Shown here: positions 1 to 64,000 of the stretch, piece after piece
Layout of the letters: each line of letters begins with the position of its first letter
Numbering within the stretch: position 1 is the stretch's first letter
Assembly: GCF_053078305.1 (NCBI RefSeq)
Contig: NZ_CP166879.1
Direction: 5' to 3' (one strand)
Length of the DNA: 64,000 nucleotides
Notes under the pieces: generated by a model
Databases searched by the model: none
Seen by the model: the letters and a program-made list of their open reading frames with translations, nothing else
What the model was told of the DNA's origin: nothing
Program-made: the position numbers and the translations under genes

Positions 1-1909
1 TATGCTGGGATTCACCAGGCCAGGCGCGTATTAATGGCGTCAGTTTGCGGGCGGTGTCATCGTTACCAAGAACGCCTAACGCAGTGAACGCCCAACTCTC
101 TTTCGACGGTGCGCCCGCAGTCAACCAGGCGGTAAACAGATCCCAGGCAAATTCAGCCAGTGAGTCGGCGGTACAGGCATCTTTCACCTGCAATAATCCC
201 GGATACAGGGCCTCTTCCTGAGGGAAGCGGAGCATTTCACCGAGGTGCTGGAGTGCGCTATCTGGCAGTACCTTGCTGCTATTTTTGATTTTCGGGCGAG
301 TCCATAATGGAGGTTGATAAAACAACGGTAAAGGGGGGATTTTCGCCGGGTATTTACCCACAGGACTGTTGTCGTTATTTTTATTTTGAGTTTCCCAGGG
401 CGGCGAGACTAGTACCATTGGTAGAATTTCTGAGTTTGCAAAATCTTCATTGCGACTATTCAGCAATTGCTGACATTGTTGCAATAAATTTGCCGCTTGC
501 GACGATAATCCGATGACTAATTTTTCAACCAATAAAGGATTTGCATTAAGTAATGAAACCAGCAACGTATGTTTGCGTTTATCATCTTTTTTTACCAATG
601 CTTCGGCTAATGCCGCTATCGTGGCAGAAGGAAAATTTTCGGCACTTTTTATTAGTCGTTCATAACAGCGTTTATTAGTATCGGCGGCTTCGATGAGTGC
701 CGTAATGGCCAACGGATGATTAATACATTTCAGTACGTCACCGCAATTATCTTCTTCAGCATAGGGAGCCAGGCGAGCCAGTGCCGCTATACCTTGCTCC
801 CGTAATACCGTAGCTGACCAACTGGCACCATAGGTGTTAAATACATCAATGTATTGATAGTTCTCCAGTATTTCGAGCGTGAATGGATCTGTCGCTACCA
901 GTTTCAACATTTCAAGTTGTGGAACATCTGCGACCTGGTGTAAACGATGTACGATCTCATGGGCCACTTCGGGTATTTCTGGCATTAAAATGGCAATTAA
1001 CGGTTGGCGAAAGAGTGATATATCTGGTAACGCAACGAGTAATTTTGCAATGCAATTTTGCCATACTTCTTCTTCTGCTAGTGATAAATGTTTACGCAGA
1101 CGTAAACTAAATTTGTCGTTATTCCTTCTATAACTGTCCTTGCTGCTATCTGCATAATTAATAAAGAAAGTCAAAAGTTCATCTTTATAGTCAAAATCGA
1201 AATCAATTTGCCACCAGAAGATGACAGTTTCAGTTGCGTATTCGATACCGAAGGTGCTTACAATTTCATCCAGCAACTCGGATGAGGTTTCATCATTCCA
1301 GCCCTGACAAAAACATATTTCCAGAAAAGTAAGTACCGCCATAGTACGCGCGGGTATCTCAGTCTTTTGGGCCTTAATTAAGCTGATTGCCTGGCTAATC
1401 GCATCAGCCCATTCATCAGAGCATGAGCTGTAATCGAAAGTCAGATTTTTATAATAATGATAAGTACGATTTGCCAATCGGGAAATTAAATTTTGTTTCT
1501 CGGGTTTGGTTGGTTTTTTTACTGGCTCTCCCGGCCAAAGGCGGTGGCTGAGGGCATGGCGGGCAATATTCGGGGGAAGAATAATGGGATCGTTGTCTGC
1601 CAGCCAGGGTAAACCATTAGTTGCTGCCTGGCGATTTATTGAGGCTTTTTCCTCTGTGACCAGGACTTTCTTTGCTGAGGCATCATGTGAGTGAGCGTTA
1701 GCGTCTACTTGCTCCACATACCCCTTCTTCACCTTCTCCGCAATCAGCTTCAGTTCCGCTTTTTCTGCCGCCGCAGCATCAGCAAAGCTTTTTACCTGAC
1801 TTTGCCCGTTAGTGCCGACTTTGCCCCAGTTGATATGCAGCTCGTTTCTCTGCTGCTCCACCGCCCAGAATTTATGTGATTTTTCGTCCTGATAAATATA
1901 GGTTTTCAT
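1..1909 (-). CDS. yehI: Large WGR-domain protein, N-terminal part only (gene runs off the window start); paralog of molR
   Basis: ATG at 1909 on the minus strand; translation begins MKTYIYQDEKSHKFWAVEQQRNELHINWGKVGT, a WGR-type motif. Open frame continues to position 1 with no stop. Nucleotide sequence is near-identical to the 5' end of the adjacent molR. Confidence 0.7.
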   Translation of the reverse strand, partial: MKTYIYQDEKSHKFWAVEQQRNELHINWGKVGTNGQSQVKSFADAAAAEKAELKLIAEKVKKGYVEQVDANAHSHDASAKKVLVTEEKASINRQAATNGLPWLADNDPIILPPNIARHALSHRLWPGEPVKKPTKPEKQNLISRLANRTYHYYKNLTFDYSSCSDEWADAISQAISLIKAQKTEIPARTMAVLTFLEICFCQGWNDETSSELLDEIVSTFGIEYATETVIFWWQIDFDFDYKDELLTFFINYADSSKDSYRRNNDKFSLRLRKHLSLAEEEVWQNCIAKLLVALPDISLFRQPLIAILMPEIPEVAHEIVHRLHQVADVPQLEMLKLVATDPFTLEILENYQYIDVFNTYGASWSATVLREQGIAALARLAPYAEEDNCGDVLKCINHPLAITALIEAADTNKRCYERLIKSAENFPSATIAALAEALVKKDDKRKHTLLVSLLNANPLLVEKLVIGLSSQAANLLQQCQQLLNSRNEDFANSEILPMVLVSPPWETQNKNNDNSPVGKYPAKIPPLPLFYQPPLWTRPKIKNSSKVLPDSALQHLGEMLRFPQEEALYPGLLQVKDACTADSLAEFAWDLFTAWLTAGAPSKESWAFTALGVLGNDDTARKLTPLIRAWPGESQH

Positions 1910-1921
1910 TGCTAAATCCTT

Positions 1922-4900
1922 TTAATCAAACAGTGATTCAATGTCGTTAATCAGCTCGCTGGCGGTGATGTCGTCGAGCACGGAGAAAGTGGGTGAGGAT
2001 TGTTTACCATAGCGATCATAAGGGGCGGTGATTTTTACGCTTTCGACAGGCAGCAGGTCGCTATACCCCGTTTCGCCATAAATTAATGAAAAAGGTTCTG
2101 TTTCAAGTTCGAGAGCACCATAAGGGGTAGATTTGCGCATCGCATAGACGCTGCCGCTTTCTTCCAGACGTTGCCAGCCTCTGCGTTCCAGCCCGACAAT
2201 GCGTCCGGCCTGGCAAAGCCGTCCTTGCCAGCGTGTCAGTTCGTGAGTATTACGTTCATTGTCAGCAAGGTGATAGCTACCTCGCTCGAGCTGTTGGAAA
2301 GGGGGAAGCAGTTCGTAATCAACGTAAATTTGCCTGAATGCAGCGGCGGATTCAGGGGGGATTTCCAGCACATGCGGTATACCGATGTTTCCTGCTGGCA
2401 GCGTGAATAACTCATCCTGCGCATCGCTGTAAGTGCTGTCTTCTGCCACGCGAAAACAGGTGATAAGGGCGTTTTCATCGTTATAAACCCCCCATAACAG
2501 CCGTCGGGTTAAGTGACGTACCAGCGGATGCTCCACCAGAAACAGGCGGAACTGCTCTGCCGTCCATCGTCTGCGCTGGCACATAGCCTGTTCCAGACGG
2601 GTAATTTGCTGGCTGGCGATAGCACGAACATCTTTTTTCAACTGTTTGAAGAGATTAACCGCGTCAGTTGCCTGATTTTTTTCATCGCTCTGGTTTGGTT
2701 TGGGCAAATCTTTCAGGACTTTGCCGTTTGCGTCGCGCACTACAGGTTTTAAAGTTTCGTCAAAACCAACGGTAAATTGACGTGGGCCGAAATCCAGTGT
2801 CAGCGAGCCACTGCTATCAAGCCCTAAATCCGGTGCCAGGCGATCTTCCAGTTCGGCCATAGTCAGCCCACGGTTTTCAGCGACCATATTGATTCTGTCG
2901 CTGGCATGTTCCTGTAATGCAACGAATTTAATCTTTTGCGCAATGCCATTAAGCAACATAAGCGCAATGTCGCTACCGATACTGGCTAACACATCCAGCC
3001 CGTACACCGCCCGTTTATGCTGGGATTCCCCAGGCCAGGCGCGGATAAGCGGGGTTAATTTACGCGCGGTGTCGTCATTGCCTAAAATCCCAAGCGAAGT
3101 AAATGCCCAGTTTTCTTTTGCGGGTGCGCCAGCTTCTGTCCAGGCGGTATACAGATCCCAGCCAAATTCAGCCAGTGATTTGCGGGTGAAGATTTCTCTA
3201 ATGATATCCAGCCCAGCGTAGGCGGTAATGTCGCGAGGAAAGCTCAGCATAGTGCCGAGGTGGCGCATAGCGTCATCTGACAGAGGCAGGTTGTTACTTT
3301 TAAGCCGAGGTCTGCGCCACAAGGTGAACTGATAAAAGCCGGACAGTGGGGCGATTTTAGCGGGATATTCTTCCAGTGGGTCGCTATCGAACAATGTTGC
3401 CAGCGCAGCTAAAACATCAGGTTGATTATATCCTTGCGCGATTTCCTCAATCGTTTCTCGCTGGTTTAAATTCACCAGCAGACGAAGCGCCTGGTGGGCA
3501 CAATCACGATCTTTTCCTTTTTTGCCCAGGGCCACAGGAAGTAGCCCGGCGGCGGCATGGCGTGGATAATCAGTTAGCCAGTTTCGCGCATCTTCATAAG
3601 ACATTTTTTTCTGTAATTGTTGCGCCATCGGTAAGGCCAGTTCACTGACACCGAGGAAAAAGGGGAAGAAGCACAGACGTCGTGGATCACGTTGCAGGCA
3701 GGCCATAAATGCAGGTATGGCGGCGCTACCAAAAATTGCCAGAATATTTCCCTCACCAGAGTAGTTATCTTCTTTGACTATCTGGTTAAGAAAAGAAATG
3801 GCCTGTTGACCAGGCAGGTAACAGAGGGCAATGAGATTCCAGCTTTTGTATGCATTGTTATGATATTGCACAAATTCAGCATTGAGTGCTGGAAAATCGA
3901 AGCGTAGCAGGGCATCAACGGCGCTTTGTGGCGCCGGAATTTTTTCGTATATTTTTTCTCCGCTTTCCCGCCATTTTTCAAAACCAAGATGCCACAGTAT
4001 TTGTTGCTCCGGTGTAAGCGGTATTAAGTGTTTCTCCCAGCTTGCTTTTTTGATCGGCGGCAGGTCGGTAAACAATGTTTGTTTTGTCGCCTGCTGTTGG
4101 GCTATTTGCTGGAAGTGGGTGACAAGGTAAGTACGGGTCAGTTTTTTGGTAATCTCTGGAGTGACATCAGAAACAGAAGGAACTGGAAGCACTGGAAGAT
4201 CAAACACAGGCGTATTTTTCTTTTTCTCTTTGGTCATCCAGGGCGGCGAAACAAGCAGCTCCGGCAACATATCCACAGTGGCATATTCACATTCTTCAGC
4301 TACTGGCTGCGGACGACATTCAGATAAGATGCCAGCGGCTTTGGCGTTAACCCAGGGAATAACGTCAGTGACTAACTCTGGCGTAGCGGTAATCAGTTTG
4401 ACAAGCGCTTTACGCCACTCTTTATCTTCATGTATTGCCAGCAAAGTAGCATAAGCCGCAATAGCCGCAGCGGGATGCTTTTGACTGGCCTTGCTTAAGT
4501 ATTCCAGGTGCTTTTTCTTACCAATTACACCGAGGATCAGAATTTGAATCGCATCCGGGTGATTCGTTTTCCATAGCCATTTGACAAGATTTTCAGTCTC
4601 GCTGATGCGTTCGAAGAGATAAGTGGGATTGTCAGAATGGTCTTCCGTAAACTCAAGAAGTATCCGGCTTACACCGCGCACCCCATTATTTGCCAACAAC
4701 ATTGCCAGATAAGCGCGAAAATTACGAAAATCACGATACAACGGTGGGAAGTCGTATTTTTCCACTGTACTCAGAGCAGTATCATCGGTTATCACCAGTC
4801 TTAACCAGGTCATCGCCGGGACGTTTTGATCTGCATAGCGTAGAGCTATAGCATGGGCGATATCCGGGCGTTCAGGGAGCAGTAACGCCGCAAAAGGTTG

Positions 4901-5731
4901 CCGTGCGGGGGATAGCGTCGGAATGGCGGTGAGTACTTTATCTACACAGCGTTGCCACTCATCTTCTGAAGCGAGTGAAAGATGATGACATAGACGTTGA
5001 TGCCAACTCGGCAGCGATTCTGCTTTGTGATTAGGTGGAATGATGGTGGTTACTGCGCCTTTTACTGGTTTATATTTGAGTTGAAGGGCAAAAAGGACGA
5101 TTTCAACGGCGCTTTCCAGACCACAGCGAATGACTAAGTCATCGACCAGTTCATCTGCAGAGTAAGAGTTCCAAAAACTCCAGAGCAATGCTGCATCAGA
5201 TTGCGCACTCCCTGTCTGTTGATTATCCAGAATTCGCCTTTGTAACTCAGCAAAAGCCTGCTGCCAGTTTTCTGGATAAGTGCGGTAATTGTTGTCGGGA
5301 TCATATGCCCTGGTGTTATCTGCAATACGCTTCCATATCTCACCGTCTTTGCGCAGATAATTGATCTCTCTGGGGCGAGAGCGATGAGGAAAAGCAAATC
5401 GGTTAATATCGTCAGTTACCGGAATAACTGCATCATCAGCCAGCCACGGGCGTTGGTTTTTACTCTCAGGGGAAGTTTCAACTTCAGGAGTGGCTTTGGT
5501 GATGGGGGGGATATGCACGTTTGCTGAAGCATTTTCCACATAGCCTTTTTTCGTTTTCTCCGCGATAAGCTTCAGTTTCGCTTTTTCCGCTGCTGCAACA
5601 TCAGCAAAATTTTTTACCTGGCTTTGCCCTTGGGTGCCAACTTTTCCCCAACTGATATGCAACTCGTTTCCCTGTTGCTCCACCGCCCAGAATTTATGTG
5701 ATTTTTCGTCCTGATAGATAAAGTGTCTCAT
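1922..5731 (-). CDS. molR: Large WGR-domain protein (molybdate metabolism regulator family), intact, 1269 aa
   Basis: Uninterrupted 1269-aa ORF next to metG. N-terminus MRHFIYQDEKSHKFWAVEQQGNELHISWGKVG is a WGR motif. Position matches the molR locus, which I recall as a fragmented pseudogene in K-12. Confidence 0.8.
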   Translation of the reverse strand: MRHFIYQDEKSHKFWAVEQQGNELHISWGKVGTQGQSQVKNFADVAAAEKAKLKLIAEKTKKGYVENASANVHIPPITKATPEVETSPESKNQRPWLADDAVIPVTDDINRFAFPHRSRPREINYLRKDGEIWKRIADNTRAYDPDNNYRTYPENWQQAFAELQRRILDNQQTGSAQSDAALLWSFWNSYSADELVDDLVIRCGLESAVEIVLFALQLKYKPVKGAVTTIIPPNHKAESLPSWHQRLCHHLSLASEDEWQRCVDKVLTAIPTLSPARQPFAALLLPERPDIAHAIALRYADQNVPAMTWLRLVITDDTALSTVEKYDFPPLYRDFRNFRAYLAMLLANNGVRGVSRILLEFTEDHSDNPTYLFERISETENLVKWLWKTNHPDAIQILILGVIGKKKHLEYLSKASQKHPAAAIAAYATLLAIHEDKEWRKALVKLITATPELVTDVIPWVNAKAAGILSECRPQPVAEECEYATVDMLPELLVSPPWMTKEKKKNTPVFDLPVLPVPSVSDVTPEITKKLTRTYLVTHFQQIAQQQATKQTLFTDLPPIKKASWEKHLIPLTPEQQILWHLGFEKWRESGEKIYEKIPAPQSAVDALLRFDFPALNAEFVQYHNNAYKSWNLIALCYLPGQQAISFLNQIVKEDNYSGEGNILAIFGSAAIPAFMACLQRDPRRLCFFPFFLGVSELALPMAQQLQKKMSYEDARNWLTDYPRHAAAGLLPVALGKKGKDRDCAHQALRLLVNLNQRETIEEIAQGYNQPDVLAALATLFDSDPLEEYPAKIAPLSGFYQFTLWRRPRLKSNNLPLSDDAMRHLGTMLSFPRDITAYAGLDIIREIFTRKSLAEFGWDLYTAWTEAGAPAKENWAFTSLGILGNDDTARKLTPLIRAWPGESQHKRAVYGLDVLASIGSDIALMLLNGIAQKIKFVALQEHASDRINMVAENRGLTMAELEDRLAPDLGLDSSGSLTLDFGPRQFTVGFDETLKPVVRDANGKVLKDLPKPNQSDEKNQATDAVNLFKQLKKDVRAIASQQITRLEQAMCQRRRWTAEQFRLFLVEHPLVRHLTRRLLWGVYNDENALITCFRVAEDSTYSDAQDELFTLPAGNIGIPHVLEIPPESAAAFRQIYVDYELLPPFQQLERGSYHLADNERNTHELTRWQGRLCQAGRIVGLERRGWQRLEESGSVYAMRKSTPYGALELETEPFSLIYGETGYSDLLPVESVKITAPYDRYGKQSSPTFSVLDDITASELINDIESLFD

Positions 5732-5830
5732 TCTGCATCCCTGTAATTTTATCCAGTTGAATGCAGATGCTACCAGTATTTATGCGGGTTAGAGAGAGAC
5801 AAAATCGCAAGAAAACAACTTTAGGAATAT

Positions 5831-5862
5831 ATAAAGAAAAGGCGCTGTCGATGCAGCGCCTT
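5831..5862 (-). terminator. Probable intrinsic terminator downstream of metG
   Basis: Inverted repeat ggcgctgtcgatgcagcgcc (5841-5860) followed on the minus strand by a T-rich run. Confidence 0.5.
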
Positions 5863-5871
5863 GAAGGGGGA

Positions 5872-7905
5872 TTATTTCACCTGATGACCCGGTTTAGCAC
5901 CGGCATCCGGGCTTAGCAGGAAAATATCTTTCCCGCCAGGACCGGCAGCCATCACCATGCCTTCAGAGATACCGAAGCGCATTTTACGTGGTGCCAGGTT
6001 AGCCACCATAATGGTGTGACGACCAATCAGTGCCTGCGGATCTGGGTAAGCAGAACGAATGCCGGAGAAGACATTGCGTTTTTCACCGCCGAGATCCAGC
6101 GTCAGGCGTAGCAGTTTGTCAGAACCTTCAACAAACTCTGCGTTTTCAATCAGCGCCACGCGCAGGTCAACTTTGGCGAAGTCGTCAAAGGTGATGGTTT
6201 CCTGAATCGGATCATCTGCCAGTGGGCCAGTAACTGGCGCGGCAGCTGCTTTCACTTCTTCTTTAGACGCTTCCACCAGTGCTTCAACCTGCTTCATATC
6301 TATGCGGTTATACAGCGCCTTGAACGGATTCACTTTATGGCCCAGCAGCGGTTGCTGGATACCATCCCAGGTCAGTTCTGTATTGAGGAATGCTTCTGCA
6401 CGTTCAGTCAGTTTCGGCAGTACCGGTTTCAGGTAGGTCATCAGCACGCGGAACAGGTTGATGCCCATCGAGCAAATTGCCTGCAGGTCGGCATCGCGGC
6501 CTTCCTGTTTCGCCACCACCCACGGAGCCTGTTCATCGACATAGCGGTTAGCCAGATCAGCCAGCGCCATGATTTCGCGCACTGCTTTACCAAATTCGCG
6601 GCTTTCCCACGCTTCACCAATCACTTCAGCGGCATCAGTGAAGGTTTTGTACAACTGCGGGTCAGCCAGTTCGCTTGCCAGCACACCGTCAAAACGCTTG
6701 TTGATAAAGCCCGCATTACGAGAGGCCAGGTTAACCACTTTGTTAACGATATCGGCATTCACGCGCTGAACGAAATCTTCCAGGTTGAGATCGATATCAT
6801 CAATGCGCGAAGAGAGTTTCGCAGTGTAGTAGTAACGCAGGCTGTCGGCGTCAAAATGATTCAGCCAGGTGCTGGCTTTAATAAAGGTACCGCGAGACTT
6901 GGACATCTTCGCGCCGTTCACCGTCACATAGCCGTGAACAAACAGGTTGGTCGGCTTGCGGAAGTTGCTACCTTCCAGCATTGCTGGCCAGAACAGGCTG
7001 TGGAAGTAAACGATATCTTTACCGATGAAGTGGTACAGCTCGGCGGTGGAGTCTTTCTTCCAGTATTCATCGAAGCTTACGCTATCGCCGCGCTTGTCGC
7101 ACAGATTCTTGAAAGAACCCATGTAGCCAATCGGTGCGTCCAGCCAGACGTAGAAATATTTGCCCGGCGCGTTCGGAATTTCAAAACCGAAGTACGGTGC
7201 GTCGCGGGATATATCCCACTGTTGCAGGCCAGATTCAAACCACTCCTGCATTTTGTTTGCCACCTGCTCCTGCAACGCACCGCTGCGGGTCCATGCCTGC
7301 AACATTTCGCTGAAAGAGGGCAGATCAAAGAAGAAGTGTTCAGAATCACGCATTACCGGGGTAGCGCCAGAAACCACCGATTTCGGCTCGATCAGTTCAG
7401 TCGGGCTGTAGGTCGCGCCGCAGACTTCGCAGTTATCGCCGTATTGATCCGGGGATTTACATTTCGGGCAGGTGCCTTTCACAAAACGGTCCGGCAGGAA
7501 CATGCCTTTTTCCGGATCGTACAGCTGAGAGATGGTGCGGTTTTTAATAAAACCGTTTTCTTTCAAGCGAGTATAGATAAGCTCAGACAACTGGCGGTTC
7601 TCTTCGCTGTGCGTCGAGTGATAGTTGTCATAGCTGATGTTAAAGCCTGCGAAATCAGTCTGATGCTCCTGACTCATTTCGCCAATCATCTGCTCCGGGG
7701 TGATACCAAGCTGCTGAGCTTTCAGCATGATCGGTGTACCGTGGGCATCGTCGGCGCAGATGAAGTTGACCTCGTGGCCGCGCATTCGCTGGTAACGGAC
7801 CCAGACATCAGCCTGGATGTGCTCCAGCATATGGCCGAGGTGGATTGAGCCGTTAGCGTACGGCAGTGCGCACGTCACCAGAATTTTCTTCGCGACTTGA
7901 GTCAT
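5872..7905 (-). CDS. metG: Methionine--tRNA ligase
   Basis: ORF translation contains [26 protein letters not shown] (HIGH-type motif) and KMSKS (in ...[10 protein letters not shown]...). Start taken at the MTQ methionine, 3 codons inside the track ORF. Confidence 0.95.
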
Positions 7906-8036
7906 AGTAGGCATTACTTCTTAATAGTGAAAAGGGGTTAGATAGTACCAAATGGGAAAATGTTAAGTAAGTACTTCTCTATATTCTTCAGGTAAACTAT
8001 CAGCTGATGGTTTATCTATACAAAAAAGGAGTCGGG

Positions 8037-9146
8037 ATGAACGAACAATCCCAGGCCAAATCACCAGAAGCCTTGCGCGCAATGGTCGCCGGGACACTGG
8101 CCAATTTTCAGCACCCAACCCTGAAGCATAACCTCACCACGCTGAAAGCGTTGCACCATGTCGCCTGGATGGACGACACGTTGCATGTGGAACTGGTTAT
8201 GCCATTCGTCTGGCATAGCGCGTTTGAAGAGTTAAAAGAGCAATGTAGCGCCGAACTGCTGCGTATCACCGGGGCGAAAGCTATCGACTGGAAACTGTCG
8301 CACAATATCGCCACCTTAAAACGCGTGAAGAATCAGCCGGGTATTAATGGCGTGAAGAACATCATTGCGGTCAGTTCCGGTAAAGGCGGCGTGGGTAAAT
8401 CCTCCACGGCGGTAAACCTGGCGCTGGCACTGGCGGCGGAAGGGGCGAAAGTCGGCATTCTGGACGCCGATATCTACGGCCCATCAATTCCCACCATGCT
8501 GGGCGCAGAAAATCAGCGTCCAACTTCGCCGGACGGTACCCATATGGCACCGATTATGTCTCATGGCCTGGCAACCAATTCAATTGGTTATCTGGTCACT
8601 GACGACAATGCGATGGTGTGGCGTGGACCGATGGCGAGCAAGGCGTTAATGCAGATGTTGCAGGAAACCTTGTGGCCGGATCTCGACTATCTGGTGCTTG
8701 ATATGCCGCCAGGCACCGGTGACATTCAATTGACGCTGGCGCAAAACATTCCAGTAACTGGTGCAGTCGTGGTCACCACCCCGCAGGACATCGCGTTGAT
8801 CGATGCGAAAAAAGGCATTGTGATGTTCGAGAAAGTCGAGGTTCCGGTGCTCGGTATTGTCGAGAACATGAGTGTGCATATTTGCAGTAACTGTGGTCAC
8901 CATGAACCGATTTTCGGTACCGGTGGTGCAGAGAAACTGGCTGAAAAATACCATACACAGCTGCTGGGGCAGATGCCGTTACACATCTCCTTACGTGAGG
9001 ATCTCGATAAAGGCACGCCAACGGTTATCAGCCGTCCGGAGAGCGAATTTACCGCTATCTACCGCCAGCTGGCTGACCGCGTTGCAGCTCAGCTCTACTG
9101 GCAGGGTGAAGTCATTCCAGGCGAGATTTCCTTCCGCGCGGTCTAA
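8037..9146 (+). CDS. mrp: Fe-S cluster carrier ATPase Mrp/ApbC
   Basis: Translation has the P-loop SGKGGVGKSST and a CxxC motif (CSNCGHHE). Divergent from metG as in E. coli. Start taken at MNEQSQAKSPE. Confidence 0.92.
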   Translation: MNEQSQAKSPEALRAMVAGTLANFQHPTLKHNLTTLKALHHVAWMDDTLHVELVMPFVWHSAFEELKEQCSAELLRITGAKAIDWKLSHNIATLKRVKNQPGINGVKNIIAVSSGKGGVGKSSTAVNLALALAAEGAKVGILDADIYGPSIPTMLGAENQRPTSPDGTHMAPIMSHGLATNSIGYLVTDDNAMVWRGPMASKALMQMLQETLWPDLDYLVLDMPPGTGDIQLTLAQNIPVTGAVVVTTPQDIALIDAKKGIVMFEKVEVPVLGIVENMSVHICSNCGHHEPIFGTGGAEKLAEKYHTQLLGQMPLHISLREDLDKGTPTVISRPESEFTAIYRQLADRVAAQLYWQGEVIPGEISFRAV

Positions 9147-9176
9147 CGCCTATTAACCATTCTGGTTATTCTTCAT

Positions 9177-9217
9177 ACACCGCAGAGATGTTACATTGAT
9201 GCGGTGTATTTGTTTTT
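9177..9217 (+). terminator. Probable intrinsic terminator after mrp
   Basis: Hairpin acaccgcag...ctgcggtgt followed by atttgttttt. Confidence 0.5.
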
Positions 9218-9407
9218 GCCGCATTAATGAACACTTATTTAATACTGCGAATATTCTGCGGACCTTCGTCCGAAACTCTACAAAGTCGATTGATCGTACA
9301 GGCAATGCTTCATTATCATCCTTCGTGCTGTGTAGTGGATGTACAGCTATAGTTTGTTATGCACTCATTCTATCCAGGCATAACCTTTACTACAGGGATA
9401 ACGTTCA

Positions 9408-9689
9408 ATGAATAAGTATTGGCTGTCAGGAATTATTTTTCTTGCCTATGGATTGGCTTCTCCCGCGTTCTCTTCAGAGACTGCCACATTAACGATTAAT
9501 GGCAGGATCAGTCCCCCAACATGCAGTATGGCTATGGTTAATAGTCAACCTCAACAGCATTGTGGTCAGTTAACGTATAATGTCGATACCCGTCATCAGG
9601 TTTCTTCGCCCGTCAAAGGTGTAACGACAGAAGTGGTTGTTGCAGGTAGTGATAGCAAACGTCGAATCGTGTTAAATCGCTACGATTAA
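9408..9689 (+). CDS. yehE: Small secreted protein at the head of the yeh fimbrial locus
   Basis: 93-aa ORF with an N-terminal signal-peptide-like stretch MNKYWLSGIIFLAYGLASPAFS; sits between mrp and yehD as in E. coli. Confidence 0.7.
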   Translation: MNKYWLSGIIFLAYGLASPAFSSETATLTINGRISPPTCSMAMVNSQPQQHCGQLTYNVDTRHQVSSPVKGVTTEVVVAGSDSKRRIVLNRYD

Positions 9690-9719
9690 TTTGGCAACCT
9701 GATTTTAATTGCATTTAGA

Positions 9720-9759
9720 AAGCCGAAATCATTTATATAAATGATTTCGGCTTTTTTTA
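9720..9759 (+). terminator. Probable intrinsic terminator after yehE
   Basis: Long hairpin aagccgaaatcatttatataaatgatttcggctt followed by ttttttt. Confidence 0.5.
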
Positions 9760-9982
9760 TTGATATCAACAATACCATTTACATAAATCTACATTAATTA
9801 ATAGATGCGATAAATATTTAATACTCTTAAGTATTTGTTGTATTTATATTGCAATGGTTAATTTGTTTTAAATCAATAAAACAATATGTTTACATTGCGG
9901 CAACTTTTTTGATGTGAGAAATTTGTTTCCAAGAGATACAGACTCTTAACAACCAAAAATAAATTTTATTAAGGAACATATT

Positions 9983-10525
9983 ATGAAACGTTCAATTATT
10001 GCTGCCGCTGTCTTTTCTTCTTTTTTTATGAGCGCTGGAGTATTTGCTGCAGACGTTGATGCCGGAACATTAACTATTAAAGGGAATATTGCAGAATCTC
10101 CGTGTAAATTCGAAGCGGGTGGTGATTCAGTAAGTATTAATATGCCGACTGTACCAACCACTGTCTTTGAAGGTAAAGCTAAATATTCTACCTATGATGA
10201 TGCAGTCGGTGTAACCAGCAGCATGTTAAAAATTAGCTGCCCGAAAGAAGTTGCTGGTGTAAAACTCTCGTTGATTACCAACGATAAAATAACTGGTAAC
10301 GATAAGGCGATAGCCAGTAGCAACGATACTGTGGGTTACTATCTCTATTTAGGTGATAACAGCGATGTCCTGGATGTTTCTGCACCTTTTAATATTGAGA
10401 GTTATAAAACAGCGGAAGGTCAATATGCTATTCCGTTTAAAGCAAAATACCTGAAACTGACAGATAACTCAGTGCAATCAGGTGATGTGTTATCTTCTCT
10501 GGTTATGCGTGTGGCGCAGGATTAA
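9983..10525 (+). CDS. yehD: Fimbrial major subunit (chaperone-usher pathway)
   Basis: 180 aa with signal peptide MKRSIIAAAVFSSFFMSAGVFA and a fimbrial-subunit-like C-terminus; first gene of a subunit–chaperone–usher–adhesin set. Confidence 0.85.
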   Translation: MKRSIIAAAVFSSFFMSAGVFAADVDAGTLTIKGNIAESPCKFEAGGDSVSINMPTVPTTVFEGKAKYSTYDDAVGVTSSMLKISCPKEVAGVKLSLITNDKITGNDKAIASSNDTVGYYLYLGDNSDVLDVSAPFNIESYKTAEGQYAIPFKAKYLKLTDNSVQSGDVLSSLVMRVAQD

Positions 10526-10562
10526 TAAATAAAATTGCAAGTTTCTCTAGGTAATAAACATG

Positions 10563-10588
10563 GCCGCTATCCCCATGGCGGCTTTTTA
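10563..10588 (+). terminator. Hairpin between major subunit and chaperone genes (possible attenuator)
   Basis: gccgctatccccatggcggc followed by ttttt. Confidence 0.4.
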
Positions 10589-10605
10589 ATTTAAGAGGCA
10601 TTAAG

Positions 10606-11280
10606 ATGAAAGGATTATTATCTTTACTCATTTTTTCTATGGTCCTTCCTGCACATGCCGGAATTGTTATCTACGGGACGCGCATTATTTACCCGGCAGA
10701 AAATAAAGAAGTTATGGTGCAGTTGATGAACCAGGGAAACCGTTCTTCGCTGCTGCAGGCGTGGATTGATGATGGCGATACGTCATTACCACCAGAAAAA
10801 ATTCAGGTTCCTTTCATGTTAACGCCACCAGTGGCAAAAATAGGGGCAAATTCCGGGCAGCAAGTAAAAATCAAAATTATGCCGAATAAACTGCCCACTA
10901 ATAAAGAAAGCATTTTTTATCTGAATGTTCTGGATATTCCACCAAATAGTCCAGAACAAGAAGGTAAGAATGCACTGAAGTTTGCGATGCAAAACAGAAT
11001 CAAATTGTTTTACCGGCCGGCGGGTATTGCTCCGGTAAATAAAGCGACCTTTAAAAAGTTACTGGTAAATCGCAGTGGCAATGGATTGGTGATAAAAAAT
11101 GACTCAGCTAATTGGGTGACGATTTCGGATGTCAAAGCTAATAATGTCAAAGTCAATTATGAAACTATTATGATTGCCCCCTTAGAAAGTCAGAGTGTTA
11201 ATGTCAAAAGTAATAATGCAAATAACTGGCATCTGACCATTATCGATGACCATGGCAACTATATTAGTGACAAAATTTAA
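10606..11280 (+). CDS. yehC: Fimbrial periplasmic chaperone (PapD-like)
   Basis: 224 aa with signal peptide; the yehD–yehC–yehB–yehA arrangement is typical of a chaperone-usher operon. Confidence 0.85.
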   Translation: MKGLLSLLIFSMVLPAHAGIVIYGTRIIYPAENKEVMVQLMNQGNRSSLLQAWIDDGDTSLPPEKIQVPFMLTPPVAKIGANSGQQVKIKIMPNKLPTNKESIFYLNVLDIPPNSPEQEGKNALKFAMQNRIKLFYRPAGIAPVNKATFKKLLVNRSGNGLVIKNDSANWVTISDVKANNVKVNYETIMIAPLESQSVNVKSNNANNWHLTIIDDHGNYISDKI

Positions 11281-11295
11281 TTGCAGGAGCTGCCT

Positions 11296-13776
11296 ATGTT
11301 GAGAATGACCCCACTTGCATCAGCAATCGTAGCGTTATTGCTCGGCATTGAAGCTTATGCAGCTGAAGAAACCTTTGATACCCATTTTATGATAGGTGGA
11401 ATGAAAGACCAGCAGGTTGCAAATATTCGTCTTGATGATAATCAACCCTTGCCGGGGCAGTATGACATCGATATTTATGTCAATAAGCAATGGCGCGGGA
11501 AATATGAGATCATTGTTAAAGACAACCCGCAAGAAACATGTTTATCAAGGGAAATTATCAAGCGGTTAGGCATTAATAGCGATAACTTCGCCAGCGGTAA
11601 GCAATGTTTAACATTTGAGCAACTTGTTCAGGGTGGGAGCTATACCTGGGATATCGGGGTTTTTCGTCTCGATTTCAGTGTCCCGCAGGCCTGGGTGGAA
11701 GAACTGGAAAGTGGCTATGTTCCACCGGAAAACTGGGAGCGGGGTATTAATGCGTTTTATACCTCTTATTATGTGAGTCAGTATTACAGTGACTATAAAG
11801 CGTCGGGTAATAGTAAGAGTACATATGTACGTTTTAACAGCGGGTTAAATTTACTGGGGTGGCAACTGCATTCTGATGCCAGTTTCAGTAAAACAAATAA
11901 CAATCCAGGGGTGTGGAAAAGCAATACCCTGTATCTGGAACGTGGATTTGCCCAACTTCTCGGCACGCTTCGCGTGGGTGATATGTACACATCAAGCGAT
12001 ATTTTTGATTCTGTTCGCTTCAGAGGTGTGCGGTTGTTTCGTGATATGCAGATGTTGCCTAACTCGAAACAAAATTTTACGCCACGGGTGCAGGGGATTG
12101 CTCAGAGTAACGCGCTGGTAACTATTGAACAGAATGGTTTTGTGGTTTATCAGAAAGAGGTTCCTCCTGGCCCGTTTGCGATTACAGATTTGCAGTTGGC
12201 CGGTGGTGGAGCAGATCTTGATGTCAGCGTGAAAGAGGCGGACGGTTCGGTAACCACCTATCTGGTGCCTTATGCAGCCGTGCCAAATATGCTGCAACCC
12301 GGCGTGTCGAAATATGATTTTGCGGCGGGCCGTAGCCATATTGAAGGGGCGAGCAAACAAAGTGATTTTGTCCAGGCGGGTTATCAGTATGGTTTTAATA
12401 ACTTATTGACGCTGTATGGTGGCTCGATGGTCGCGAATAATTATTACGCGTTCACTTTGGGGACTGGCTGGAATACACGCATTGGTGCCATTTCCGTCGA
12501 TGCCACGAAGTCGCATAGTAAACAAGACAACGGCGATGTGTTTGACGGGCAAAGTTATCAAATTGCCTATAACAAATTTGTGAGCCAAACGTCGACGCGT
12601 TTTGGTCTGGCGGCCTGGCGTTATTCGTCGCGTGATTATCGGACATTTAATGATCACGTTTGGGCTAACAATAAAGATAATTATCGCCGTGATGAAAACG
12701 ATGTCTATGACATTGCCGATTATTACCAGAACGATTTTGGCCGTAAAAATAGCTTTTCTGCCAATATGAGCCAGTCATTGCCAGAAGGCTGGGGTTCTGT
12801 GTCATTAAGTACGTTATGGCGAGATTACTGGGGGCGTAGCGGCAGTAGTAAGGATTATCAGTTGAGTTATTCCAACAACCTGCGACGGATAAGCTATACC
12901 CTCGCGGCAAGCCAGGCTTATGACGAGAATCATCATGAAGAGAAACGTTTTAATATTTTTATATCGATTCCCTTTGATTGGGGTGATGACGTTTCGACGC
13001 CTCGTCGGCAAATATATATGTCTAACTCAACGACGTTTGATGATCAGGGGTTTGCCTCAAATAATACGGGATTATCAGGAACAGTAGGGAGTCGGGATCA
13101 GTTCAATTATGGTGTCAACCTGAGTCATCAACATCAGGGAAATGAAACGACAGCTGGAGCGAATTTAACCTGGAACGCGCCGGTTGCGACAGTGAATGGC
13201 AGTTATAGTCAGTCGAGTACTTATCGACAGGCTGGAGCCAGTGTTTCAGGGGGCATTGTCGCCTGGTCGGGTGGCGTTAATCTGGCGAACCGTCTTTCCG
13301 AAACGTTTGCTGTGATGAATGCGCCAGGAATTAAAGATGCTTATGTCAATGGGCAAAAATATCGCACAACAAACCGTAATGGAGTGGTGGTATACGACGG
13401 AATGACACCTTATCGGGAAAATCACCTGATGCTGGATGTGTCGCAAAGCGATAGCGAAGCAGAATTGCGCGGTAACCGGAAAATTGCCGCCTCTTATCGC
13501 GGCGCGGTTGTACTGGTTAATTTTGATACCGATCAGCGCAAGCCCTGGTTTATAAAAGCGTTAAGAGCGGATGGGCAACCATTAACGTTTGGTTATGAAG
13601 TCAATGATATCCACGGTCATAATATTGGCGTTGTCGGCCAGGGAAGTCAGTTATTTATTCGCACCAATGAAGTACCGCCATCGGTTAATGTGGCAATTAA
13701 TAAGCAACAAGGACTTTCATGCACAATCACCTTCGGTAAAGAGATTGATGAAAGTAGAAATTATATTTGCCAGTAA
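11296..13776 (+). CDS. yehB: Fimbrial outer-membrane usher
   Basis: About 826 aa with a signal peptide, the size expected for a fimbrial usher. Start taken at MLRMTPLASA. Confidence 0.88.
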   Translation: MLRMTPLASAIVALLLGIEAYAAEETFDTHFMIGGMKDQQVANIRLDDNQPLPGQYDIDIYVNKQWRGKYEIIVKDNPQETCLSREIIKRLGINSDNFASGKQCLTFEQLVQGGSYTWDIGVFRLDFSVPQAWVEELESGYVPPENWERGINAFYTSYYVSQYYSDYKASGNSKSTYVRFNSGLNLLGWQLHSDASFSKTNNNPGVWKSNTLYLERGFAQLLGTLRVGDMYTSSDIFDSVRFRGVRLFRDMQMLPNSKQNFTPRVQGIAQSNALVTIEQNGFVVYQKEVPPGPFAITDLQLAGGGADLDVSVKEADGSVTTYLVPYAAVPNMLQPGVSKYDFAAGRSHIEGASKQSDFVQAGYQYGFNNLLTLYGGSMVANNYYAFTLGTGWNTRIGAISVDATKSHSKQDNGDVFDGQSYQIAYNKFVSQTSTRFGLAAWRYSSRDYRTFNDHVWANNKDNYRRDENDVYDIADYYQNDFGRKNSFSANMSQSLPEGWGSVSLSTLWRDYWGRSGSSKDYQLSYSNNLRRISYTLAASQAYDENHHEEKRFNIFISIPFDWGDDVSTPRRQIYMSNSTTFDDQGFASNNTGLSGTVGSRDQFNYGVNLSHQHQGNETTAGANLTWNAPVATVNGSYSQSSTYRQAGASVSGGIVAWSGGVNLANRLSETFAVMNAPGIKDAYVNGQKYRTTNRNGVVVYDGMTPYRENHLMLDVSQSDSEAELRGNRKIAASYRGAVVLVNFDTDQRKPWFIKALRADGQPLTFGYEVNDIHGHNIGVVGQGSQLFIRTNEVPPSVNVAINKQQGLSCTITFGKEIDESRNYICQ

Positions 13777-13791
13777 TAGTCAGGTGGTTCT

Positions 13792-14826
13792 ATGAAAATT
13801 CGCATAATGCTATTTATATTAATGATGATGGTTATGCCAGTGAGTTATGCTGCATGTTATGGCGAGTTGTCAGCACAGCATAATTTGGTTGTTCAGGGGG
13901 ATTTTGCGCTAACTCAAAATCAAACAGCAACTCATACATATACTTTTAATGATACTTCTTGCGTCAGTACTAATACAGTAGCGCAGATAGACCCCTCGGA
14001 TATTGTGATTGGACTCTATAATGACACCATCAAACTTAAGTTGCATTTTGAATGGGAGAAAAAAGGTAGCATCACGCTTTCAAATAACCAAACTAGTTTT
14101 ACGAGTGGATATAATGTCACTGTGACATCGGCAGCGAGCGATGCCATAGTGAATTTGTCTGGTGGGGGAAGTGGATCTCTCATGATTAACAGTGTCGCGA
14201 CATTAAGCAGTGCTTCATCATCTACTCGTTTGGCTGCTTTTTTACAATTTGCAGGTTGTTTTCTAGGCGGCACCTCATGGGATATCTGTGTGCAAAACTA
14301 TAAAAATGCATTATCAAAAAATGCAGGTGTCTATTCCTTTAATCTGGCATTGTCATATAACCCGATAACAACGACCTGCAAACCTGATGATTTATTAATT
14401 ACTTTAGAGAGTATTCCAATTTTACAATTACCAACCACAGGTAACAAAGCAACAATAAATAGTAAACAAGGGGATATTATTCTGCGCTGTAAAAATTTAT
14501 TAGGTCAGCAGAATCAAACATCACGGAGAATGCAGGTGTATTTATCAAGTTCTGATTTGTTAGCCGGCAGTAACACGATCCTGAAAGGTGCAGAAGATAA
14601 TGGAGTCGGATTTATTCTTGAAAGTAATGGTTCGCCAGTCACACTTTTAAATATCACTAACAGCAGTAAAGGATACACAAATTTAAAAGAAATTGCGGCA
14701 AAGTCAAAACTTACAGATACAACGGTTTCAATTCCGATAACTGCCAGTTACTACGTCTACGATACAAATAAAATTAAATCTGGCGCACTGGAGGCAACCG
14801 CATTAATCAACGTGAAATACGACTAA
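13792..14826 (+). CDS. yehA: Fimbrial adhesin-like protein
   Basis: 344 aa with signal peptide; last gene of the yeh operon. Confidence 0.8.
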   Translation: MKIRIMLFILMMMVMPVSYAACYGELSAQHNLVVQGDFALTQNQTATHTYTFNDTSCVSTNTVAQIDPSDIVIGLYNDTIKLKLHFEWEKKGSITLSNNQTSFTSGYNVTVTSAASDAIVNLSGGGSGSLMINSVATLSSASSSTRLAAFLQFAGCFLGGTSWDICVQNYKNALSKNAGVYSFNLALSYNPITTTCKPDDLLITLESIPILQLPTTGNKATINSKQGDIILRCKNLLGQQNQTSRRMQVYLSSSDLLAGSNTILKGAEDNGVGFILESNGSPVTLLNITNSSKGYTNLKEIAAKSKLTDTTVSIPITASYYVYDTNKIKSGALEATALINVKYD

Positions 14827-14882
14827 TAACAAGCAAGACGAGCAAGTGGCTAATAATAAAAAATAACAAGGTGTCTGCATTT

Positions 14883-14909
14883 CCCCCTCATGATGAGGGG
14901 GCTTTTTTT
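14883..14909 (+). terminator. Intrinsic terminator after yehA
   Basis: Perfect palindrome ccccctcatgatgaggggg followed by cttttttta. Confidence 0.55.
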
Positions 14910-15246
14910 AGCGATGATAAAAAATCTCACCGTCGTAGGCTTTAATGATTTTACCGTCGGTGTCGCTGATCAACACGTACGCGCCACCCATATAGGTCCA
15001 GTGGGTTCCGGCGTCAGGTGCGGGCAGGTTACGCAACTGCCACTGCTTAATGTTGTACTCATCGGTACGGTACATTTCTGGTACTGTGTCCCCTGGTTTG
15101 AAATGCTTAAAGTCAGCAATGAAACTGCTTAACTCATACTTAGAAATTCCCGAGGTATTGGTCGAACCCGCGGTGGCTGGTGCGGCCCAGGCGGCACTGG
15201 TAACCAGCAAAAGCGCACCCAGCAACATCTTATATTTAATGGTCAT
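14908..15246 (-). CDS. rcnB: Periplasmic protein involved in Ni/Co homeostasis
   Basis: Start taken at MTIKYKMLLGALLLVTSAAWA (signal peptide), inside a longer track ORF; adjacent to rcnA. Confidence 0.8.
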   Translation of the reverse strand: MTIKYKMLLGALLLVTSAAWAAPATAGSTNTSGISKYELSSFIADFKHFKPGDTVPEMYRTDEYNIKQWQLRNLPAPDAGTHWTYMGGAYVLISDTDGKIIKAYDGEIFYHR

Positions 15247-15463
15247 AAATTCTCCACTTTGGGGATCTGTAATATCAGTCGCATATCTTTCATGCCATAC
15301 AATATAACTGACAAGAGATATTTTGTTAGTCATCCCGTGATTTCGTAAAAAGTGTAAATGAAAGGATGTAGCAAAAGCATCCTCATTGAGCGAGAAGTGA
15401 GCGGAATAAGCTGATTTAAGAATCATCCTGGGCTAAAAGGATAGCGAAGCCCAGGTGATTGTT

Positions 15464-16288
15464 TTATCTCATAATACCCATAAAGCCATGCACTCCCATA
15501 TACACCCCAACTAAGCCAATCAACAGACTGGAAAAATAGGGGGCGCGTTTAGCGAGAGTGTTAAATCCGCTCCAGCGTTTTGCGACCTGCTGAACGCTGA
15601 TTGCTGCGCTAACGCCTACGGTGACAAGCGTTAACGCCAGGCCAATGCTGAAACTGACGACCAGTGTTGCGCCCAGTGTCAGGGCTTTCAACTGAATGCA
15701 AATCAACAGCACGGTAATTGCTGCCGGGCAGGGGATAAGGCCACCGGTTAAGCCAAATAGCAAAATTTGCCAGTTGGTGACCTCTCTACCATCAAAGCGT
15801 CGTTTAATGTCATTGGCATGGGCTCGTGCATGGGCATCCTGATACTCGCCATGTTCGTGATGGTGATGATGTCCATGGTCGTGGTGATCTTCGTGATCGT
15901 GATGATGATGCTCATAATCATGCCCGTGCATATTCTCCAGCCAGTTGCGTTCGCCGCGCCAGGTACGCCAGAACATCCAGAACGCGGTGCCAATAATGAT
16001 CACTGCGGAAATCAACTGGAGCCACGGTTCTGCTGATTGAGCAGTAAAGCGCTTGCTGATCACCATCCCGCCAAAGGCAATCAACCAGACCACCGCGGTA
16101 TGCGAAATAGTTGCTGCCAGTCCGAGCATCACCGCCTGTTTAATGGTGCCTTTGATGGCGATGATAAACGCCGCCATCATCGTTTTTGAGTGCCCTGGTT
16201 CCAGGCCATGAAGCGCACCAAGTAAGATGGCGCTGGGGATGAAGAACCAGGCGTTTCCTTGCTGAAGAAGAGTTGTAAATTCGGTCAT
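15464..16288 (-). CDS. rcnA: Nickel/cobalt efflux permease
   Basis: 274-aa membrane protein with a very histidine-rich loop (HGHDYEHHHHDHEDHHDHGHHHHHEHGEY). Confidence 0.92.
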   Translation of the reverse strand: MTEFTTLLQQGNAWFFIPSAILLGALHGLEPGHSKTMMAAFIIAIKGTIKQAVMLGLAATISHTAVVWLIAFGGMVISKRFTAQSAEPWLQLISAVIIIGTAFWMFWRTWRGERNWLENMHGHDYEHHHHDHEDHHDHGHHHHHEHGEYQDAHARAHANDIKRRFDGREVTNWQILLFGLTGGLIPCPAAITVLLICIQLKALTLGATLVVSFSIGLALTLVTVGVSAAISVQQVAKRWSGFNTLAKRAPYFSSLLIGLVGVYMGVHGFMGIMR

Positions 16289-16325
16289 GATAATAATTCT
16301 TAGTATTAATTAGGTAATCTGATTC

Positions 16326-16360
16326 TACTCCCCCCCAGTACCTGATACTACCCCCCAGTA
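16326..16360. promoter_or_regulatory. Two RcnR operator sites (TACT-G/C tract-AGTA) in the rcnA–rcnR divergent promoter region
   Basis: tactcccccccagta (16326-16340) and tactaccccccagta (16346-16360). These match the G-tract palindromes I recall as RcnR binding sites. Confidence 0.7.
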
Positions 16361-16408
16361 GATTAATAGTGCTATGATTTTTCATATTCTTGTTAACCAG
16401 GTGTTGCC

Positions 16409-16681
16409 ATGTCTCATACAATCCGTGATAAACAGAAACTGAAAGCGCGTGCCAGTAAGATTCAGGGCCAGGTCGTGGCGCTCAAGAATATGCTCGACGA
16501 GCCGCACGAATGCGCTGCAGTTTTACAACAGATTGCTGCTATCCGTGGCGCGGTAAACGGTCTGATGCGGGAAGTGATTAAAGGTCATCTAACGGAACAT
16601 ATCGTTCACCAGGGGGATGAGCTAAAACGTGAAGAAGATCTGGATGTCGTTCTGAAGGTGCTGGATTCATATATCAAATAA
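16409..16681 (+). CDS. rcnR: Ni/Co-responsive transcriptional repressor (CsoR/RcnR family)
   Basis: 90 aa; divergent from rcnA. Confidence 0.9.
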
Positions 16682-16770
16682 TTTATTAACGCTATTGTAA
16701 AACTGCCGTTTTTCCTCGTTTACAACGCGTGCGCTGGACATTACCATCTTCCTCTGCGATTTATCATCGC

Positions 16771-16903
16771 AACCAAACGACTCGGGGTGCCCTTCTGCGT
16801 GAAGGCTGAGAAATACCCGTATCACCTGATCTGGATAATGCCAGCGTAGGGAAGTCACGGACCACCAGGTCATTGCTTCTTCACGCTATGGCAGGAGCAA
16901 ACT
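16771..16903 (+). ncRNA. TPP (thi-box) riboswitch in the thiM leader
   Basis: The leader aaccaaacgactcggggtgcccttctgcgtgaaggctgagaaatacccgtatcacctgatctggataatgccagcgtagggaa contains the conserved thi-box elements (ctgaga, acctgatctggataatgccagcg) immediately upstream of the thiM ATG. Confidence 0.85.
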
Positions 16904-17692
16904 ATGCAAGTCGACCTGCTGAGTTCCGCGCAATCTGCGCACACGTTACACCTTTTTCACCAACATTCCCCTCTTGTGCACTGCATGACCAACGATGTGG
17001 TGCAAACCTTTACTGCCAATACCTTGCTGGCGCTCGGTGCATCGCCAGCGATGGTTATCGAAACCGAAGAGGCCAGTCAGTTTGCGGCTATTGCCAGTGC
17101 GTTGCTGATTAACGTTGGCACGCTGACGCAGCTACGCGCACAGGCGATGTGTGCCGCCGTTGAGCAAGCAAAAAGCTCTCAAACACCCTGGACGCTTGAT
17201 CCAGTAGCGGTTGGTGCGCTCGATTATCGTCGCCGTTTTTGTCTGGAAGTTCTGTCTCATAAGCCAACCGCCATACGTGGTAATGCTTCGGAAATCATGG
17301 CATTAGCTGGCATTGCTAATGGCGGACGGGGAGTGGATACCACTGACGCCGCAGCTAACGCGATACCCGCTGCACAAACACTGGCACGGGAAACTGGCGC
17401 AATCGTCGTGGTCACTGGCGAGATGGATTATGTTACCGATGGACATCGTATCATTGGTATTCACGGTGGCGATCCGTTAATGACCAAAGTGGTAGGAACT
17501 GGCTGTGCATTATCGGCGGTTGTCGCTGCCTGCTGTGCGTTACCAGGCGATACGCTGGAAAATGTCGCATCTGCCTGTCACTGGATGAAACAAGCCGGAG
17601 AGCGCGCAGTCGCCAGAAGCGAGGGGCCAGGCAGTTTTGTTCCACATTTCCTTGATGCGCTCTGGCAATTGACGCAGGAGGTGCAGGCATGA
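16904..17692 (+). CDS. thiM: Hydroxyethylthiazole kinase
   Basis: 262 aa; follows the TPP riboswitch and overlaps thiD by 4 bp. Confidence 0.93.
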
Positions 17693-18489
17693 AACGAATT
17701 AACGCTCTGACGATTGCCGGTACTGATCCGAGTGGTGGTGCGGGGATTCAGGCCGATCTTAAAACCTTCTCGGCACTTGGCGCTTATGGTTGCTCAGTTA
17801 TTACTGCACTGGTGGCGCAAAATACCCGTGGCGTACAGTCGGTGTATCGCATTGAGCCTGATTTTGTCGCCGCCCAGCTCGATTCGGTGTTCAGCGATGT
17901 GCGAATCGACACCACTAAAATCGGTATGTTGGCGGAAACCGATATTGTTGAAGCGGTGGCAGAACGGTTGCAACGTTATCAGATCCAAAACGTGGTACTC
18001 GACACCGTTATGCTGGCAAAAAGCGGCGACCCACTGCTTTCACCTTCGGCAGTTGCCACGCTACGCAGTCGATTATTGCCACAGGTTTCATTAATAACGC
18101 CAAACTTGCCCGAAGCAGCCGCCTTGCTCGACGCGCCACACGCGCGCACCGAACAGGAAATGCTGGAACAAGGACGATCGCTGTTGGCGATGGGCTGTGG
18201 CGCAGTGCTAATGAAAGGTGGTCATCTGGATGATGAGCAAAGCCCGGACTGGCTGTTTACCCGCGAGGGTGAACAACGGTTTACCGCACCGCGCATTATG
18301 ACCAAAAACACCCACGGCACTGGTTGTACACTCTCTGCGGCGTTGGCTGCACTACGCCCGCGCCATACAAACTGGGCTGACACCGTACAGGAGGCAAAAA
18401 GCTGGCTTTCATCGGCGTTAGCCCAGGCCGACACGCTGGAAGTTGGTCACGGTATTGGTCCGGTTCACCACTTCCACGCCTGGTGGTGA
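17689..18489 (+). CDS. thiD: Hydroxymethylpyrimidine / phosphomethylpyrimidine kinase
   Basis: 266 aa; translationally coupled to thiM. Confidence 0.93.
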
Positions 18490-18544
18490 GCACCGTACTA
18501 TAGCTGCTTTGGTTATTGTCAGCCTTTGGCACTGACATTCAGGG

Positions 18545-19372
18545 ATGAAACCAATGCAGCTAAGAATTACCAGTCGAAAAAAACTCACCGCTCTATTATG
18601 CGCTCTTGGGCTAATTTCCATCGTTGCAATTTATCCGCGTCAGACGGTGAATTTTTTCTATTCGACAGCAATTCAGATTAAAGACTACATCCACTTCTAC
18701 GGTTATCGCCCGGTTAAATCTTTCGCTATTCGCATTCCTGCCAGTTACACCATTCACGGAATAGATGTTTCGCGCTGGCAGGAGCGGATCGACTGGCAGC
18801 GGGTGGCAAAAATGCGCGACAACGGTATCCGCTTACAGTTTGCTTTTATTAAGGCGACGGAAGGCGAAAAGCTGGTGGACCCGTATTTTTCGCGTAACTG
18901 GCAACTAAGCCGCGAAAATGGCCTGCTGCGCTGGGCGTATCATTATTTCTCCCCGTCGGTAGCAGCGCCTGTTCAGGCGCGATTATTTCTGCAAACGGTG
19001 GATTTCTCACAAGGCGATTTCCCTGCCGTGCTGGACGTAGAAGAACGGGGAAAATTATCGGCAAAAGAATTACGCAAGCGGGTAAGTCAGTGGCTAAAAA
19101 TGGTCGAAAAAAGTACGGGAAAAAAGCCGATTATTTACTCAGGAGCCGTTTTTTATCACACCAATCTGGCGGGCTACTTCAATGAATATCCGTGGTGGGT
19201 GGCGCACTACTATCAACGTCGTCCGGACAATGACGGAATGGCCTGGCGCTTCTGGCAGCATTCCGACCGTGGACAGGTAGATGGCATCAATGGTCCGGTG
19301 GATTTTAATGTGTTTAATGGCACGGTGGAGGAGTTGCAGACATTCGTTGATGGGATTAAAGAAACGCCTTAA
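18545..19372 (+). CDS. yegX: Glycoside hydrolase family 25-like (lysozyme-like) protein
   Basis: 275-aa ORF with an N-terminal hydrophobic segment; position matches yegX. The true start may be a few codons downstream. Confidence 0.7.
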   Translation: MKPMQLRITSRKKLTALLCALGLISIVAIYPRQTVNFFYSTAIQIKDYIHFYGYRPVKSFAIRIPASYTIHGIDVSRWQERIDWQRVAKMRDNGIRLQFAFIKATEGEKLVDPYFSRNWQLSRENGLLRWAYHYFSPSVAAPVQARLFLQTVDFSQGDFPAVLDVEERGKLSAKELRKRVSQWLKMVEKSTGKKPIIYSGAVFYHTNLAGYFNEYPWWVAHYYQRRPDNDGMAWRFWQHSDRGQVDGINGPVDFNVFNGTVEELQTFVDGIKETP

Positions 19373-19423
19373 ATAAGAAGCAGTGATATACTCCCACCAG
19401 ACTCCCTGGCAGGAAAAAGACAA

Positions 19424-20170
19424 ATGGAACAAGCGCATACCCAGCTGATTGCCCAACTGAACGAGCGTATTTTAGCGGCGGATAACACGCCGCTTTATAT
19501 TAAGTTTGCCGAAACGGTAAAAAATGCCGTGCGCAGCGGGGTGCTGGAGCATGGCAATATTTTGCCCGGTGAGCGTGATTTAAGTCAGTTAACCGGCGTT
19601 TCACGCATTACGGTGCGCAAGGCGATGCAGGCGCTGGAAGAAGAGGGTGTGGTGACGCGTTCGCGCGGTTACGGCACGCAGATCAACAACATCTTCGAAT
19701 ACTCGTTGAAAGAAGCGCGAGGTTTTTCTCAGCAGGTGGTATTGCGCGGGAAAAAGCCCGATACGCTATGGGTTAACAAGCGTGTCGTAAAATGTCCCGA
19801 AGAAGTCGCGCAGCAGCTGGCGGTCGAAGCGGGAAGTGATGTCTTTTTGCTTAAGCGTATTCGCTATGTCGATGAAGAAGCGGTATCGATTGAGGAATCA
19901 TGGGTTCCGGCGCATTTAATTCATGATGTTGATGCCATCGGAATTTCTCTTTATGACTATTTCCGCAGCCAGCACATTTACCCACAACGTACACGTTCCC
20001 GCGTTAGCGCCCGGATGCCAGATGCCGAGTTTCAGTCACATATTCAGTTAGATAGCAAAATACCGGTGCTGGTGATCAAGCAAGTGGCGCTTGACCAACA
20101 GCAACGGCCTATTGAATACAGCATTAGCCACTGTCGCAGCGATCTATACGTTTTTGTGTGCGAGGAGTAG
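19424..20170 (+). CDS. yegW: GntR-family transcriptional regulator
   Basis: 248 aa; N-terminal helix-turn-helix region and a C-terminal effector-binding region. Confidence 0.8.
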   Translation: MEQAHTQLIAQLNERILAADNTPLYIKFAETVKNAVRSGVLEHGNILPGERDLSQLTGVSRITVRKAMQALEEEGVVTRSRGYGTQINNIFEYSLKEARGFSQQVVLRGKKPDTLWVNKRVVKCPEEVAQQLAVEAGSDVFLLKRIRYVDEEAVSIEESWVPAHLIHDVDAIGISLYDYFRSQHIYPQRTRSRVSARMPDAEFQSHIQLDSKIPVLVIKQVALDQQQRPIEYSISHCRSDLYVFVCEE

Positions 20171-21109
20171 TTCCTCGCGCGTTGGCGCACAATCACCGCC
20201 CCGATGCCCGACAACCCACGACGCCACTGCATTGCCCAGTAATACGGCATCCGCCAGTGGCAGACCAGAGGCCAGCCCGGCAAGTACGCCACCGGCATGA
20301 CTGTCGCCCGCCCCAATGGTGTCGACAACTTGCGTTGGAAATGCCGGAATGCAGCCAGAAGCGTCGTTGCTGAAATACCATGCGCCTTCTTTATCGAGAC
20401 GAACGATCAACGGCGCGGCAAATTTCTCCTGCCATTGCTTGCCAAGTGTTGTTATCTCTGCGGATAAAGCAAAACGTTCGGCGGCAATCTCAGCCTCTTG
20501 ACGATTGAGTGACACTAAAGGGCGACAGGCCATGATCCGCGCCAGTAATGCATCCGGGATATCGCCAATACGTGGGCCAAAATCGATAAACGGCGTCACG
20601 TCTTGCAGCTCTTCCAGCCATTCCACTAACAATTCGCCGCAGGGCGAGGCCAGTTGATAACCGGAAAAATAGAGCAGGCTGCCAGGCGCAACGGTTAATC
20701 GCGCCAGCCACTGGCGATTCCACTGATTTTCCACACCGCTGAATGACATAAAAGTACGTTCGCCATCCGGCTCAACCAGCGCCAGACACCAGCCGTTATC
20801 GCCTTCGGCGTTATCGATCAGGCTGATTAACCCCTCTTTCGCCATCCGGTTGCGAATAATCTCCGCCCACACGCCCTGACCGAGCGGCAAGGCATTACCC
20901 GCTTCGATGCCGAGGCGCTTTAACGCCACGGCAATATTCAGTGCGCAGCCGCCAACGTTAACGCTCTGCTGTTTCAGTTCGATATCGCACCCACGCCAGG
21001 GGAGGGCATAAGCGTCGGCGATCACGTCAATGACCGCCGCGCCGACGACCATCACCGGCTGACGCGTGGTTAATTCAGGCAGCAGCGTGTGTAATCGAGC
21101 GCCGCTCAT
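20144..21109 (-). CDS. yegV: PfkB-family sugar/nucleoside kinase
   Basis: 321 aa with a PfkB-type motif (DTIGAGDSHAGG). Confidence 0.8.
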   Translation of the reverse strand: MSGARLHTLLPELTTRQPVMVVGAAVIDVIADAYALPWRGCDIELKQQSVNVGGCALNIAVALKRLGIEAGNALPLGQGVWAEIIRNRMAKEGLISLIDNAEGDNGWCLALVEPDGERTFMSFSGVENQWNRQWLARLTVAPGSLLYFSGYQLASPCGELLVEWLEELQDVTPFIDFGPRIGDIPDALLARIMACRPLVSLNRQEAEIAAERFALSAEITTLGKQWQEKFAAPLIVRLDKEGAWYFSNDASGCIPAFPTQVVDTIGAGDSHAGGVLAGLASGLPLADAVLLGNAVASWVVGHRGGDCAPTREELLLAHKNV

Positions 21110-22110
21110 ACCGCCTCCCGTTGTTGACGATATTTCGCCAGCGCTGTGGCATAGCGGTTGAAATCAAGCTGATTTACTGCATCCAGTTCCGCCTTTAACG
21201 CAGGATCGATAGCGTTAACGCCATGCAACGCGCCGCAAATTGCCGTCGCCATAGCTCCTATGGTGTCTGTGTCGCCGCCAAGGTTAGCGCACAGGACGGC
21301 GCAGCGATTCGGGTCGGTTTGTGCCAGTTCAACCAGCGCAATGGCGCACGGAACGGACTCAATAGTGCTGGTACCTGCGCCAACGACCTGGTAAAGCTGT
21401 TCGCAGGCGGATTCGGTGCCGTCGGCATTGCGCACAATTTTCAGCGCAATCTCCAGACGTGCTGCCAGTGAGGCGCTGAAGGTAGTGATGCGTTTTTGCT
21501 GTGCATGTCGCGCAATTGAAGGCAGTGAATCAACAATCGCTGACCAGCTTTCTCCGTCAATGGCACGAGAAATCGCCCATGCGATGACAACCGCGCCTGC
21601 AACCGCCAGATCGGATTTATGGGTCGGGCTGGACGCCAGCGCCACATCATCAATAAAGGAATCAACATCGTGCGCCGGAAGCAAACAACCTAATGGCGAG
21701 ACGCGCATCGCTGCGCCGTTGGTCACGCCGTTGTTTTCCAGTTCAGCAACGGGTTTACCGTCGCGAATGGCGTTGAGAGCAATCTTCGAGGTCGGACCTA
21801 GTACGTTTTTGTTAAAGGCGTCGAAACGCAGCGCCCAGTCGAGAATATTACGCCCAATCAGATTCGGGTCGATCTTGCCTTCACGTTCCAGTAACGCATC
21901 CGCCAGACACAGCGCCATCGAGGTATCGTCGGTGAATTCGGCGCGGTTAAAATAACAGGCCGCGTTATTCTCCTTTGGTCCAGGCAGAAAACGGTCAATC
22001 CAGCCAAAGTGTGCTTTAACGCGGCTGCGTGGCCAAAGCTCGGAGGGCATCCCCATCGCATCCCCTAACGCCTGCCCATAAAGAGCACCGAGAATACGTT
22101 CTGTTTTCAT
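21106..22110 (-). CDS. yegU: ADP-ribosylglycohydrolase-family protein
   Basis: 334 aa; overlaps yegV and yegT in an operon-like arrangement. Confidence 0.8.
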   Translation of the reverse strand: MKTERILGALYGQALGDAMGMPSELWPRSRVKAHFGWIDRFLPGPKENNAACYFNRAEFTDDTSMALCLADALLEREGKIDPNLIGRNILDWALRFDAFNKNVLGPTSKIALNAIRDGKPVAELENNGVTNGAAMRVSPLGCLLPAHDVDSFIDDVALASSPTHKSDLAVAGAVVIAWAISRAIDGESWSAIVDSLPSIARHAQQKRITTFSASLAARLEIALKIVRNADGTESACEQLYQVVGAGTSTIESVPCAIALVELAQTDPNRCAVLCANLGGDTDTIGAMATAICGALHGVNAIDPALKAELDAVNQLDFNRYATALAKYRQQREAV

Positions 22111-23384
22111 TTAACTTCCCCTTGTGTCAACGCAATATTGCGATCATCGACCTTGATAGCCGTAATTTCGTTGTCGGATTCGCGGAAAAAAATCATGAAC
22201 AGCACGGCGATAATGGCAATCATCACCGCGCCAAAAGTCCACATCCCGGACCAGTTGAAAGTCAGTCCGTTTACCGGTTCCTGATAAGCGAACATCTTTT
22301 CCATCATCACACCGCCAAGACGATAGCCGAGCAAACTGCCGAAGCCCTGGCAGCAGAGCGTGATCAGCCCCTGCGCGGCGGTACGCATATGCACGGGGGC
22401 TTTTTTATCGACATAGATGTAAGCGGTAACGTAGTAAAAATCGTAACTTACGCCGTGAAGCAAAATACCGAGGAACAGTAACGCGTAGGTGAAATATTCA
22501 TCCGCACTACCGTAAATAAAGAAGCCATAGCGGATCGCAGCAGTGATCAGACCAAGCAATAATACCTTTTTGATACCAAAGCGTTTAGTGAAAAACGGCA
22601 ATGCCAGCATAAAGAAGATTTCAGAGAACTGGCCGAGCGTCATCCAGCCGGTGGCGTTTTTCATGCCAACTTCGGTCAGATAACCGTTGGCAAAGATGTA
22701 ATAGAACGCCAGTGGCATCGCAAACAGGAATGAACAGAAGAAAAAGACGAGGAAGTTTTTATCGCGCAGCAGGATCAGCGCATCCAGGCCGAGCATGACT
22801 TTAATGTCCATTTTGCCGGTGCTTTTTGGTGGCGTGTCGGGCAGGAAAAACGCAAACACACCGAGCAGAGCAGAACTTCCGGCGGTAATCAGCAGCGGGA
22901 TGTTAGTCGGTGAGATATCGGCATACCCCAGCATTTGCGGCAAGAAACCACATGCCAGACCGGAGGCAATCCAGCCGATAGTGCCCATCACACGAATGCG
23001 CGGGAAATCACGCTCCACATCCGGCACGTTGGCAAAAGCGATACTGTTAGTCAGCGCAATGGTCGGCATATAGGTTAGCGAGTAGGCCAGCAGTAACGGG
23101 AAGAACCCGGCAAAAGTGGTCTGTTGCGCAGCGAAATACATCAGCAGCGCGCCTGCGAACATCAATACCGCCAGCACTTTTTGCGCCGAGAAAAAGCGGT
23201 CAGTGATGGAGCCAACCAGAATTGGCGACAGGATCGCCGCAATGGCTGTGCAGGCATACGACCAGCCAATTTCTCCGGCACTAAAACCGCTTTTACTTAA
23301 CCACAACCACAATGGCACAAACCACGCGCCCCAGATAAACCATTCAACAAACATCATGAACGACAGCTTTGCTGTTGTTTTCAT
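22107..23384 (-). CDS. yegT: MFS nucleoside transporter-like permease
   Basis: 425-aa polytopic membrane protein. Confidence 0.85.
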   Translation of the reverse strand: MKTTAKLSFMMFVEWFIWGAWFVPLWLWLSKSGFSAGEIGWSYACTAIAAILSPILVGSITDRFFSAQKVLAVLMFAGALLMYFAAQQTTFAGFFPLLLAYSLTYMPTIALTNSIAFANVPDVERDFPRIRVMGTIGWIASGLACGFLPQMLGYADISPTNIPLLITAGSSALLGVFAFFLPDTPPKSTGKMDIKVMLGLDALILLRDKNFLVFFFCSFLFAMPLAFYYIFANGYLTEVGMKNATGWMTLGQFSEIFFMLALPFFTKRFGIKKVLLLGLITAAIRYGFFIYGSADEYFTYALLFLGILLHGVSYDFYYVTAYIYVDKKAPVHMRTAAQGLITLCCQGFGSLLGYRLGGVMMEKMFAYQEPVNGLTFNWSGMWTFGAVMIAIIAVLFMIFFRESDNEITAIKVDDRNIALTQGEVK

Positions 23385-23640
23385 CTTTTAATTCCTTCAT
23401 GACAGGTAATGTAAGGTACGCGATGACAATACCACTTAATAATACCTTTTAAATACCTTCGCGGTGAAAACTTGACCGCGCTAACATTTTTTCTGATGAA
23501 TCGAGCCAACAGAAAACGCTGAAAAAACATCCAAAAGATGGAAAAACTCGCCCGTAACGACCAGGATTATGATTGCCCGCAAAAGGCGGGCCAGGACAAT
23601 CCATAGCCGATATCCAATCGGAATTTACGGGAGCATAGTA

Positions 23641-24693
23641 ATGACAGATATTGCGCAGTTGCTTGGCAAAGACGCCGACAACCTTTTACAGCACCGTTGT
23701 ATGACTATTCCTTCTGACCAGCTTTATCTCCCCGGACATGACTACGTAGACCGCGTGATGATTGACAATAATCGCCCGCCAGCGGTGTTACGTAATATGC
23801 AGACGTTGTACAACACCGGGCGTCTGGCTGGCACAGGATATCTTTCTATTCTGCCCGTTGACCAGGGCGTTGAGCACTCTGCCGGAGCTTCATTTGCTGC
23901 TAACCCGCTCTACTTTGACCCGAAAAACATTGTTGAACTGGCGATCGAAGCGGGCTGTAACTGTGTGGCGTCAACTTACGGCGTGTTGGCGTCGGTATCG
24001 CGGCGTTACGCGCATCGCATTCCATTTCTCGTCAAACTTAATCACAACGAGACGCTAAGTTACCCGAATACCTACGATCAAACGCTGTATGCCAGCGTGG
24101 AGCAGGCGTTCAACATGGGTGCGGTGGCGGTTGGTGCGACTATCTATTTTGGCTCGGAAGAGTCACGTCGCCAGATTGAAGAAATTTCTGCGGCTTTTGA
24201 ACGTGCGCACGAGCTGGGCATGGTGACAGTGCTGTGGGCCTATTTGCGTAACTCCGCCTTTAAGAAAGATGGCGTTGATTACCATGTCTCCGCCGACCTG
24301 ACTGGTCAGGCGAACCATCTGGCGGCAACCATAGGTGCAGATATCGTCAAACAAAAAATGGCGGAAAATAACGGCGGCTATAAAGCAATTAATTACGGTT
24401 ATACCGACGATCGCGTGTACAGCAAGTTAACCAGCGAAAACCCGATTGATCTGGTGCGTTATCAGTTAGCTAACTGCTATATGGGCCGGGCCGGGTTGAT
24501 AAACTCCGGCGGTGCTGCAGGCGGTGAAACTGACCTCAGCGATGCAGTGCGTACTGCGGTTATCAACAAACGCGCTGGCGGAATGGGGCTGATTCTTGGA
24601 CGTAAGGCGTTCAAGAAATCGATGGCTGAAGGCGTGAAACTGATTAACGCCGTGCAGGACGTTTATCTCGATAGCAAAATTACTATTGCCTGA
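23641..24693 (+). CDS. fbaB: Fructose-bisphosphate aldolase class I
   Basis: Start taken at [18 protein letters not shown], 24 codons inside the track ORF. Confidence 0.9.
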
Positions 24694-24845
24694 TACGCCT
24701 CATACGAACAGCACCACCCCGTAGGACGGATAAGGCGTTTACACTGCATCCGGCAACCTATGCCTGATGCGACGCGGAAGCGTCTTATCATGCCTACGCA
24801 GCGCTGCCACATATGTTTACGCCGCATCCGGCATAAAAACACGCA
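24690..24845. repeat. Cluster of REP (BIME-like) extragenic palindromes
   Basis: Repeated gcctgatgcgacgc / gcatccggca-type palindromic units between fbaB and gatY. Confidence 0.6.
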
Positions 24846-24944
24846 CACTTCGTTACGGCTTCCCCTGGGAGGCCGTTTTTTTTGCCTGTCATTCTGGTTT
24901 AATTTTCATATTGTCGTTTTTGTGATCGTTATCTCGACATTTAA

Positions 24945-27144
<2,200 letters not shown>

Positions 27145-27153
27145 GGACGGTAT

Positions 27154-27606
27154 ATGACTAACCTGTTTGTTCGTAGCGGAATTTCTTTTGTCGATCGTAG
27201 CGAAGTTTTAACCCATATCGGTAATGAGATGCTCGCGAAAGGTGTGGTTCATGATACCTGGCCACAGGCATTAATTGCAAGAGAAGCAGAATTCCCTACT
27301 GGGATAATGCTTGAGCAGCACGCCATTGCAATACCGCATTGTGAGGCGATTCATGCTAAGTCGTCAGCCATTTATCTGTTAAGGCCAACAAATAAAGTTC
27401 ATTTTCAGCAAGCGGATGATGATAATGACGTGGCGGTATCGTTGGTTATTGCGTTGATTGTGGAAAATCCGCAGCAGCAATTGAAACTTTTACGCTGTTT
27501 ATTTGGCAAGTTACAACAGCCCGATATCGTTGAGACACTAATCACTCTTCCTGAAACTCAGTTAAAGGAATACTTCACAAAGTATGTTTTAGATTCAGAC
27601 GAATAA
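27154..27606 (+). CDS. gatA: Galactitol PTS enzyme IIA
   Basis: 150 aa. Confidence 0.93.
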   Translation: MTNLFVRSGISFVDRSEVLTHIGNEMLAKGVVHDTWPQALIAREAEFPTGIMLEQHAIAIPHCEAIHAKSSAIYLLRPTNKVHFQQADDDNDVAVSLVIALIVENPQQQLKLLRCLFGKLQQPDIVETLITLPETQLKEYFTKYVLDSDE

Positions 27607-27636
27607 ATCCCTCTGTAACAATAAAAAGGACTATTT

Positions 27637-27921
27637 ATGAAACGCAAAATTATTGTCGCTTGCGGAGGCGCGGTTGCGACCTCTACGATGGCGGCGGAAG
27701 AAATTAAAGAGTTGTGTCAGAGTCATAATATTCCTGTTGAATTAATCCAGTGTCGGGTTAATGAAATAGAAACCTATATGGATGGCGTGCATTTGATATG
27801 CACCACTGCCAAAGTGGATCGTAGTTTTGGCGATATTCCATTAGTTCACGGCATGCCTTTTGTTTCTGGTGTCGGTATCGAAGCATTACAAAATAAAATT
27901 CTGACTATCTTACAGGGGTGA
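27637..27921 (+). CDS. gatB: Galactitol PTS enzyme IIB
   Basis: 94 aa; N-terminal cysteine ([11 protein letters not shown]). Confidence 0.93.
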
Positions 27922-27924
27922 CCT

Positions 27925-29280
27925 ATGTTTTCAGAAGTCATGCGTTATATTCTCGATCTCGGCCCTACGGTGATGTTGCCGATTGTCATCATTATTTTTT
28001 CTAAAATTTTAGGCATGAAGGCAGGCGATTGCTTTAAAGCGGGTCTGCATATCGGGATTGGCTTTGTTGGCATTGGCCTTGTGATTGGCTTAATGCTGGA
28101 TTCCATTGGCCCGGCGGCGAAAGCGATGGCGGAAAATTTCGACCTGAATCTGCATGTGGTCGATGTCGGCTGGCCGGGCTCTTCACCAATGACCTGGGCG
28201 TCGCAAATTGCGCTGGTGGCGATTCCGATTGCGATTCTGGTTAACGTGGCGATGTTACTGACCCGTATGACGCGGGTGGTAAATGTTGATATCTGGAATA
28301 TCTGGCATATGACCTTCACCGGCGCGTTGCTGCATCTGGCAACCGGTTCATGGATGATAGGGATGGCGGGAGTGGTAATTCACGCGGCGTTTGTTTATAA
28401 GCTCGGCGACTGGTTTGCCCGCGATACCCGAAATTTCTTTGAGCTGGAAGGCATTGCTATTCCGCACGGTACGTCGGCGTATATGGGGCCGATTGCGGTG
28501 CTGGTCGATGCCATTATCGAGAAAATCCCAGGCGTAAACCGTATTAAATTTAGCGCCGACGATATTCAGCGCAAATTTGGCCCGTTTGGCGAGCCTGTCA
28601 CCGTGGGTTTTGTGATGGGGCTGATTATCGGCATCCTCGCGGATTACGATGTCAAAGGTGTATTGCAGCTGGCGGTAAAAACGGCGGCAGTTATGCTGCT
28701 GATGCCACGGGTGATTAAACCCATCATGGATGGTTTAACGCCCATCGCTAAGCAGGCCCGTAGTCGTTTACAGGCGAAGTTCGGCGGTCAGGAGTTCCTG
28801 ATTGGCCTGGATCCCGCATTACTGCTGGGGCATACGGCGGTGGTATCGGCAAGCCTGATTTTTATTCCACTCACCATTTTAATTGCTGTTTGTGTGCCGG
28901 GTAATCAGGTGCTGCCGTTTGGCGATCTTGCCACTATCGGCTTCTTCGTGGCGATGGCGGTCGCGGTGCATCGTGGAAATCTGTTCCGCACCTTAATCTC
29001 GGGTGTCATCATTATGAGCATCACCCTGTGGATCGCGACGCAAACTATTGGTTTGCACACCCAACTGGCGGCTAATGCTGGGGCGTTAAAAGCCGGGGGT
29101 ATGGTGGCTTCAATGGATCAGGGCGGTTCTCCCATTACCTGGTTACTGATTCAGGTTTTCTCCCCGCAAAATATTCCCGGTTTCATTATTATCGGCGCAA
29201 TTTATCTTACCGGTATTTTCATGACCTGGCGTAGAGCGCGTGGCTTTATTAAACAAGAGAAAGTCGTTCTCGCAGAATAA
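27925..29280 (+). CDS. gatC: Galactitol PTS enzyme IIC
   Basis: 451-aa membrane protein. Confidence 0.93.
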   Translation: MFSEVMRYILDLGPTVMLPIVIIIFSKILGMKAGDCFKAGLHIGIGFVGIGLVIGLMLDSIGPAAKAMAENFDLNLHVVDVGWPGSSPMTWASQIALVAIPIAILVNVAMLLTRMTRVVNVDIWNIWHMTFTGALLHLATGSWMIGMAGVVIHAAFVYKLGDWFARDTRNFFELEGIAIPHGTSAYMGPIAVLVDAIIEKIPGVNRIKFSADDIQRKFGPFGEPVTVGFVMGLIIGILADYDVKGVLQLAVKTAAVMLLMPRVIKPIMDGLTPIAKQARSRLQAKFGGQEFLIGLDPALLLGHTAVVSASLIFIPLTILIAVCVPGNQVLPFGDLATIGFFVAMAVAVHRGNLFRTLISGVIIMSITLWIATQTIGLHTQLAANAGALKAGGMVASMDQGGSPITWLLIQVFSPQNIPGFIIIGAIYLTGIFMTWRRARGFIKQEKVVLAE

Positions 29281-29327
29281 TTTTTACCTGAGGGGGAGGT
29301 TATCCCCCTTAACAATCAGGAGTTTTT

Positions 29328-30368
29328 ATGAAATCAGTGGTGAATGATACTGATGGTATCGTGCGCGTTGCAGAAAGCGTCATTCCTGAAATTAAACATC
29401 AGGATGAGGTGCGGGTAAAAATTGCCAGCTCGGGCTTATGTGGTTCCGATTTACCCAGGATATTTAAAAATGGTGCACATTATTATCCAATAACGTTAGG
29501 CCATGAATTTAGCGGCTATATTGATGCGGTGGGATCCGGTGTTGATGATTTACATCCTGGCGATGCGGTTGCCTGTGTGCCGTTATTACCCTGTTTTACT
29601 TGTCCAGAGTGTCTGAAAGGGTTTTATTCCCAGTGCGCAAAATATGATTTTATTGGCTCACGGCGTGATGGTGGATTTGCCGAATATATTGTCGTTAAGC
29701 GGAAAAATGTCTTTGCTCTACCCACGGATATGCCTATTGAGGATGGGGCTTTTATTGAACCGATTACCGTTGGCCTGCATGCTTTTCATTTAGCGCAAGG
29801 TTGTGAGAATAAAAACGTTATTATTATTGGTGCCGGAACCATTGGCCTGCTGGCTATTCAGTGCGCTGTCGCGCTGGGAGCAAAGAGTGTGACGGCGATC
29901 GACATTAGCTCAGAAAAACTGGCACTGGCAAAATCTTTCGGTGCGATGCAAACATTTAACAGTAGCGAAATGAGCGCGCCGCAAATGCAGGGCGTTTTAC
30001 GCGAGCTGCGCTTTAATCAGCTTATCCTCGAGACGGCTGGCGTACCGCAAACTGTGGAACTGGCGGTAGAGATTGCCGGTCCTCATGCCCAACTGGCGCT
30101 GGTGGGCACGTTGCATCAGGATCTGCATTTAACATCGGCAACGTTTGGCAAAATATTGCGTAAAGAGCTGACGGTTATCGGCAGTTGGATGAACTACTCC
30201 AGCCCTTGGCCGGGGCAGGAGTGGGAAACGGCGAGCCGGTTGCTGACAGAACGTAAGTTAAGCCTGGAGCCATTAATCGCTCACCGTGGAAGCTTTGAAA
30301 GCTTCGCCCAGGCGGTGCGTGACATAGCTCGTAATGCTATGCCGGGCAAAGTGTTGCTCATTCCCTGA
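29328..30368 (+). CDS. gatD: Galactitol-1-phosphate 5-dehydrogenase (Zn-dependent)
   Basis: 346 aa with a Zn-ADH-like motif (GHEFSGYI) and a GxGxxG Rossmann signature. Confidence 0.93.
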   Translation: MKSVVNDTDGIVRVAESVIPEIKHQDEVRVKIASSGLCGSDLPRIFKNGAHYYPITLGHEFSGYIDAVGSGVDDLHPGDAVACVPLLPCFTCPECLKGFYSQCAKYDFIGSRRDGGFAEYIVVKRKNVFALPTDMPIEDGAFIEPITVGLHAFHLAQGCENKNVIIIGAGTIGLLAIQCAVALGAKSVTAIDISSEKLALAKSFGAMQTFNSSEMSAPQMQGVLRELRFNQLILETAGVPQTVELAVEIAGPHAQLALVGTLHQDLHLTSATFGKILRKELTVIGSWMNYSSPWPGQEWETASRLLTERKLSLEPLIAHRGSFESFAQAVRDIARNAMPGKVLLIP

Positions 30369-30467
30369 AACCGCGGGCCAGCGTGATGCTGGCCCGGTAT
30401 TGTGCAAAACAGATCATTCACCAATGGTCCCCCTTCGTTTACACTAGCCACAATTGAATATGGGTAA

Positions 30468-31247
30468 ATGACGATGAATTCATTCGAGCGAAGGAATAAG
30501 ATCATCCAATTAGTGAATGAACAGGGAACCGTGCTTGTTCAGGATCTGGCGGGAGTATTTGCTGCCTCGGAAGCGACAATCCGTGCCGATTTGCGCTTTC
30601 TCGAACAAAAAGGCGTGGTTACGCGCTTTCATGGCGGTGCGGCGAAAATAATGTCCGGTAATAGTGAAACCGAGACCCAGGAAGTCGGGTTTAAAGAGCG
30701 ATTTCAGCTCGCCAGCGCGCCAAAAAACAGAATAGCGCAGGCGGCAGTCAAAATGATCCACGAAGGGATGACCGTTATTCTCGACAGCGGAAGTACGACA
30801 ATGCTTATCGCCGAAGGATTAATGACCGCCAAAAATATCACGGTGATTACCAACAGTCTCCCGGCAGCGTTTGCCCTTTCCGAAAATAAAGATATTACTC
30901 TGGTCGTCTGTGGTGGCACCGTCCGCCATAAAACGCGCTCGATGCATGGTTTCATTGCCGAGCGTTCATTGCAGGATATTAATGCCGATTTAATGTTTGT
31001 CGGTGCTGATGGTATTGATGCGGTTAATGGTATTACGACCTTTAATGAAGGTTATTCGATTAGCGGGGCGATGGTCACCGCCGCTAATAAAGTGATTGCC
31101 GTTCTCGATTCATCGAAATTTAACCGTCGCGGTTTTAATCAGGTACTGCCAATCGAAAAAATTGACATTATTATTACCGATGATGCTGTGTCAGAGGTGG
31201 ATAAACTGGCATTGCAGAAGACACGGGTAAAATTAATTACGGTGTAG
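30468..31247 (+). CDS. gatR: DeoR-family repressor of the gat operon, intact
   Basis: Continuous 259-aa ORF. I recall this gene being interrupted by an IS element in K-12; it is uninterrupted here. Confidence 0.88.
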   Translation: MTMNSFERRNKIIQLVNEQGTVLVQDLAGVFAASEATIRADLRFLEQKGVVTRFHGGAAKIMSGNSETETQEVGFKERFQLASAPKNRIAQAAVKMIHEGMTVILDSGSTTMLIAEGLMTAKNITVITNSLPAAFALSENKDITLVVCGGTVRHKTRSMHGFIAERSLQDINADLMFVGADGIDAVNGITTFNEGYSISGAMVTAANKVIAVLDSSKFNRRGFNQVLPIEKIDIIITDDAVSEVDKLALQKTRVKLITV

Positions 31248-31254
31248 TATTGTT

Positions 31255-31295
31255 CTGTATGCCGGATAAGGTGTTTACACCGCATCCGGCATTAC
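31255..31295. repeat. REP element
   Basis: gccggataaggtgtttacaccgcatccggc palindromic unit. Confidence 0.5.
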
Positions 31296-31328
31296 GGATT
31301 CTCCCTGGTTCAAGAGAGAATAGTTTGA

Positions 31329-32228
31329 TTAACGCAATAATGGACAATCTGGTGGTAATCGACAACGCAACGCCGCCGGAAGTATTTCAATATGGAAGTT
31401 TTGCCCACTCAACGGTTCGCCATCAAGATTAAAAGTGATTTCGTGTGGGGCTTGTATATCAAACCACGACGAAGCGCCTTCGATAATATTCGGGTTATCT
31501 TCGTCAGATTTTAAGGTTGATACGAGAGCCGGAAGAATTTCATCGCCGGTAAAAATGCGCAGTTGCAGCAAGCCATCGTTAATTAACGCGTTCGGGCACA
31601 ATTGTTGACCGCCACCGGCCTGACGCCCGTTACCAATACCAATGACCAGGGCGTCACCTTGCCAGTGAAAGTTTTCACCGCGGATTTCACAACGGTCCGG
31701 TTGCAGAGTATCCATGCGCATTAAGCCATGAATGATGTAAGAGACGCCACCCAGCGCGGCTTTTAATTTTTCCGGCGTTTCTGTGGTAATACGCGTCCCA
31801 AATCCGCCTGTCGCCATATTAATAAAACAGGTTTGTTTGTTGACCTGCGCCATATCTATCGCAATGGCGTTACCGGCAATTGCCAGTTTCAGCGCCTTAT
31901 CCAGTGCCTCAGGAATCCCTACACTGGTGGCAAAATCATTGGCGGTTCCTAATGGCAAAATTCCCAGCGCGGGTATGTCATCCCCCTCACACTGAATCAA
32001 CGCCGTAGAAACTTCATTAATGGTGCCATCGCCACCACCGGCAATCACCGTTGCGACGCCCAACTTCCGGGCCTCCTCTACATATCGTGCGGCATCGCCT
32101 TTCTCCCAGGTGACCCGCACATGGATCGTCATTCCTTCCTCACGCAACAGCATAATTGCTTCGCGCAATGGTAAATTGTCAGTACTTTTGCCATTAAGAA
32201 TCAGTAAGCTGGCGGGAAATTCTGCCAT
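31329..32228 (-). CDS. yegS: Lipid kinase (DAG-kinase-like catalytic domain)
   Basis: 299 aa containing a GGDGT motif. Confidence 0.9.
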
Positions 32229-32633
32229 GATCGTATGTGCCTTTATGATTGGTCTGTAGATAGTGTAGAGCAGAAAAGAAAAGGTGGAGTCAGAACAGGA
32301 TGAAAGTCGGAGGATAAATAGTCAGTTCAAGTATGGAGGATTCAGTGGTTACCACCAGGAGCTTGCAATGGGGACAGCGAATACTAACGGCAGCCACCGA
32401 TAAATTTCAAAAAAGAGCATATACCTAATATTCAACTAAACAGTGGCATCTTCAATATAATATATTAAAGCCTCCATGGAGTTACCCGGAAGGGCCTCCA
32501 TGTCCGTAATTCCTACTTATGTAGGAAATGTTGTACAGAACATTTATTATAATCCTATTCAATTATAATAATCATGCCATTATTATATTTAAACACTAGA
32601 GAGTGTCGTTGGTATTTAATGGGGGAAGGTGAG

Positions 32634-32951
32634 GTGAACAAGATAGCTGCTATATCATTAATTAGTGTTTTTCTTATGTCTGGTTGTGCTGTGCATAATG
32701 ATGAGACAAGTATCGGTAAATTTGGCCTTGCATATAAAAGTAATATTCAGCGTAAACTCGATAACCAATACTACACCGAAGCCGAAGCTTCTTTAGCCAG
32801 GGGCAGAATATCTGGTGCAGAAAATATAGTAAAAAATGATGCAGCCCATTTCTGTGTTACTCAGGGCAAAAAAATGCAGATAGTTGACCTGAAGACAGAA
32901 GGTGCAGGATTACATGGCGTCGCTCGTCTGACATTCAAATGTGGAGAGTGA
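32634..32951 (+). CDS. yegR: Small lipoprotein
   Basis: Start taken at the GTG giving MNKIAAISLISVFLMSGCAV (lipobox LMSGC), inside a longer track ORF. Confidence 0.65.
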   Translation: MNKIAAISLISVFLMSGCAVHNDETSIGKFGLAYKSNIQRKLDNQYYTEAEASLARGRISGAENIVKNDAAHFCVTQGKKMQIVDLKTEGAGLHGVARLTFKCGE

Positions 32952-33109
32952 GAATATTTTTTGGTAAGCGTCAAACATGCGCGTTCTGGTTGTGCTTAGC
33001 CGGAACCTGTGCGAGCACGATGCCAATAAGTGAAAGGCATCGTGCTATGAAGGGAAATTCTATCGATGTGGTCAATGGAAGATGGTTACCAGAGATAGGG
33101 CTTATGCAT

Positions 33110-33196
33110 AAAAAATAAGCCCGTGTAAGGGAGATTACACAGGCTAAGGAGGTGGTTCCTGGTACAGCTAGCATTTTATGGGTTATGTTTTTCAGC
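33110..33196 (-). ncRNA. cyaR: CyaR (RyeE) Hfq-dependent small RNA
   Basis: The minus strand reads gctgaaaaacataacccataaaatgctagctgtaccaggaaccacctccttagcctgtgtaatctcccttacacgggcttatttttt, which matches the CyaR sequence as I remember it, including its terminator hairpin and U-tail. Confidence 0.85.
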
Positions 33197-33280
33197 GAAA
33201 CGGATGATAACCTTAATAAATGCAGCTGTATGTGATCGGTTTCTAAGAATTTTCCATCCGGGAAAAATAATCGAAATTAA

Positions 33281-34642
33281 TCACTTACCGTGTGGGTTAC
33301 GCGTGGTTTCCCCGGAGAAATTACGCATCAGCAGAGCGTAATTGAGCTCAAGATCCTGCGGGACCGGGAGCCACACAGTATAACCATCGCCTGGTGCGAC
33401 CGGCATCGCTTCGCCTTTGGCGTTTTCCATATGCTCAAGGGTAAAGTTAATGTTGCCTTGCGGCGTCATCAGCTCAAGGCTGTCGCCAACGGAGAATTTA
33501 TTTTTCACCGCTACCGCCGCGAGGTCCCCCTTGCGCTCACCGGTAAACTCACCAACAAACTGCTGGCGGTCAGAAACCGAATAACCGTATTCGTAGTTCT
33601 GATAATCGTCGTGAGTATGACGACGCAGGAAACCTTCGGTATAGCCACGATGCGCCAGACCTTCCAGAGTTTCCAGCAGGCTGGTATCGAACGGTTTGCC
33701 CGCAGCGGCATCATCGATAGCTTTACGATAAACCTGTGCGGTGCGTGCGCAATAGTAGAAAGATTTAGTACGGCCTTCGATCTTCAGCGAATGCACGCCC
33801 ATTTTGGTCAGGCGCTCAACGTGGGCGATGGCACGCAGATCTTTCGAGTTCATAATGTAAGTGCCGTGTTCGTCTTCAAACGCGGTCATATACTCGCCCG
33901 GACGCTGGGCCTCTTCGATCATAAACACTTTGTCGGTTGGCGCGCCAATACCAAGCGTAGGCTCAACGTTTTGCACCGGAATCGGCTCGTACTTGTGTAC
34001 GATGTTGCCAACGTCATCTTCTTTACCTTCCTGTACGTTGTACTCCCAGCGGCAGGCGTTGGTGCAGGTTCCCTGGTTCGGGTCGCGTTTGTTAATGTAG
34101 CCCGAGAGCAGGCAGCGGCCGGAGTAGGCCATGCACAGTGCGCCGTGAACGAAGATCTCGATCTCCATATCCGGCACCTGATTGCGGATCTCTTCAATCT
34201 CTTCCAGCGACAGCTCGCGAGAGAGGATCACGCGGGTCAGGCCCATTTGCTGCCAGAATTTCACCGTCGCCCAGTTCACGGCGTTAGCCTGTACCGAGAG
34301 ATGGATCGGCATTTCAGGGAAGTGCTCACGCACCAGCATAATCAGCCCTGGATCGGACATAATCAGCGCATCCGGCCCCATTTCCACCACCGGTTTCAGG
34401 TCACGGATAAAGGTTTTCAGCTTGGCGTTGTGCGGTGCAATGTTGACCACGACATAAAACTTTTTCCCCAGCGCGTGGGCTTCATTGATGCCGAGCTGAA
34501 GGTTTTCGTGGTTGAATTCGTTGTTGCGCACACGCAGGGAGTAACGCGGCTGGCCCGCATAAACAGCATCTGCGCCATAAGCGAAAGCGTAACGCATATT
34601 TTTCAGCGTTCCCGCCGGGGAAAGGAGTTCCGGTTTAAACAT
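33281..34642 (-). CDS. yegQ: Peptidase U32-family protein
   Basis: 453 aa. Confidence 0.9.
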   Translation of the reverse strand: MFKPELLSPAGTLKNMRYAFAYGADAVYAGQPRYSLRVRNNEFNHENLQLGINEAHALGKKFYVVVNIAPHNAKLKTFIRDLKPVVEMGPDALIMSDPGLIMLVREHFPEMPIHLSVQANAVNWATVKFWQQMGLTRVILSRELSLEEIEEIRNQVPDMEIEIFVHGALCMAYSGRCLLSGYINKRDPNQGTCTNACRWEYNVQEGKEDDVGNIVHKYEPIPVQNVEPTLGIGAPTDKVFMIEEAQRPGEYMTAFEDEHGTYIMNSKDLRAIAHVERLTKMGVHSLKIEGRTKSFYYCARTAQVYRKAIDDAAAGKPFDTSLLETLEGLAHRGYTEGFLRRHTHDDYQNYEYGYSVSDRQQFVGEFTGERKGDLAAVAVKNKFSVGDSLELMTPQGNINFTLEHMENAKGEAMPVAPGDGYTVWLPVPQDLELNYALLMRNFSGETTRNPHGK

Positions 34643-34744
34643 AATTCTCTCGTTCTGATGACAGGTCAGATCCGCTTCACCTGATGAAGCGGTTAGGGGA
34701 GTGCCCCCACTTTAAGGGCGGGCATTGTAGCGCAATCGGCGGGT

Positions 34745-35041
34745 TTAGCTCCAGTGTAAATGTCTGGTGGCGTCCTGGTTTTGGTTAAGGATACGAATGA
34801 CGATAATTTCCCCTGGTGATTGCAGGAAATAAATTACGTGGCGTTCAAAAGGAAGAACAAAAATACCTTCGCCTAATTCAGGTCTGGGCGTACCTATATT
34901 ATTGTTACTCAGAATCTGGAGAACGTCTGAAAGATGTTCCACATATCTGTCGGCTTGTGGTTCGCCGAAATGGTGATAACTGTAATACCAGATGCCTTCT
35001 AAATCCTCATTGGCTTTTGGCATGAGTTTAATAATACGCAC
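34745..35041 (-). CDS. ParE/RelE-superfamily type II toxin
   Basis: 98 aa; N-terminus MRIIKLMPKANEDLEGIWYY resembles ParE toxins. Its start lies 2 bp after the stop of the upstream antitoxin ORF. Confidence 0.65.
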   Translation of the reverse strand: MRIIKLMPKANEDLEGIWYYSYHHFGEPQADRYVEHLSDVLQILSNNNIGTPRPELGEGIFVLPFERHVIYFLQSPGEIIVIRILNQNQDATRHLHWS

Positions 35042-35042
35042 A

Positions 35043-35294
35043 TTATTTCCTTATCCCTGCTTTCACCTTCCGTAAAAACGCGTCCTTTTCCCACGGCTGA
35101 GCTTCACCACTACTCAACCCTTCTGCAAGCATGTCACGTAATGCTTGCAGGCGAGACTCTGCTTGCTTTTCTCGAAGTAAGCGCAGTGACTCACGGATCA
35201 CTTCGCTTTGGGTGCGATAGTCGCCGGATTCAATTAAGGACTCGATAAATTCACGCAACTCATCGCCGAGATCAACCGTCATCGTTCTGGCCAT
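35043..35294 (-). CDS. ParD-like (ribbon-helix-helix) antitoxin
   Basis: 83 aa, acidic and helical (MARTMTVDLGDELREFIESLIESGDYRTQSEVIRESLRLLREKQ); sits immediately upstream of the toxin on the same strand. Confidence 0.65.
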   Translation of the reverse strand: MARTMTVDLGDELREFIESLIESGDYRTQSEVIRESLRLLREKQAESRLQALRDMLAEGLSSGEAQPWEKDAFLRKVKAGIRK

Positions 35295-35537
35295 GTTTAT
35301 GCTCTCCTGTAAGTAAAAATCTTACATCAGTGTATGTCATAAACCGGATAGCGTCACGAAAAGTATTAGAAGATATTTTGGCAGATGAACATGTTCAGGA
35401 GGATAAGCATGGAGATGTTAAACAAAGAAAGCACAATGAGTATTCATCAGTGTCCACTATTTTAATGGCGCAGGTAAATAAATAAGCGTTATTTGGAAAT
35501 AAAGCCGGACGCCAACAACCCACGCCCGGCATCGTAA

Positions 35538-35870
35538 TTACGTATTGTCTTTCACCGTCTGGCTTGTGCCATTGGCTTTAACGGAGGCAATTCCGGTTTC
35601 ACGAGATTGCGCGGTGGCATACATCTGGCTGGAGCCGATAATTTGATGATTGGCGGCTTTCAGATTGAAATAGAATTTGCCGTTGCTTGCCGTTTTTTTC
35701 TCATAGCGTTCTTCTTGCGGGCTGTTGCTACGCACCGACGCGATGCCCTTTTCCGCAGAGGCTTTTGAAGTATACAGCTCGCTGGTGAGGATAGTCTCAC
35801 CATTGCCCGCTTTTAGCACAAACCGGAACTGATTATCACTGCTCTTACTGAGTTCAAACCAACCAGCCAT
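35538..35870 (-). CDS. yegP: UPF0339-family protein
   Basis: Start taken at MAGWFELSKSSDNQFRFVLKAGNGE; shows the tandem internal repeat typical of this family. Confidence 0.8.
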   Translation of the reverse strand: MAGWFELSKSSDNQFRFVLKAGNGETILTSELYTSKASAEKGIASVRSNSPQEERYEKKTASNGKFYFNLKAANHQIIGSSQMYATAQSRETGIASVKANGTSQTVKDNT

Positions 35871-36060
35871 AATGACTCCTTGATTGAAATTGTGTATCGA
35901 AAACAGCATCTAAAGGTGCTGTTTACCGATTAAAGTATGAGCGATTTTCTGATGCCTGCCAGGGCGGAGAGATAATGTCAGTTTGCTGACCATGCGTGGG
36001 ATAATGTTGCCGGATCGGGTCTGAACGCCATCTCCGGCTAACAAAGTCATGTCGCTAAAA

Positions 36061-36783
36061 CTAAACGATGCGGCAGGCGTCGGCTTCCCAGCGGTAACCA
36101 ACGCCGTAAACGGCGCGGATAAATGACTGTTCGGCGTCGAGAGATTCCAGCTTGCGGCGCAGGTTTTTAATGTGGCTGTCGATGGTGCGGTCGGTTACTA
36201 CGCGGTAGTCGTCATAAAGATGATTGAGCAATTGCTCGCGGGAGAACACTTTTCCTGGTTCATGAGAGAGCGTTTTCAGCAGACGAAATTCCGCAGGCGT
36301 CAGGTCAAGCATTTTACCGCGCCATGAAGCCTGAAAACGGCCTTCGTCGATAATCAACGGGCTTTCAGCATCCTGTTGTTGCAACTCACGCTGCGGTTTG
36401 CAACGGCGCAAAATGGTTTTGACACGCGCTACCACTTCCCGTGGGCTGTACGGCTTGCAGATGTAGTCATCTGCGCCAATCTCCAGCCCCAGCAGGCGGT
36501 CGATCTCTTCGATTTTTGCTGTCACCATCACGATAGGAATGTCAGAAAAACGACGAATTTCCCGGCACAGCGTCAGGCCATCGGTGCCAGGGAGCATCAG
36601 ATCCAACAGGATCAGATCCGGTGGTGTCTGGCGCACATACGGCAGTACCTGATCGCCGTGACTGATAAGCGTCGGCGCATAGCTCGCAGCACGCAGATAA
36701 TCAATGAGCAACTGCCCCAGCTTCGGTTCATCTTCCACGATCAAAATACGCGGTGTGTTTTCGTCGATTGGTAACTCGGTCAT
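36061..36783 (-). CDS. baeR: Envelope-stress response regulator (OmpR family)
   Basis: 240 aa with receiver-domain motifs (LIVEDEP ... [11 protein letters not shown]) and a winged-helix C-terminus. Confidence 0.95.
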
Positions 36784-38183
36784 ACTTCTCTCTGTAAATC
36801 CCGTTCCAGCGGTAACTCTACTGTAATGCTTACCCCGCCAAAAGGCGAATGGGCGGCAATAATGCGGCCATTATGTGCTTCAACAATGTTCAGGCAAATC
36901 GCCAGCCCCAGCCCGGAACCGCCGCTGGCACGGTTGCGGGAACCTTCGGTGCGATAAAAACGTTCAAACAATTTTTGTAGCTGATCGTCACTGACACCTG
37001 GCGCACTGTCGGCAAAGGTCAGGCGCACCGTTTTGTCGTGCTGCTCGGCAGAGATTTTCAGGCTGCCGCCGCTGTCAGTGTAGCGCAGGCTGTTTTCCAG
37101 TAAGTTATTGAACAACTGCATTAAACGGTCGCGATCGCCAAATACGGTAATACTGTCTGGCAGGGAAAATTGCAGTTTCAGGCCACGGCTGGCGAATCGT
37201 TCGCGAAATGCGCCGCCCGCCACTTCCAGCAGTGGGATCAAATCTACCGGTGCTTTTTGATAGGCGAGAGCGCCTTCATCAGACATCGACAACTGATGAA
37301 GATCGTCAACCAGTTTGGTCAGTGTACCGACCTCCGCCTGTAAAGACGCCACCGTCTCCGGCGTGAATTTACGCACGCCATCCTGAATGGCTTCCAGTTC
37401 ACCGCGCAGCACCGCTAATGGCGTACGCAGTTCGTGAGAAATATCGGCCATAAAATCGCGCCGCATTTGCTGGTTTTTCTCCAGCGTGCTGGCGAGCTGG
37501 TTGAAGTCTTGCGCCAGTTTGCCCAGTTCATCTTCACTGGTGGGCGTTACGCGGGTAGTGAAATCGCCCGCCGCCAGTTTGTGCGTGCCGTCTACCAGCC
37601 GTTTGACCGGGGCCAAAAGACCACGCGCCAGCAGAAAGGTGGCGAGCGCCGCGAGTAACGTTGCCAGGGCGACAATCAGCCAGCTGGTTTGCCGTTGTTG
37701 TTTATCGAAATTGATATCAGTATTGCGGGTCAGCCGCTCAACGGGGGAGGCAATCACCGCGCCCACTTCCGCACCGTTGACCAGAATGGGTCGCCGTGTA
37801 CCGTCAGGTGGAATCGGCGCTCGCGGACCAACCAGCACCTTGTTGTTTTGATCAACCACCCAGAACTGAGTACGCCAGCCGTGTGGTGGCATACCCGGGC
37901 CGGGTTTATCTTCCGAATTATCGTGTTCAAATGAACGCAGGATCTGAAAGACAAAGCGATCATTGTTGCGCAGGAAGCGCCAGTTGCCATGCTGCGCATA
38001 CTGCTCGCCAAGCGCATCACTTAACAGTTGTAATCGCTGTTCATTACCATGCTTGATGTAATCAATAAAGCCACGCTCAAAACTGATACGCACCGCCCAG
38101 TGCATACTGATCAGCAAGACAATGCAGGTGGCGAAAATCGCCAGAAACAGTTTGCCGGTAATACCGGGTCGCCAGAACTTCAT
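36780..38183 (-). CDS. baeS: Envelope-stress sensor histidine kinase
   Basis: 467 aa with an H-box (ISHELRTPL) and an ATPase domain; 4-bp overlap with baeR. Confidence 0.95.
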
Positions 38184-39595
38184 TGCGCGCTCCTTTTTCG
38201 CCGCGAAATAGCTACATTTTGATGCGTATCGTTCGGCACTCTGGCAAAGATGAACGCCGGAAGGGCGATGATAAACGCCATGCTAAGCCAGGTGTACATA
38301 AAGACGGTTTGTGTGGTGCCGCTGTCGACGCTGACATGCTGCGAACCAAAAAGTCCCAGCAACAGCCCGGCGATGGTGACGCCGATACTCATCGACAATT
38401 GCATAATCATCGACAGCAGACTGTTGCCGCTGCTCGCCAGGTTGTCCGGGAGATCTTTCAGCGTCAGGGTGTTCATGGAGGAGAAACGGGTCGAGTTGAC
38501 CATCCCTTGTAAAAACAGGACGAACGGCAAAACGTAGTACCAGCCCAGCAGCGCGGTGGTCATAAACAACAGGCTGACCAGCGACAGGCCCAGCGTGGTC
38601 GCCACCAGTACCCGACGATAACCAAAGCGATTCACTACCTGCACCACAATCCGCTTCATTCCCATGCTGCCGAGCACCATCGGGATCATCATCAGTCCGG
38701 CATGAAACGGCGAGAAACCGAGGCCAATTTGCAGGAACACCGGCGTCATAAAGGGCAACATGCCGCTGCCGATACGTCCGGCAAAACTCCCCGCCAGACC
38801 CAGCGAAAAGGTACGAGTACGGAACAGTTTCAAACTGAACAGGGCGCGGTTGTTGTTTCTGGCGTGCAGCAGATAAAGCGCAATGGCTACCACGCCCACC
38901 GCGACCAGTCCTGCGATTGCCAGCGTCGGTAAGCCCGTACCTTTACTGCCATCCAGCGCCAGGGTTAATACCGCCATGCCAACCGCCAGCAATAAAAAAC
39001 CTGAGAGATCGAAGCGCCGCGTCTGCATGGTGTAGTTCGGCATTAACATCAATGTGGCGATCGCACCAATAATTCCCACCGGAATGTTGATCAAAAAGAT
39101 CCAGTGCCACGACGCGTACTCCACCAGCAGGCCGCCGAGCGCCGGACCGAGCAGCGGACCGACCTGACCGGGTAACGTGACAAAGGTCATCGCCGCCATA
39201 TATTGCTCGCGCGGTACGATTTTCATCACCGTAAGCCTTCCGACCGGCACCATCATCGCACCGCCAACGCCCTGTAACGCGCGTGCCAGCAACAGTTCGT
39301 TCAGCGTGCCGGAAAGCGCGCAAAACAATGAACCGAGAGTAAACAGCACGATGGCGGTAAAGAAAATATTGCGCACGCCGACCTTGTCCGCCAGCCAGCC
39401 GCTGGCGGGCAGCATCACCGCCACGGTCAGCACATAAGAGACAATGACCATGTGCATATGCAACGGACTTTCCCCGAGGCTTTGCGCCATTGAGGGAAGG
39501 GCGGTGTTTACGATGGTGGTGTCCAGCGACTGCATAAAGAAGCCGAAAGCCACAATCCACAATTGCCAGCGGGTGCTGTCAGGAAGATCTGTCAT
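38180..39595 (-). CDS. mdtD: MFS efflux transporter
   Basis: 471 aa; last transporter gene of the mdtABCD–baeSR operon. Confidence 0.93.
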
Positions 39596-42500
39596 TTACT
39601 CGGTTACCGTTTGTTTAGGTTTACGCGAAAAACGCAGCCGCAGACGGTCGAAAAAGAGATACACCACCGGCGTGGTATACAGCGTCAGGAGCTGGCTCAT
39701 TACCAGACCGCCGACAATGGTGATCCCCAGGGGTTGCCGCAGCTCAGAGCCGTCACCGCCCGACAATACCAGCGGCAGCGCACCAAACAGCGCCGCCAGG
39801 GTGGTCATCATAATCGGGCGAAAACGCAGCAGACAGGCCTGGAAAATAGCTTCCTGCGGCGTCAGGTTACCGTGCCGTTGGGCTTCGAGCGCAAAATCGA
39901 CCATCATAATGGCGTTTTTCTTCACGATGCCGATTAATAACATAATCCCTATCAGGGCGATTAGGCTGAACGGGGCATTGAACAGCTCCAGCGCCAGCAG
40001 CGCTCCAACGCCCGCCGAGGGCAGGGTGGAGAGAATCGTCAGCGGATGTACGTAACTCTCGTAAAGGATACCCAGCACGATATACACCGTGGCGATGGCG
40101 GCGATAATCAGGATCACCTGTGAGTTCATCGTCTCCTGGAACACCTGCGCCGTGCCGGCAAAACTGCCGCGCACCGTCGAAGGCACACCAAGCTGGGTCA
40201 TTGCGCGATCGATCGCCGCACTGGCGTCCGAGAGCGATTTTCCGGTCGGCAGGTTAAACGAGATGGTCGAGGCTGCCGATAATCCCTGATGATTCACCGA
40301 TAGCGGAGCATTCGCCGGTTGCCATTTAGCGAAATACGACAGCGGGATCGCTTTGCCTTCGTTATTGATAACGAACATTTTTTCCAGTGCACTGATGTCC
40401 TGGGTATAGCGCGGATCCACTTCCATCACCACTTTATACTGGTTCATCGGCTGGTAAATGGTCGAGATTTGCCGCTGACCGAAGGCGTTATTTAACAGGC
40501 TGTTGGCGGCCTGCACGTCGATTCCCAGCCGTGCCATCGTGTCGCGATCGTAAACCAGATTCATCTCCGCGCCGTTATCCTGCTGATCGGAGTTCACGTC
40601 CGCCAGTTCCGGCAATGTCGCCAGTTTTTTGCGGATTTTCGGCTCCCATTCGCGCAGTGCCGCCAGGTCGTCGGATAACAACGTGTACTGGTAGCTGGCG
40701 TTCGACTGACGTCCGCCAACGCGAATATCCTGTACCGCCATCAGGAACAGATTCGCCCCCGGTTCTTTTGCCAGCTTCACGCGCAAACGGTCGATAATTT
40801 GCTGCGCCGTTTCGCTGCGTTCGTCGCGTGACTTCAGAGTGATAAACATCATCCCACTGTTAACTCGTGAACCGCCGGTAAAGCCGGTGACATTATCCAC
40901 TGCCGGATCGTCACGGATAATTTTCATGAAATCCTGCAATTTGCCGCGCATTGCCTGAAACGAAATACTCTGATCTGCCTGTATCCCGCCCATCAACACG
41001 CCGGTGTCCTGCTCCGGGAAGAAGGTTTTCGGGATCGAGATATACAGCCAGATATTCAGTGCAATGGTGCCAAGCAGCACCACGCCCACCAGACGGGTAT
41101 GATTGAGCACCCATTTCAGCGACTTACCATAGCCTTGTTGCAGGGCTACCAACATGCGACCAAAACCACGCAGTCGCTTTTGCTCACGCGGCTTGCTGGC
41201 TTTCAGCATCCAGCCACACATCATTGGCGTTAGCGTCAGGGAAACCAGCAGCGAAATCCCAATGGCGACAGAAAGCGTCACGGCAAATTCGCGTAACAGG
41301 CGACCCGGCAATCCGCCCATCAACAGCAGCGGCAGGAACACCGCCACCAGTGACAGACTCATCGACAGCACCGTAAAGCCGACTTCACGGGTGCCTTGCA
41401 GCGCGGCCTGTAGTGGTTTCATTCCCGCTTCCAGATGACGGGCAATGTTTTCCAGCACCACGATGGCGTCATCCACCACAAAGCCTGTGGCGATGGTGAG
41501 CGCCATTAACGACAGGTTATTGAGACTGAATCCGCACAGGTACATCGCCGCAAACGTACCAATCAGCGAAACCGGCACTGCAACGGCGGGAATAATAGTG
41601 GCGCGACCCGAGCGCAGGAATAAAAAGACCACCAGAATCACCAGCGCCACCGAGATAATCAGCGTTTGCTCGACTTCTTCCAGCGAGGCGCGAATGGTGG
41701 GGGAGCGATCCTGAGCAATTTGCAGATCAATCGCCGCCGGAATGGTTTCCTGCAACTCCGGTAATTTTGCCCGGATGCTGTCAACCGTCTGGATAATATT
41801 GGCTTCCGGCAGCTTGCGGATCATCAGCAAAATAGCCGGTTTGGCGTTGGTCATCCCGGCGTTGCGCACATCCTGCACCGAGTCGGTCACCGTCGCCACA
41901 TCGCCCAGACGAACCGCGCCGCCGTTGTTGTAATGAATAATCAACGGCTGATATTCAGCGGCGGTTTTTAGCTCATCATTGGTCTGGATCTGCCAGCGGT
42001 GAGTGCCATCTTCCAGCGCCCCCTGCGGTTTACGCACGTTGGCATTGCTGATGGCAGTGCGTACGTCGTCCAGCGACACGCCCTGATTAAACAGCGCCTG
42101 CGGGTTCAGCCCGACGCGCACGGCGGGCAGCGAGCTGCCGCCGACATCGACATCACCGACGCCGTCGATTTGCGAAATCGTCGGAGCCAGCTGCGTCGAG
42201 GCGAAATCGTACAATTCACCCTGCGAATAAGTATCGGAGGTTAGCGTCAGGATCATAATTGGCGCATCCGACGGGTTCGCTTTGCGATAAGTCGGGCGGC
42301 TGGGCATCCCACTGGGCAGCAGACTTTGTGCGGCGTTGATCGCCGCCTGCACATCACGCGCTGCGCCGTTGATATCCCGGTCAAAATCAAACTGCAAAAT
42401 AATGCGCGTGCTGCCGAGCGAACTGCTGGAGGTCATTTCACTGACCCCGGCAATGCGCCCAAGTGAGCGCTCCAGCGGCGTGGCAACGGCAGACGCCATT

Positions 42501-42673
42501 GTCTCCGGCGACGCACCGGGCAGCGAGGCGCTGACCATAATCACCGGAAAATCGACCTGCGGCAGCGGGGCGACCGGCAGCATACGGAAACCCAGTATGC
42601 CGCACAGGGTAATGGCAACCGACAGTAAAATCGTCGCCACCGGGCGGTAAATGAAGAGGGCAAAAAACTTCAC
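39596..42673 (-). CDS. mdtC: RND multidrug efflux pump subunit
   Basis: 1025 aa. Confidence 0.95.
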
Positions 42674-45600
42674 TTACGCCTCCTCTTCATGACGGGCAAA
42701 GCGGCTTTTGGTCCACAATGCCAGACGGTCAAACAGCAGATAAATCACCGGCGTGGTGAACAGCGTCAGCACCTGGCTGACAATCAGGCCGCCGACCATG
42801 CCGATACCTAACGGACGACGCAGTTCCGCGCCGACCCCGGTACTCAACATCAGCGGCAGCGCGCCAAGCAGAGCCGCCAGGGTGGTCATCAGGATCGGAC
42901 GAAAACGCAACAGACAAGCCTGGTAGATTGCATCGCGCGGCGACATGCCTTGCTCGCGCTCAGCAGCCAGCGCGAAGTCGATCATCATGATGGCGTTCTT
43001 CTTCACGATACCGATCAGCAAAATAATGCCGATAATTGCGATCACATCCAGTTCGCTACCGGCAATCAGTAACGCCAGCAGTGCGCCGACCCCTGCCGTG
43101 GGCAACGTCGAGAGAATGGTGATTGGATGAATAAAGCTCTCGTACAGAATGCCGAGCACGATATACATCGCCACCACCGCCGCGACAATCAGCCAGACAG
43201 TGCTGCCCAGCGCCGACTGGAAGGCGAGGGTGCTGCCCTGGAACTGCGTGGTGATATCCACCGGCAGATTCAGCGTCTTTTCGGTGTCCATAATCGCCTG
43301 CACCGCATCGCCCAGCGAATAGTTATCTGGCACGTTAAAGGAGATGGTCGTTACCGGGAACTGATCCAGATGGTTGATGGAGAGCGGTGCAAAACGCTGC
43401 TCAATTTTGGCAATCGAACTTAGCGGAACCACGCCACCGTCGCTGCTGGTCAGGCGAATAGTATCCAGCGCCGCAAGCCCTGGGGTATTTTCGGTGTTGT
43501 GCTCCAGCACCACGCGATACTGGTTAGCCTGAGTATAAATAGTGGAAATCAGCCGCTGACCAAATGCGTTGTACAGGGCGTTATCGACGTCCGCCATGCT
43601 GATCCCCAGACGGCTGGCGCTGTCGCGATCAACATTGACATACGCCACCAGCCCTTTGTCCTGCCAGTCGCTGGAGACATCAGAAAGCTGTGGCAGCTGC
43701 TGGAGTTTTTCCATCAACTGTGGCACCCAGGTACTGAGCGCATCCAGTGACGTGGCCTGCAAGGTAAACTGGTACTGGGTGCGGCTGACCTGAGTATCAA
43801 TAGTCAGATCCTGCGTTGGTTGCAGGAAGAGATCGATGCCCGGCACTTTATCCACCGCCGTTTGCAGACGGGCGATGACTTTTTGCACCCGATCATCACG
43901 TTCATCCAGCGGTTTGAGGTTGATCTGTAAACGCGCACTGTTCAGCGACGGGTTAGTGCCATCAACGCCCACAAATGAGGTCAGACTTTGCACTGCCGGA
44001 TCCTGCAAAATCACGTCCGCGACCTGGCGTTGCCGCTGGGCCATATTGGCAAAGGAGCTGGATTGCGGTGCCTGCAAAGTGCCCTGAATAATGCCGTTAT
44101 CCTGTACCGGGAAGAAACCTTTCGGAATGAACACCCACAATAGAACGCTAAGCAGCAGCGTGCTGAGCGCCACGCTTAAGGTCAGCCACGGATGATTCAG
44201 CACTTTCGTTAGTCCACGACCATAGGCGGCGATTATCCTGTCGAACATTCTTTCCGAGGCACGGGAGAAGCGGTTCTGTTTACGCAGCGACTCCTGGCTG
44301 AGCATCCGTGCGCACATCATCGGTGTCAGGGTTAGCGACACCACGGCTGAGATTAAAATCGCTACCGCCAGGGTAATAGCAAATTCGCGGAACAGTCGCC
44401 CGACGATATCGCCCATAAACAGCAGTGGGATCAACACCGCAATCAGCGAGAAGGTCAGCGAGATAATGGTAAAGCCGATTTCACCTGCGCCTTTGAGCGC
44501 CGCCGCCAACGGTTTTTCGCCTTTTTCGATATAGCGGGAAATATTTTCGATCACCACGATGGCGTCATCGACCACGAACCCGGTGGCGATAGTTAACGCC
44601 ATCAGCGTCAGGTTATTGATTGAAAAATCGAGAAACACCATGACCGCGAAGGTGCCGATTAACGACAGCGGCACTGCGACGCCGGGAATGATGGTCGCCG
44701 GAATATTGCGCAAAAACAGGTAGATAATCATTACTACCAGCGCGATAGCCATCATCAATTCAAACTGAGTATCGTCGACGGATGCGCGGATATTGGTGGT
44801 ACGGTCAGAAAGTACCGTCACCTTCACCGATTTCGGCAAACTCTCGGTGAGCTGTGGCAGCATCTGCCGGATGCTGTCGGCGGTGGAGATAATGTTAGCA
44901 CCGGGCTGGCGCTGAACATTCATCACAATGGCCTGTTCTTTGTTCGCCCATGCGCCGAGCCAGCTGTTTTCTGCACCTTGCTCTACAGTTGCGACATCGC
45001 CCAGACGAATCGGCGCGCCGTTCTGGTAGGCGATGATTAGCTGGCGATACTCTTCGGCGGATTGCATCTGGTCGTTAGCGGAAAGCGTGACCGCACGGGA
45101 AGGGCCGTCGAGGCTACCTTTTGCCGAGTTAACGTTAGCGCCGGTAATGGCGGTTCGCACGGTTTCGCTGGTCAGGCCGAGGGCGGCAATCGCCTGAGCG
45201 TTAAGTTTGACGCGAACAGCCGGACGCTGGCCGCCGGAAAGCGTCACCAGGCCGACGCCGGAAATCTGCGAGATTTTCTGCGCGACGCGGGTTTCCACCA
45301 TATCTTCCACTTGCGTCATCGGCATGGCTGTTGAGGTGACGGCGAGCGTCATGATCGGCGGATCTGCCGGGTTCACTTTGCTGTAAACCGGCGGGTTAGG
45401 CAGATCGCTCGGCAACAAGTTGGTCGCAGCGTTAATCGCGGCCTGCACTTCCTGCTCGGCGACATCGAGCGGTAATGTTAGCTGGAACTGTAAAGTGATA
45501 ACTGACGCACCGCCGGAACTTTGCGACGACATCTGTTTCAGGCCAGACATCTGCCCGAACTGGCGTTCGAGCGGCGCGGTAACGGCAGAGGTCATGACAT

Positions 45601-45796
45601 CCGGGCTCGCACCTGGGTAGAGCGTGACCACCTGAATGGTCGGATAGTCCACTTCCGGCAGCGCCGAAACGGGCAGGGCGCGATAACCGATAATCCCGGC
45701 GAGTAAGATCGCCACCATCAGCAGCGTGGTGGCCACAGGACGCATAATAAACAGGCGCGACGGGCCACCTGTGCTGCTCGGGGGTAACACCTGCAT
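42674..45796 (-). CDS. mdtB: RND multidrug efflux pump subunit
   Basis: 1040 aa. Confidence 0.95.
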
Positions 45797-47043
45797 CAGG
45801 AGCGAGCTCCTTTTTTCGCGTATTCGCGGCTGGTGGCTTTCTCTTCCGGAGTGGTGGCGCTCTGGGCTTCCACCACTTCCACTTTCGCCCCTTCGGTCAG
45901 GCGATCAATGCCGTCTGTCACCACGCGATCGCCCGCAGAAATACCTGCGCGGATCACCACTTTCTGACTGTCCTGAATGCCCGGCGTCACCAGATGTTTG
46001 CTGACCTTGTTTTCGCTATTCAGCACCCAGACAAAATGGCCTTCATTGCCCATTTGCAGGGCGGCTGTTGGGATCACTACGGCGTTTTGTTCGGTGTCGA
46101 CTAACATGCGCGCGTTAACAAACTGATTGGGAAACAGCGCATCATCCTGATTATTAAAGCGTGCTTTCACTTTAATCGTACCGGTAGTGGCATCGATTTG
46201 GTTATCGAGACTTAACAGCGTGCCTTCACTTAATTTCTTTGAATTGGTGCGATCCCAGGCTTCTACCACCAGCGGTTTTCCGGATTTCTGCGCCTGCACG
46301 ACGGTAGCGATATCGCTTTCCGGCAGGGTAAAGAGCAAATCGATAGGATGCGTCTGGGTGATCACCACGATCCCGGTGGTATCACCACTGGAGATTTGGT
46401 TACCAACATCAACCTGCTTGAGACCAACGCGACCATCGACTGGTGCGGTGATGCGGCTCCAGTCGAGTTGCAGCTGCGCGCTGGCGACGCTTGCTTCATC
46501 AGCCTTAATGGTGCCTTCGGTTTCACTGACCAGTGCCTGTTGGGCATCCAGCTCCTGACGGGATACGAGATTGGTTTTTGCCAGTTGCTGATAACGCGCC
46601 AGATCACGGCGGGCGTTAGCAAGCGTGGCTTTATCTTTTGCCAGTTGGCCCTGGGCTTGTGCTAATGCAACTTTGAACTGGCTGGGGTCAATTTCTGCCA
46701 GTAAATCGCCTGCTTTGACCTGCTGGCCTTCCTGGAAATGTAACGCCATCAGTTGACCATCCACGCGGCTGCGCACCGTAACAGTATTAGCGGCGGTAAT
46801 GGTGCCAAGCCCGGTGAGGTAACGCGGAACTGCCTGTTCTACGGCGGTCGCCGCCTGAACCGGGGCTAATGGGCCGGAACGCATACCACGGCGACCACCC
46901 GCAGGTGGGTGCTGCGCTTGTTTCGTCGCACCTGGTGCTGCGCTCTGGGGTTCATTGCGGCCTTGCCAGAACCAGAATGCGGCGATGGCGGCGATAACCA
47001 CCACGATTACGATTACCCAACGGGATTTATAACTGCCTTTCAT
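45796..47043 (-). CDS. mdtA: RND efflux membrane-fusion (periplasmic adaptor) protein
   Basis: Start taken at [25 protein letters not shown], inside a longer track ORF. Confidence 0.92.
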
Positions 47044-47254
47044 CGTTAAGAGTTTCTCTTCCTGAAACGTTTCGCGGAATGATACTAGTGTAGCCAGCCA
47101 ATAAGGGAGAAAAATGGAGGAATTATGAAACACTGTCGGGAATCGTCTGAATGGCGGGCACATTTGCGAGCACGCATCCAGTAATAACACAGGAAACTAT
47201 TTTATCTACGCGTTAGCGATAGACTGCATGCATGGCGAAAGGAGGTAAGCCGAC

Positions 47255-47400
47255 GATTTCAGCGGGATGCTGAAACGGGAAAGCCCCTCCCGAGGAAGGG
47301 GTCTTAAATAAGGAAAGGGTCATGATGAAGATACTCATCATCGTGGTGCTCTTAGTGATTAGCTACCCAGCATACTAAGACTACCAGGGCGGGGGAAACC
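47255..47400 (-). ncRNA. Sib-family antisense RNA, copy 1 (ends approximate)
   Basis: Placed by analogy: Sib RNAs are transcribed opposite to, and fully overlap, the ibs ORF. Ends cannot be fixed from sequence alone. Confidence 0.4.
47322..47378 (+). CDS. Ibs-family type I toxin, copy 1 (18 aa: MMKILIIVVLLVISYPAY)
   Basis: Mini-ORF preceded by aaggaaagggtc; the peptide has the characteristic Ibs hydrophobic sequence. Confidence 0.8.
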   Translation: MMKILIIVVLLVISYPAY

Positions 47401-47582
47401 CCGCTCTACCCTCACTCCTGAAAGTATGCCTTCACGTTCAGAATGTCAATCCGCAGGCTTTGCAGTCTGCGATCCTGCCAGCAAATATTCTTTGCGAGAC
47501 GTTACGCAATAATAACACAGGAAACTATTTTATCTACGCGTTAGCGATAGACTGAATTCAGGGCGAAAGGAGGTAAGCCGAC

Positions 47583-47728
47583 GATTTCAGCGGGACGCTG
47601 AAACGGGAAAGCCCCTCCCGAGGAAGGGGCCTTAAATAAGGAAAGGGTCATGATGAAGTGGATCATCATCGTGGTGCGCTTAGTCATAAGCTTCCCGGCT
47701 TACTAAGACTACCAGGGCGGGGGAAACC
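47583..47728 (-). ncRNA. Sib-family antisense RNA, copy 2 (ends approximate)
   Basis: As copy 1. Confidence 0.4.
47650..47706 (+). CDS. Ibs-family type I toxin, copy 2 (18 aa: MMKWIIIVVRLVISFPAY)
   Basis: Same position within repeat unit 2. Confidence 0.8.
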   Translation: MMKWIIIVVRLVISFPAY

Positions 47729-47919
47729 CCGCTCTACCCTCACTCCTGAAAGTATGCCTTCACGATAAGATTGTCAATCTGCAGGCTTTGCAGTCTGCGA
47801 TCCTGCCAGCAAATATTCTTTGCGAGTCGTTACGCAATAATCATAGAGGGAACTATTTTGTTCACGCGTTAGCGATAGACTGCATTCAGGGCGAAAGGAG
47901 GTAAGCCGACGATTTCAGC

Positions 47920-48070
47920 GGGACGCTGAAACGGGAAACACTCTCCCGGAGAAGAGGGCTTTTAATAAGGAAAGGGTTATGATGAAGCACGTCATCATAC
48001 TGGTGATACTCTTGGTGATTAGCTTCCAGGCTTACTAAGAACACCAGGGGGAGGGGGAAACCTCTCCCTA
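47920..48070 (-). ncRNA. Sib-family antisense RNA, copy 3 (ends approximate)
   Basis: As copy 1. Confidence 0.4.
47989..48048 (+). CDS. Ibs-family type I toxin, copy 3 (19 aa: MMKHVIILVILLVISFQAY)
   Basis: Same position within repeat unit 3. Confidence 0.8.
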
Positions 48071-48258
48071 ACCCTCACTCCTGAAATTATGTCACTCCGC
48101 CCTTAGTGTCAATCGACGGCTCTCCGTTCTTGCGAGGCGAATAGCAAAATTTTCTGCGCCGCCGGGCCTAATTCTGAAAGTTTCTTCGTTTGCTCTTATT
48201 TCATTATTGCAATCGGTATGATACCGGACCTCAATAATTCTCTAAGAAAGGATTTCTT

Positions 48259-48918
48259 ATGAGCGAACAAATCACGTTTGCCACCAGCGATTTTGCCAGT
48301 AACCCGGAACCACGTTGCCCCTGCATTTTGCTGCTGGATGTTTCTGGTTCGATGAACGGTAGACCCATTAATGAACTTAACGCCGGATTGGTTACCTTTC
48401 GCGATGAGCTGCTTGCCGACCCGCTGGCCTTAAAAAGAGTGGAACTTGGTATTGTGACGTTCGGCCCGGTGCATGTGGAACAACCCTTTACCAGCGCCGC
48501 TAATTTTTTCCCGCCCATCCTGTTTGCCCAGGGCGATACACCAATGGGTGCCGCCATTACCAAAGCCCTGGATATGGTAGAGGAGCGGAAACGTGAGTAT
48601 CGTGCAAATGGTATTTCGTATTATCGCCCGTGGATTTTCCTGATCACCGATGGTGCACCAACCGATGAGTGGCAGGCTGCCGCCAACAAAGTGTTTCAGG
48701 GGGAAGAAGATAAGAAGTTTGCCTTCTTTTCCATCGGTGTTCAGGGGGCGGATATTAAGACTCTGGCACAAATCAGCGTTCGTCAGCCTTTGCCACTGCA
48801 GGGATTACAATTCCGTGAACTGTTTAGCTGGTTATCCAGTTCGCTGCGTTCGGTTTCCCGCTCCACGCCGGGAACGGAAGTTGTGCTGGAAGCGCCAAAA
48901 GGCTGGACGTCAGTTTGA
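48259..48918 (+). CDS. yegL: von Willebrand factor A (vWA) domain protein, TerY-like
   Basis: 219 aa; a MIDAS-type motif DxSxS is visible in [12 protein letters not shown]. Confidence 0.85.
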
Positions 48919-49676
48919 GCTGGCGTCTGGTTTATGCATCCGCTGTTGGAACGTCGCACATTAGCGCTGATTTACCTTGTCAGGATGCCTGCCAGATGCA
49001 GGTTGCCTGGCTAAATGACCAGCAGCCATTACTGGTGATGTTCCTTGCTGATGGCGCAGGCAGTGTCTCGCAGGGTGGCGAAGGCGCGATGCTTGCCATC
49101 AATGAAGCGATGGCTTATGTGTCGCAAAAAGTGCAGCACGGTGAATTTGGACTCAATGATATCCTCGCCACGGATATTGTGCTGACCGTTCGTCAGCGAC
49201 TTTTTGCCGAGGCAGAAGCCAAAGCATTAGCAGTTCGCGATTTTGCCTGCACGTTTCTGGGATTGATTTCATCGGCTAACGGCACCTTGATTATGCAAAT
49301 TGGCGACGGCGGTGTAGTGGTGGATTTTGGTCGTGGTCTGGAACTGCCGCTTACGCCGATGGTGGGTGAATATGCCAATATGACGCATTTCATTAGCGAT
49401 GAAGATGCTGTTTCCAGACTGGAAACTTTCACCAGCACTGAGCGTGCGCATAAAGTTGCAGCATTTACGGATGGTATTCAGCGACTGGCGTTAAATATGC
49501 TGGATAATTCTCCGCATGTGCCTTTCTTTACCCCGTTTTTCAATGGACTGGCGGCAGCAACGCAGGAACAACTCGATTTATTACCTGAATTGTTAAAGCA
49601 GTTTTTGTCGAGCCCGGCGGTAAACGAGCGTACCGATGATGATAAAACGTTGGCACTGGCGCTGTGGTTACCATGA
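48915..49676 (+). CDS. yegK: PP2C-family Ser/Thr protein phosphatase
   Basis: 253 aa; its start overlaps the yegL stop (apparent TTG start). Contains the PP2C-type metal-binding motif ...FLADGAGS... Confidence 0.82.
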
Positions 49677-51613
49677 AACCCACTTTATATACTGCTACTG
49701 GTGAGTGCATTACGCCAGGCCGTGAACTGGGCAAAGGTGGCGAAGGCGCGGTTTATGATATCAATGAGTTTGTCGATAGCGTCGCCAAGATTTATCACAC
49801 GCCGCCACCCGCCTTAAAACAGGACAAACTTGCCTTTATGGCTGCGACAGCTGACGCGCAGTTGTTGAATTATGTCGCCTGGCCGCAGGCAACGCTTCAC
49901 GGTGGACGAGGCGGAAAAGTTATCGGTTTTATGATGCCAAAAGTTTCTGGTAAAGAACCGATTCATATGATCTATAGCCCGGCACATCGTCGCCAGAGTT
50001 ACCCTCATTGTGCGTGGGATTTTCTACTCTATGTTGCGCGCAATATTGCTTCATCTTTTGCTACGGTTCACGAGCACGGGCACGTCGTGGGTGACGTAAA
50101 CCAGAACAGCTTTATGGTAGGTCGCGACAGCAAAGTGGTGTTGATTGATAGCGACTCCTTTCAGATTAACGCTAATGGCACGTTGCATTTATGCGAAGTT
50201 GGCGTGTCGCATTTTACGCCGCCAGAGCTACAAACCTTGCCATCATTTGTCGGCTTTGAACGCACCGCGAATCACGATAATTTTGGCCTTGCGTTGCTGA
50301 TTTTTCACGTCTTGTTTGGTGGGCGGCATCCTTATTCTGGTGTGCCGCTTATCTCTGATGCGGGTAATGCGCTGGAGACGGATATTGCCCATTTCCGTTA
50401 TGCCTACGCGTCAGATAATCAGCGGCGTGGTTTAAAACCGCCGCCACGATCTATTCCGCTGTCGATGTTACCGGGCGATGTTGAAGCCATGTTTCAGCAG
50501 GCATTCACGGAAAGTGGCGTGGCAACGGGGCGTCCGACGGCTAAAGCGTGGGTAGCGGCACTGGACTCTCTACGCCAACAGTTAAAGAAATGTACCGTTT
50601 CAGCAATGCATGTTTACCCCGCTCATTTGACTGATTGCCCGTGGTGTACGCTGGATAATCAAGGCGTTATCTATTTTATTGATCTCGGCGAAGAGGTCAT
50701 TACCACCAGTGGTGATTTTGTGCTGGCGAAAGTCTGGGCGATGGTGATGGCGTCAGTAGCACCGCCAGCATTGCAATTGCCATTACCCGATCATTTCCAA
50801 CCGACTGGCAGGCCGCTTCCTTTAGGCCTGTTACGGCGCGAATACATCATTCTGATTGAGATCGCACTGTCAGCGTTATCGCTGTTGCTTTGCGGCCTTC
50901 AGGCAGAACCGCGTTATATTATTTTGGTTCCTGTGCTGGCGGCTATCTGGATTATTGGCAGTCTGACAAGCAAAGCTTATAAAGCAGAAATCCAGCAACG
51001 CCGTGAGGCATTTAATCGCGCGAAAATGGACTATGACCATTTAGTCAGCCAGATCCAACAGTTGGGCGGGCTGGAAGGTTTTATCGCCAAACGGACGATG
51101 CTCGAAAAAATGAAGGACGAAATGCTCGGGTTACCGGAAGAAGAAAAACGTGCTCTGGCAGCACTTCACGACACCGCAAGGGAACGGCAGAAGCAGAAGT
51201 TTCTGGAGGGATTTTTTATTGATGTTGCCTCTATTCCCGGCGTTGGCCCTGCGCGTAAAGCGGCGTTACGGTCCTTTGGTATTGAAACAGCAGCGGATGT
51301 TACCCGTCGTGGGGTTAAGCAAGTGAAAGGGTTTGGTGATCATCTGACCCAGGCAGTTATCGACTGGAAAGCAAGTTGCGAACGCCGTTTTGTGTTCAGG
51401 CCGAATGAAGCGGTAACGCCAGCAGACAGACAAGCGGTAATGGCGAAAATGACCGCCAAACGACATCGGCTGGAATCGACGTTGACTGTCGGCGCGACAG
51501 AGTTGCAGCGATTTCGCCTTCATGCTCCAGCACGGACCATGCCGTTGATGGAACCTTTACGTCAGGCGGCAGAAAAACTGGCTCAGGCGCAAGCAGATTT
51601 AAGCCGCTGCTGA
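49664..51613 (+). CDS. yegI: Atypical Ser/Thr protein kinase-like protein with C-terminal membrane and coiled-coil regions
   Basis: 649-aa track ORF; the likely start is the ATG at 49673, overlapping the yegK stop as ATGA. Degenerate kinase motifs: GKGGEGAVYD (Gly-rich loop), VAKIYH, HVVGDVNQNS (catalytic-loop-like), IDSDSF (DFG-like). Confidence 0.82.
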   Translation: MVTMKPTLYTATGECITPGRELGKGGEGAVYDINEFVDSVAKIYHTPPPALKQDKLAFMAATADAQLLNYVAWPQATLHGGRGGKVIGFMMPKVSGKEPIHMIYSPAHRRQSYPHCAWDFLLYVARNIASSFATVHEHGHVVGDVNQNSFMVGRDSKVVLIDSDSFQINANGTLHLCEVGVSHFTPPELQTLPSFVGFERTANHDNFGLALLIFHVLFGGRHPYSGVPLISDAGNALETDIAHFRYAYASDNQRRGLKPPPRSIPLSMLPGDVEAMFQQAFTESGVATGRPTAKAWVAALDSLRQQLKKCTVSAMHVYPAHLTDCPWCTLDNQGVIYFIDLGEEVITTSGDFVLAKVWAMVMASVAPPALQLPLPDHFQPTGRPLPLGLLRREYIILIEIALSALSLLLCGLQAEPRYIILVPVLAAIWIIGSLTSKAYKAEIQQRREAFNRAKMDYDHLVSQIQQLGGLEGFIAKRTMLEKMKDEMLGLPEEEKRALAALHDTARERQKQKFLEGFFIDVASIPGVGPARKAALRSFGIETAADVTRRGVKQVKGFGDHLTQAVIDWKASCERRFVFRPNEAVTPADRQAVMAKMTAKRHRLESTLTVGATELQRFRLHAPARTMPLMEPLRQAAEKLAQAQADLSRC

Positions 51614-51625
51614 GCCATTTTTCAA

Positions 51626-52978
51626 TTAACGAAACACCACTTCCGCCCAGCGTGCCAGCCCGGCGGTGACGGAGCCAAAGTCATCGCCGCCTGCAATCGG
51701 AATGCCCGGCAACTGTTCTGCCAGCGCTTTTTTAATCAGCGGCGAACGGGCGCTACCGCCGGTCAGGTAGATGACATCCGGTTTTTCCTGGGCGTTATCC
51801 AGGGCCAGTTGCACCTGTTCCAGAATCCGCGCCAGTGGCTGGCTGAGGGCGCTTTCCAGCCCTTGCTGGCTAATCAGCGTAGCCAGTTCATCGCTGATAA
51901 ACGGCAGTGAGGCGCGGATTTCCGCTACGCTTGAAAGAGCAATTTTGCACTCTTCTGCGCTACGCACCAGGCGATAGCTTAAACGCTGACGCCAGACTTT
52001 CTGTAGCAGGGCCACTTTTTCCGGTTCGCGGGCATCGCGTACCAGATCGTTAAGCAGACGACCGTTGGCACTACTGTAGAAATCACTCTGCGCAGGAACG
52101 TCGTTGATGGCAACCGCATTCCACCACGGCAGAATCGGCAGGGCGATGCCTTTTTCGGTTTCGCCGCCCATGCCCAGTAACGGCATCAGGTTTTTAAACG
52201 CCAGCGCGATATCCAGATCGTTACCGCCAATACGGCAACCACTGTGACCCAGCAGGCTGGCTTCACGATCGAGACGCGAACGCCACTGCGGCCCCATCAG
52301 CAGCAATGAACAGTCAGTCGTACCACCGCCGATATCCACCACCAGCACCCGTTTTTCTTCCTGCAAAGTCGCTTCGTAATCCAGCCCTGCCGCTACCGGC
52401 TCGTACTGGAATACCACATCCTTAAACCCGGCACGCTTCGCCGCGCGTTCCAGAATCCCTTGCGCCTGGGCGTTTGCTTCATCGCCGCCCAGCCCCTGGA
52501 AGTTGATCGGGCGACCAATCACCGCCTGAGTAATCGCTTCTGGCAGCTGCGCCTGCGCCTGCTGGCGAATGTGCAACATCATTGCGCAGACCAGATCCTC
52601 AAACAGCGCTACCTGCTGCGGTTTTAAGCCGCTGGCACCGAGGAACGATTTTGGTGATTTCACAAACCACACTTCTTCTGGATCATCAATGTACTGTGCC
52701 AGTGAGGAAAGACCGAACTGCACGCTTTTCGCCGTAACATCGATATCTTCTTCGCGGTTATAACGAATCGCCCGACGCAACAGCGCCTGCGTTTCATCGT
52801 CGTCTGCCGGAACATCATGATGGCGGTACAGCCATTCGCTTACCGCTTCACGCGTTGGCGCGCAAAGCATTGAAGGCAGCAGCGTGCTGTCGTTTTCCAT
52901 TTTTAGCAAGTGCGGTTTACCGTCACGCATGACCGCCACTGAACAGTTTGCTGTACCGTAATCAAAACCAATAAACAC
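51626..52978 (-). CDS. yegD: Hsp70/actin-fold ATPase-family protein
   Basis: N-terminal FIGFDYGTANCSVAV is an Hsp70-like phosphate-1 motif; convergent with yegI. Start taken at the GTG giving about 450 aa. Confidence 0.82.
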   Translation of the reverse strand: MFIGFDYGTANCSVAVMRDGKPHLLKMENDSTLLPSMLCAPTREAVSEWLYRHHDVPADDDETQALLRRAIRYNREEDIDVTAKSVQFGLSSLAQYIDDPEEVWFVKSPKSFLGASGLKPQQVALFEDLVCAMMLHIRQQAQAQLPEAITQAVIGRPINFQGLGGDEANAQAQGILERAAKRAGFKDVVFQYEPVAAGLDYEATLQEEKRVLVVDIGGGTTDCSLLLMGPQWRSRLDREASLLGHSGCRIGGNDLDIALAFKNLMPLLGMGGETEKGIALPILPWWNAVAINDVPAQSDFYSSANGRLLNDLVRDAREPEKVALLQKVWRQRLSYRLVRSAEECKIALSSVAEIRASLPFISDELATLISQQGLESALSQPLARILEQVQLALDNAQEKPDVIYLTGGSARSPLIKKALAEQLPGIPIAGGDDFGSVTAGLARWAEVVFR

Positions 52979-53111
52979 GAAATAATCCCCATGCCGGTGA
53001 AGAAGGGGCGTGACTTTAGCGAAATGTTGCCGTCGCGACAACCGGAATATGAAAGCAAAGCGCAGCGTCTGAATAACGTTTATGCTGAAAGCGGATAAAC
53101 AAGGAGATGCG

Positions 53112-53960
53112 ATGTATACCCTGAACTGGCAGCCGCCGTATGACTGGTCGTGGATGTTGGGATTTCTCGCCGCCCGTGCAGTGAGTGGTGTGGAAACGGT
53201 CGCGGACAGTTATTATGCCCGTAGTCTGGCGGTGGGCGAATATCGCGGCGTGGTGACTGCTATTCCGGATATAGCCCGCCATACTCTGCACATAAATTTA
53301 AGTGCAGATTTAGAACCCGTTGCCGCTGAGTGTCTGGCGAAAATGAGCCGCCTGCTTGATCTGCAATGTAACCCGCAGATTGTTAACGGTGCGTTGGGCA
53401 AGTTAGGCGCGGCGCGGCCCGGATTGCGTTTACCCGGCAGTGTTGATGCTTTTGAGCAGGGCGTGCGGGCGATTTTAGGCCAACTGGTGAGCGTGGCGAT
53501 GGCGGCAAAATTGACCGCCAGAGTGGCACAGCTTTATGGCGAACGGCTGGATGATTTTCCGGAGTATATCTGCTTCCCCACGCCTCAGCGGCTGGCAGCA
53601 GCCGACCCGCAGGCATTAAAAGCGTTAGGCATGCCGTTGAAACGGGCAGAGGCACTGATTCATCTGGCAAATGCGGCGCTGGAGGGCAGCTTACCAATGA
53701 CAATTCCGGGCGATGTGGAGCAGGCGATGAAAACGCTGCAAACTTTTCCGGGTATCGGGCGCTGGACGGCGAATTATTTCGCCTTGCGCGGCTGGCAGGC
53801 GAAAGATGTTTTCCTGCCGGATGATTATCTGATTAAACAGCGATTTCCGGGAATGACACCGGCACAAATCCGCCGTTATGCCGAGCGCTGGAAGCCCTGG
53901 CGTTCTTATGCGCTGTTGCATATCTGGTATACGGAAGGCTGGCAGCCAGACGAAGCATGA
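53112..53960 (+). CDS. alkA: 3-methyladenine DNA glycosylase II
   Basis: Start taken at MYTLNWQPPYDW; contains the helix-hairpin-helix glycosylase region (FPGIGRWTANYFALRG). Confidence 0.92.
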   Translation: MYTLNWQPPYDWSWMLGFLAARAVSGVETVADSYYARSLAVGEYRGVVTAIPDIARHTLHINLSADLEPVAAECLAKMSRLLDLQCNPQIVNGALGKLGAARPGLRLPGSVDAFEQGVRAILGQLVSVAMAAKLTARVAQLYGERLDDFPEYICFPTPQRLAAADPQALKALGMPLKRAEALIHLANAALEGSLPMTIPGDVEQAMKTLQTFPGIGRWTANYFALRGWQAKDVFLPDDYLIKQRFPGMTPAQIRRYAERWKPWRSYALLHIWYTEGWQPDEA

Positions 53961-54007
53961 CGTTGGTCGCCGGAAGCGGTGCGAGCGCCTTGCGGAATGA
54001 GCGATTT

Positions 54008-54045
54008 GTAGGCCTGATAAGACGCGTTAGCGTCGCATCAGGCAA
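54008..54045. repeat. REP element
   Basis: gcctgataagacgcgttagcgtcgcatcaggc palindrome. Confidence 0.55.
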
Positions 54046-54060
54046 TGGGCAAACGCTCCC

Positions 54061-57000
54061 TCAGTTAATCGCGAAATAACTGCTATTCACCAGCAAATCC
54101 AGCGGTTGGGCATCGGCAATCACATCACCATAAATCAGATCGACGCCGATGCCAGAAAGCGTATCCATCACTAAGGGTAAAACGACTGGCCCGGCGATGG
54201 TTTTCATCCCGAGTCGCTGAGCGTGCCCCTGAATAATCGTAATCAGCATCTCATCCATCAAATTACCCTGCACGTTGGCGCATAACTCACCATCAAGTAG
54301 CAGATAATCTGCCATATTCGCTTTCAGCGAGTTGAAGATTTGCAGATCGCGGCCCACCTGGCTGAGCACTATCCGACATCCCGCCAGCCGCAGTTTTTGC
54401 ACGCTTTCTGCGTGATCTAAAATCGCTTCAGCCGGAATAATCAGATGTAATAACCGTGGTGGTAGAGGGCTATTTTCCAGCTGCTCAAGCAGATCATTCA
54501 CCAGCGTGGCGCTACTCAAACCGGCAACGGAAAGGGGGAGGGCGATGCTTATGCCTTTACTGGCAACTGCTTTTGCGGCCTGCTGGAAAAATTCGTGGAA
54601 TACCCTGCGGTCAAGAGCATGGCTAAGCGCCGGATCGCTGAAGCTACGACGAAATGTTTGTTCATCAATAATCTCGCCTTCGCAACTCCAGAGCTTAAGT
54701 GAAATCAGCCACAAATTACGCGCTTCCGGGATCCGTGGCGAAGCGACACCGTGGGCGAGCATCATCAACTGATTCTCTTTAATCATCCGCCACTGTTCAT
54801 CAAGCGATATCGCCGCCCGTTCGCTATGTGCGGCAGCTTGCTGCGGTTCGTAAACCGTCACCCGGCCCCGGCCACCATTTTTGGAGGCATAACAGGCGAT
54901 ATCAGCCTGCGACATCACTTCTGCCGCCTGATGATTGTTGTCATCGATCAAGGTAATCCCGGCGCTGGCACCTACCCGATGTACCCGGCCTTCCCATATA
55001 AAGTGATAGTCATTCACAGCACTGATAATACGTGTAGCGATAAAACGAGCGCTTTCAACATTGCAGTCTGGCAGCAGCAGACCAAATTCATCACCGCCGA
55101 GCCGCGCCAGCACGTCACTGGAGCGCAGCATACTCAGCATCAACGACGCCAGTTCGCGCAGCAAAGCGTCGCCCGCCGCATGCCCGGCGCTGTCATTCAC
55201 CGCTTTAAAGCGATCAAGATCGATAAACACCAGTGCATGTCGCTGATGCGTACTGTTTACCGTTTGCAGCAGGATACGCAGTTGTTTCTCAAAACTGGCG
55301 CGGTTGGCGAGATGCGTCAGTGCATCATGGGAGGCGCTGTAGCTCAGCTGGCGCAGCATTTTGCGTGATTCGGTAACGTCCTGAATCACCAGAACCGAAC
55401 CAATATTGCTGCCGTCCAGAGTACTTAACGGCGTAATACTGTAATGCACGTCGTAACTGCCGCCGCTCCGACAGTGCAACACCACATCTTGTTCGATCGC
55501 GGAACGTGAGGTGTCGGCACTGTAAATATTCTCCATTAATGGCCCGTTGTCGCCAAAAGTAATATGCAACACCGTCAGGAGCGGAACACCTAATGCTTCT
55601 TCCTGCGTCCAGCCGCTCATCTTCTCCGCCACTGGATTCATAAAGGTAATTTTCATCGCCATATCAATACAGACCACGGCTTCGCCGATGGAGTCCAGCG
55701 TAATGTGCAGGCGCTCTTTTTCCTGAAACAATGCCTCGTTAAGCTGTTTCACTTCGGTCATATCCATATTGATGCCGAGGAGACGTTCGACTTCGCCTTC
55801 TTTATTCAGTACCCGGTTGGCGAGGGCGCGGATATGGCGGATGCCATCTTTCACGGCAATGCGAAATTCCAGCTTAAAGGGCGAGCGCGATTGCAATGAA
55901 TCGCGAATCACTTTTTCGGCGTGTTGGCGATCTTCCGGCAGCACGCACTCGTACCACACTTGCCAGTTCGGTTTGATATGCGGAGGAATTTCATACAGCT
56001 CGAACATCCGCTTATCCCAGCTAAAAATATTCGGCTTCAGCTCCCACTCCCAGATGCCAATCCCGCCCGCTTCGTTAGCCAGCGTGATGCGTTCCATCAG
56101 TTGCTGATTCACCTGTTCGGTGCGTTTTAGCTCGTTAATGTCTTCAATCTGAGCGATAAAATAGAGCGGCGTGCCATCCGTGTGGCGCACCAGTGAGACG
56201 GCAAGCAACGCCCAGACAACATCGCCATTGCGGTTGTAGTAACGTTTTTCCATTGAATAGGTGTTTATTTCACCGCTTATCAGCTTTTCAACCTGTTGGA
56301 GATCTTTATTGAGATCCTCCGGCCAGGTCAGTTGCTGGAAGGTGAGTCCGCGCAGCTCTTCCTGACTGTAACCGAGAAACTGGCAGAGTGCTTTGTTGGA
56401 TTGCAGCCATTGTCCCTCGGTGCCCACTAACGCCATGCCGATAGCGGAATATTCCATCGCGTTTCGAAAGCGGGTTTCGCTTTCGGAAATGTGTTTGCGT
56501 TCCGCACGAAAGGCATACATCACCATCGTCATGATGTTGGCGGGCAGCAGGATCAGCAAAAACGGTAGCCACGGCATATGGCTCATCAGGTACGTACGCG
56601 GCGTAGCAAGCAGGGAGGGATCCGCGGCCATCATCAGCGACACCATCATCACCGTGGTAAGGAAGATCAAAAAGGCTTCCATTCGTGGCAGGCGCACGGC
56701 GCTCCACATCAACAGCACAATAATGAAAGTAAAAGGCCACGGCAGATACAGCATCGAAAGCCAGCTTAACGTCAGTGTGATGGCTAACGTGAGCAGCGAC
56801 TCAAAAAGCAACCGTGGGTTGCGATGGCGCAGCAGATAGTGTGGTTTAAATAACAATCCCAGCGGCACCAGTGCCAGAGCGCCGATGGATTCTGACAGTA
56901 CCCATATCAAAAATGCCCTGAGAGGATCGTCTCCGGGCGTCAGCAGGACAACCAGAACACCCCCCAACAGAGGTGGAACAATGGCGCTGCCGAGTGCCAG

Positions 57001-57378
57001 ACGCAGCCAGTCAGCCAGATTTTGCAAGGGGTTATACCACGGCAGCAATTTACGTAGCAGCACTGCCCCGACCACGGCTTCAACAATATTGATGGTCGTC
57101 CAGGTCATGTTCAGCGAGCTGGTGGAAAAAAGCAGGATGGATGCGGCGATATTTCCCAGCGAACAGCTCAGCGCAATTCCCGGCCACATGCGCCCGGCAT
57201 GGCGATAAAACGCCACCATCATGATGGACGTCGGGAACCACAGTGGGGCGAGTTGGGTGCCAAACTGCGAAAGCTCAAGCGAGAAAAGGGTAAAGATAAA
57301 CGAGACTAAACCTAAACTGACCAGGTGAAGCAGCGGGTGGGGCAGGGCAATTAATACATGCTGTGATTGTTTGCTCAT
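54061..57378 (-). CDS. dgcE: Diguanylate cyclase with membrane sensor, PAS, GGDEF and EAL-like domains
   Basis: 1105 aa; hydrophobic N-terminal sensor region, a GGDEF motif (RLGGDEFG) and a C-terminal EAL-like region. Confidence 0.92.
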   Translation of the reverse strand: MSKQSQHVLIALPHPLLHLVSLGLVSFIFTLFSLELSQFGTQLAPLWFPTSIMMVAFYRHAGRMWPGIALSCSLGNIAASILLFSTSSLNMTWTTINIVEAVVGAVLLRKLLPWYNPLQNLADWLRLALGSAIVPPLLGGVLVVLLTPGDDPLRAFLIWVLSESIGALALVPLGLLFKPHYLLRHRNPRLLFESLLTLAITLTLSWLSMLYLPWPFTFIIVLLMWSAVRLPRMEAFLIFLTTVMMVSLMMAADPSLLATPRTYLMSHMPWLPFLLILLPANIMTMVMYAFRAERKHISESETRFRNAMEYSAIGMALVGTEGQWLQSNKALCQFLGYSQEELRGLTFQQLTWPEDLNKDLQQVEKLISGEINTYSMEKRYYNRNGDVVWALLAVSLVRHTDGTPLYFIAQIEDINELKRTEQVNQQLMERITLANEAGGIGIWEWELKPNIFSWDKRMFELYEIPPHIKPNWQVWYECVLPEDRQHAEKVIRDSLQSRSPFKLEFRIAVKDGIRHIRALANRVLNKEGEVERLLGINMDMTEVKQLNEALFQEKERLHITLDSIGEAVVCIDMAMKITFMNPVAEKMSGWTQEEALGVPLLTVLHITFGDNGPLMENIYSADTSRSAIEQDVVLHCRSGGSYDVHYSITPLSTLDGSNIGSVLVIQDVTESRKMLRQLSYSASHDALTHLANRASFEKQLRILLQTVNSTHQRHALVFIDLDRFKAVNDSAGHAAGDALLRELASLMLSMLRSSDVLARLGGDEFGLLLPDCNVESARFIATRIISAVNDYHFIWEGRVHRVGASAGITLIDDNNHQAAEVMSQADIACYASKNGGRGRVTVYEPQQAAAHSERAAISLDEQWRMIKENQLMMLAHGVASPRIPEARNLWLISLKLWSCEGEIIDEQTFRRSFSDPALSHALDRRVFHEFFQQAAKAVASKGISIALPLSVAGLSSATLVNDLLEQLENSPLPPRLLHLIIPAEAILDHAESVQKLRLAGCRIVLSQVGRDLQIFNSLKANMADYLLLDGELCANVQGNLMDEMLITIIQGHAQRLGMKTIAGPVVLPLVMDTLSGIGVDLIYGDVIADAQPLDLLVNSSYFAIN

Positions 57379-57695
57379 TACCGCTTTATCCGCAAGGCCA
57401 GGTCGCCAGTATTCGTTTCTGTGTTTATGCTAGTACAAAAGTTTTACATTTTATATGCGAATTGCTCATAAAGTGACGTAAAGGCGGATAATTTGCGCAA
57501 CTGCGTATAACATTTTTTACCTTACATAAAACTAATCAACGTAATTTGCCACCGGGAATTCTTTGTCAACAATTAACTCTGAGCGCGCGGCAACGCTATT
57601 CGACTGGTATCAGGCGGATGAAATCCCTATAATTGCCGCGTTTGGCGCTTCGTCGCCCCCTTCCTAACATCCAGGTTAATCAGGTCGCTAAATAT

Positions 57696-58337
57696 ATGAC
57701 TGATCAGTCTCATCAGTGCGTCATTATCGGTATCGCTGGCGCATCGGCTTCCGGCAAGAGTCTTATTGCCAGTACCCTTTATCGTGAATTACGTGAGCAA
57801 GTCGGTGATGAACACATCGGCGTAATTCCCGAAGACTGCTATTACAAAGATCAAAGCCATCTGTCGATGGAAGAACGCGTTAAGACCAACTACGACCATC
57901 CCAGCGCGATGGATCACAGCCTGCTGCTTGAGCATTTACAAGCGTTGAAACGCGGCTCGGCAATTGACCTGCCGGTTTACAGCTATGTTGAACATACGCG
58001 TATGAAAGAAACGGTGACGGTTGAGCCGAAGAAGGTCATCATTCTCGAAGGCATTTTGTTGCTGACGGATGCGCGTTTGCGTGACGAACTTAACTTCTCC
58101 ATTTTCGTTGATACCCCGCTGGATATCTGCCTGATGCGCCGCATCAAGCGTGACGTTAACGAGCGTGGGCGTTCAATGGATTCCGTGATGGCGCAATATC
58201 AAAAAACCGTGCGCCCGATGTTCCTGCAATTCATTGAGCCTTCTAAACAATATGCGGACATTATCGTGCCGCGCGGCGGGAAAAACCGCATCGCGATCGA
58301 TATATTGAAAGCGAAAATAAGTCAGTTCTTTGAATAA
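57696..58337 (+). CDS. udk: Uridine/cytidine kinase
   Basis: Start taken at [22 protein letters not shown] (P-loop). Confidence 0.95.
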
Positions 58338-58428
58338 GCTTGATAAATTGTGTACCGTTCAGTGATAACCTGGTATGCCCTTGACGTAATTGGCGTTAAG
58401 GGAGTGATGCGCGAAAGGAGAAAATGCC

Positions 58429-59010
58429 ATGCGTCTGTGTGACCGAGATATTGAAGCCTGGCTTGATGAAGGCCGTTTGTCGATCAACCCACGTCCGCCA
58501 GTGGAGCGTATTAACGGCGCGACGGTGGATGTACGCCTGGGCAATAAATTTCGTACCTTCCGTGGTCACACGGCAGCGTTTATCGATCTGAGCGGTCCCA
58601 AAGATGAAGTGAGCGCCGCGCTTGACCGCGTGATGAGCGATGAGATCGTTCTCGACGAGGGCGAGGCGTTCTATCTTCACCCAGGAGAGCTGGCGCTGGC
58701 GGTGACGCTGGAGTCGGTGACGCTGCCAGCCGATCTGGTGGGCTGGCTGGACGGGCGTTCCTCTTTGGCGCGTCTGGGGCTGATGGTGCACGTCACCGCA
58801 CACCGTATCGATCCGGGCTGGTCTGGCTGCATTGTGCTGGAGTTCTACAACTCCGGTAAGCTGCCGCTGGCGCTGCGTCCGGGCATGTTAATTGGTGCGC
58901 TGAGCTTTGAGCCGCTTTCCGGCCCGGCGGCGCGACCTTACAACCGCCGTGAAGATGCGAAATATCGCAACCAGCAGGGCGCGGTAGCCAGCCGAATCGA
59001 TAAAGACTAA
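58429..59010 (+). CDS. dcd: dCTP deaminase
   Basis: 193 aa beginning [17 protein letters not shown]. Confidence 0.95.
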
Positions 59011-59031
59011 TTCAGGCCCATTGAGGATACC

Positions 59032-60885
59032 ATGAGACGATTTCTGACGACGCTGATGATACTCCTGGTCGTGCTGGTGGCCGGGTTATCTGCGTTAGTG
59101 TTGCTGGTGAATCCGAATGATTTCCGCGACTATATGGTCAAGCAAGTTGCTGCACGTAGCGGTTATCAATTGCAGCTCGACGGGCCACTGCGTTGGCACG
59201 TCTGGCCGCAGCTTAGTATCCTCTCCGGGCGAATGTCTCTCACCGCCCAGGGCGCGAGCCAGCCACTGGTTCGCGCCGACAACATGCGCCTGGACGTGGC
59301 GCTTTTACCACTACTGAGTCATCAACTGAGCGTTAAGCAGGTGATGCTAAAAGGGGCAGTGATCCAACTGACGCCGCAGACGGAAGCGGTGCGCAGTGAA
59401 GACGCTCCGGTTGCACCGCGCGACAATACCTTGCCGGATCTGTCAGACGATCGCGGATGGTCGTTTGATATATCCAGTCTTAAGGTGGCGGACAGCGTTC
59501 TGGTGTTCCAGCATGAAGATGACGAGCAGGTGACAATCCGCAATATCCGCCTGCAAATGGAACAAGATCCCCAACATCGTGGCTCATTTGAGTTTTCCGG
59601 GCGGGTTAATCGCGATCAGCGCGATCTCACGATATCCCTTAACGGTACGGTAGATGCTTCTGATTATCCGCATGATTTAACGGCGGCTATTGAACAAATT
59701 AACTGGCAGTTGCAGGGTGCAGATTTACCAAAACAAGGTATTCAGGGGCAGGGGAGTTTCCAGGCCCAGTGGCAGGAGTCACATAAACGCCTTTCATTTA
59801 ACCAAATTAGTTTGACCGCCAATGATAGTACGCTGAGCGGGCAAGCACAGGTCACGCTGACAGAGAAACCGGAATGGCAGCTGAGACTGCAATTCCCGCA
59901 ACTGAATCTTGACAACCTCATCCCGCTTAATGAAACCGCGAATGGTGAAAACGGTGCCGCGCAGCAGGGGCAGAGCCAATCAACGTTGCCGCGCCCGGTC
60001 ATTTCTTCGCGTATTGATGAACCGGCCTATCAGGGACTGCAAGGCTTTACGGCTGATATTTTGTTGCAGGCCAGTAACGTGCGCTGGCGCGGAATGAATT
60101 TTACAGATGTTGCCACGCAAATGACCAACAAGTCGGGTTTGCTGGAAATTACTCAACTGCAGGGCAAACTTAACGGTGGACAGGTTTCACTGCCGGGCAC
60201 GCTGGACGCGACATCAATAAATCCGCGGATAAACTTCCAGCCACGGCTGGAAAACGTTGAGATTGGTACCATTCTGAAGGCGTTTAACTATCCGATTTCG
60301 TTGACCGGAAAGATGTCACTGGCTGGTGATTTCTCCGGTGCTGACATAGATGCCGACGCATTCCGCCACAACTGGCAAGGACAGGCACATGTCGAAATGA
60401 CCGACACGCGCATGGAAGGGATGAACTTCCAGCAGATGATTCAGCAAGCGGTAGAACGTAATGGTGGTGATGTGAAGGCCGCTGAAAACTTCGATAACGT
60501 AACGCGTCTTGACCGCTTTACCACCGATTTGACGTTGAAGGATGGCGTCGTGACGTTAAACGACATGCAAGGTCAATCGCCTGTGCTGGCGCTGACAGGG
60601 GAAGGCATGTTGAATCTGGCAGATCAAACCTGCGACACCCAGTTTGATATTCGGGTCGTGGGTGGCTGGAACGGGGAAAGCAAACTGATTGATTTCCTCA
60701 AAGAAACGCCAGTACCGCTGCGGGTTTATGGCAACTGGCAGCAACTCAATTACAGTCTGCAAGTGGATCAGTTACTGCGCAAACATCTACAGGACGAAGC
60801 GAAACGTCGCCTGAATGACTGGGCCGAGCGGAATAAAGATTCCCGCAATGGCAAAGATGTGAAGAAGTTGCTGGAGAAGATGTAG
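59032..60885 (+). CDS. asmA: Outer-membrane assembly protein AsmA
   Basis: 617 aa with an N-terminal membrane anchor. Confidence 0.9.
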   Translation: MRRFLTTLMILLVVLVAGLSALVLLVNPNDFRDYMVKQVAARSGYQLQLDGPLRWHVWPQLSILSGRMSLTAQGASQPLVRADNMRLDVALLPLLSHQLSVKQVMLKGAVIQLTPQTEAVRSEDAPVAPRDNTLPDLSDDRGWSFDISSLKVADSVLVFQHEDDEQVTIRNIRLQMEQDPQHRGSFEFSGRVNRDQRDLTISLNGTVDASDYPHDLTAAIEQINWQLQGADLPKQGIQGQGSFQAQWQESHKRLSFNQISLTANDSTLSGQAQVTLTEKPEWQLRLQFPQLNLDNLIPLNETANGENGAAQQGQSQSTLPRPVISSRIDEPAYQGLQGFTADILLQASNVRWRGMNFTDVATQMTNKSGLLEITQLQGKLNGGQVSLPGTLDATSINPRINFQPRLENVEIGTILKAFNYPISLTGKMSLAGDFSGADIDADAFRHNWQGQAHVEMTDTRMEGMNFQQMIQQAVERNGGDVKAAENFDNVTRLDRFTTDLTLKDGVVTLNDMQGQSPVLALTGEGMLNLADQTCDTQFDIRVVGGWNGESKLIDFLKETPVPLRVYGNWQQLNYSLQVDQLLRKHLQDEAKRRLNDWAERNKDSRNGKDVKKLLEKM

Positions 60886-60902
60886 GTTACCAGGTGACCT
60901 GT

Positions 60903-60945
60903 CCTGTAGGCCTGATAAGACGCGTAAAGCGTCGCATCAGGCGTT
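60903..60945. repeat. REP element
   Basis: gcctgataagacgcgtaaagcgtcgcatcaggc palindrome. Confidence 0.55.
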
Positions 60946-61335
60946 CGCGGCGGCACCATTATATTCTGAATATGTAAGATCGAAGGCTGTTCCGTTCACT
61001 TGATGTTCCTCACTACTATGGAACGCTCAAGCCGGTGAACGTGCCAGGGTGGCTCAATCGCCACCACCCTGGCAACCCGGGCTCCCGGCGGTAAATCGCC
61101 GCTGGCGCGGTTCCCTCATCTTATTCCTTTCGGCTATCGGGTATGGGCGCGAGGTAACATCCCTGTAAAACGCGCCCTCAGCCCACATCCATGTGGGCTG
61201 CCCCGGCCTACAGGAAACGATTCGGCGATTTACAGCCGGACCCACCCCCCGCTGTAATGTCCATGTACCACAGACAACGCTTCATTGCTGAAGTTATAAG
61301 GCGTTACGCAGCATCGGGTAAAATGACCGATACCA

Positions 61336-62337
61336 TCACACCTCGTACTCCATCTCGCCATCCTTACGCAGCGGTATAATCTGCACCTTCTGCACGCGAT
61401 GGCTTTCTACCTGCAACGTTTTAAGCAAATAATCCCCCACCTGAACTTCTTCGCCAGGTTTTGGAATACGCTGCAAATATTCCATCAACAGCCCGGCAAT
61501 GGTGTGATATTCACGTTTTTCATCCAGCGGCAGCGGCACATATTGCACCAGATCCTCCAGCGGCATATGACCATTCGCCGTCCAGGAACCGTCCGCATTC
61601 TTCTGAATATCATGGCGGGCGTCGATCTCTTCCACTTCGTTCGGTAAGTTACCGGCAATGGTTTCAGTGACGTCACTTAATGTCACAATCCCTTCCACCG
61701 AGCCAAACTCATCCACCACAAAAGCAAAGTGCGTGCGGGCATTACGGAACTGCTCCAGGGCAGGTAACAACGGCAAGGTTTCCGGGAACACCAGCGGCTG
61801 GCGAATCAACACCCGCAGGTTGAGCGGTTCGCCACGCAGAGACTGTTGTAGCAGGTCGATAACGTGAACAACACCGAGCAAATCTTCTGCGTCATCGCCA
61901 TCAGTAACCACCAGCCGCGTATGCTGATTTCGCTCCAGTAACTGGCGGATCTCGTCTTCCGGCGCGTTGAGATCGATATGCTCAATATCGTGGCGCGACG
62001 TCATAATGCTGCTGACGGTACGCTGGTTAAGATTAAGTACCCGCTCAATCATCCGCCGTTCCTGCGGATTAAAGATCTGCTGGTTACCATGATCCACCAG
62101 CATGGACGCGGTTTCGGCGTCCAGTTCCGCATCTTCTTTTTGCCCGCTAAGCAGGCGCATTACCGCTTCGGTAGTCCGCTGGCGCAGCGTCTGGTTAGCG
62201 GAAAGAAAACGTCGCCGGTTAAAGATAGCCAACTGATTGAGCGCCTCGATCATCACCGAGAAACCAATAGCAGCGTACAGGTAGCCTTTCGGAATGACGA
62301 ATATAGCGCGGCGATTTTTTTGATACCGATTTGCATT
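61336..62337 (-). pseudogene. yegH: yegH-like CBS/CorC-domain membrane protein, 5'-truncated: C-terminal ~330 codons present, N-terminal membrane domain missing
   Basis: The frame continues upstream of the GTG at 62256 (...FVIPKGYLYAAIGFSVMIEALNQ...) but hits a TGA at 62338-62340 and then diverges into AT-rich DNA. As I recall, full-length YegH has an N-terminal TerC-like membrane domain of about 200 aa that is absent here. Confidence 0.6.
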
Positions 62338-62429
62338 TCATTTGATACCGCTGAAAAACGCCGATACGCAACTTATTTGATACTAAATCGGCGCTTTTCT
62401 TTTGAGTTTTAGAATGAGTTTTTAAGCGC

Positions 62430-63167
62430 TCATTCACTCTCTTTCAAACCAGTTTTAACTGTTTGTGGTTTTGGGTAAGGCTGGACTTTGAATAGCTTTG
62501 TGTTGAGGCGTTTTCTGGCCCTCTTGTTCAGAAACCGGATGTAACGAAACTGTCGGAACTTATGCACACTGGCTCTGTCGATATTAGCCCTCAGATGTTC
62601 ACCTCGTTGTCCGCCTCGTTTAATGGCATTCCTGCAAATCTCGTGATACCACTCGCCATCAAGTTCATAGAATGTTGATTCATGGCTGCCTACATAATCA
62701 AAATTGCTTGCCTGATACACGACACCAAGACAGCCACAACGCTCATCTGCAAACGACTGAACCCACTGTACCTGCGGATAAAGATGCCTGATTAGCTTGA
62801 GCGCGTAACTGATTGCCCTTGATTCGGAGTTTCTCGGCATACAGTCATGCATCCATAGCCGGTTAAGCTCCATATATTCTCGGTTCTGCGTACCCGTTAC
62901 GACGCGTGCACCACTGTTTGGGTTAAGGGCGTAACCCCATTGCATTACGCCAACAAGTTCCCGTTCTGAAAATATACCCAGATGAAGGTAGGAATTATTT
63001 ACGAAACGGTGGCTGTAATGTTTATTGACGATAACCAGTCTGGCCAGCCAGCAACTTATTGTCTCAACCCGCAACTCACGGGAGCCATAACCAACGATAT
63101 TGTCGTTATAGCGAATAAGTTCAGGCGTGCTGATGATTCGGGATGTGACTTGCTTTCTGTTCCCCAC
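62430..63167 (-). CDS. Mom-like DNA modification protein (putative adenine-modifying acyltransferase)
   Basis: 245-aa ORF directly downstream of, and overlapping, the com-like gene, as in phage Mu com–mom. Assigned by context; I could not verify Mom sequence similarity. Confidence 0.5.
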
Positions 63168-63321
63168 GACAGGATTTCCTTGTGTATGTGGGGTGCTCTG
63201 TGGCGCTCGGAGATGTGATTTGATTGAGGGTTTTACAGCGCGGACATTTTACTTCCAGATAACTGAAACTGGCCCGTGCCAGTAGCTTATTGCAGTGTCG
63301 GCACCGTATGTTTCGATACAT
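63121..63321 (-). CDS. Com-like zinc-finger translational activator
   Basis: [30 protein letters not shown] closely parallels the Mu Com zinc finger as I recall it (IRCKNCNKLLFKADSFDHIEIRCPRCK). Start taken at the internal Met of an 81-aa track ORF. Confidence 0.7.
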
Positions 63322-63361
63322 GGCCGCATAACCTCCTGCTTTGTTGTTGATGTCTTTCTCA

Positions 63362-63510
63362 TGCAATCGATCGACAAAAACGATCGATTCGATTTGTTTA
63401 ATTGATACAACAAATAGATTGAAAAGTCATCAATAATGATTCAGGGAGGTGATTATTTACTTAAAGAAAACGAAGAGTTAGGTGGTGAAAATGATCATAA
63501 AATGATCATT
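63362..63510. promoter_or_regulatory. GATC-rich region upstream of com/mom (candidate Dam-methylation-dependent promoter control)
   Basis: Four GATC sites within ~140 bp (63369, 63382, 63493, 63504), arranged as palindromes tcgatcga / cgatcg and an inverted pair tgatca-taaaa-tgatca. Confidence 0.5.
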
Positions 63511-63730
63511 TTATTGACTTTTTATACAGTGAAGGTAGGATCGCGCGTATATGTAGTATGTTTCAAATCAATGGGATACTACATACATAAAGGGCGACCC
63601 AGATAGCGCGAACTATTCTGGGCCGATTTAGACAATTTTGCATCAATGCTTTACTTCGAGCTCGTGGCGTATCCTATGATATTCCCCGGTCTCCTGTAAA
63701 GCAGAGATGCATAAAAAGGAGATCTTTATC

Positions 63731-63901
63731 ATGGATAAAGAGCCTGTTTGCCCTGCCTGTAAGACTCCCTTACAGCTCATCTATCGCCGTTCTCGATCTC
63801 AAAATGGCAAGACATACAAACCAAAAAATGCTTCCTGTTTCAGGATGCTGATATGTCCTGCCTGTTCTCCCCGGAGGGAAAATACACAAAACGTGCATTA
63901 A
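63731..63901 (+). CDS. Small zinc-ribbon protein (two CPAC motifs)
   Basis: Strong RBS aaggag 10 nt upstream of the ATG at 63731; translation MDKEPVCPACKTPLQLIYRRSRSQNGKTYKPKNASCFRMLICPACSPRREN. Confidence 0.4.
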   Translation: MDKEPVCPACKTPLQLIYRRSRSQNGKTYKPKNASCFRMLICPACSPRRENTQNVH

Positions 63902-64000
63902 CAAATTCACCCGGCAGGGAAACCTGCCGGTCGGTATTGTTACATCATAGTACCGTCAGTTCCGGGCTGAACCGGCTCTGGTTGCTCTACGGGTTGAGGC

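Follow-up and report, generated by a model that had tools for sequence, protein, structure and literature searches.

Two very large genes that lie side by side at the beginning of a 64,000-nucleotide stretch of DNA (here called the window) raise the questions of which members of their family they represent, what keeps their 5' ends alike, and what their products do. The products of these genes, A and B, are among the largest E. coli proteins without known function. A sequence-only reading had described two adjacent same-strand genes that both start with a WGR domain, naming the complete one, of 1,269 amino acids (aa), molR and the partial one yehI. ORF analysis and translation confirm the intact gene A at that length, and Pfam matches place a WGR domain at the start of both genes, which lie on the minus strand. 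Both names prove wrong, and the corrected gene identities are new here.

Identity and organization of the tandem genes

The partial gene, gene B, is 98.95% identical to the middle gene of the array in the closest genome, FDN-24, a gene with WGR and DUF4132 domains. Its assignment to yehI was rejected: just 143 nucleotides (nt) match, at 67%, the aa identity is about 40 to 46% in two aligned stretches, and gene B carries a WGR domain whereas yehI has none. yehI proper encodes 1,210 aa and lies past window position 1. Positions 1 to 5731 hold the first two genes of a three-gene tandem array, A-B-yehI, and the order in FDN-24 is A (1,269 aa), B (1,010 aa), yehI, yehK, and yehLMPQ. Gene B is open from the ATG at 1909 to the window edge, with 636 codons and zero stops. 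The features are collected in the table.

Features of the array and its upstream neighbor in the window
Feature	Position	Strand	Remarks
Gene A	1922..5731	minus	Intact ORF, 1,269 aa, first gene of the array; WGR, helical-repeat, and DUF4132 regions
Gene B, N-terminal 636 codons	1..1909	minus	WGR and helical repeats; cut by the window edge
WGR box, gene A (codons 1-66)	5534..5731	minus	Putative gene-conversion tract and crossover site
WGR box, gene B (codons 1-66)	1712..1909	minus	Partner of 5534-5731
Pfam DUF4132, gene A (aa 1003-1186)	2174..2725	minus	Within the family-conserved C-terminal module, about aa 630-1190
Conserved block, gene A (aa 849-905, FGWDL...RAWPGESQH)	3016..3187	minus	76% identical to 1-172
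Conserved block, gene B	1..172	minus	Counterpart of 3016-3187
Last 22 codons, gene A	1925..1990	minus	79-86% identity to the 3' end of gene B alleles
A-B spacer, 12 nt, AAGGATTTAGCA	1910..1921	minus	Shine-Dalgarno-like AAGGA; sequence read directly
In-frame deletion junction, window's gene B allele	364..373	minus	About 250 aa lost (alignment)
metG terminator-like hairpin (9-bp stem, T-run)	5839..5862	minus	Consensus scan and sequence
metG, methionine-tRNA ligase	5872..7905	minus	Annotation of matching genomes

The pseudogene known as molR in K-12 pairs with gene B and not with the intact gene A. It shows 92.2% identity with gene B of MSB1_7A across all 3,796 nt, compared to ∼70% over ∼910 nt, plus the WGR box and nothing more, with gene A. 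By these alignments, gene B is the ortholog of the disrupted K-12 'molR', now yehF plus the yehH pseudogene, and gene A, which has no K-12 counterpart, is a third paralog. The disruption in K-12 is borne out: MG1655 is annotated with yehF (274 aa) and the pseudogene yehH, and comparison maps the lesions to codon 275, which is a stop, and to the vicinity of nt 2846, where there is a +1 insertion. Since K-12 has no copy of gene A, the suggestion that the intact copy would be the more informative one for molR fails as stated; the intact gene is a different paralog. The view that the 'molybdate' name is historical agrees with the current MG1655 annotation, which drops the name molR. The original molR mutation presumably mapped to another chromosomal place.

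The single genes of K-12 and UTI89 are A-type from nt 1 to ∼120 and B-type from nt 168 onward, with 92% identity to B over the full length. K-12 'molR' is thus, as judged from its sequence, an A/B chimera of the second paralog, a relationship that is also new here. The gene B allele of the window shows 92 to 93% nucleotide identity with yehF/yehH in the 3' 1.5 kb. It is a short form with a divergent N-terminal half and an internal deletion, both of which set it apart from the K-12 gene. The missing segment corresponds in the alignment to aa 506 to 784 of gene A and aa 521 to 769 of MSB_B and contains family-conserved residues, among them K709/710 and W718 (A numbering). K-12 YehI and YehF/YehH belong to the same family (Pfam DUF4132) and the same locus, and from residue 95 onward the architecture of A matches that of YehI.

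The gene metG is the conserved upstream neighbor of the array in Escherichia and Klebsiella, where the adjacency was checked. Because a terminator-like hairpin follows metG, gene A probably has its own predicted promoter, within positions 5732 to 5838. Genes A and B are probably cotranscribed and translationally coupled, as their arrangement suggests. A zor-orz toxin-antitoxin pair is located within the cluster.

The N-terminal half of gene A is found in 1,643 of 5,426 complete E. coli genomes (30%), in three identity bands, and that of the window's gene B allele in 409 of the same 5,426; a protein identical to gene A is already on record in E. coli. Klebsiella oxytoca carries orthologs of A, B, and YehI at 56%, 65%, and 60% aa identity, respectively, in the same order and adjoining metG, and K. 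grimontii lacks gene A. By these comparisons, the three paralogs predate the Escherichia/Klebsiella split, and outgroups suggest the direction of change between two-gene and three-gene arrays.

Gene conversion in the WGR box

The repeats noticed in the sequence are both found by pairwise comparison, at 1713 to 1910 versus 5535 to 5732 and at 1 to 172 versus 3016 to 3187. The description of the 5' ends as almost identical is overstated, as they share 84% identity over 198 nt without gaps, with ∼31 mismatches. The proposed gene conversion between the paralogs is supported for this 198-nt WGR box and finds no support in the second block.

Outside codons 1 to 66, synonymous divergence between A and B is saturated in all parts (pS, 0.63 to 0.82), compared to a dS of 0.55 to 0.97 within the box. 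At identical residues, the same codon is used in 65 to 75% of cases in the WGR box versus a background of 37 to 52%, an excess with Fisher P values of 6e-5 to 3e-3 in six pairs; the box statistics draw on 11 haplotypes in total, with about 38 synonymous sites in each pair. Six A and five B haplotypes show 6 fixed differences versus 10 shared polymorphisms in the box, and B-type tracts lie within the WGR boxes of PKF_A and FDN_A. The nucleotide identity of the box is higher between paralogs within a lineage (83 to 88% for A-B in E. coli and 80% for A-B in K. oxytoca) than between orthologs across genera (76 to 78% for A-A and 73 to 75% for B-B). For whole proteins the order is reversed, with 55 to 65% for orthologs and 43 to 47% for paralogs, so that the box shows the pattern of concerted evolution and the remainder of the genes shows its opposite. 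These sequence patterns support recurrent gene conversion as the process that keeps the 198-nt box alike in genes that are elsewhere saturated, and the definition of this domain-sized tract is a further new result. Homogenization of the box also occurs in K. oxytoca and a single Rhodanobacteraceae genome; Massilia arrays show no excess codon identity, so conversion does not extend to every member of the family.

That purifying selection, acting on the WGR protein sequence or on features of the mRNA 5' end, accounts for the 5' likeness without any gene conversion is highly improbable. The domain is very conserved as a protein, with a Bacteroides WGR in PDB 2ra8 matching at an E value of 5.7e-18, and dN/dS is about 0.1 within the box. 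Protein constraint nevertheless leaves unexplained why synonymous codons are identical in excess, why polymorphisms are shared between the paralogs and tracts are mosaic, and why the boxes group by genus instead of orthology. An Rfam search of positions 1 to 9200 returned zero RNA families to account for a conserved 5' box.

The tufA/tufB genes are an example of concerted evolution of bacterial paralogs by gene conversion. The array likewise shows within-lineage likeness of paralogs and excess synonymous identity, but conversion here is limited to one 198-nt domain-coding box in otherwise saturated genes. A second difference from tufA/tufB is that the WGR box also mediates, by the sequence evidence, the crossover between A and B that produced the chimeric single gene: it is the homology at which A and B recombine to give the one gene of two-gene arrays such as that of K-12.

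The second block had been noted as a further conserved repeat. Its 76% identity and a synonymous codon identity no higher than the gene-wide background led to its rejection as a conversion tract, and its likeness is, on these figures, a matter of protein-level constraint. The gene A copy holds the family-invariant residues W864, G884, and W899. The last 22 codons of gene A may form a third small exchange tract, as A-type patches occur at the 3' end in MSB_B; the tract comprises 66 nt in all, hence the support is weak.

Domain architecture and the linked YehLMPQ module

The Pfam WGR model (PF05406) matches gene A with an E value of 2e-18 (66.7 bits) and gene B with 3.6e-18 (65.9 bits), at a cutoff of 22. 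DUF4132 (PF13569) is assigned to aa 1003 to 1186 of gene A (E value of 1.8e-51; 175 bits; cutoff, 27); the C terminus of gene B lies outside the window, and its FDN-24 counterpart, 98.95% identical, reaches 181 bits. In the structural model of gene A, an N-terminal WGR domain is followed by a disordered linker, then by a long HEAT-like α-solenoid, and finally by a C-terminal α/β module with DUF4132. Between alleles the solenoid is hypervariable; across phyla the C-terminal module shows strong conservation. No enzyme fold is present in the model, and gene A apparently encodes a large, nonenzymatic protein.

The WGR domain of gene A shows the fold of the PARP WGR domains, although the motif here is W-G-K. 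The ADP-ribosyltransferase (ART), helical regulatory, and zinc-finger domains of PARP1, PARP2, and PARP3 are missing; Pfam gives no ART or PARP catalytic match, and fold searches show no ART fold beyond the WGR domain. The closest solved WGR relative is the uncharacterized Bacteroides fragilis protein Q64V53 (PDB 2ra8), with 58% identity over 65 columns. The WGR stretch alone aligns, residues 2 to 68 of A with residues 3 to 69 of the 362-residue chain, and the rest of that chain is unmatched to the solenoid or the DUF4132 module.

Pfam and fold searches likewise found no nuclease, protease, NADase, or pore domains. Neither Pfam nor NCBIfam shows a molybdate-binding or classical DNA-binding regulator domain; WGR and DUF4132 are the only assignments, and NCBIfam adds sub-threshold WGR, GvpN, and chelatase fragments only. 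The earlier statement that the function is unknown agrees with this outcome: domain searches give no curated family beyond WGR and DUF4132. Literature searches found no functional work on DUF4132, on yehLMPQ, or on WGR together with MoxR/SWIM/vWA or anti-phage activity, and no paper mentioning DUF5682. The term 'WGR' in phage papers apparently refers, judging by their topics, to the unrelated wGRR similarity measure. The longer family members show in Pfam one extra architecture, a HAMP-HisKA-HATPase fused upstream; its source is a metagenome contig, and the fusion may have arisen in assembly or gene calling.

The main functional lead for the array, passed over in the sequence-only reading, is the AAA+/VWA module encoded by yehLMPQ, which lies outside the window. 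YehL is an AAA_5/MoxR ATPase of the MoxR/midasin type, YehM a DUF5682 protein, YehP a CoxE-type VWA/MIDAS protein, and YehQ a SWIM protein. Adjacent same-strand homologs of YehL, YehM, YehP, and YehQ accompany the family in 58, 56, 53, and 51 of 78 related loci, respectively, a statistical linkage in a set defined as the 80 loci most similar to the query, mostly Proteobacteria. Tandem arrays of 2 to 8 copies occur in 22 of the 78, and some homologs (L007 and L008) stand alone. The family thereby emerges as a fixed partner of an AAA+/VWA/SWIM module of five genes.

YehL and YehP are adjacent and co-oriented in the closest genome and in related loci (at the frequencies given above), as are the pairs RavA-ViaA, CbbQ-CbbO, NorQ-NorD, and CoxD-CoxE. 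The characterized MoxR-VWA pairs lack an equivalent of the three further conserved partners seen here (DUF5682, SWIM, and WGR-DUF4132). The best solved relatives of YehL are AAA domains of midasin (midasin/Rea1) and a MoxR; PDB sequence searches with YehM and YehQ gave zero matches.

Possible functions of the array

The explanation favored here, with a slightly better than even chance of being right as a whole, is that the genes belong to an A-B-yehI array in which conversion keeps the WGR boxes of A and B alike and that the DUF4132 proteins are adaptors of the YehLMPQ machine. The operon partnership across bacteria suggests that they would act as scaffolds, interchangeable with one another, in the role of adaptors or sensors. 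Docking on the YehLMPQ ATPase-VWA remodeler would fall to the conserved C-terminal module, the WGR domain would hold the complex on nucleic acid in the way that the WGR domains of PARP1 to PARP3 act at DNA breaks, and the variable solenoid would set client specificity. Nucleic-acid binding by the WGR domains of A and B is assumed here from the PARPs and from structural similarity.

Possible, though on the unlikely side, is that the array and YehLMPQ form an undescribed anti-phage or anti-plasmid system, in which the tandem WGR-solenoid paralogs, as diversified sensors, would recognize foreign proteins or nucleic acid, with the AAA+/VWA module transducing the signal or executing the response. 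Gene B alleles within one species fall into deep classes, with 22 to 45% aa identity at aa 67 to 500 yet 96% in the C-terminal halves, and gene A occurs in its three bands in a minority of genomes; dN/dS along the genes is nevertheless 0.1 to 0.25, and positive selection is not seen at this resolution. The expansion to as many as eight paralogs, the frequent and independent decay, the silencing of yehLM by H-NS (PMC3686432), and the zor-orz pair would all suit immunity. Against it, none of the seven cluster proteins meaningfully matches PADLOC-DB v2, in which six give no match and gene B gives a marginal WGR-only one (E value of 0.0047; 13 bits), and the effector-type domains searched for above are missing. 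Mobile elements offer little as well: tblastn finds the family in none of 50,697 phage records and in just 30 of 72,556 plasmid records, many of them chromosome or megaplasmid sized, and the family has kept one chromosomal place since Escherichia and Klebsiella diverged. A broader version is unlikely: a widespread, chromosomally fixed surveillance or immune system whose tandem WGR-solenoid sensors would feed a midasin-like AAA+/VWA engine, with the WGR box doubling as a recombination cassette. If true, the box would let cells gain, lose, and reshuffle sensor genes.

A housekeeping role in MoxR-VWA maturation or as a chaperone, for example in metal-cofactor insertion as for CoxD/CoxE, NorQ/NorD, and CbbQ/CbbO, with DUF4132 proteins as adaptors or clients, is quite unlikely. 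The protein types of YehP and YehL, the weak GvpN and chelatase similarities, vertical inheritance, and a very wide distribution (9,176 clusters at 50% identity match the query) are consistent with it, and one locus has nitrile hydratase genes directly upstream. Across loci, however, no conserved client gene is seen beside the module, WGR has no obvious role in cofactor insertion, and a housekeeping maturation factor would not usually show hypervariable alleles, presence/absence variation, or pseudogenes this often. If this role were real, the old 'molybdate' name could hold an accidental grain of truth.

That the genes are decaying relics in E. coli without current function, with the likeness of the WGR boxes a by-product of recombination between repeats, is very unlikely. 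Pseudogenes affect molR in K-12, yehQ in NBRC 3301, yehM in UTI89, yehL and yehM in MSB1_7A, and A and B in strain 141; SY3626 carries an IS1 deletion, S. sonnei carries deletions, and the window's gene B allele has lost its conserved internal segment. Strain KE50 carries the array and yehLMPQ with all genes intact. The ORFs of 1,000 to 1,270 codons are nonetheless open in most genomes, dN/dS is low along their length, the orthologs are retained in order since the Klebsiella split, and the C-terminal module is strongly conserved across phyla. With pseudogenes frequent in both the array and yehLMPQ, and with yehLM silenced by H-NS, the system may often be inactive in E. coli.

Barely credible is a role of A and B as MolR-type transcription factors controlling molybdate metabolism. 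Nothing speaks for it but the historical name, still present in some database entries, and the description of WGR as a DNA-binding domain of 'MolR-like TFs' (PMC7824862). Against it, the proteins are solenoids of 1,000 to 1,270 aa with no regulator domain of either kind in Pfam or NCBIfam, MG1655 no longer uses the name, and supporting papers were not found.

The adaptor reading can be put to the test: the proteins would be adaptors, tethered to nucleic acid, of a midasin-like remodeler. Since the array and possibly yehQ are damaged in K-12, experiments are better placed in strains with intact arrays.

Gene identities and protein architecture

Genes A and B are co-oriented on the minus strand within 1-5731. 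Open reading frames and Pfam, which places a WGR domain at the N terminus of both, agree with the sequence-only reading on two neighboring same-strand genes that begin with this domain. Gene B starts 12 bases past the stop codon of gene A, with the spacer sequence AAGGATTTAGCA, and DUF4132 is found at residues 1003-1186 of gene A.

Features at the left end of the window
Feature	Coordinates	Strand	Remark
metG	5872-7905	(-)	upstream of genes A and B
Strong terminator-like hairpin	5862-5839	(-)	end of metG
Gene A	1922-5731	(-)	intact ORF, 1269 codons
Gene B	start 1909, open to window edge	(-)	636 codons, partial

The closest complete genome, that of E. coli FDN-24 (97.9% identity over 8 kb), contains three tandem DUF4132 genes after metG, namely, gene A (1269 aa), a middle gene of 1010 aa with WGR and DUF4132 domains, and yehI (1210 aa), followed downstream by yehK, yehL, yehM, yehP, and yehQ. 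The partial gene B had been taken for yehI, an assignment refuted by its WGR domain, its 98.95% identity with the middle gene, and a match to yehI of only 143 nt at 67%. YehI itself contains no WGR domain and can be aligned to A only from residue 95 of A on. Likewise, the intact gene A is not molR as proposed: the K-12 molR pseudogene shows 92.2% identity over its full 3,796 nt with gene B from the three-gene array of strain MSB1_7A and its similarity to gene A is confined to the WGR box (codons 1 to 66) and the conserved C-terminal region (∼70%). Gene B is therefore the molR ortholog, and gene A is a third paralog with no counterpart in K-12. The stated disruption of molR in K-12 is correct: codon 275 is a stop, and a +1 insertion lies near nt 2846. 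The current MG1655 annotation lists the old molR as yehF (274 aa, "PF05406 family") and the pseudogene yehH. As predicted from matching genomes, window positions 9200-64000 should contain yehE, the yehDCBA fimbrial operon, rcnRAB, thiMD, and the genes beyond.

A and B belong to a very large, catalogued but uncharacterized family (9,176 clusters at 50% identity with E values up to 1e-3), in which conservation is centered on a C-terminal core of ∼550 residues. The AlphaFold2 model of A residues 1-1200, built on a 54-sequence alignment (pLDDT, 87.2; pTM, 0.73), shows a β-rich WGR domain at residues 1-66 and, past a disordered linker at 71-90, helical repeats almost throughout, with an α/β module from about residue 975. 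A Foldseek search of this model against the PDB gave a single significant match, the WGR domain of 2ra8, with weak matches to HEAT/ARM solenoids, and fold comparison revealed no enzyme fold anywhere in the model. Judging from ortholog sequences, the duplication leading to A, B, and YehI is old: K. oxytoca carries all three beside metG in the same order (56%, 65%, and 60% amino acid identity, respectively), K. grimontii lacks A, and Erwinia and Serratia have a single B-like copy.

Evidence for sequence exchange between genes A and B

Two repeats shared by A and B, the first described as almost identical and the second as a conserved block, had been taken to suggest gene conversion. Both repeats exist, with identities of 84% over 198 ungapped nt for 1713-1910 versus 5535-5732 and 76% for 1-172 versus 3016-3187, values far above chance but short of near identity; conversion is supported for the first, the WGR box, but not for the second. 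Between A and B, dS is 0.55 to 0.97 in codons 1 to 66, compared to saturation outside them (pS, 0.63 to 0.82), the conserved C terminus included. Positions with the same residue use the identical codon in 65 to 75% of cases in the box versus 37 to 52% elsewhere (Fisher test, p 6e-5 to 3e-3, six pairs), and the same test shows no significant excess in the second block (aa 849-905; 44 to 57%). Six A and five B haplotypes have 10 polymorphisms in common and 6 fixed differences (nt 7, 8, 11, 15, 168, and 186), with runs of B-type variants in the A alleles FDN_A and PKF_A. Conversion is further supported because paralogs within a genus are closer in the box (83 to 88% nucleotide identity in E. coli and 80% in K. 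oxytoca) than orthologs across genera (76 to 78% for A and 73 to 75% for B), whereas whole proteins show the reverse order (orthologs, 55 to 65%; paralogs, 43 to 47%). The excess of identical codons in the box is also found in K. oxytoca and one Rhodanobacteraceae genome, and codon comparison of the Massilia arrays L038, L069, L039, and L033 shows no WGR-box homogenization.

The single genes of the two-gene arrays in K-12 and UTI89 are A-type over the first ∼120 nt and B-type beginning at nt 168, which makes them A/B chimeras with the junction in the WGR box. Since three-gene arrays are present in outgroups, we infer that a change from three to two genes through unequal-crossover deletion is the likelier direction. 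At their 3' ends (window 1925-1990 in A), the two genes are 79 to 86% identical over 66 nt, and the MSB1_7A B allele contains A-type patches; these 3' ends may constitute a third small exchange tract, unnoted in the sequence-only reading.

Variation and decay in E. coli

The N-terminal half of gene A is present in 1,643 of 5,426 complete E. coli genomes, with identities of at least 95% in 329, 90 to 95% in 614, and 80 to 90% in 700. Gene B occurs in at least three allele classes with barely alignable N-terminal halves and C-terminal halves of 92 to 96% identity. The window allele of B, nearly clonal (≥99% identity) in 409 of the 5,426 genomes, contains an in-frame deletion of ∼250 aa (junction at window 364-373) that takes out near-invariant family residues, and it may be functionally impaired although its frame is open. 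The dN/dS ratios along A, B, and yehI are 0.1 to 0.25, compared to 0.01 to 0.02 for metG. In the flanking housekeeping genes (window 5872-9146), dS between E. coli strains is high, 0.06 to 0.24 in metG and up to 0.17 in apbC, with almost no amino acid change, a pattern suggestive of old haplotypes or frequent recombination reaching past the array.

Decay of the array and the yeh cluster is common in E. coli. Affected strains include 141 (A and B), UTI89 (yehM), MSB1_7A (yehL and yehM), and one K-12 line (molR and yehQ); SY3626 combines an IS1 deletion in the array with an IS4 insertion in yehM. In the latter strain (L090 5288-6893), IS1 truncates A after ∼890 nt, the remaining array and yehK are missing, and the IS4-like element splits yehM, an example of a system lost wholesale. 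In 184 isolates of the E. coli ST131 sublineage L1a, the array is disrupted by the blaCTX-M-15 transposon TnMB1860, which has inserted into the metG/DUF4132/yeh region (PMC9334617). The 181-kb E. coli plasmid NZ_CP103756.1 carries a DUF4132 gene sequence at ∼124.6 to 126.0 kb that matches the C-terminal part of A at ∼63% amino acid identity and window 1-269 at 94% nucleotide identity, apparently a fragment of the chromosomal locus moved onto the plasmid.

The linked YehLMPQ module and its putative role

In a sample of 78 related loci from beta-, gamma-, and deltaproteobacteria and mycobacteria, biased toward relatives of the query, adjacent co-oriented homologs of YehL are found in 58, YehM in 56, YehP in 53, and YehQ in 51, and 22 loci contain DUF4132 genes in tandem, with up to eight copies per array. 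As in E. coli, several arrays place WGR-bearing copies first and a WGR-less copy next to yehL; some DUF4132 homologs are solitary. YehL is an AAA_5/MoxR ATPase with the midasin AAA domains as its best solved relatives, YehM belongs to DUF5682, YehP is a CoxE-type VWA protein, and YehQ contains a SWIM zinc finger. Among MoxR-VWA systems, the five linked genes appear to form a variant not yet described.

In the favored model, the conserved YehLMPQ partners would most naturally dock on the conserved C-terminal module, with the WGR domain tethering the complex to nucleic acid and the variable solenoid supplying specificity; the paralogs would act as alternative adaptors for a single AAA+/VWA engine. 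A function in defense would agree with hypervariability, copy number change, decay, and silencing, the last reflected in H-NS binding upstream of yehL and the upregulation of yehL and yehM in hns/stpA mutants (PMC3686432). However, the proteins contain no effector domain, PADLOC gives no meaningful match, phages and plasmids essentially lack the family, and the locus is vertically inherited. A role in housekeeping MoxR-VWA maturation would agree with the family distribution but is at odds with the variability. The reading as a molybdate regulator finds no support.

The ∼1.2 kb between yehK and yehL in FDN-24 (L002 7617-8856, off-window) contains no annotated gene. The genes z3289/z3290 are presumably the zor-orz system. 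These small type I toxin genes lie in this intergenic region (yehI-yehL in PMC2887945) in most E. coli strains and are absent in MG1655 (PMC2887945), which places a toxin-antitoxin pair inside the yeh cluster. In one of the metagenomic loci L009 (1097-7247) and L010 (6883-13379), the WGR-DUF4132 and AAA_5 genes are immediately preceded by genes for nitrile hydratase alpha and beta; the other encodes a HAMP-HisKA-HATPase region joined to WGR-DUF4132 and has a response regulator gene upstream, a fusion that could be real or an assembly artifact. The Massilia loci contain six to eight tandem DUF4132 genes, WGR and WGR-less mixed, some upstream of one yehLMPQ module, an expansion far larger than that in E. 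coli.

Follow-up and report, generated by a model that had tools for sequence, protein, structure and literature searches.

A probable composite control region upstream of the cryptic Yeh (Stc) fimbrial operon of Escherichia coli

RESULTS

Genomic context of the yehE-yehD intergenic region

The DNA analyzed here, referred to below as the window, is a stretch of 64,000 nucleotides of an Escherichia coli chromosome (contig NZ_CP166879.1) whose orientation is reversed relative to that of K-12. In the part considered, metG lies on the minus strand (5872-7914) and is followed on the plus strand by apbC/mrp (8007-9146), yehE (9408-9689), yehD (9983-10525), yehC (10606-11280), yehB (ending at 13776), and yehA (13792-14826). 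A comparison with Pfam assigned the DUF2574 domain to the 93-residue product of yehE (E = 4e-52), Fimbrial to yehD, PapD_N/C to yehC, Usher to yehB, and Fimbrial to yehA, which describes a chaperone-usher operon preceded by a DUF2574 gene, with yehD encoding the major fimbrial subunit. The RefSeq annotation of a 99.7% identical genome concurs with these gene calls. The 1501 bp around the region are 99.7% identical to those of strain EC21Z-063 and were found in 5422 of 5426 complete E. coli genomes, and the K-12 copy of the yehE-yehD intergenic region is 98.0% identical to that of the window.

The Yeh locus is found at the same syntenic position in Escherichia, Citrobacter, and Salmonella, and yehE and yehD are adjacent and on the same strand in all three genera. 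Yeh was previously described as a core-associated, ancient fimbrial type that is the orthologue of Salmonella Stc and occupies the same locus in Citrobacter (PMC3559732). Whole-word matches to “yehE” in the literature searched were author names only.

Several other features of the locus were observed. Two deeply divergent yeh haplotypes, with approximately 80% nucleotide identity, are found in E. coli, one of the O157:H7 / PRO_A type and the other of the K-12 type. The divergence spans from approximately position 9480 of the window to at least 13650 and sets in suddenly within yehE, while apbC, just upstream, is ∼100% identical. This abrupt onset points to a recombination boundary inside yehE. 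In E. coli NCTC9967, the segment from yehE through yehB was lost via IS1, leaving yehA truncated, and strain 123636 carries a copy of IS1A within yehD. Directly 3' of apbC, a hairpin followed by a T-run (CACCGCA...TGCGGTG TATTTGTTTTT) at 9180-9215 is probably the apbC terminator, and it is the sole patch of the apbC-yehE gap that is conserved across genera.

Base composition of the region

Positions 9690-9982 (293 bp) correspond exactly to the gap between the stop codon of yehE (9689) and the ATG of yehD (9983). The G+C content of this gap is 23.9%, versus 50.5% for the whole window, making this locus the lowest-G+C 293-bp stretch of the 64 kb. Only 0.05% of the 293-bp windows are as low, all of them at this locus, and the minimum (23.2%) is reached by the one that starts at 9696. 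Among 14 other ORF-poor gaps of the window, the median G+C content is 44%, and the lowest separate gap has 39%. Runs composed only of A and T reach 18 nt (9955-9972) and 14 nt (9810-9823), and the motif TTAATTAATA is located at 9794-9803. An earlier sequence-only reading had pointed to about 290 bp of very AT-rich DNA, with long A/T runs and motifs of this kind, ahead of the major subunit gene of yehDCBA. These observations bear it out, the composition being well beyond chance and the region ending at the start codon of a gene whose identity is given by both Pfam and RefSeq.

A covarying terminator at the 3' end of yehE

The terminator scan and the repeat finder located a candidate intrinsic terminator of yehE on the plus strand at 9717-9761. 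It is composed of an 18-pair hairpin, which forms a perfect 36-bp palindrome (9719-9754), followed by T7, which gives a stable hairpin with an immediate U-run in the orientation of yehE. The RNA fold has an energy of −22.9 kcal/mol (z = −6.5). In an alignment of 10 loci from Escherichia, Citrobacter, and Salmonella, 7 of 14 stem pairs display compensatory changes and 92% of the cells are paired; none of 500 shuffles matched this covariation. This indicates that the first 72 bp of the interval, about a quarter of it, represent the 3' end of the preceding gene. The view of the whole interval as an upstream or promoter region, as held in the sequence-only reading, is therefore retained for the remainder and given up for this first quarter.

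The apex of the terminator (9731-9742) has a conservation pattern of its own. No variation was seen over the three genera in five pairs (ATCAT/ATGAT) or in the loop side ATGAATGAT, whereas the basal stem covaries freely. Since an invariant apex is unneeded in a plain terminator, a second role for this element is possible.

The covarying terminator also bears on how yehD is transcribed. It could be argued that yehD has no promoter of its own and that transcription starting at the yehE promoter reads through into it, forming a yehEDCBA unit, which would make the AT-rich gap a mere spacer; indeed, one study writes the operon as “yehEDCBA” (bioRxiv 10.1101/2024.06.20.599902), and the two genes keep their strand and adjacency in the three genera. 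A very stable hairpin with T7 that is maintained between these genes by compensatory changes argues against a read-through operon. Moreover, an ArcA operator and a conserved block lie downstream of the terminator (see below), and yehDCBA is the transcription unit in expression studies (PMC5797941, PMC3798270). Read-through as the source of yehD expression thus appears improbable.

The region as an H-NS-silenced promoter island

In K-12, yehD/yehE is one of 78 “promoter islands” (entry 2190229_357; Panyukov and Ozoline 2013, PMC3661553), and in that study, it was scored as H-NS-bound in the ChIP data of Kahramanoglou and Oshima and flagged as foreign by several predictors. When the old K-12 coordinates are shifted by an offset of +1977, anchored on the ArcA site, the entry maps to roughly 9643-9999 of the window. 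Islands are listed by a length of at least 300 bp, which is reached between yehD and yehE in K-12, and by a high density of promoter-like sites. Using a simple position-weight-matrix scan, where the authors of the list used PlatProm, we obtained 17 promoter-like sites scoring 5 bits or more within the 293 bp, versus a mean of 3.7 per window, which places the region in the top 0.3%. Only 2 of the sites in 9690-9982 reach 8 bits, and a strict consensus scan gave no excess of promoter-like sites in the same interval. This shows that the excess is made up of weak sites, and many weak promoter-like sites fit the description of a promoter island.

The region shares with the K-12 islands, which include this same locus, an AT-rich composition and many weak promoter-like sites; little productive transcription and occupancy by H-NS are documented for the K-12 copy. 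It does not differ from them in kind, but it resolves here into a terminator, a variable spacer, and a conserved block, a division that is absent from the published account of the island. Similar islands are located upstream of other cryptic fimbrial operons (yadN, sfmA, elfA, ybgD, yfcV, and fimA). Elsewhere in the window, the highest density of weak sigma-70-like sites was observed in a 1-kb ORF-poor gap with a G+C fraction of 0.40, at ∼32229-33289.

The yehDCBA operon is among the listed members of the H-NS regulon, and the same source, citing Korea et al. 2010, calls it cryptic and H-NS repressed (PMC5797941). Overproduction of SlyA, an H-NS antagonist, raised the expression of yehDCBA 3.6-fold (PMC5797941), and published work showed that yehD and yehC are induced by overproduction of BolA. 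The operon lies within a silenced extended protein-occupancy domain, but loss of occupancy by itself did not induce it (bioRxiv 10.1101/2024.06.20.599902), which indicates that H-NS is not the sole barrier to expression. The H-NS binding data were obtained with K-12, a strain other than the one considered here. Given that these experiments concern a near-identical copy of the region, the proposal of a nucleoid-protein-silenced cryptic fimbrial promoter, which the sequence-only reading had made, is supported and was already known.

A variable spacer is followed by a conserved block

Downstream of the terminator, the interval falls into two parts. The first is an AT-rich spacer (9762-9830; 20% G+C) in which the composition is kept and the sequence is not. 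Its identity is 58% to the divergent E. coli allele, determined over 9762-9833, and 40 to 54% to the Citrobacter and Salmonella loci. Two approximate matches to the H-NS motif TCGATAAATT are found in the spacer, at 9796 and 9807, each with 2 mismatches, which is weak evidence given the composition; three such 2-mismatch matches are present in the interval or at its edge, and none with fewer than 2 mismatches was found within 9690-9982. These properties suggest that the spacer may be a platform for the nucleation and spreading of H-NS.

The second part is a block on the plus strand (9831-9951) that contains the predicted promoter, the ArcA operator, and the start of the leader. Between the two E. 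coli haplotypes, positions 9834-9951 are 95.8% identical, versus approximately 80% for yehE, yehD, and yehC. The block is 77 to 82% identical in most of the Citrobacter and Salmonella loci and 68% in C. amalonaticus. For comparison, identity to the window in these two genera is 81 to 84% for the 3' end of apbC, 59 to 61% for yehE, and 55 to 57% for yehD, and the YehD proteins are 31 to 37% identical. Within the block, a core (9865-9904) retains 82 to 95% identity in Citrobacter and Salmonella, and the highest value of the conservation profile, 0.90 in the 9870-9899 bin, exceeds any point in apbC. Conservation remains high through the signal-peptide codons of yehD to ∼10050 (about 0.8), on a par with the promoter block, and then falls to 0.3 to 0.4 in the hypervariable mature pilin (10050-10525).

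The block is retained in Escherichia albertii, E. whittamii, and the cryptic Escherichia clades, as well as in five Citrobacter species, Salmonella enterica, and Salmonella bongori. In every species, the intergenic length is held at 277 to 296 bp and the G+C content at 24 to 30%. A repeated cassette was considered and rejected: the block is present in a single copy per E. coli genome, and the match found in two places is the palindrome matching itself.

The DNA upstream of Salmonella stcABCD has the same position, with apbC, yehE, and the subunit gene in this order, the same intergenic length and G+C content, and the same conserved block, including the sequence of the ArcA box. It differs in that the major subunit is only about 35% identical and in that the hairpin of the S. 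enterica subunit gene has no U-run. The literature searched yielded no regulatory data on Salmonella stc, including stcA and H-NS.

This pattern of conservation can be weighed against the idea that the AT-richness is a relic of horizontally acquired DNA, coated generically by H-NS and devoid of specific regulatory information. Such an origin is suggested by the G+C content of the segment from yehE to yehA (41%, versus 50.5% for the window) and by genomic-island predictors, which flag the locus (PMC5797941, PMC3661553). A relic of this kind would not be expected at the same position in Escherichia, Citrobacter, and Salmonella, with its intergenic length held constant, a block about as conserved as the housekeeping gene apbC, and an ArcA box that is even more so. 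A passive relic is accordingly quite improbable, and the locus illustrates that a composition-based “genomic island” call can fall on DNA that is old and was inherited vertically.

The conservation peak coincides with the ArcA operator

The published ArcA~P operator maps to 9864-9906 on the minus strand. It was identified here by its sequence, which has four direct-repeat elements and 1 mismatch to that of Park et al. 2013; the repeat scores, ChIP, and expression data are those of that study (PMC3798270). There, direct repression of yehDCBA by ArcA was reported, with an ArcA~P box of four repeats, 5.4-fold derepression in an arcA mutant, an ArcA ChIP peak at yehDCBA in one replicate only, and an entry of “no TSS” for yehD (PMC3798270 supplement). 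The published box coincides with the peak of the conservation profile, which indicates that this peak is the ArcA operator; no other part of the locus is as well conserved.

The best conserved plus-strand sigma-70-like pair, as obtained with a position-weight scan across the 10-locus alignment, lies at 9867-9896 and consists of a −35 element TTTAAA (9867-9872), an 18-bp spacer, and a −10 element TACATT (9891-9896). From this pair, transcription of yehD would start near 9903 and give a leader of ∼80 nt. Given the “no TSS” entry (PMC3798270), we infer this promoter from its conservation. It is a weak one, with 4 of 6 consensus matches in each hexamer and an 18-bp spacer. A stricter consensus scan retrieved no plus-strand promoter in 9690-9982, and no entry for a yehD start site near the locus was found in the Cappable-seq supplement text searched.

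The operator overlaps this predicted promoter, and ArcA covering the DNA from −35 to +1 would be the usual arrangement for ArcA repression. Indeed, the locus resembles the multirepeat promoters repressed by ArcA (Park et al. 2013) in having four direct repeats, 11 bp apart, over the predicted −35 to +1 region and in the derepression of yehDCBA in the arcA mutant. It differs from them in that the position of the operator relative to the promoter is a predicted one and that the ChIP peak was seen in one replicate.

A second conserved −10 element, TATATT (9845-9850), offers an alternative. If this were the main yehD promoter, transcription would start near 9857 with a leader of ∼125 nt, most of the block would be transcribed as leader, and ArcA would be a roadblock instead of occluding the promoter. 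The element has 5 of 6 matches to the consensus and is invariant in 9 of the 10 loci, and conservation begins at ∼9831, just upstream of it. Against this assignment, it is accompanied by neither a conserved −35 element nor a TG extension, and neither conserved RNA structure nor covariation was seen in the leader that it would produce. These bases would serve just as well as the −10 of a minus-strand promoter. This putative, conserved minus-strand pair (9843-9871) is composed of a −35 element TTAAAA (9871-9866) and a −10 element TATAAA (9848-9843), the latter being a perfect TATAAT in C. gillenii, C. sp. On2M, C. koseri, and S. bongori. We regard TATATT as the main promoter as unlikely, though this is an alternative to be kept in mind, and retain the TTTAAA/TACATT pair as the prediction.

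Two other candidates in this part of the block were set aside. Judged by eye, the CRP half-site TGTGA (9913-9917) has a poor second half-site, and its spacing shifts by 1 nt in Citrobacter. An upstream ORF of 8 codons, ATGTTTACATTGCGGCAACTTTTTTGA (9886-9912), was rejected as a leader peptide, given that it reads GTG in K-12 and is shortened by a TAA in Citrobacter.

The leader and the putative CsrA site

The predicted leader contains a small inverted repeat, AAGAG-N7-CTCTT (9931-9947, plus strand), with conserved arms and a variable loop, and ends in the Shine-Dalgarno sequence AAGGA (9971-9975), 7 nt before the ATG. The CsrA site reported for the yehD leader has the GGA of the latter as its core, and ATTAAGGAA is conserved in 9 of the 10 loci. 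Gel shift experiments with the O157:H7 yehD leader showed binding of CsrA, which was abolished by a GG-to-CC change (PMC11287998). In the same work, ethanolamine was found to raise YehD in EHEC (PMC11287998). The binding evidence comes from O157:H7, an allele different from the present one, in which only approximately 5 positions, counted by eye, match the 12-nt CsrA consensus RUACARGGAUGU.

The strong conservation of this noncoding DNA could also be explained if the block were an RNA element, that is, a structured leader, a riboswitch, or a small RNA on either strand. The AAGAG-N7-CTCTT hairpin would fit such an element, but its changes are one-sided and of the G-U type, with zero compensatory pairs, so that the evidence for RNA pairing is weak. 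The consensus fold of the last 85 nt before the ATG across the 10 loci consists of one 5-pair hairpin at −2.5 kcal/mol, with zero covariation, and a structured leader was rejected on this result. A scan of 8900-11000 against Rfam 15 (E ≤ 1) found no family at threshold; the best matches were microRNA-like look-alikes of the terminator palindrome, with 20 to 28 bits versus thresholds of 62 to 102. On the minus strand, the conserved promoter-like pair faces the palindromic terminator, but the DNA between the two is the least conserved part of the region. An RNA element is therefore very unlikely to account for the block.

No sign of a phase-variation switch

Many fimbrial operons are phase variable, and this AT-rich DNA contains inverted repeats, which raises the possibility of a switch that is either invertible, like fimS, or dependent on methylation, like pap. 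With those switches, the region shares an AT-rich, nucleoid-protein-bound regulatory stretch upstream of a fimbrial major subunit gene. The only strong inverted repeat is the terminator palindrome; the other pairs are 71 to 83% matches, as is typical of AT-rich DNA, and no recombinase gene was found nearby, so that the flanking inverted repeats and site-specific recombinase of a fimS-like switch are both lacking. The pair of GATC sites within Lrp sites that characterizes the Dam/Lrp switch of pap is likewise missing, as GATC is absent from 9690-9982 and the nearest one is at 9506. Moreover, no inverted form was seen: of 5426 complete genomes, 5271 gave an alignment of the 1501-bp stretch that stays on a single strand and covers at least 80% of it. 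Phase variation at this site is extremely unlikely.

The hairpin between yehD and yehC

The sequence-only reading had also placed a hairpin and a T-run between yehD and yehC, and these are present in the sequence. A GC-rich stem of 9 pairs with the loop CCCC (10562-10583, plus strand) is followed by T5 (10583-10587), making 10562-10587 a candidate attenuator or 3'-end stabilizer. In this strain, it has the GC hairpin and U-run of an intrinsic terminator, with a z-score of only −2.0. A GC-rich hairpin after the subunit gene is found in the E. coli alleles and in the Citrobacter and Salmonella loci that were folded. The U-run is missing in many of them, among these the O157-type (O157:H7) allele, S. 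enterica, and C. youngae, and RT-PCR in EHEC revealed one transcript spanning the locus (PMC11287998). Together, these observations weaken a model of pure termination, and the lack of conservation of the U-run suggests that the conserved role may be protection of the yehD 3' end as much as termination. The hairpin with T5 probably terminates some transcripts or stabilizes the 3' end of yehD, and either effect would favor the major subunit over the assembly proteins.

Stem-loops are also found after the major subunit gene in the pap and fim chaperone-usher operons. The yeh hairpin resembles them in being GC rich and located between the major subunit gene, which it follows directly, and the chaperone gene, and an excess of subunit message is expected in both cases; the difference is that the U-run is not conserved among the yeh/stc alleles.

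The annotation of yehC in K-12 was found to differ at this site. The gene is annotated with 720 nt in K-12 and 675 nt in other genomes (window 10561-10606; NC_000913.3 2191600-2191645). A 1-nt deletion in K-12 changes the hairpin loop from CCCC to CCC and brings an upstream ATG within the hairpin into frame. Since the ATG at 10606, which is preceded by a Shine-Dalgarno sequence, is the conserved start, the K-12 start is probably an annotation artifact.

DISCUSSION

Taken together, the data indicate, with a probability of about 80%, that the interval between yehE and yehD is a composite region controlling the cryptic Yeh (Salmonella Stc) chaperone-usher operon and that a terminator, an H-NS spacer, a block with the ArcA operator and the predicted promoter, and a leader with a putative CsrA site follow one another in it. 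Experiments published for the K-12 or O157 copies have established H-NS occupancy, repression by H-NS and ArcA, induction by SlyA and BolA, and binding of CsrA. To these, the present analysis adds the extreme composition, the covariation of the terminator, the two-part pattern of conservation, and the finding that conservation is highest at the ArcA operator.

In the proposed mechanism, the strong intrinsic terminator at 9717-9761 would end the transcription of yehE and insulate the downstream part. The spacer of ∼70 bp and the surrounding AT-rich DNA would then provide the platform where H-NS nucleates and spreads, so that neither the many weak promoter-like sites nor the real promoter would be active under laboratory conditions. 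The sequence-conserved block of ∼120 bp (9831-9951) would hold the specific control elements, with ArcA occluding the promoter and thereby repressing it under anaerobiosis. Finally, transcripts that are made would carry a short A/U-rich leader ending in AAGGA (9971-9975), where CsrA would bind. The promoter hexamers, the start site, occlusion by ArcA, and the role of the yehD-yehC hairpin are the predicted parts of the overall model.

For the most part, the analysis confirms what was known, namely, that the AT-rich DNA ahead of a “cryptic” fimbrial operon serves H-NS as a platform for silencing. The yehE terminator, the ArcA operator, the reported CsrA site at the ribosome-binding site, and the conservation across genera of the promoter-near half go beyond the sequence-only reading. 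What is added to the published knowledge is the division of the region into a terminator, a spacer defined by composition only, and a sequence-specific block, the match between the peak of conservation and the ArcA operator, and the promoter prediction. The silenced region thus splits into a composition-only part and a sequence-specific part, whose most conserved 40 bp are the experimentally found ArcA operator.

This division raises the tentative possibility, which we hold at well below even odds, that the Yeh/Stc operon is not truly “cryptic.” The block with its ArcA core has remained near constant since before the split of Escherichia, Citrobacter, and Salmonella, while the pilin has diverged to ∼35% identity. 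If the possibility is correct, a conserved induction program linked to oxygen or redox state would be implied, and a dedicated factor may read the other invariant motifs, which are TTATTTGTTG, TGTGAG, AAGAG-N7-CTCTT, and the apex of the yehE terminator. In that case, the block would be a direct pointer to the inducing condition that has long been sought. Yeh/Stc fimbriae matter for colonization by EHEC and for LEE expression (PMC11287998). The division of the region offers a compact, well-delimited stretch on which to map start sites and to carry out footprinting and mutagenesis, work that could reveal the natural signal that induces the Yeh/Stc fimbriae.

Follow-up and report, generated by a model that had tools for sequence, protein, structure and literature searches.

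How are the efflux gene rcnA and the repressor gene rcnR, which face away from each other across a short spacer, controlled, and are the two G-tract elements between them operator sites for RcnR itself? The window, meaning the whole stretch of DNA that was analysed (64,000 nucleotides of contig NZ_CP166879.1, RefSeq assembly GCF_053078305.1), contains this spacer at positions 16289-16408, and a first-pass annotation had read it as the divergent control region of the two genes, with a pair of palindromic RcnR operators. We put the probability that the region is the shared operator-promoter of the Escherichia coli rcnR/rcnAB nickel-cobalt efflux system at about 97%. The element is an already known one, a characterised RcnR operator pair that is strongly conserved and ordinary.

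The divergent locus and its G-tract sites

The open reading frame listing and a read of positions 15200-17600 show that 16289-16408 is exactly the 120-bp spacer between the divergent starts of rcnA (274 amino acids, start codon CAT at 16286-16288) and rcnR (90 amino acids, ATG at 16409). The identities given to these genes in the first-pass annotation are upheld by NCBIfam, Pfam and RefSeq (Table 1). RcnA scores 556 bits against the NCBIfam nickel/cobalt efflux transporter model (curated cut-off 195) and RcnR scores 195 bits against the RcnR equivalog (curated cut-off 138), while Pfam assigns RcnA to NicO, RcnR to Trns_repr_metal (PF02583) and the next gene downstream of rcnA to RcnB. The metal ligands His3, Cys35, His60 and His64 of RcnR are intact, as is the RASK motif at residues 14-17; in the literature on W-X-Y-Z motifs, H-C-H-H is the ligand motif that defines RcnR. 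The PDB copy searched holds no structure of RcnR or of RcnR with DNA, and the nearest solved proteins are FrmR (5lcy, 5lbm) and InrS (5fmn).

The locus is that of the E. coli K-12 tandem type-1 operator, and the K-12 record has the same gene order: yehA, rcnB, rcnA, rcnR, TPP riboswitch, thiM, thiD. Of 5426 complete E. coli genomes, 5363 match a 401-bp query spanning the spacer, and RefSeq annotates rcnA/rcnR in every match. Compared with K-12, RcnR carries one substitution (K27N) and RcnA three (G100S, D134H in the His-rich loop, and S227G), and the spacer differs at two bases, 16312 (A for C) and 16315 (T for C), both of which lie outside the sites. Transcription from the major rcnA promoter starts at 16315, with a G in K-12 and an A here. 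There is no base difference from K-12 in either site, in the spacing between them or in any mapped promoter element.

Three RNA features lie elsewhere in the window. The TPP riboswitch (16773-16869, plus strand; Rfam RF00059, 71 bits), upstream of thiM-thiD, has a counterpart in the K-12 annotation. Positions 47307-48112 on the minus strand hold three Sib antitoxin RNA genes in tandem (RF00113, 136-147 bits each) at a spacing of about 330 bp, where K-12 presumably has two Sib genes at the corresponding locus, and the CyaR/RyeE small RNA is found at 33113-33198 on the minus strand (RF00112, 101 bits).

Table 1. Genes, operator sites and promoters of the rcnA-rcnR region in window coordinates; site positions in the promoter rows are relative to the transcription start.
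Feature	Position	Strand	Sequence or elements	Basis or relation
rcnB, periplasmic accessory protein, downstream of rcnA	14908-15246	minus		Pfam RcnB and RefSeq annotation of the K-12 locus
rcnA, Ni/Co efflux permease (NicO family), regulated target	15464-16288	minus	His-rich loop	NCBIfam, Pfam, RefSeq
7-1-7 palindrome-like box	16288-16302		TGATAATAATTCTTA	Overlaps the rcnA ribosome-binding region and start codon
rcnA major promoter	start 16315	minus	27-nt leader; -10 TAGAAT, complement of 16322-16327	Site 1 at -25 to -11; site 2 at -45 to -31
RcnR operator site 1, rcnA-proximal	16326-16340	minus	TACTCCCCCCCAGTA; TACT-G7-AGTA (TACT-C7-AGTA on plus)	Exact motif, conservation
rcnA minor promoter	start 16336	minus	48-nt leader; -10-like TAGTAT, complement of 16345-16350	Site 1 at -4 to +11; site 2 at -24 to -10
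RcnR operator site 2, rcnR-proximal	16346-16360	minus	TACTACCCCCCAGTA; TACT-G6-T-AGTA (TACT-A-C6-AGTA on plus)	Exact motif, conservation
rcnR promoter	start A16386	plus	23-nt leader; extended -10 TGcTATGAT, 16370-16378	Site 1 at -60 to -46; site 2 at -40 to -26
rcnR, Ni(II)/Co(II)-responsive repressor, CsoR/RcnR family	16409-16681	plus		NCBIfam, Pfam

The presence of two G-tract sites between rcnA and rcnR is confirmed. Each is 15 bp long with a 7-nt core, and each matches the published motif TACTGGGGGGNAGTA (TACT-G6-N-AGTA) on the minus strand with no mismatch. Allowing up to two mismatches yields no further match to this motif in the 64-kb window (0.14 expected), and the looser pattern TACT-N7-AGTA occurs twice in the 64 kb, both times in the spacer, where 0.22 matches are expected. 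Two matches to TACTGGGGGGNAGTA were found in none of 100 shuffled sequences. These expected counts and the shuffles rule out a chance origin of the pair.

A closer look at the two sites modifies their first description as palindromes 20 bp apart with cores of six or seven C/G residues. The figure of 20 bp holds as the start-to-start, or centre-to-centre, distance but not as the gap, which is 5 bp from edge to edge. The inverted repeat is limited to the 4-nt TACT/AGTA arms and does not extend to the whole site; with an asymmetric C tract and a common orientation, the two sites form a direct tandem repeat whose unit is itself asymmetric. A repeat search independently returned the sites as a 15-nt direct repeat, 93% identical, at a 20-bp spacing. 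The G/C tract itself is present, but with an A ahead of its C6 run on the plus strand site 2 makes both cores 7 nt, rather than 6-7 nt of pure G/C. The attribution to RcnR is supported by the exact published motif, by the gene identities and by the near-identity of the spacer to that of K-12, and the label of expected core regulation is fitting for an RcnR operator that is already known.

Promoter overlap and conservation of the spacer

Published transcription starts, one for rcnR and two for rcnA, were mapped onto the window together with their upstream sequences (Kim et al., 2012; PMC3415461, Table S1), with 25 reads for the major rcnA start and 12 for the minor one. The -10 hexamers in Table 1 were inferred from start-site position and conservation. 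A sigma-70 consensus scan of the spacer recovered none of the three experimentally mapped promoters and gave a single candidate at 16393-16422, which we rejected, as it straddles the rcnR start codon and fits no mapped start site. The scan is uninformative, and the -10 assignments therefore rest on the published start sites and on conservation.

With the starts in place, the sites prove to lie over core elements of the promoters in both directions, as expected of a shared operator. At the two rcnA promoters they span from the -10 through the spacer to the -35 region, and at the rcnR promoter they cover the -35 region. The -10 element of the major rcnA promoter has two bases in common with the outer arm of site 1, and the AGTA arm of site 2 supplies the -10-like hexamer of the minor promoter.

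To measure conservation, 80 rcnR loci were taken from species-representative genomes that range from Escherichia to Vibrio and encode repressors 74-99% identical; their 79 distinct upstream regions were aligned with MAFFT, and the mean frequency of the commonest base served as the score. The columns of site 1 average 0.99 and those of site 2 average 0.94, compared with 0.66 for the 5-bp gap between them and 0.44-0.58 for the remaining stretches of the spacer. In most of the 80 loci, rcnR is preceded by both exact motifs at the 20-bp distance. A tolerant census finds no site in 1 locus, one in 12, two in 59 and three in 8, and 63 of 75 neighbouring site pairs keep the 20-bp spacing. The sites and their register are thus under strong purifying selection, a pattern that bears the signature of a constrained protein-binding site with a helical register held at about two turns.

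The same arrangement extends to the E. coli population and to plasmids. Of 5426 E. coli genomes, 5311 contain the 70-bp operator region at a coverage of at least 80%, and identity is 95% or higher in nearly all of them. About 409 plasmid records contain an rcnR whose product shares 90-95% identity with RcnR of the window, and on one IncHI2 plasmid, p48880_mcr of Enterobacter hormaechei (L083), the rcnR-rcnA pair lies beside pcoS with a two-site operator in the 20-bp register. Further away, a Ralstonia locus with a repressor 61% identical has one TACT-C6-T-AGTA adjoining a divergent rcnA.

The overlap with the promoters raises the question of whether the conserved motifs are mainly promoter elements, with the AGTA arms kept as parts of TAGAAT and TAGTAT, rather than an operator. 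Both rcnA -10 hexamers do overlap site arms, and A16322, just beyond site 1, is 100% conserved, as are T16326, A16327, T16373 and A16374 among the -10 bases, with G16371 and T16378 at 99% and T16370 at 92%. The C/G tracts, however, lie in promoter spacers, which are normally free to evolve, and are nonetheless 94-99% conserved, while the distal TACT arms belong to no -10 element. The same motif also stands beside rcnR homologs in other promoter contexts (Ralstonia, Morganella), and direct binding by RcnR is reported in the literature, as relayed by later papers. Taken as a replacement for the operator, the promoter explanation is very unlikely. The two roles are compatible and not mutually exclusive, and their overlap is how repression works.

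A second alternative treats the C7 and C6 runs as phase-variation tracts, in which slipped-strand changes of length would switch rcnA or rcnR on and off. Variants of tract length do exist, namely C6 (L017), C8 (L048, L075) and, at site 2, C7 (L037) and C5 (L026), but the length is constant in about 75 of the 80 species-level loci, the 70-bp region is near-invariant across more than 5300 E. coli genomes, and the changes seen within E. coli are deletions of whole 20-bp units instead of single-base slippage. Given tract lengths that are near-constant both across species and in the E. coli population, phase variation is rejected as exceedingly improbable.

The notion that a paralogous protein of the CsoR/RcnR family, for example the formaldehyde sensor FrmR, is the physiological ligand in place of RcnR has next to no probability: G/C-tract sites are recognised by the whole family, FrmR is the closest solved relative, and RcnR of the window scores 75 bits against the NCBIfam FrmR model (below its cut-off of 133), but in all 80 loci and on plasmids it is rcnR, not frmR, that accompanies the sites, frmR is not among the neighbouring genes here, and the literature assigns the sites to RcnR.

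Copy number of the 20-bp unit and a box at the rcnA start codon

Within the operator, the number of 20-bp units varies. E. coli 97_3250 has a 100-bp spacer (L082, 2464-2563) that has lost exactly one unit, leaving a single hybrid site. Among 5426 complete E. coli assemblies, 9 carry this one-site allele at 100% identity, and one strain accounts for two of them. Single-site spacers are also seen in an Enterobacter sp. (L041), Edwardsiella anguillarum (L069), Erwinia psidii (L071) and Ralstonia, and Morganella has one full site and a degenerate second unit (these last two among L073-L077 and L084). Since single-site spacers occur naturally, the tandem arrangement is common but not obligatory.

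Expansion is seen as well. In a Kosakonia/Phytobacter clade (L049, L051-L054, L059, L063, L066), a third unit, AACT-C7-AGTT, with weaker arms follows site 2 by 21 bp and precedes the rcnR -10 element, at about -64 from the rcnR ATG; this unit is degenerate in L050 and L060. The representative of Escherichia whittamii (L010) has a 150-bp deletion that removes both operators, all promoters and the first rcnA codons, so that what is left of rcnA abuts the start of rcnR. The deletion falls between two imperfect direct repeats, AACCAGG(C/T)GTT, at 16245-16261 and 16395-16411 of the window.

A second conserved element lies at the other end of the spacer, where the 7-1-7 box of Table 1 is kept as TGA(G/T)AAT-N-ATTCT(T/C)A in about 46 of 75 loci. 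It agrees with the Fur-family 7-1-7 consensus at 12 of 14 positions and with the Fur 19-mer at 14 of 19, a score of at least 14 being reached at 10 of about 128,000 window positions, the box among them. Several of the equally good Fur matches are artefacts of His-codon repeats inside rcnA (around 15895-15907), and the best Fur-consensus matches of the window (15 of 19) fall in the codon repeats of the His-rich loop at 15895-15925, a compositional artefact. On the minus, or mRNA, strand the box reads TAAGAA, a plausible ribosome-binding site. An RNA hairpin at 16288-16302 is unlikely by reasoning from the sequence, as the 7-1-7 loop is too small and the arms are imperfect in E. coli.

The published record on iron and rcnA is mixed. 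A published iModulon study places rcnA in the Fur-2 iModulon, and Koch et al. (2007), as cited in later work, reported an iron connection. The K-12 expression table of the iModulon study, which presumably compares wild type with a fur deletion, gives no significant change for rcnA, and the gene was not found in the other supplementary files examined from that study, nor in a Fur-site survey. The box could be either a ribosome-binding region or an operator of a Fur-family or other dimeric regulator. If the latter is true, a second operator at the rcnA start could explain the reported iron link of the gene.

It is doubtful that the box as a second operator and the 20-bp unit as a module of one to three copies make up a possibly undescribed pair of regulatory features. 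What is mildly new in this analysis is limited to how the number of units compares across loci and to the conserved box where rcnA begins.

Repression by RcnR and related operators

Much of how the operator pair works has been described. Apo-RcnR binds two TACT-G6-N-AGTA sites in the rcnA-rcnR spacer (Iwig and Chivers, 2009; Blaha et al., 2011; both as cited in PMC7055735, PMC3902906 and PMC7105576). According to the same secondary sources, the type-1 operator is a tandem of two sites with one RcnR tetramer per site (1:1), RcnR contacts the TACT/AGTA arms through the minor groove, and the unbroken G tract has A-form character that is used for shape recognition. Repression of both rcnA and rcnR by RcnR through a shared operator is stated in the title of Blaha et al. 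(2011), and the operator has been footprinted, with boundaries known here through secondary citations. For Salmonella RcnR, the metal-bound form has an affinity for the rcnA operator that is lower than that of apo-RcnR by a factor of at least 90. The operator has also been used in synthetic cobalt-inducible circuits and to calibrate cellular metal set-points. RcnR is also said to wrap the flanking DNA, as the title of Iwig and Chivers (2009) suggests.

Binding by apo-RcnR and release by metal are reported for the K-12 sequence, which is the same across the sites, and by that identity both should hold here. Without metal, RcnR tetramers would occupy both type-1 sites, one per site as described in the literature, recognising both the TACT/AGTA arms and the uninterrupted G tract with its unusual shape. 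As the sites cover core elements of back-to-back promoters, bound RcnR would keep RNA polymerase off rcnA and rcnR alike; the start sites and the binding are published, and we infer that steric occlusion of polymerase is the mode of repression at each promoter. Binding of Ni(II) or Co(II) would then lower the affinity of RcnR for DNA and derepress both genes, after which RcnAB would export the metal and newly made RcnR would reset the switch.

The operators of other members of the family show how this arrangement is set apart. The type-2 operators of CsoR from Streptomyces lividans and Mycobacterium tuberculosis serve repressors of the same fold family and share G/C tracts and AT-rich inverted arms ending in GTA, with A-form character implicated in recognition. 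They contain, however, two short G/C tracts with 2-4 bases between them, about 11 bp between the arms and two tetramers per site, whereas here each site has one uninterrupted tract (C7 or C6), arms separated by 7 bp and, as reported in the secondary sources, one tetramer per site. With one unbroken tract and 7 bp between the arms, the sites do not belong to the type-2 class. The operator-promoters of FrmR/frmRAB and InrS/nrsD follow the same logic of derepression by an effector, but the effector is formaldehyde for FrmR and Ni only for InrS, and their W-X-Y-Z ligand motifs differ from that of RcnR. No genes of a frmR- or InrS-type system are found at this locus.

As a discovery, the result carries little weight. 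The reading from sequence did correctly identify a real regulatory element. The analysis also yields a map, in window coordinates, of the two sites, the three start sites and the -10 elements. The comparative picture, with an invariant motif, a 20-bp register and one to three copies, could guide work on operator multiplicity versus repression strength. If the unit does act as a module, its copy number could tune the Ni/Co set-point or the balance of rcnA and rcnR expression.

Follow-up and report, generated by a model that had tools for sequence, protein, structure and literature searches.

The open reading frames and a Pfam search place five genes, in the families and at the coordinates given in the preliminary description, within the window (the whole 64-kb stretch of DNA that was analyzed), and the RefSeq annotation holds the same five genes under the same names. 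On the plus strand, yegX (18554–19372 with the RefSeq start; 18545 had been given earlier) encodes a membrane-anchored, muramidase-like GH25 protein (PF01183, 179 bits) and is followed after a gap of 51 nt by yegW, also named ggaR (19424–20170), which encodes a regulator of the HutC subfamily with Pfam GntR wHTH (59 bits) and UTRA (125 bits) domains. On the minus strand, yegT (22107–23384; Nuc_H_symport, PF03825, 611 bits; TIGR00889, 652 bits against a cut-off of 446) is the first gene of an operon that continues with yegU (21106–22110; ADP_ribosyl_GH, PF03747, 221 bits) and yegV (20144–21109; PfkB, PF00294, 192 bits). Four-nucleotide ATGA overlaps occur at both the yegT/yegU junction, where the yegU start codon overlaps the yegT stop, and the yegU/yegV junction, and the convergent yegW and yegV overlap by 27 nt. 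The overlapping stops and starts that had been described thus hold for the yegT/U/V junctions and not for yegX/yegW. A 6-kb stretch of this locus is present in 5416 of 5426 complete E. coli genomes at 95–99% identity, and the five genes are core E. coli genes. The locus is E. coli yegW(ggaR)–yegTUV, an already published repressor with its single target operon.

The inclusion of yegX in the cluster does not hold. Only in E. coli does a YegX homologue lie 10 kb or less from a yegU relative, with none in that range in the other 78 species loci, and yegX is no GgaR target, since the ChIP-chip target of GgaR is yegTUV only (PMC10819704). Therefore, yegX is an unrelated neighbor, adjacent to the yegTUV module but no part of the unit. 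As a separate observation, the yegX of this strain carries G127W within the conserved GAYH motif.

YegW is a GntR/HutC-type repressor of yegTUV, with an N-terminal wHTH and a C-terminal UTRA effector domain. The protein encoded here is identical to RefSeq YegW of strain XJ34, and 53 of the 79 species loci have a GntR/UTRA gene no more than 5 kb from their YegU homologue. The preliminary description lacked two published results, namely the structure and nucleoside-binding null of YegT (PMC11979927) and the characterization of YegW as a single-target repressor of yegTUV by ChIP-chip, upon which it was renamed GgaR (Saito et al., 2024, PMC10819704). The 3.3-kb yegTUV mRNA is below detection in the wild type, and deletion of ggaR raises its level about 30-fold. 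Two GgaR binding sites were reported at yegTUV: a 190-bp fragment containing the region that we call O1 is bound at low protein, and a fragment of the yegT ORF (571–869), the second ChIP peak, is bound at higher protein (PMC10819704).

We propose the pattern GGTAT-N6-GGTATTAT as a candidate GgaR operator. It has exactly two matches in the window against 0.01 expected, and both fall at the published binding fragments and nowhere else in the window. The candidate primary operator O1 (23415–23457, minus strand) comprises three direct GGTAT boxes (23457–23453, 23446–23442 and 23433–23429, with spacings of 11 and 13 nt) and an inverted GTACC (23419–23415). Its footprint is conserved upstream of yegT or a lone yegU in 27 loci ranging from Escherichia to Vibrio, Budvicia, Brenneria and Edwardsiella, and no O1-type motif occurs elsewhere within those loci. 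The candidate auxiliary site O2 inside yegT (GGTATCAAAAAGGTATTATTGCTTGGTCTGATCA; 22544–22577, minus strand, ORF nt 808–841) lies within the fragment of the second ChIP peak, matches the pattern exactly and is 76% identical to O1 over 34 nt. It codes for the conserved peptide FGIKKVLLLGL, and its motif is retained in eight loci, including Vibrio and Budvicia, with synonymous positions differing in others. The predicted sigma-70 promoter of yegTUV (23439–23468, minus strand; TTCACC, 18 nt, TATTAT), a consensus scan match only, has its −10 hexamer contained in the second GGTAT box of O1, as read from the sequence. GgaR dimers would sit on tandem GGTAT boxes overlapping the −10 of the yegT promoter, where fragment binding is published and the motif assignment is ours, with a presumably weaker copy of the site about 880 bp downstream inside yegT. 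Inducer binding to the UTRA domain would take GgaR off the DNA, as ADP-glucose does in vitro.

We further note that 64 of the 79 species loci have a YegV homologue next to the YegU homologue, and that the paired loci span Proteobacteria, Firmicutes, Actinobacteria and Chloroflexi. The two proteins are also fused in both orders, PfkB-ARH and ARH-PfkB (eight proteins checked). Together with the translational coupling at the ATGA junction, this identifies YegU and YegV as a conserved, functionally coupled pair. The transporter next to the pair varies (NHS in 28 loci, NCS1 in 20 and PnuC in 13), such that 60 of the 64 paired loci have an adjoining transporter of one of these three unrelated families, and ECF or ABC transporters lie beside the pair in metagenome contigs. 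In E. coli this role falls to YegT, an MFS importer of the nucleoside:H+ symporter family, whose structure is available at 3.1 Å (Xiao et al., 2025, PMC11979927) and whose residues G311, D315, E255 and K267 here agree with the crystallized K-12 protein. YegT has the same fold as NupG and XapB (RMSD 1.57 Å to NupG) and shares the GxxxD protonation motif of TM10, but at 27% identity the residues of NupG that contact the base of uridine are not conserved, and ITC gave no signal with uridine, adenosine, cytidine or guanosine (PMC11979927). Judging from the adjoining transporters and this null result, the substrate is imported and is no standard nucleoside.

The exchange of one transporter family for another suggests that the riboside is vitamin-like. 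Over 220 residues, the PnuC linked to the operon shares 39.5% identity with the crystallized nicotinamide-riboside transporter 4QTN (E = 5e-49), and it scores above the NCBIfam PnuC equivalog cut-off (150 bits against 42). The operon-linked NCS1 carriers bear a weak likeness to the CytX/Fcy nucleobase branch (67 bits), so their cargo could be a base instead of a riboside, which counts against a riboside substrate.

YegU looks like a catalytically competent binuclear-metal glycohydrolase of the ARH fold (ADP-ribosylglycohydrolase family). The best Foldseek matches of its AF2 model (pLDDT 97) are MJ1187, a T. thermophilus ARH-related protein, ARH3 and DraG, with probability 1.0 and TM 0.72–0.82 against ARH relatives. 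Residues E24, T60, D61, D62, H164, D280, D282 and T283 are conserved; every ARH3-equivalent metal and catalytic residue is retained, along with a His matching ARH3 H182, which we take to be a phosphate contact. The adenine-stacking F143/Y149 of ARH3 (PMC7050489) are missing, with replacements and a three-residue deletion. Because the metal and catalytic residues and the H182 equivalent are conserved and the adenine sandwich is deleted, we propose that YegU is able to hydrolyze a phosphoribosyl substrate. Although YegU shares its fold, the ligands of its binuclear metal site and its catalytic Glu with ARH3, DraG, ARH1 and Tri1 (PF03747), identity is just 20–26%, and the context of YegU is metabolic rather than one of toxin/immunity or nitrogenase regulation.

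In YegV, the RbsK positions D16, G41, G42, N46, N187, E190 and D255 are kept. Across the YegV family, N14 of RbsK is replaced by V, F, I or M, K43 is Cys in 52 of 58 sequences and the E143 position is variable, while a near-invariant F120 and an invariant Y151 have been gained. YegV keeps the residues for the ribose cis-diol and catalysis but lacks those that bind free ribose. The human ribokinase equivalents of K43 and E143, K54 and E154, are essential for that enzyme (PMC12621476). Given the loss of K43, E143 and N14 and a score of 82 bits against the ribokinase equivalog TIGR02152, far under its cut-off of 300, YegV is probably no ribokinase for free ribose, and we propose a riboside 5'-kinase that serves metabolic trapping. 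[quoted passage not shown]

To the published work, the present analysis adds the exclusion of yegX, the YegU–YegV pairing, the transporter swapping, the residue readings of YegV and YegU and the candidate GgaR operator. That a transporter, a glycosidic hydrolase and a PfkB kinase act on a nucleoside-like ribosyl compound had been suggested before and is strengthened by the comparative genomics. An unusual riboside is most likely taken up by YegT, phosphorylated by YegV and split by YegU; the fuller reading of yegTUV as a compact GgaR-repressed module for uptake, 5'-phosphorylation and cleavage of a non-canonical riboside, whose step order and substrate derive from sequence and gene context only, has in our estimation an even chance of being right. 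YegT would bring in the unphosphorylated riboside, YegV would phosphorylate its 5'-OH and so trap it in the cell, and the ARH-type binuclear metal site of YegU would cut the ribosyl–aglycone bond of the riboside 5'-phosphate, yielding free base and ribose-5-phosphate for the pentose-phosphate pathway. We propose the kinase step before the hydrolase step because YegV has neither the ribokinase residues nor a score above the cut-off and because PnuC carriers, being facilitators, rely on their cargo being phosphorylated, as in the PnuC/NadR system. Serratia and Edwardsiella keep yegU and yegW without kinase or transporter, which suggests that cells can also generate the YegU substrate internally, as would be the case for a nucleotide.

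The leading candidate for the substrate is nicotinamide or nicotinate riboside, as suggested by the likeness of the linked PnuC to 4QTN and its equivalog score, an isochorismatase/nicotinamidase-superfamily gene in one fusion operon and the documented complex of ARH3 with alpha-NAD+ (PDB 7ARW). Some loci contain a DeoD phosphorylase and some DeoB/DeoC, a context that fits generic (deoxy)nucleoside catabolism equally well and speaks against a special riboside. To our knowledge, every ARH enzyme characterized so far acts on an alpha-linked ADP-ribosyl bond, but the ribose of ordinary nucleosides and of NR/NMN is beta-linked, which counts against riboside cleavage by YegU.

The reverse order of steps, which we regard as unlikely, has YegT import a riboside or ribosyl conjugate, YegU release free ribose and the aglycone, and YegV act as a ribokinase that makes ribose-5-phosphate, the layout of systems that pair a nucleoside hydrolase with a ribokinase, for example the Bacteroides Rus loci. 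Ribokinases are the closest NCBIfam and PDB relatives of YegV, side activity on ribose is frequent in PfkB kinases (RikA, DeoK; PMC13432705), and yegU without yegV would be workable in Serratia and Edwardsiella if a housekeeping RbsK took the ribose. Ribose-utilization loci of Bacteroidetes also join ribokinases with ADP-ribosylglycohydrolases or nucleoside hydrolases, and the Rus loci bring together ribokinase(s), a transporter and a varying set of enzymes that cleave ribosyl bonds, ADP-ribosylglycohydrolases among them, for scavenging ribose from diverse ribosides (Glowacki et al., bioRxiv 10.1101/574913). However, Rus loci are ribose-induced SusC/D-type PULs with true ribokinases, whereas yegTUV is a three-gene cytoplasmic module with a non-ribokinase-like kinase and a GntR repressor. 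The lost free-ribose contacts and gained aromatics of the YegV family, its ribokinase equivalog score and the Salmonella triple mutant all speak against ribose as the kinase substrate, and E. coli already has RbsK. In addition, PnuC-type carriers need a phosphorylated cargo for trapping, and ARH substrates all bear a 5''-phosphoryl group on the ribose being cut.

Saito et al. (2024) proposed that YegT, YegU and YegV use or make ADP-glucose, feeding glycogen synthesis, and that GgaR senses ADP-glucose and so sets the amount of stored glucose. In EMSA, GgaR comes off the yegT promoter with ADP-glucose but with neither ADP nor glucose, yegTUV mRNA is up three-fold in 1% versus 0.25% glucose in a GgaR-dependent manner, glycogen is 2–3 times higher in the ggaR deletion mutant, and a yegV deletion mutant is among the finds of a low-glycogen screen (PMC10819704). 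These observations count against a riboside, which explains only indirectly why the sole ligand known to release GgaR is ADP-glucose and why the phenotypes concern glycogen. Nevertheless, we consider a role in ADP-glucose metabolism very unlikely: the authors themselves term the link 'somewhat ambiguous', the effectors tried excluded ADP-ribose, NAD, NMN and ribosides (PMC10819704), an ARH hydrolase or PfkB kinase has no plausible ADP-glucose-making reaction, and elsewhere the same enzyme pair occurs with PnuC, NCS1 and ECF carriers, which are of vitamin/nucleobase type and not nucleotide-sugar carriers. Since the ggaR mutant grows poorly in minimal glucose and glycogen builds up when growth is limited and carbon in excess (PMC10819704 and its introduction), the glycogen phenotype may be secondary. 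We infer that GgaR more likely responds physiologically to a phosphorylated intermediate of the pathway, or to a molecule resembling ADP-ribose or NMN, than to ADP-glucose. The literature supplies a phenotypic tie of the operon to ADP-glucose and glycogen and no enzymology, and the earlier statement that the substrate is not established still appears to stand: no equivalog in NCBIfam (June 2026) covers YegU or YegV, no enzymatic function for either was found in the searchable literature, and Saito et al. write that the function of the two 'awaits future studies' (PMC10819704). That YegU is instead a macromolecular de-ADP-ribosylase (DraG/ARH1/ARH3/Tri1-like) with a protein or nucleic-acid target, to which kinase and transporter are loosely associated, is barely credible, since it has DraG, Tri1 and ARH3 as Pfam, NCBIfam and PDB relatives and intact metal and catalytic residues but lies far under the equivalog cut-offs (DraG 80 against 337, Tri1 70 against 490), lacks the adenine-stacking residues, has no adjoining ADP-ribosyltransferase partner in the gene maps examined, and is linked strictly in operons, and by fusion, to a sugar/nucleoside kinase and to small-molecule importers, which indicates metabolism.

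Riboside import followed by phosphorylation and cleavage, the reading we prefer, resembles the E. coli pseudouridine operon psuT(yeiM)-psuG(yeiN)-psuK(yeiC), which likewise has three parts, a nucleoside importer, a PfkB-family kinase and a glycosidase. Pseudouridine kinase and glycosidase are also fused in some organisms. As described in PMC9247573, this route phosphorylates a non-canonical riboside at the 5' position and then splits it into ribose-5-phosphate and base. In contrast, the yegTUV glycosidase has the ARH and not the PsuG/IndA-like fold, YegV scores 19 bits on the PsuK equivalog (cut-off 540), and the importer is NHS where PsuT is CNT. PnuC/NadR salvage, which already serves nicotinamide riboside in E. 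coli, similarly traps an unphosphorylated riboside with a cytoplasmic kinase, as proposed for yegTUV, and the 13 species loci with PnuC in the operon add to the likeness. It differs in that YegV is a PfkB-type and not a NadR/Nrk P-loop kinase, that the glycohydrolase which follows would destroy the nucleotide instead of adenylylating it, and that the E. coli carrier is YegT and the regulator a GntR/HutC repressor, not NadR, NiaR or NrtR. That E. coli already has this salvage route counts against our preferred reading, and, given the tight repression of yegTUV in laboratory media, the constitutive NMN glycohydrolase activity measured in extracts is probably not that of YegU.

We identified a conserved unit around YegU by comparing its genomic neighbourhoods across species. 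YegU was searched against 1.84 billion representative proteins, and an alignment of 28 diverse YegU homologues then served as the query to draw 79 loci, one per species, from GTDB genomes. Within 5 kb of the YegU homologue, tblastn places a YegV-type PfkB kinase at 64 of the 79 loci and a GntR/UTRA regulator at 53. Transporters of three families recur at these loci: NHS carriers of the YegT type at 28 (Enterobacterales, Vibrio, Gilliamella), NCS1 carriers at 20 (Aeromonas, Serratia oryzae, Bacilli, Lactobacillales, Dialister, Parasutterella, Chloroflexi and others) and PnuC carriers at 13 (Lachnospiraceae, Clostridium, Gemelliphila, Epulopiscium and others). One of these families is present at 60 of the 64 loci that have both enzymes, and two of the three occur together at a single locus only. 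ECF-type and ABC-type importers are seen at loci on metagenome contigs, and a regulator-YegU-NCS1 arrangement is also found in Chromobacterium and Photobacterium damselae. The conserved unit is YegU and YegV with a transporter, usually accompanied by a GntR/UTRA regulator. The non-orthologous replacement of the transporter across loci shows that cells take the substrate up from their surroundings.

The two enzymes are also joined physically. Among the distant YegU relatives that were checked, eight are fusion polypeptides of 600-760 residues (P0186, P0198, P0204, P0205, P0213, P0219, P0226 and P0248), with both PfkB-ARH and ARH-PfkB domain orders, and fusion loci (L013-L015, L095 and L096) have ECF, ABC or NCS1 transporters and a GntR/UTRA regulator adjoining. 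In the window, yegT/yegU and yegU/yegV overlap by ATGA at both junctions; the overlapping stops and starts proposed in the preliminary description hold for these three genes but not for yegX/yegW, which do not overlap. Taken together, the cross-phylum neighbourhood, the translational coupling and the independent fusions are strong evidence that YegU and YegV catalyse consecutive steps.

Several loci depart from this arrangement. Serratia marcescens, Edwardsiella and Brenneria have yegU with neither kinase nor transporter, and the first two keep yegW. These lone orthologues (L040, L042, L043 and L052 from Edwardsiella and Serratia; L038 from Brenneria) are 63-66% identical. The retention of yegU in this form suggests that its substrate can also arise intracellularly. 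The Edwardsiella/Serratia yegU-yegW pair sits between phoPQ-like and purB/hflD-like genes, named by eye, and the Brenneria gene stands alone. The genes downstream of the clostridial YegU-YegV-PnuC operons were judged by eye to be unrelated housekeeping genes. Other neighbours include an extra stand-alone ARH paralogue beside the fusion at L095, and DeoB-like and DeoC genes with alcohol dehydrogenases beside that at L013. At L009, a pair of SMR (Multi_Drug_Res) genes preceded by a guanidine-I riboswitch (RF00442, 87.5 bits; L009:12918-13023, minus strand) lies just downstream of a YegU-YegV-NCS1-DeoD cluster and appears to be an unrelated neighbour.

YegU matches PF03747 with 221.4 bits (cut-off 26.2) over 285 of the 287 profile positions, and its AF2 model (pLDDT 97, pTM 0.95) has the all-alpha ARH fold. 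The top Foldseek matches are MJ1187 (TM 0.82), a T. thermophilus ARH-related protein, ARH3 and DraG; the first two are the nearest solved structures, and MJ1187 is uncharacterised. Among close relatives of YegU or YegV, searches of the PDB by sequence and by fold returned none with a characterised function, and YegU scores 80.5 against the DraG equivalog (cut-off 337) and 69.6 against that of Tri1 (cut-off 490). Human ARH3 residues E41, T76, D77, D78, D314, D316 and T317 align with YegU E24, T60, D61, D62, D280, D282 and T283 (the ARH3 reference sequence lacked six N-terminal residues, and adding six gives the literature numbering). At each of these metal-ligand and catalytic-Glu positions, 22-28 of the 28 family members keep the residue; H164, which corresponds to ARH3 H182, is likewise conserved in the family. 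Adenosine is bound by an F143/Y149 adenine sandwich in ARH3, by Y212 and an ExxA motif in DraG and by Y263 in ARH1 (PMC7050489). The ARH3 stack is absent in YegU, where N126 and V129 are found with a three-residue deletion; across the family the two positions are K/R/N and T/V/L/I. The missing sandwich fits a substrate with a phosphoribosyl part that need not include adenosine, though only tentatively, as adenosine binding varies among ARH classes.

YegV (191.7 bits to PF00294) was aligned, together with 57 family members from the fetched loci, with E. coli RbsK, the reference sequence of which is identical to PDB 1RKD/1GQT. D269 (in TIGAGD) and N202/E205 are invariant in all 58 sequences, and the family retains RbsK D16, G41, G42, N46, N187, E190 and D255, which serve to hold the 2',3'-diol of ribose and to catalyse phosphoryl transfer to the 5' position. 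The residues with which RbsK closes round free ribose are lost: N14 is replaced by V/F/I/M and K43 by Cys (52 of 58), and the E143 position is variable (A/E/S/V). The family instead gains a near-invariant F120 and an invariant Y151. The human equivalents of K43 and E143, K54 and E154, are reported to be essential for ribokinase (PMC12621476). Since the free-ribose residues are absent and the score against the ribokinase equivalog TIGR02152 is 82.1 (cut-off 299.65; 59.7 against NF008353, cut-off 341), we reject the view that YegV is a plain ribokinase. Salmonella lacking rbsK, deoK and rikA does not grow on ribose (PMC13432705), and Salmonella enterica also carries yegTUV; this is a weak argument against a ribokinase role because the operon is repressed. 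Salmonella RikA (STM3547) is at another locus in another context and is not the YegV orthologue.

PnuC carriers are facilitators that depend on phosphorylation of their cargo, and in all characterised ARH substrates known to us the ribose that is cleaved at C1'' carries a 5''-phosphoryl group. Together with the YegV residues and scores, these points favour a kinase-first order, in which YegV would phosphorylate a riboside at its 5' position and YegU would cleave the riboside 5'-phosphate to ribose-5-phosphate and base. The biochemical intuition of the preliminary description, drawn from the combination of transporter, hydrolase and kinase, was sound. PsuK/PsuG have the same pathway logic, whereas the hydrolase fold of YegU differs: YegV reaches 19 bits against the PsuK equivalog NF007355 (cut-off 540), and YegU falls in PF03747 rather than in the PsuG (IndA-like) family. 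The likeness is one of pathway logic only.

YegT belongs to the NHS carriers, with 610.6 bits to PF03825, 652 bits to TIGR00889 (cut-off 446) and the TM10 GxxxD motif (G311, D315). In the study that determined its structure at 3.1 Å, isothermal titration gave no significant signal with uridine, adenosine, cytidine or guanosine, and the base-contacting residues of NupG were not conserved (Xiao et al., 2025, PMC11979927). These findings argue against the four canonical nucleosides for YegT. DeoD, DeoB or DeoC genes at some loci are compatible with other (deoxy)ribosides. The comparative data narrow the substrate to an imported, non-canonical and probably vitamin-like riboside that would be 5'-phosphorylated and then cleaved by the ARH enzyme.

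Vitamins are the typical cargo of PnuC and ECF carriers. The operon-linked PnuC of one Lachnospiraceae genome shares 39.5% identity over 220 residues with 4QTN, the carrier of nicotinamide riboside (NR) that has been crystallised (E = 5e-49), and scores above the NCBIfam PnuC equivalog cut-off. Furthermore, one fusion operon contains a gene of the isochorismatase/nicotinamidase superfamily, ARH3 has been crystallised with alpha-NAD+ (PDB 7ARW), and the E. coli gene for NMN nucleosidase (EC 3.2.2.14) has been described as 'not yet identified' (PMC1249556). The PnuC likeness, the nicotinamidase-superfamily gene, the ARH3 complex and the orphan NMN glycohydrolase activity all lead to nicotinamide or nicotinate riboside, which is our leading substrate candidate, if a tentative and on balance doubtful one. 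The corresponding scheme, which we also regard as unlikely, would make YegV a PfkB-type pyridine-riboside kinase and YegU an ARH-fold NMN/NaMN N-glycohydrolase, on a widespread PnuC-, NCS1- or NHS-linked route from imported NR to nicotinamide and ribose-5-phosphate. Against NR, both NR and NMN are beta-ribosides, whereas the ARH enzymes known to us are alpha-specific, and E. coli already has PnuC/NadR; a further caveat is that the operon-linked NCS1 carriers are weakly nucleobase-branch-like. It is also doubtful that YegU is the classical constitutive NMN glycohydrolase of extracts, since yegTUV can be detected only when ggaR has been deleted. Other candidates are alpha-ribazole, modified RNA nucleosides and AICA-riboside. 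Should the NR reading be true, it would supply an inducible gene for the NMN nucleosidase activity, make YegU the first ARH-fold enzyme shown to act on a small-molecule nucleotide in cofactor metabolism, reduce ADP-glucose to a surrogate for a real, NMN-like or ADP-ribose-like GgaR effector and render the glycogen phenotype of the ggaR deletion secondary to perturbed NAD or nucleotide pools.

A direct role of GgaR and yegTUV in ADP-glucose and glycogen metabolism has been proposed (Saito et al., 2024) and appears to us very unlikely. In gel shifts GgaR is released by ADP-glucose and not by ADP or glucose, and deletion of ggaR leads to two to three times more stored glycogen (PMC10819704). However, these three compounds are the only effectors that were tried, and ADP-glucose is a close analogue of ADP-ribose with a nucleoside 5'-phosphate moiety inside it. 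The deletion strain also grows poorly on minimal glucose, and glycogen builds up whenever growth is limited and carbon is in excess (PMC10819704), so that the phenotype can be secondary to the action of unregulated YegU and YegV on a nucleotide pool. If cleavage of an imported riboside after its 5'-phosphorylation is confirmed, the published ADP-glucose/glycogen view of GgaR needs re-examination, small nucleotides join proteins, nucleic acids and ADP-ribose as substrates of ARH chemistry, and the presence of the YegU/YegV pair in Vibrio, lactobacilli and many gut Firmicutes is accounted for.

The regulator itself, YegW or GgaR, has an N-terminal winged helix (PF00392, 59 bits) and a C-terminal UTRA domain (PF07702, 125 bits), and it falls below the cut-off of all HutC-type equivalogs (PhnF, HutC, TreR), which marks it as a distinct member of the HutC subfamily. 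It is present at about 20-30 molecules per cell and has been characterised by ChIP-chip, EMSA, Northern blot and RT-qPCR as a single-target repressor of yegTUV, the 3.3-kb mRNA of which is undetectable in the wild type and about 30-fold up in the ggaR deletion (Saito et al., 2024, PMC10819704). GgaR binds two fragments, one of 190 bp upstream of yegT and a second, bound less tightly, covering nucleotides 571-869 of the yegT ORF; no binding motif was defined in that study (PMC10819704). We find a 34-nt direct repeat with one copy upstream of yegT (23424-23457) and the other at nucleotides 808-841 of its ORF (22544-22577). The pattern GGTAT-N6-GGTATTAT has exactly two matches in the 64-kb window, both on the operon strand (0.01 expected), and they fall within the two published GgaR-bound fragments and nowhere else. 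This coincidence suggests that GGTAT-N6-GGTATTAT is the motif bound by GgaR. The candidate operator offers a direct handle on yegTUV regulation.

The upstream copy lies in a conserved footprint, AAGGTATTTAAAAGGTATTAT-N5-7-TGGTAT-N10-GTACC, which extends from Escherichia to Pectobacterium and Budvicia, occurs with variation in Vibrio, and is also found before the lone yegU of Serratia, Edwardsiella and Brenneria, where the five loci L040, L042, L043, L052 and L038 have a GGTAY-N6-GGTAY-TAT motif upstream. Across 96 loci, the relaxed pattern GGTAT-N6-GGTAYTA matches solely at the upstream and intragenic positions, in 27 loci. The predicted -10 hexamer, TATTAT, is contained in the second GGTAT box, which would explain repression by promoter occlusion. 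The intragenic copy codes for a conserved peptide, FGIKKVLLLGL, and its motif is kept in eight species including Vibrio and Budvicia, outside which synonymous sites vary; this copy may serve as an auxiliary site or in looping, or its occurrence may be partly fortuitous. In Photobacterium damselae and Chromobacterium haemolyticum (L002:7850-8001 and L046, upstream of the YegU homologue), the intergenic region between regulator and operon contains a tandem (A/T)TGGAYTT repeat. The period of this repeat is 11 nt, as for the enteric GGTAT boxes, and it suggests a co-evolved operator variant in which the repeats are direct and not inverted, an arrangement that would be uncommon among HutC-type regulators. 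At the other end of the operon, the convergent genes yegW and yegV share 27 nt (20144-20170) and are listed as an excludon with RNA-seq support (PMC12288877), through which derepressed yegTUV transcription could dampen ggaR expression.

Both the locus and its regulator have been described before, and the operon is real, ordinary-looking and not anomalous. The five ORFs lie where the preliminary description placed them and in the families it named, with Pfam domains GH25, GntR plus UTRA, PfkB, ADP_ribosyl_GH and Nuc_H_symport; only the start of yegX, put at 18545, is annotated at 18554. Its picture of an uncharacterised regulated cluster is outdated by the published work on GgaR and YegT (PMC10819704, PMC11979927), and its remark that the substrate had not been established appears still correct: neither NCBIfam (June 2026), which is without an equivalog for YegU or YegV, nor the searchable literature, including Saito et al. 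(2024) and Xiao et al. (2025), assigns one to yegTUV. Functional data are absent from the remaining literature naming these genes, and homologue names given by the source databases are generic throughout. With a characterised repressor and a crystallised transporter, yegTUV is a core operon found in more than 99% of complete E. coli genomes, and the comparative data turn its functional assignment into a directly testable question.

YegX, which the preliminary description counted with the cluster, does not belong to it. Among the 96 fetched loci, tblastn finds a YegX homologue near yegU relatives only at two E. coli loci, and yegX has no GgaR site, yegTUV being the sole GgaR ChIP target. A thiamine link had been hinted at by thiD/thiM directly next to yegW in other Enterobacteriaceae, by TenA near the Lentilactobacillus operon and by a weak CytX likeness of the NCS1 carriers; we reject it because thiMD and TenA are each under their own TPP riboswitch, the operons themselves have no riboswitch ahead of them, and thiMD adjoins yegW within enteric synteny only. 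In the window, a TPP riboswitch (RF00059, 71 bits; 16773-16869, plus strand) lies upstream of thiM-thiD as a separate regulatory unit.

The gene order in the window matches the E. coli K-12 chromosome (rcnA-rcnR-thiMD-yegX-yegW-yegVUT-fbaB-gatYZ and onward), and the 6-kb stretch round the locus is 95-99% identical in 5416 of 5426 complete E. coli genomes. Over 18000-24000 the closest of these genomes reaches no more than 99.1% identity and almost all the rest fall at 95-99%, so that collection contains no near-identical complete genome for the lineage of the window. Codon 127 of YegX (18554-19372) is Trp here and Gly in the closest complete genome, strain XJ34, within the conserved GH25 'GAYH' motif (LLRWAYHYF against LLRGAYHYF), with four further substitutions; the Trp could impair the enzyme. 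At 15464-16681, on the minus strand, a His-rich membrane protein (HGHDYEHHHHDHEDHHDHGHHHHHEHG) adjoins a divergent 90-residue regulator, a pair that, judged by the K-12 map, looks like rcnA/rcnR (Ni/Co efflux and its repressor). In XJ34, prophage remnants (a tape measure protein and an integrase) lie upstream of thiM instead.

Follow-up and report, generated by a model that had tools for sequence, protein, structure and literature searches.

In the stretch of Escherichia coli DNA analyzed here (64,000 nucleotides of contig NZ_CP166879.1, assembly GCF_053078305.1, hereafter “the window”), an uninterrupted open reading frame (ORF) follows gatD. Judged by its sequence, this ORF is the ancestral, uninterrupted form of gatR, which encodes the DeoR/GlpR-family repressor of the galactitol PTS/catabolic operon gatYZABCD. 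The gene is known, and its intact state is the known and normal one; the comparison with K-12 is textbook material, and no new biology is suggested. The finding is mainly one of housekeeping: the window derives from an E. coli other than K-12, whose gat locus is ancestral and presumably regulated, a reminder that K-12, with its IS3E insertion, and a B-lineage strain, with its IS1A insertion, are atypical at gat. The only lead is a rare, recurrent substitution at a polymorphic position, S160F, which makes a well-defined candidate for natural missense tuning of the gat switch.

The gatR gene in the window and in other strains

In K-12 MG1655, gatR is split by IS3E after nucleotide 299, with a 3-bp GAC duplication, which agrees with the statement in the initial annotation that an IS element disrupts the K-12 gene. 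The K-12 annotation and the junction sequences place the target GAC triplet at 30770..30772 (+ strand) of the window, where the sequence is continuous. The K-12 gene was rebuilt from its two annotated MG1655 fragments by removing the IS3E between them; the 774-nt reconstruction proved nucleotide-identical to gatR of E. coli HS. Window positions 30474-31247 are colinear with it, with 0 indels and 10 substitutions, of which 9 are synonymous and 1 changes an amino acid. No frameshift, indel or premature stop was found against K-12 gatR minus IS3E, HS gatR or gatR of strain 266917_2, all of them 774 nt long and colinear. The careful full-length alignment that had been named beforehand as the test able to refute an intact gatR thus leaves that claim standing.

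It had further been stated that the K-12 insertion makes gat expression constitutive. Published work does link the two (PMC5850726), and K-12 regains regulated gat expression after its gene is swapped for the intact gatR of E. coli HS (Sousa et al., PMC5850726). The HS protein (WP_001295426.1, equal to K-12 b4498 minus IS3E) is also a close known relative of the one described here, sharing its locus, its length of 257 aa, its domains, an identical upstream spacer and a conserved gatY promoter core. The HS allele is an experimentally functional gat repressor (PMC5850726), from which the window gene differs by S160F and nine synonymous changes.

Interruption of gatR is also seen in NEBExpress, a strain of the B lineage (NZ_CP053599.1; locus 1501-3050), where IS1A has inserted after approximately nt 237 and splits the gene. 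This insertion is independent of the K-12 IS3E, and the repressor has been lost in both classic laboratory lineages. The K-12 and B-lineage alleles represent the same gene at the same genomic position as that of the window, whose copy is continuous whereas theirs are split; constitutive gat expression from a split gatR is reported for the K-12 allele. Among 5,426 complete E. coli genomes, 5,109 contain gatR sequence, which in 4,756 of them is matched over nearly its full length at a single place. Approximately 348 genomes match in two places, as a K-12-type split gene would, a count derived from the place totals. Intact gatR is therefore the norm of the species. The exceptions, K-12 (IS3E) and the B-lineage strain (IS1A), belong to the two classic laboratory lineages, and the window shows the ancestral state. 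An intact gatR, described earlier as a strain-level regulatory difference, is not special to the window strain.

A non-K-12 origin, for which the intact gene had been taken as one sign, is confirmed by the locus as a whole, which is about 98.4% identical to MG1655, lacks IS3E and the PR-X remnant, and has an intact gatC, a pseudogene in MG1655. The PR-X prophage remnant of K-12 (ogrK, yegZ), which follows cyaR in MG1655, is absent from the window, and the CyaR sRNA itself lies at 33113-33198 (- strand), within window positions 33102-33198 (Rfam, 100.7 bits). Over 20-24 kb, the complete E. coli genomes of the RefSeq set reach no more than 98.3-98.4% identity to the window. Within window positions 1-44000, short segments such as gatR reach 99.7% identity to complete genomes. 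Either few complete genomes represent this lineage or the region is a recombination mosaic. Two draft assemblies, GCA_043584345.1 and GCA_043592825.1, match the window locally at 99.97-100% identity.

Extent and identity of the repressor

The longest ATG-initiated ORF spans 30468..31247 (+ strand), encodes 259 aa without interruption and begins 99 nt past the gatD stop at 30368, as given by the ORF listing. The likely gatR coding sequence is two codons shorter, running from the second ATG, 30474, to 31247 (+ strand; 257 aa plus stop). This start is favored because the orthologues share it: MNSFERRNKI forms the first residues of GatR in Citrobacter, Enterobacter, Kosakonia, Phytobacter, Superficieibacter and Scandinavium. 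The orthologous gene in RefSeq is 774 nt long and encodes 257 aa, while public annotations contain both the 257-aa and the 259-aa forms. The initial annotation was thus right about the ORF and its position after gatD, but its 259 aa is simply the longest-ORF call and 257 aa is the likelier length.

That this ORF is a DeoR-type repressor gene directly following gatD is agreed upon by its Pfam domains, the ORF map and the synteny of annotated E. coli chromosomes. The N-terminal part is a DeoR-type winged helix-turn-helix (HTH) domain at 30489..30647 (+ strand; PF08220 HTH_DeoR, residues 8-60 of the 259-aa ORF), matched with an E-value of 1.3e-16 and 60.5 bits for a cut-off of 21. The C-terminal part is the DeoRC effector-sensing domain with its ISOCOT fold, at 30720..31181 (+ strand; PF00455, residues 85-238), with an E-value of 1.1e-50 and 172 bits for a cut-off of 31.8. 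Both Pfam matches are far beyond chance. The AlphaFold2 (AF2) model of GatR, with a pLDDT of 89.5, has three helices (3-17, 22-29 and 33-45) and a beta-hairpin in its N-terminal domain. Its C-terminal domain superimposes on that of E. coli DeoR (7L6L) with a TM-score of 0.88 and an rmsd of 1.7 Å, and it also matches RpiA. When solved structures were searched by sequence with GatR, only the E. coli DeoR C-domain was found.

Membership in the DeoR/GlpR family is apparent from the presence of both HTH_DeoR and DeoRC, the latter with the ISOCOT fold. The same two-domain architecture is found in DeoR, GlpR, AgaR, SrlR, UlaR and CsqR, with the fold seen in the DeoR C-domain 7L6L. By analogy, GatR presumably shares the logic of the DeoR/GlpR repressors, in which operator binding is relieved by a phosphorylated pathway intermediate. 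It is however only 25-40% identical to these sugar-phosphate repressors, and its regulon and inducer differ from theirs.

Could the ORF then be another member of the family, an AgaR-like or SrlR-like paralogue that adjoins the gat genes by chance? Its best NCBIfam matches are indeed the AgaR (NF040755) and SrlR (NF007753) models, and the RefSeq name of the gene says no more than “DeoR/GlpR family” regulator. Neither curated cut-off is reached, however, with 230.8 bits for an AgaR equivalog threshold of 260 and 225.5 bits for an SrlR equivalog threshold of 350, and the protein is therefore a DeoR/GlpR-family member that is neither AgaR nor SrlR. Other public records call it “galactitol utilization operon repressor,” gat synteny is kept, and the protein is 99.6% identical to HS GatR and to the product of the K-12 gene annotated as gatR. 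Orthology with GatR is borne out by the position after gatYZABCD, the near-identity to E. coli gatR and the uninterrupted frame. On sequence grounds, a chance paralogue is effectively refuted by this identity to a genetically characterized gatR locus.

The gat operon and its probable control

Genes in this part of the window are ordered yegT(-), fbaB, gatY, gatZ, gatA, gatB, gatC, gatD, gatR, yegS(-), yegR, CyaR(-) and yegQ/trhP(-), as in the annotated chromosomes of strains 266917_2, MG1655 and HS. The structural genes gatYZABCD, the presumed target operon of GatR, occupy 24999..30368 (+ strand) as six intact reading frames of 284, 420, 150, 94, 451 and 346 aa, the same lengths as in strain 266917_2. 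Codon 240 of gatC (28642-28644) encodes Asp in the window and Gly in most strains. The possibility that this G240D change is a lesion that inactivates gatC and accompanies the gatR variant was considered and rejected: 43 of 5,426 complete genomes, O169:H41 strains among them, share its 57-mer, so it is an established minor allele.

The gatY control region (24902..25000, + strand) was delimited by promoter scan, repeats and coordinates. The promoter scan places the -35 element TCGACA at 24934-24939 and, 18 nt further on, the -10 element CATTAT at 24958-24963, both on the + strand. A CRP-like site, TGTGATCGTTATCTCGACA (TGTGA-N6-TCGACA), lies at 24921-24939 (+ strand). Three sets of repeats built on TTTCAT/ATTTCA are present. 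Two inverted repeats of 18-20 nt, ATTTTCATATTGTCGTTT at 24902-24919 and AAACGACAGGATATGAAAAT at 24981-25000, flank the promoter, and a palindrome, ATTTCA-N8-TGAAAT, lies over the -10 element (24954-24973); all are candidate GatR operators. They are invariant among the window, K-12 and strain 266917_2, and their layout beside the CRP-like site makes them plausible operators in a looping arrangement. The 53-mer of the gatY promoter core (24925-24977) has identical copies in 1,443 complete genomes and is therefore a common allele. The cis elements found here should be competent, because the control region of K-12 itself responds to restored GatR.

Upstream of gatY, the spacer that separates it from fbaB is filled with REP-type palindromic elements (window 24715-24850); strain 266917_2 lacks 78 bp of them, and the K-12 spacer has the same length as that of the window. 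A terminator-like hairpin of fbaB follows at 24855-24876.

At the other end of the operon, the gatD-gatR spacer (30369..30473, + strand) is identical at 105 of 105 nt in the window, HS and K-12. The flanking genes diverge by 1-2%, and the stretch is too short for its full identity to be significant. At 30375-30395 the spacer contains an 8-bp, GC-rich hairpin (GGGCCAGC-gtgat-GCTGGCCC) with no T-tract. A scan of 30369-30473 found neither a consensus sigma-70 promoter that would be dedicated to gatR nor an intrinsic terminator for gatD. Transcription of gatR by read-through from the gatY promoter and transcription from a weak promoter of its own are both possible. Beyond gatR, a REP-type palindrome (GCCGGAT...ATCCGGC, 31261..31290) lies between the convergent gatR and yegS (31329-32228, - strand, from the ORF listing), and is likely to form the hairpin at the transcript end.

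A mechanism for such a locus can be proposed from the analogy to other DeoR-family repressors and from genetic work in the literature. Oligomers of GatR would use their N-terminal winged HTH to bind the repeats around the gatY promoter (24902-25000), which flank or overlap the -35 and -10 elements, and gatY transcription would thereby be blocked. Uptake of galactitol by its PTS would yield a phosphorylated intermediate, either galactitol-1-phosphate or tagatose-6-phosphate, whose binding to the C-terminal ISOCOT-fold sensor domain would release GatR. Catabolite control would be added by CRP-cAMP. Following this analogy, the gat operon of the window is most likely inducible by galactitol, and not constitutive as in K-12.

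The earlier description of the operon as “probably repressible” is supported but not proven, the support coming from six intact gat genes, a gatY core that is a common allele and a gatD-gatR spacer identical to that of HS and K-12. In natural strains LF82 and CFT073, silencing of gatR by CRISPRi has a strong fitness effect (preprint, bioRxiv 10.64898/2026.01.05.697630), which indicates that intact gatR represses in vivo. As far as sequence can tell, the window strain very probably has a functional and inducible repressor.

The regulatory state of the locus is not without consequence. In the gut, constitutive strains quickly lose gat function, and regulated ones quickly yield gatR mutants (PMC5850726, PMC5094792). 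Regulation of gat thus affects fitness in the gut, and so the state of a given strain matters in colonization experiments.

Phenylalanine at residue 160

The single amino-acid difference from HS and K-12 GatR, which leaves 256 of 257 residues identical, is S160F. Codon 160 (257-aa numbering; 30951..30953, + strand) reads TTC for Phe as a result of a C-to-T change at 30952 (C479T), in place of the TCC or TCT (Ser) of HS, K-12 and most E. coli. The substitution is non-conservative. The F160 allele is nevertheless probably tolerated, because residue 160 is naturally polymorphic: S160A is a major E. coli allele, found on 1,000 contigs or more, and there is an S160Y allele as well. Such frequency of S160A implies that the side chain at 160 is not essential. 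A Ser or Thr hydroxyl is found at this position, the N-terminus of a helix, in 127 of 132 GatR-like sequences; as an essential phosphate contact it was considered and rejected, given the abundance of S160A.

How rare is the allele? A 57-mer around codon 160 was dropped for counting, as the synonymous site at nt 498 blurred the identity bands, and F160 was counted instead with 35-mers, in which every 28-nt megablast seed spans the variant, alongside S-allele controls. The TTC 35-mer occurs in 0 complete genomes, while the TCC (Ser) control occurs in 2,872. For the other main local haplotype, Ser TCT was found in 1,965 genomes and Phe TTT in one, UID2309220013 (NZ_CM142663.1; locus 992-4313), a blood isolate from Bangkok whose GatR also carries M99I. 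Exact-protein look-ups found the window GatR on about 23 contigs, F160 together with V196 on 2 and the UID2309220013 protein on 1. F160 is therefore rare, at about 25 contigs. As independent assemblies carry it, S160F is real and not an assembly error, and the allele does persist in nature, with F160 lineages sampled repeatedly, their gatB, gatC and gatD intact.

Two gatR haplotypes encode the window GatR protein. Nine synonymous sites distinguish them, including markers 32 nt before and 19 nt after the S160F change, and the protein is found in three different flanking backgrounds. With at least three haplotypes and two codon routes (TCC to TTC and TCT to TTT), F160 must have arisen at least three times, although codon 160 was searched for specifically, and its recurrence is not to be read as an excess over other sites.

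Residue 160 is immediately preceded by the near-invariant Gly159, within a block, GG..R....S..G..AE, which is the most conserved of the sensor domain. In the AF2 model, a short helix (160-164) follows a beta-hairpin (149-158) and begins with residue 160. At this position the 75 GatR orthologues of other genera carry T, A, V, S or N, and none of the 75 has an aromatic residue. Across 136 DeoR-family representatives, the column contains P (66), S (18), H (7), T (6), A (5), M (5), E (4), F (4) and L (4).

If S160F disturbed folding, oligomerization or allosteric coupling, the repressor would be weakened and gat would become partly or fully constitutive, much as the IS3E insertion makes it in K-12, here through a missense change. 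The proximity of Gly159 and its conserved block is consistent with such damage. Loss of gatR function is quickly selected in the mouse gut (PMC5850726), and gatR silencing is beneficial in LF82 and CFT073 (bioRxiv 10.64898/2026.01.05.697630). The three or more origins of F160 could reflect selection for altered regulation, but a C-to-T transition is expected to recur given the very many E. coli genomes, and plain loss of function should make use of many mutations rather than one recurrent codon. The natural polymorphism of position 160, with its major S160A allele and its four Phe among the 136 family representatives, also argues against a damaging effect, as do the gat genes that stay intact in the window and at other F160 loci.

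One F160 genome, UID2309220013, has its gatC annotated as frameshifted, which corresponds to the step that comes after constitutive expression when K-12 is evolved experimentally. Frameshifts often arise as assembly errors. The gat locus is moreover a documented mutational hotspot, with gatC frameshifts known to recur (PMC5094792), so that this case weighs little in favor of a weakened repressor. The order that it suggests, a repressor change followed by loss of the transporter, is that of K-12 gut evolution, in a single case that could be an assembly error. All in all, a repressor weakened by S160F is unlikely, and a tolerated substitution is the reading retained here.

Rather than repression, the substitution might alter effector sensing, giving a less inducible super-repressor or a shifted sensitivity or specificity toward the inducer. 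Its place in the sensor domain of the model, where it opens helix 160-164 right behind beta-hairpin 149-158, would suit such an effect. In the paralogue CsqR, docking sets the ligand against the counterparts of GatR R151 and T154, which lie in the loop that precedes this helix (PMC10991401), and natural variants R151H, R164H/C and S165L were sampled nearby. One specific substitution that keeps recurring also fits a change of function better than a loss of it. The evidence for the pocket is however a computational docking on a paralogue that is 27% identical, and the frequent S160A indicates that the side chain makes no essential contact with a ligand. Altered sensing is accordingly a remote prospect, and the F160 allele is still best regarded as probably tolerated.

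From the sequence data, it is quite doubtful that S160F is a recurrently selected allele tuning regulation in a gene otherwise under strong purifying selection. Were it to loosen repression or alter inducer sensitivity, the strain would parallel the constitutive state of K-12 by a natural missense change, in spite of its “intact” gene. A study on DgoR, a sugar-acid repressor, in natural E. coli isolates reports that single substitutions in a catabolic repressor can change regulation (PMC12288454). As a repressor of another family (GntR/FadR) and another pathway, DgoR offers a precedent for S160F with no direct bearing on GatR residue 160.

Finally, in a small and non-random sample of public E. 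coli sequences, natural GatR missense variants are concentrated in two short sensor-domain helices. The first cluster covers residues 128-137 (S128G, L129P/F, A132V, F133L, A134V/S/D/T and E137D), and the second covers residues 160-165 (S160F/A/Y, R164H/C and S165L), with R151H besides.
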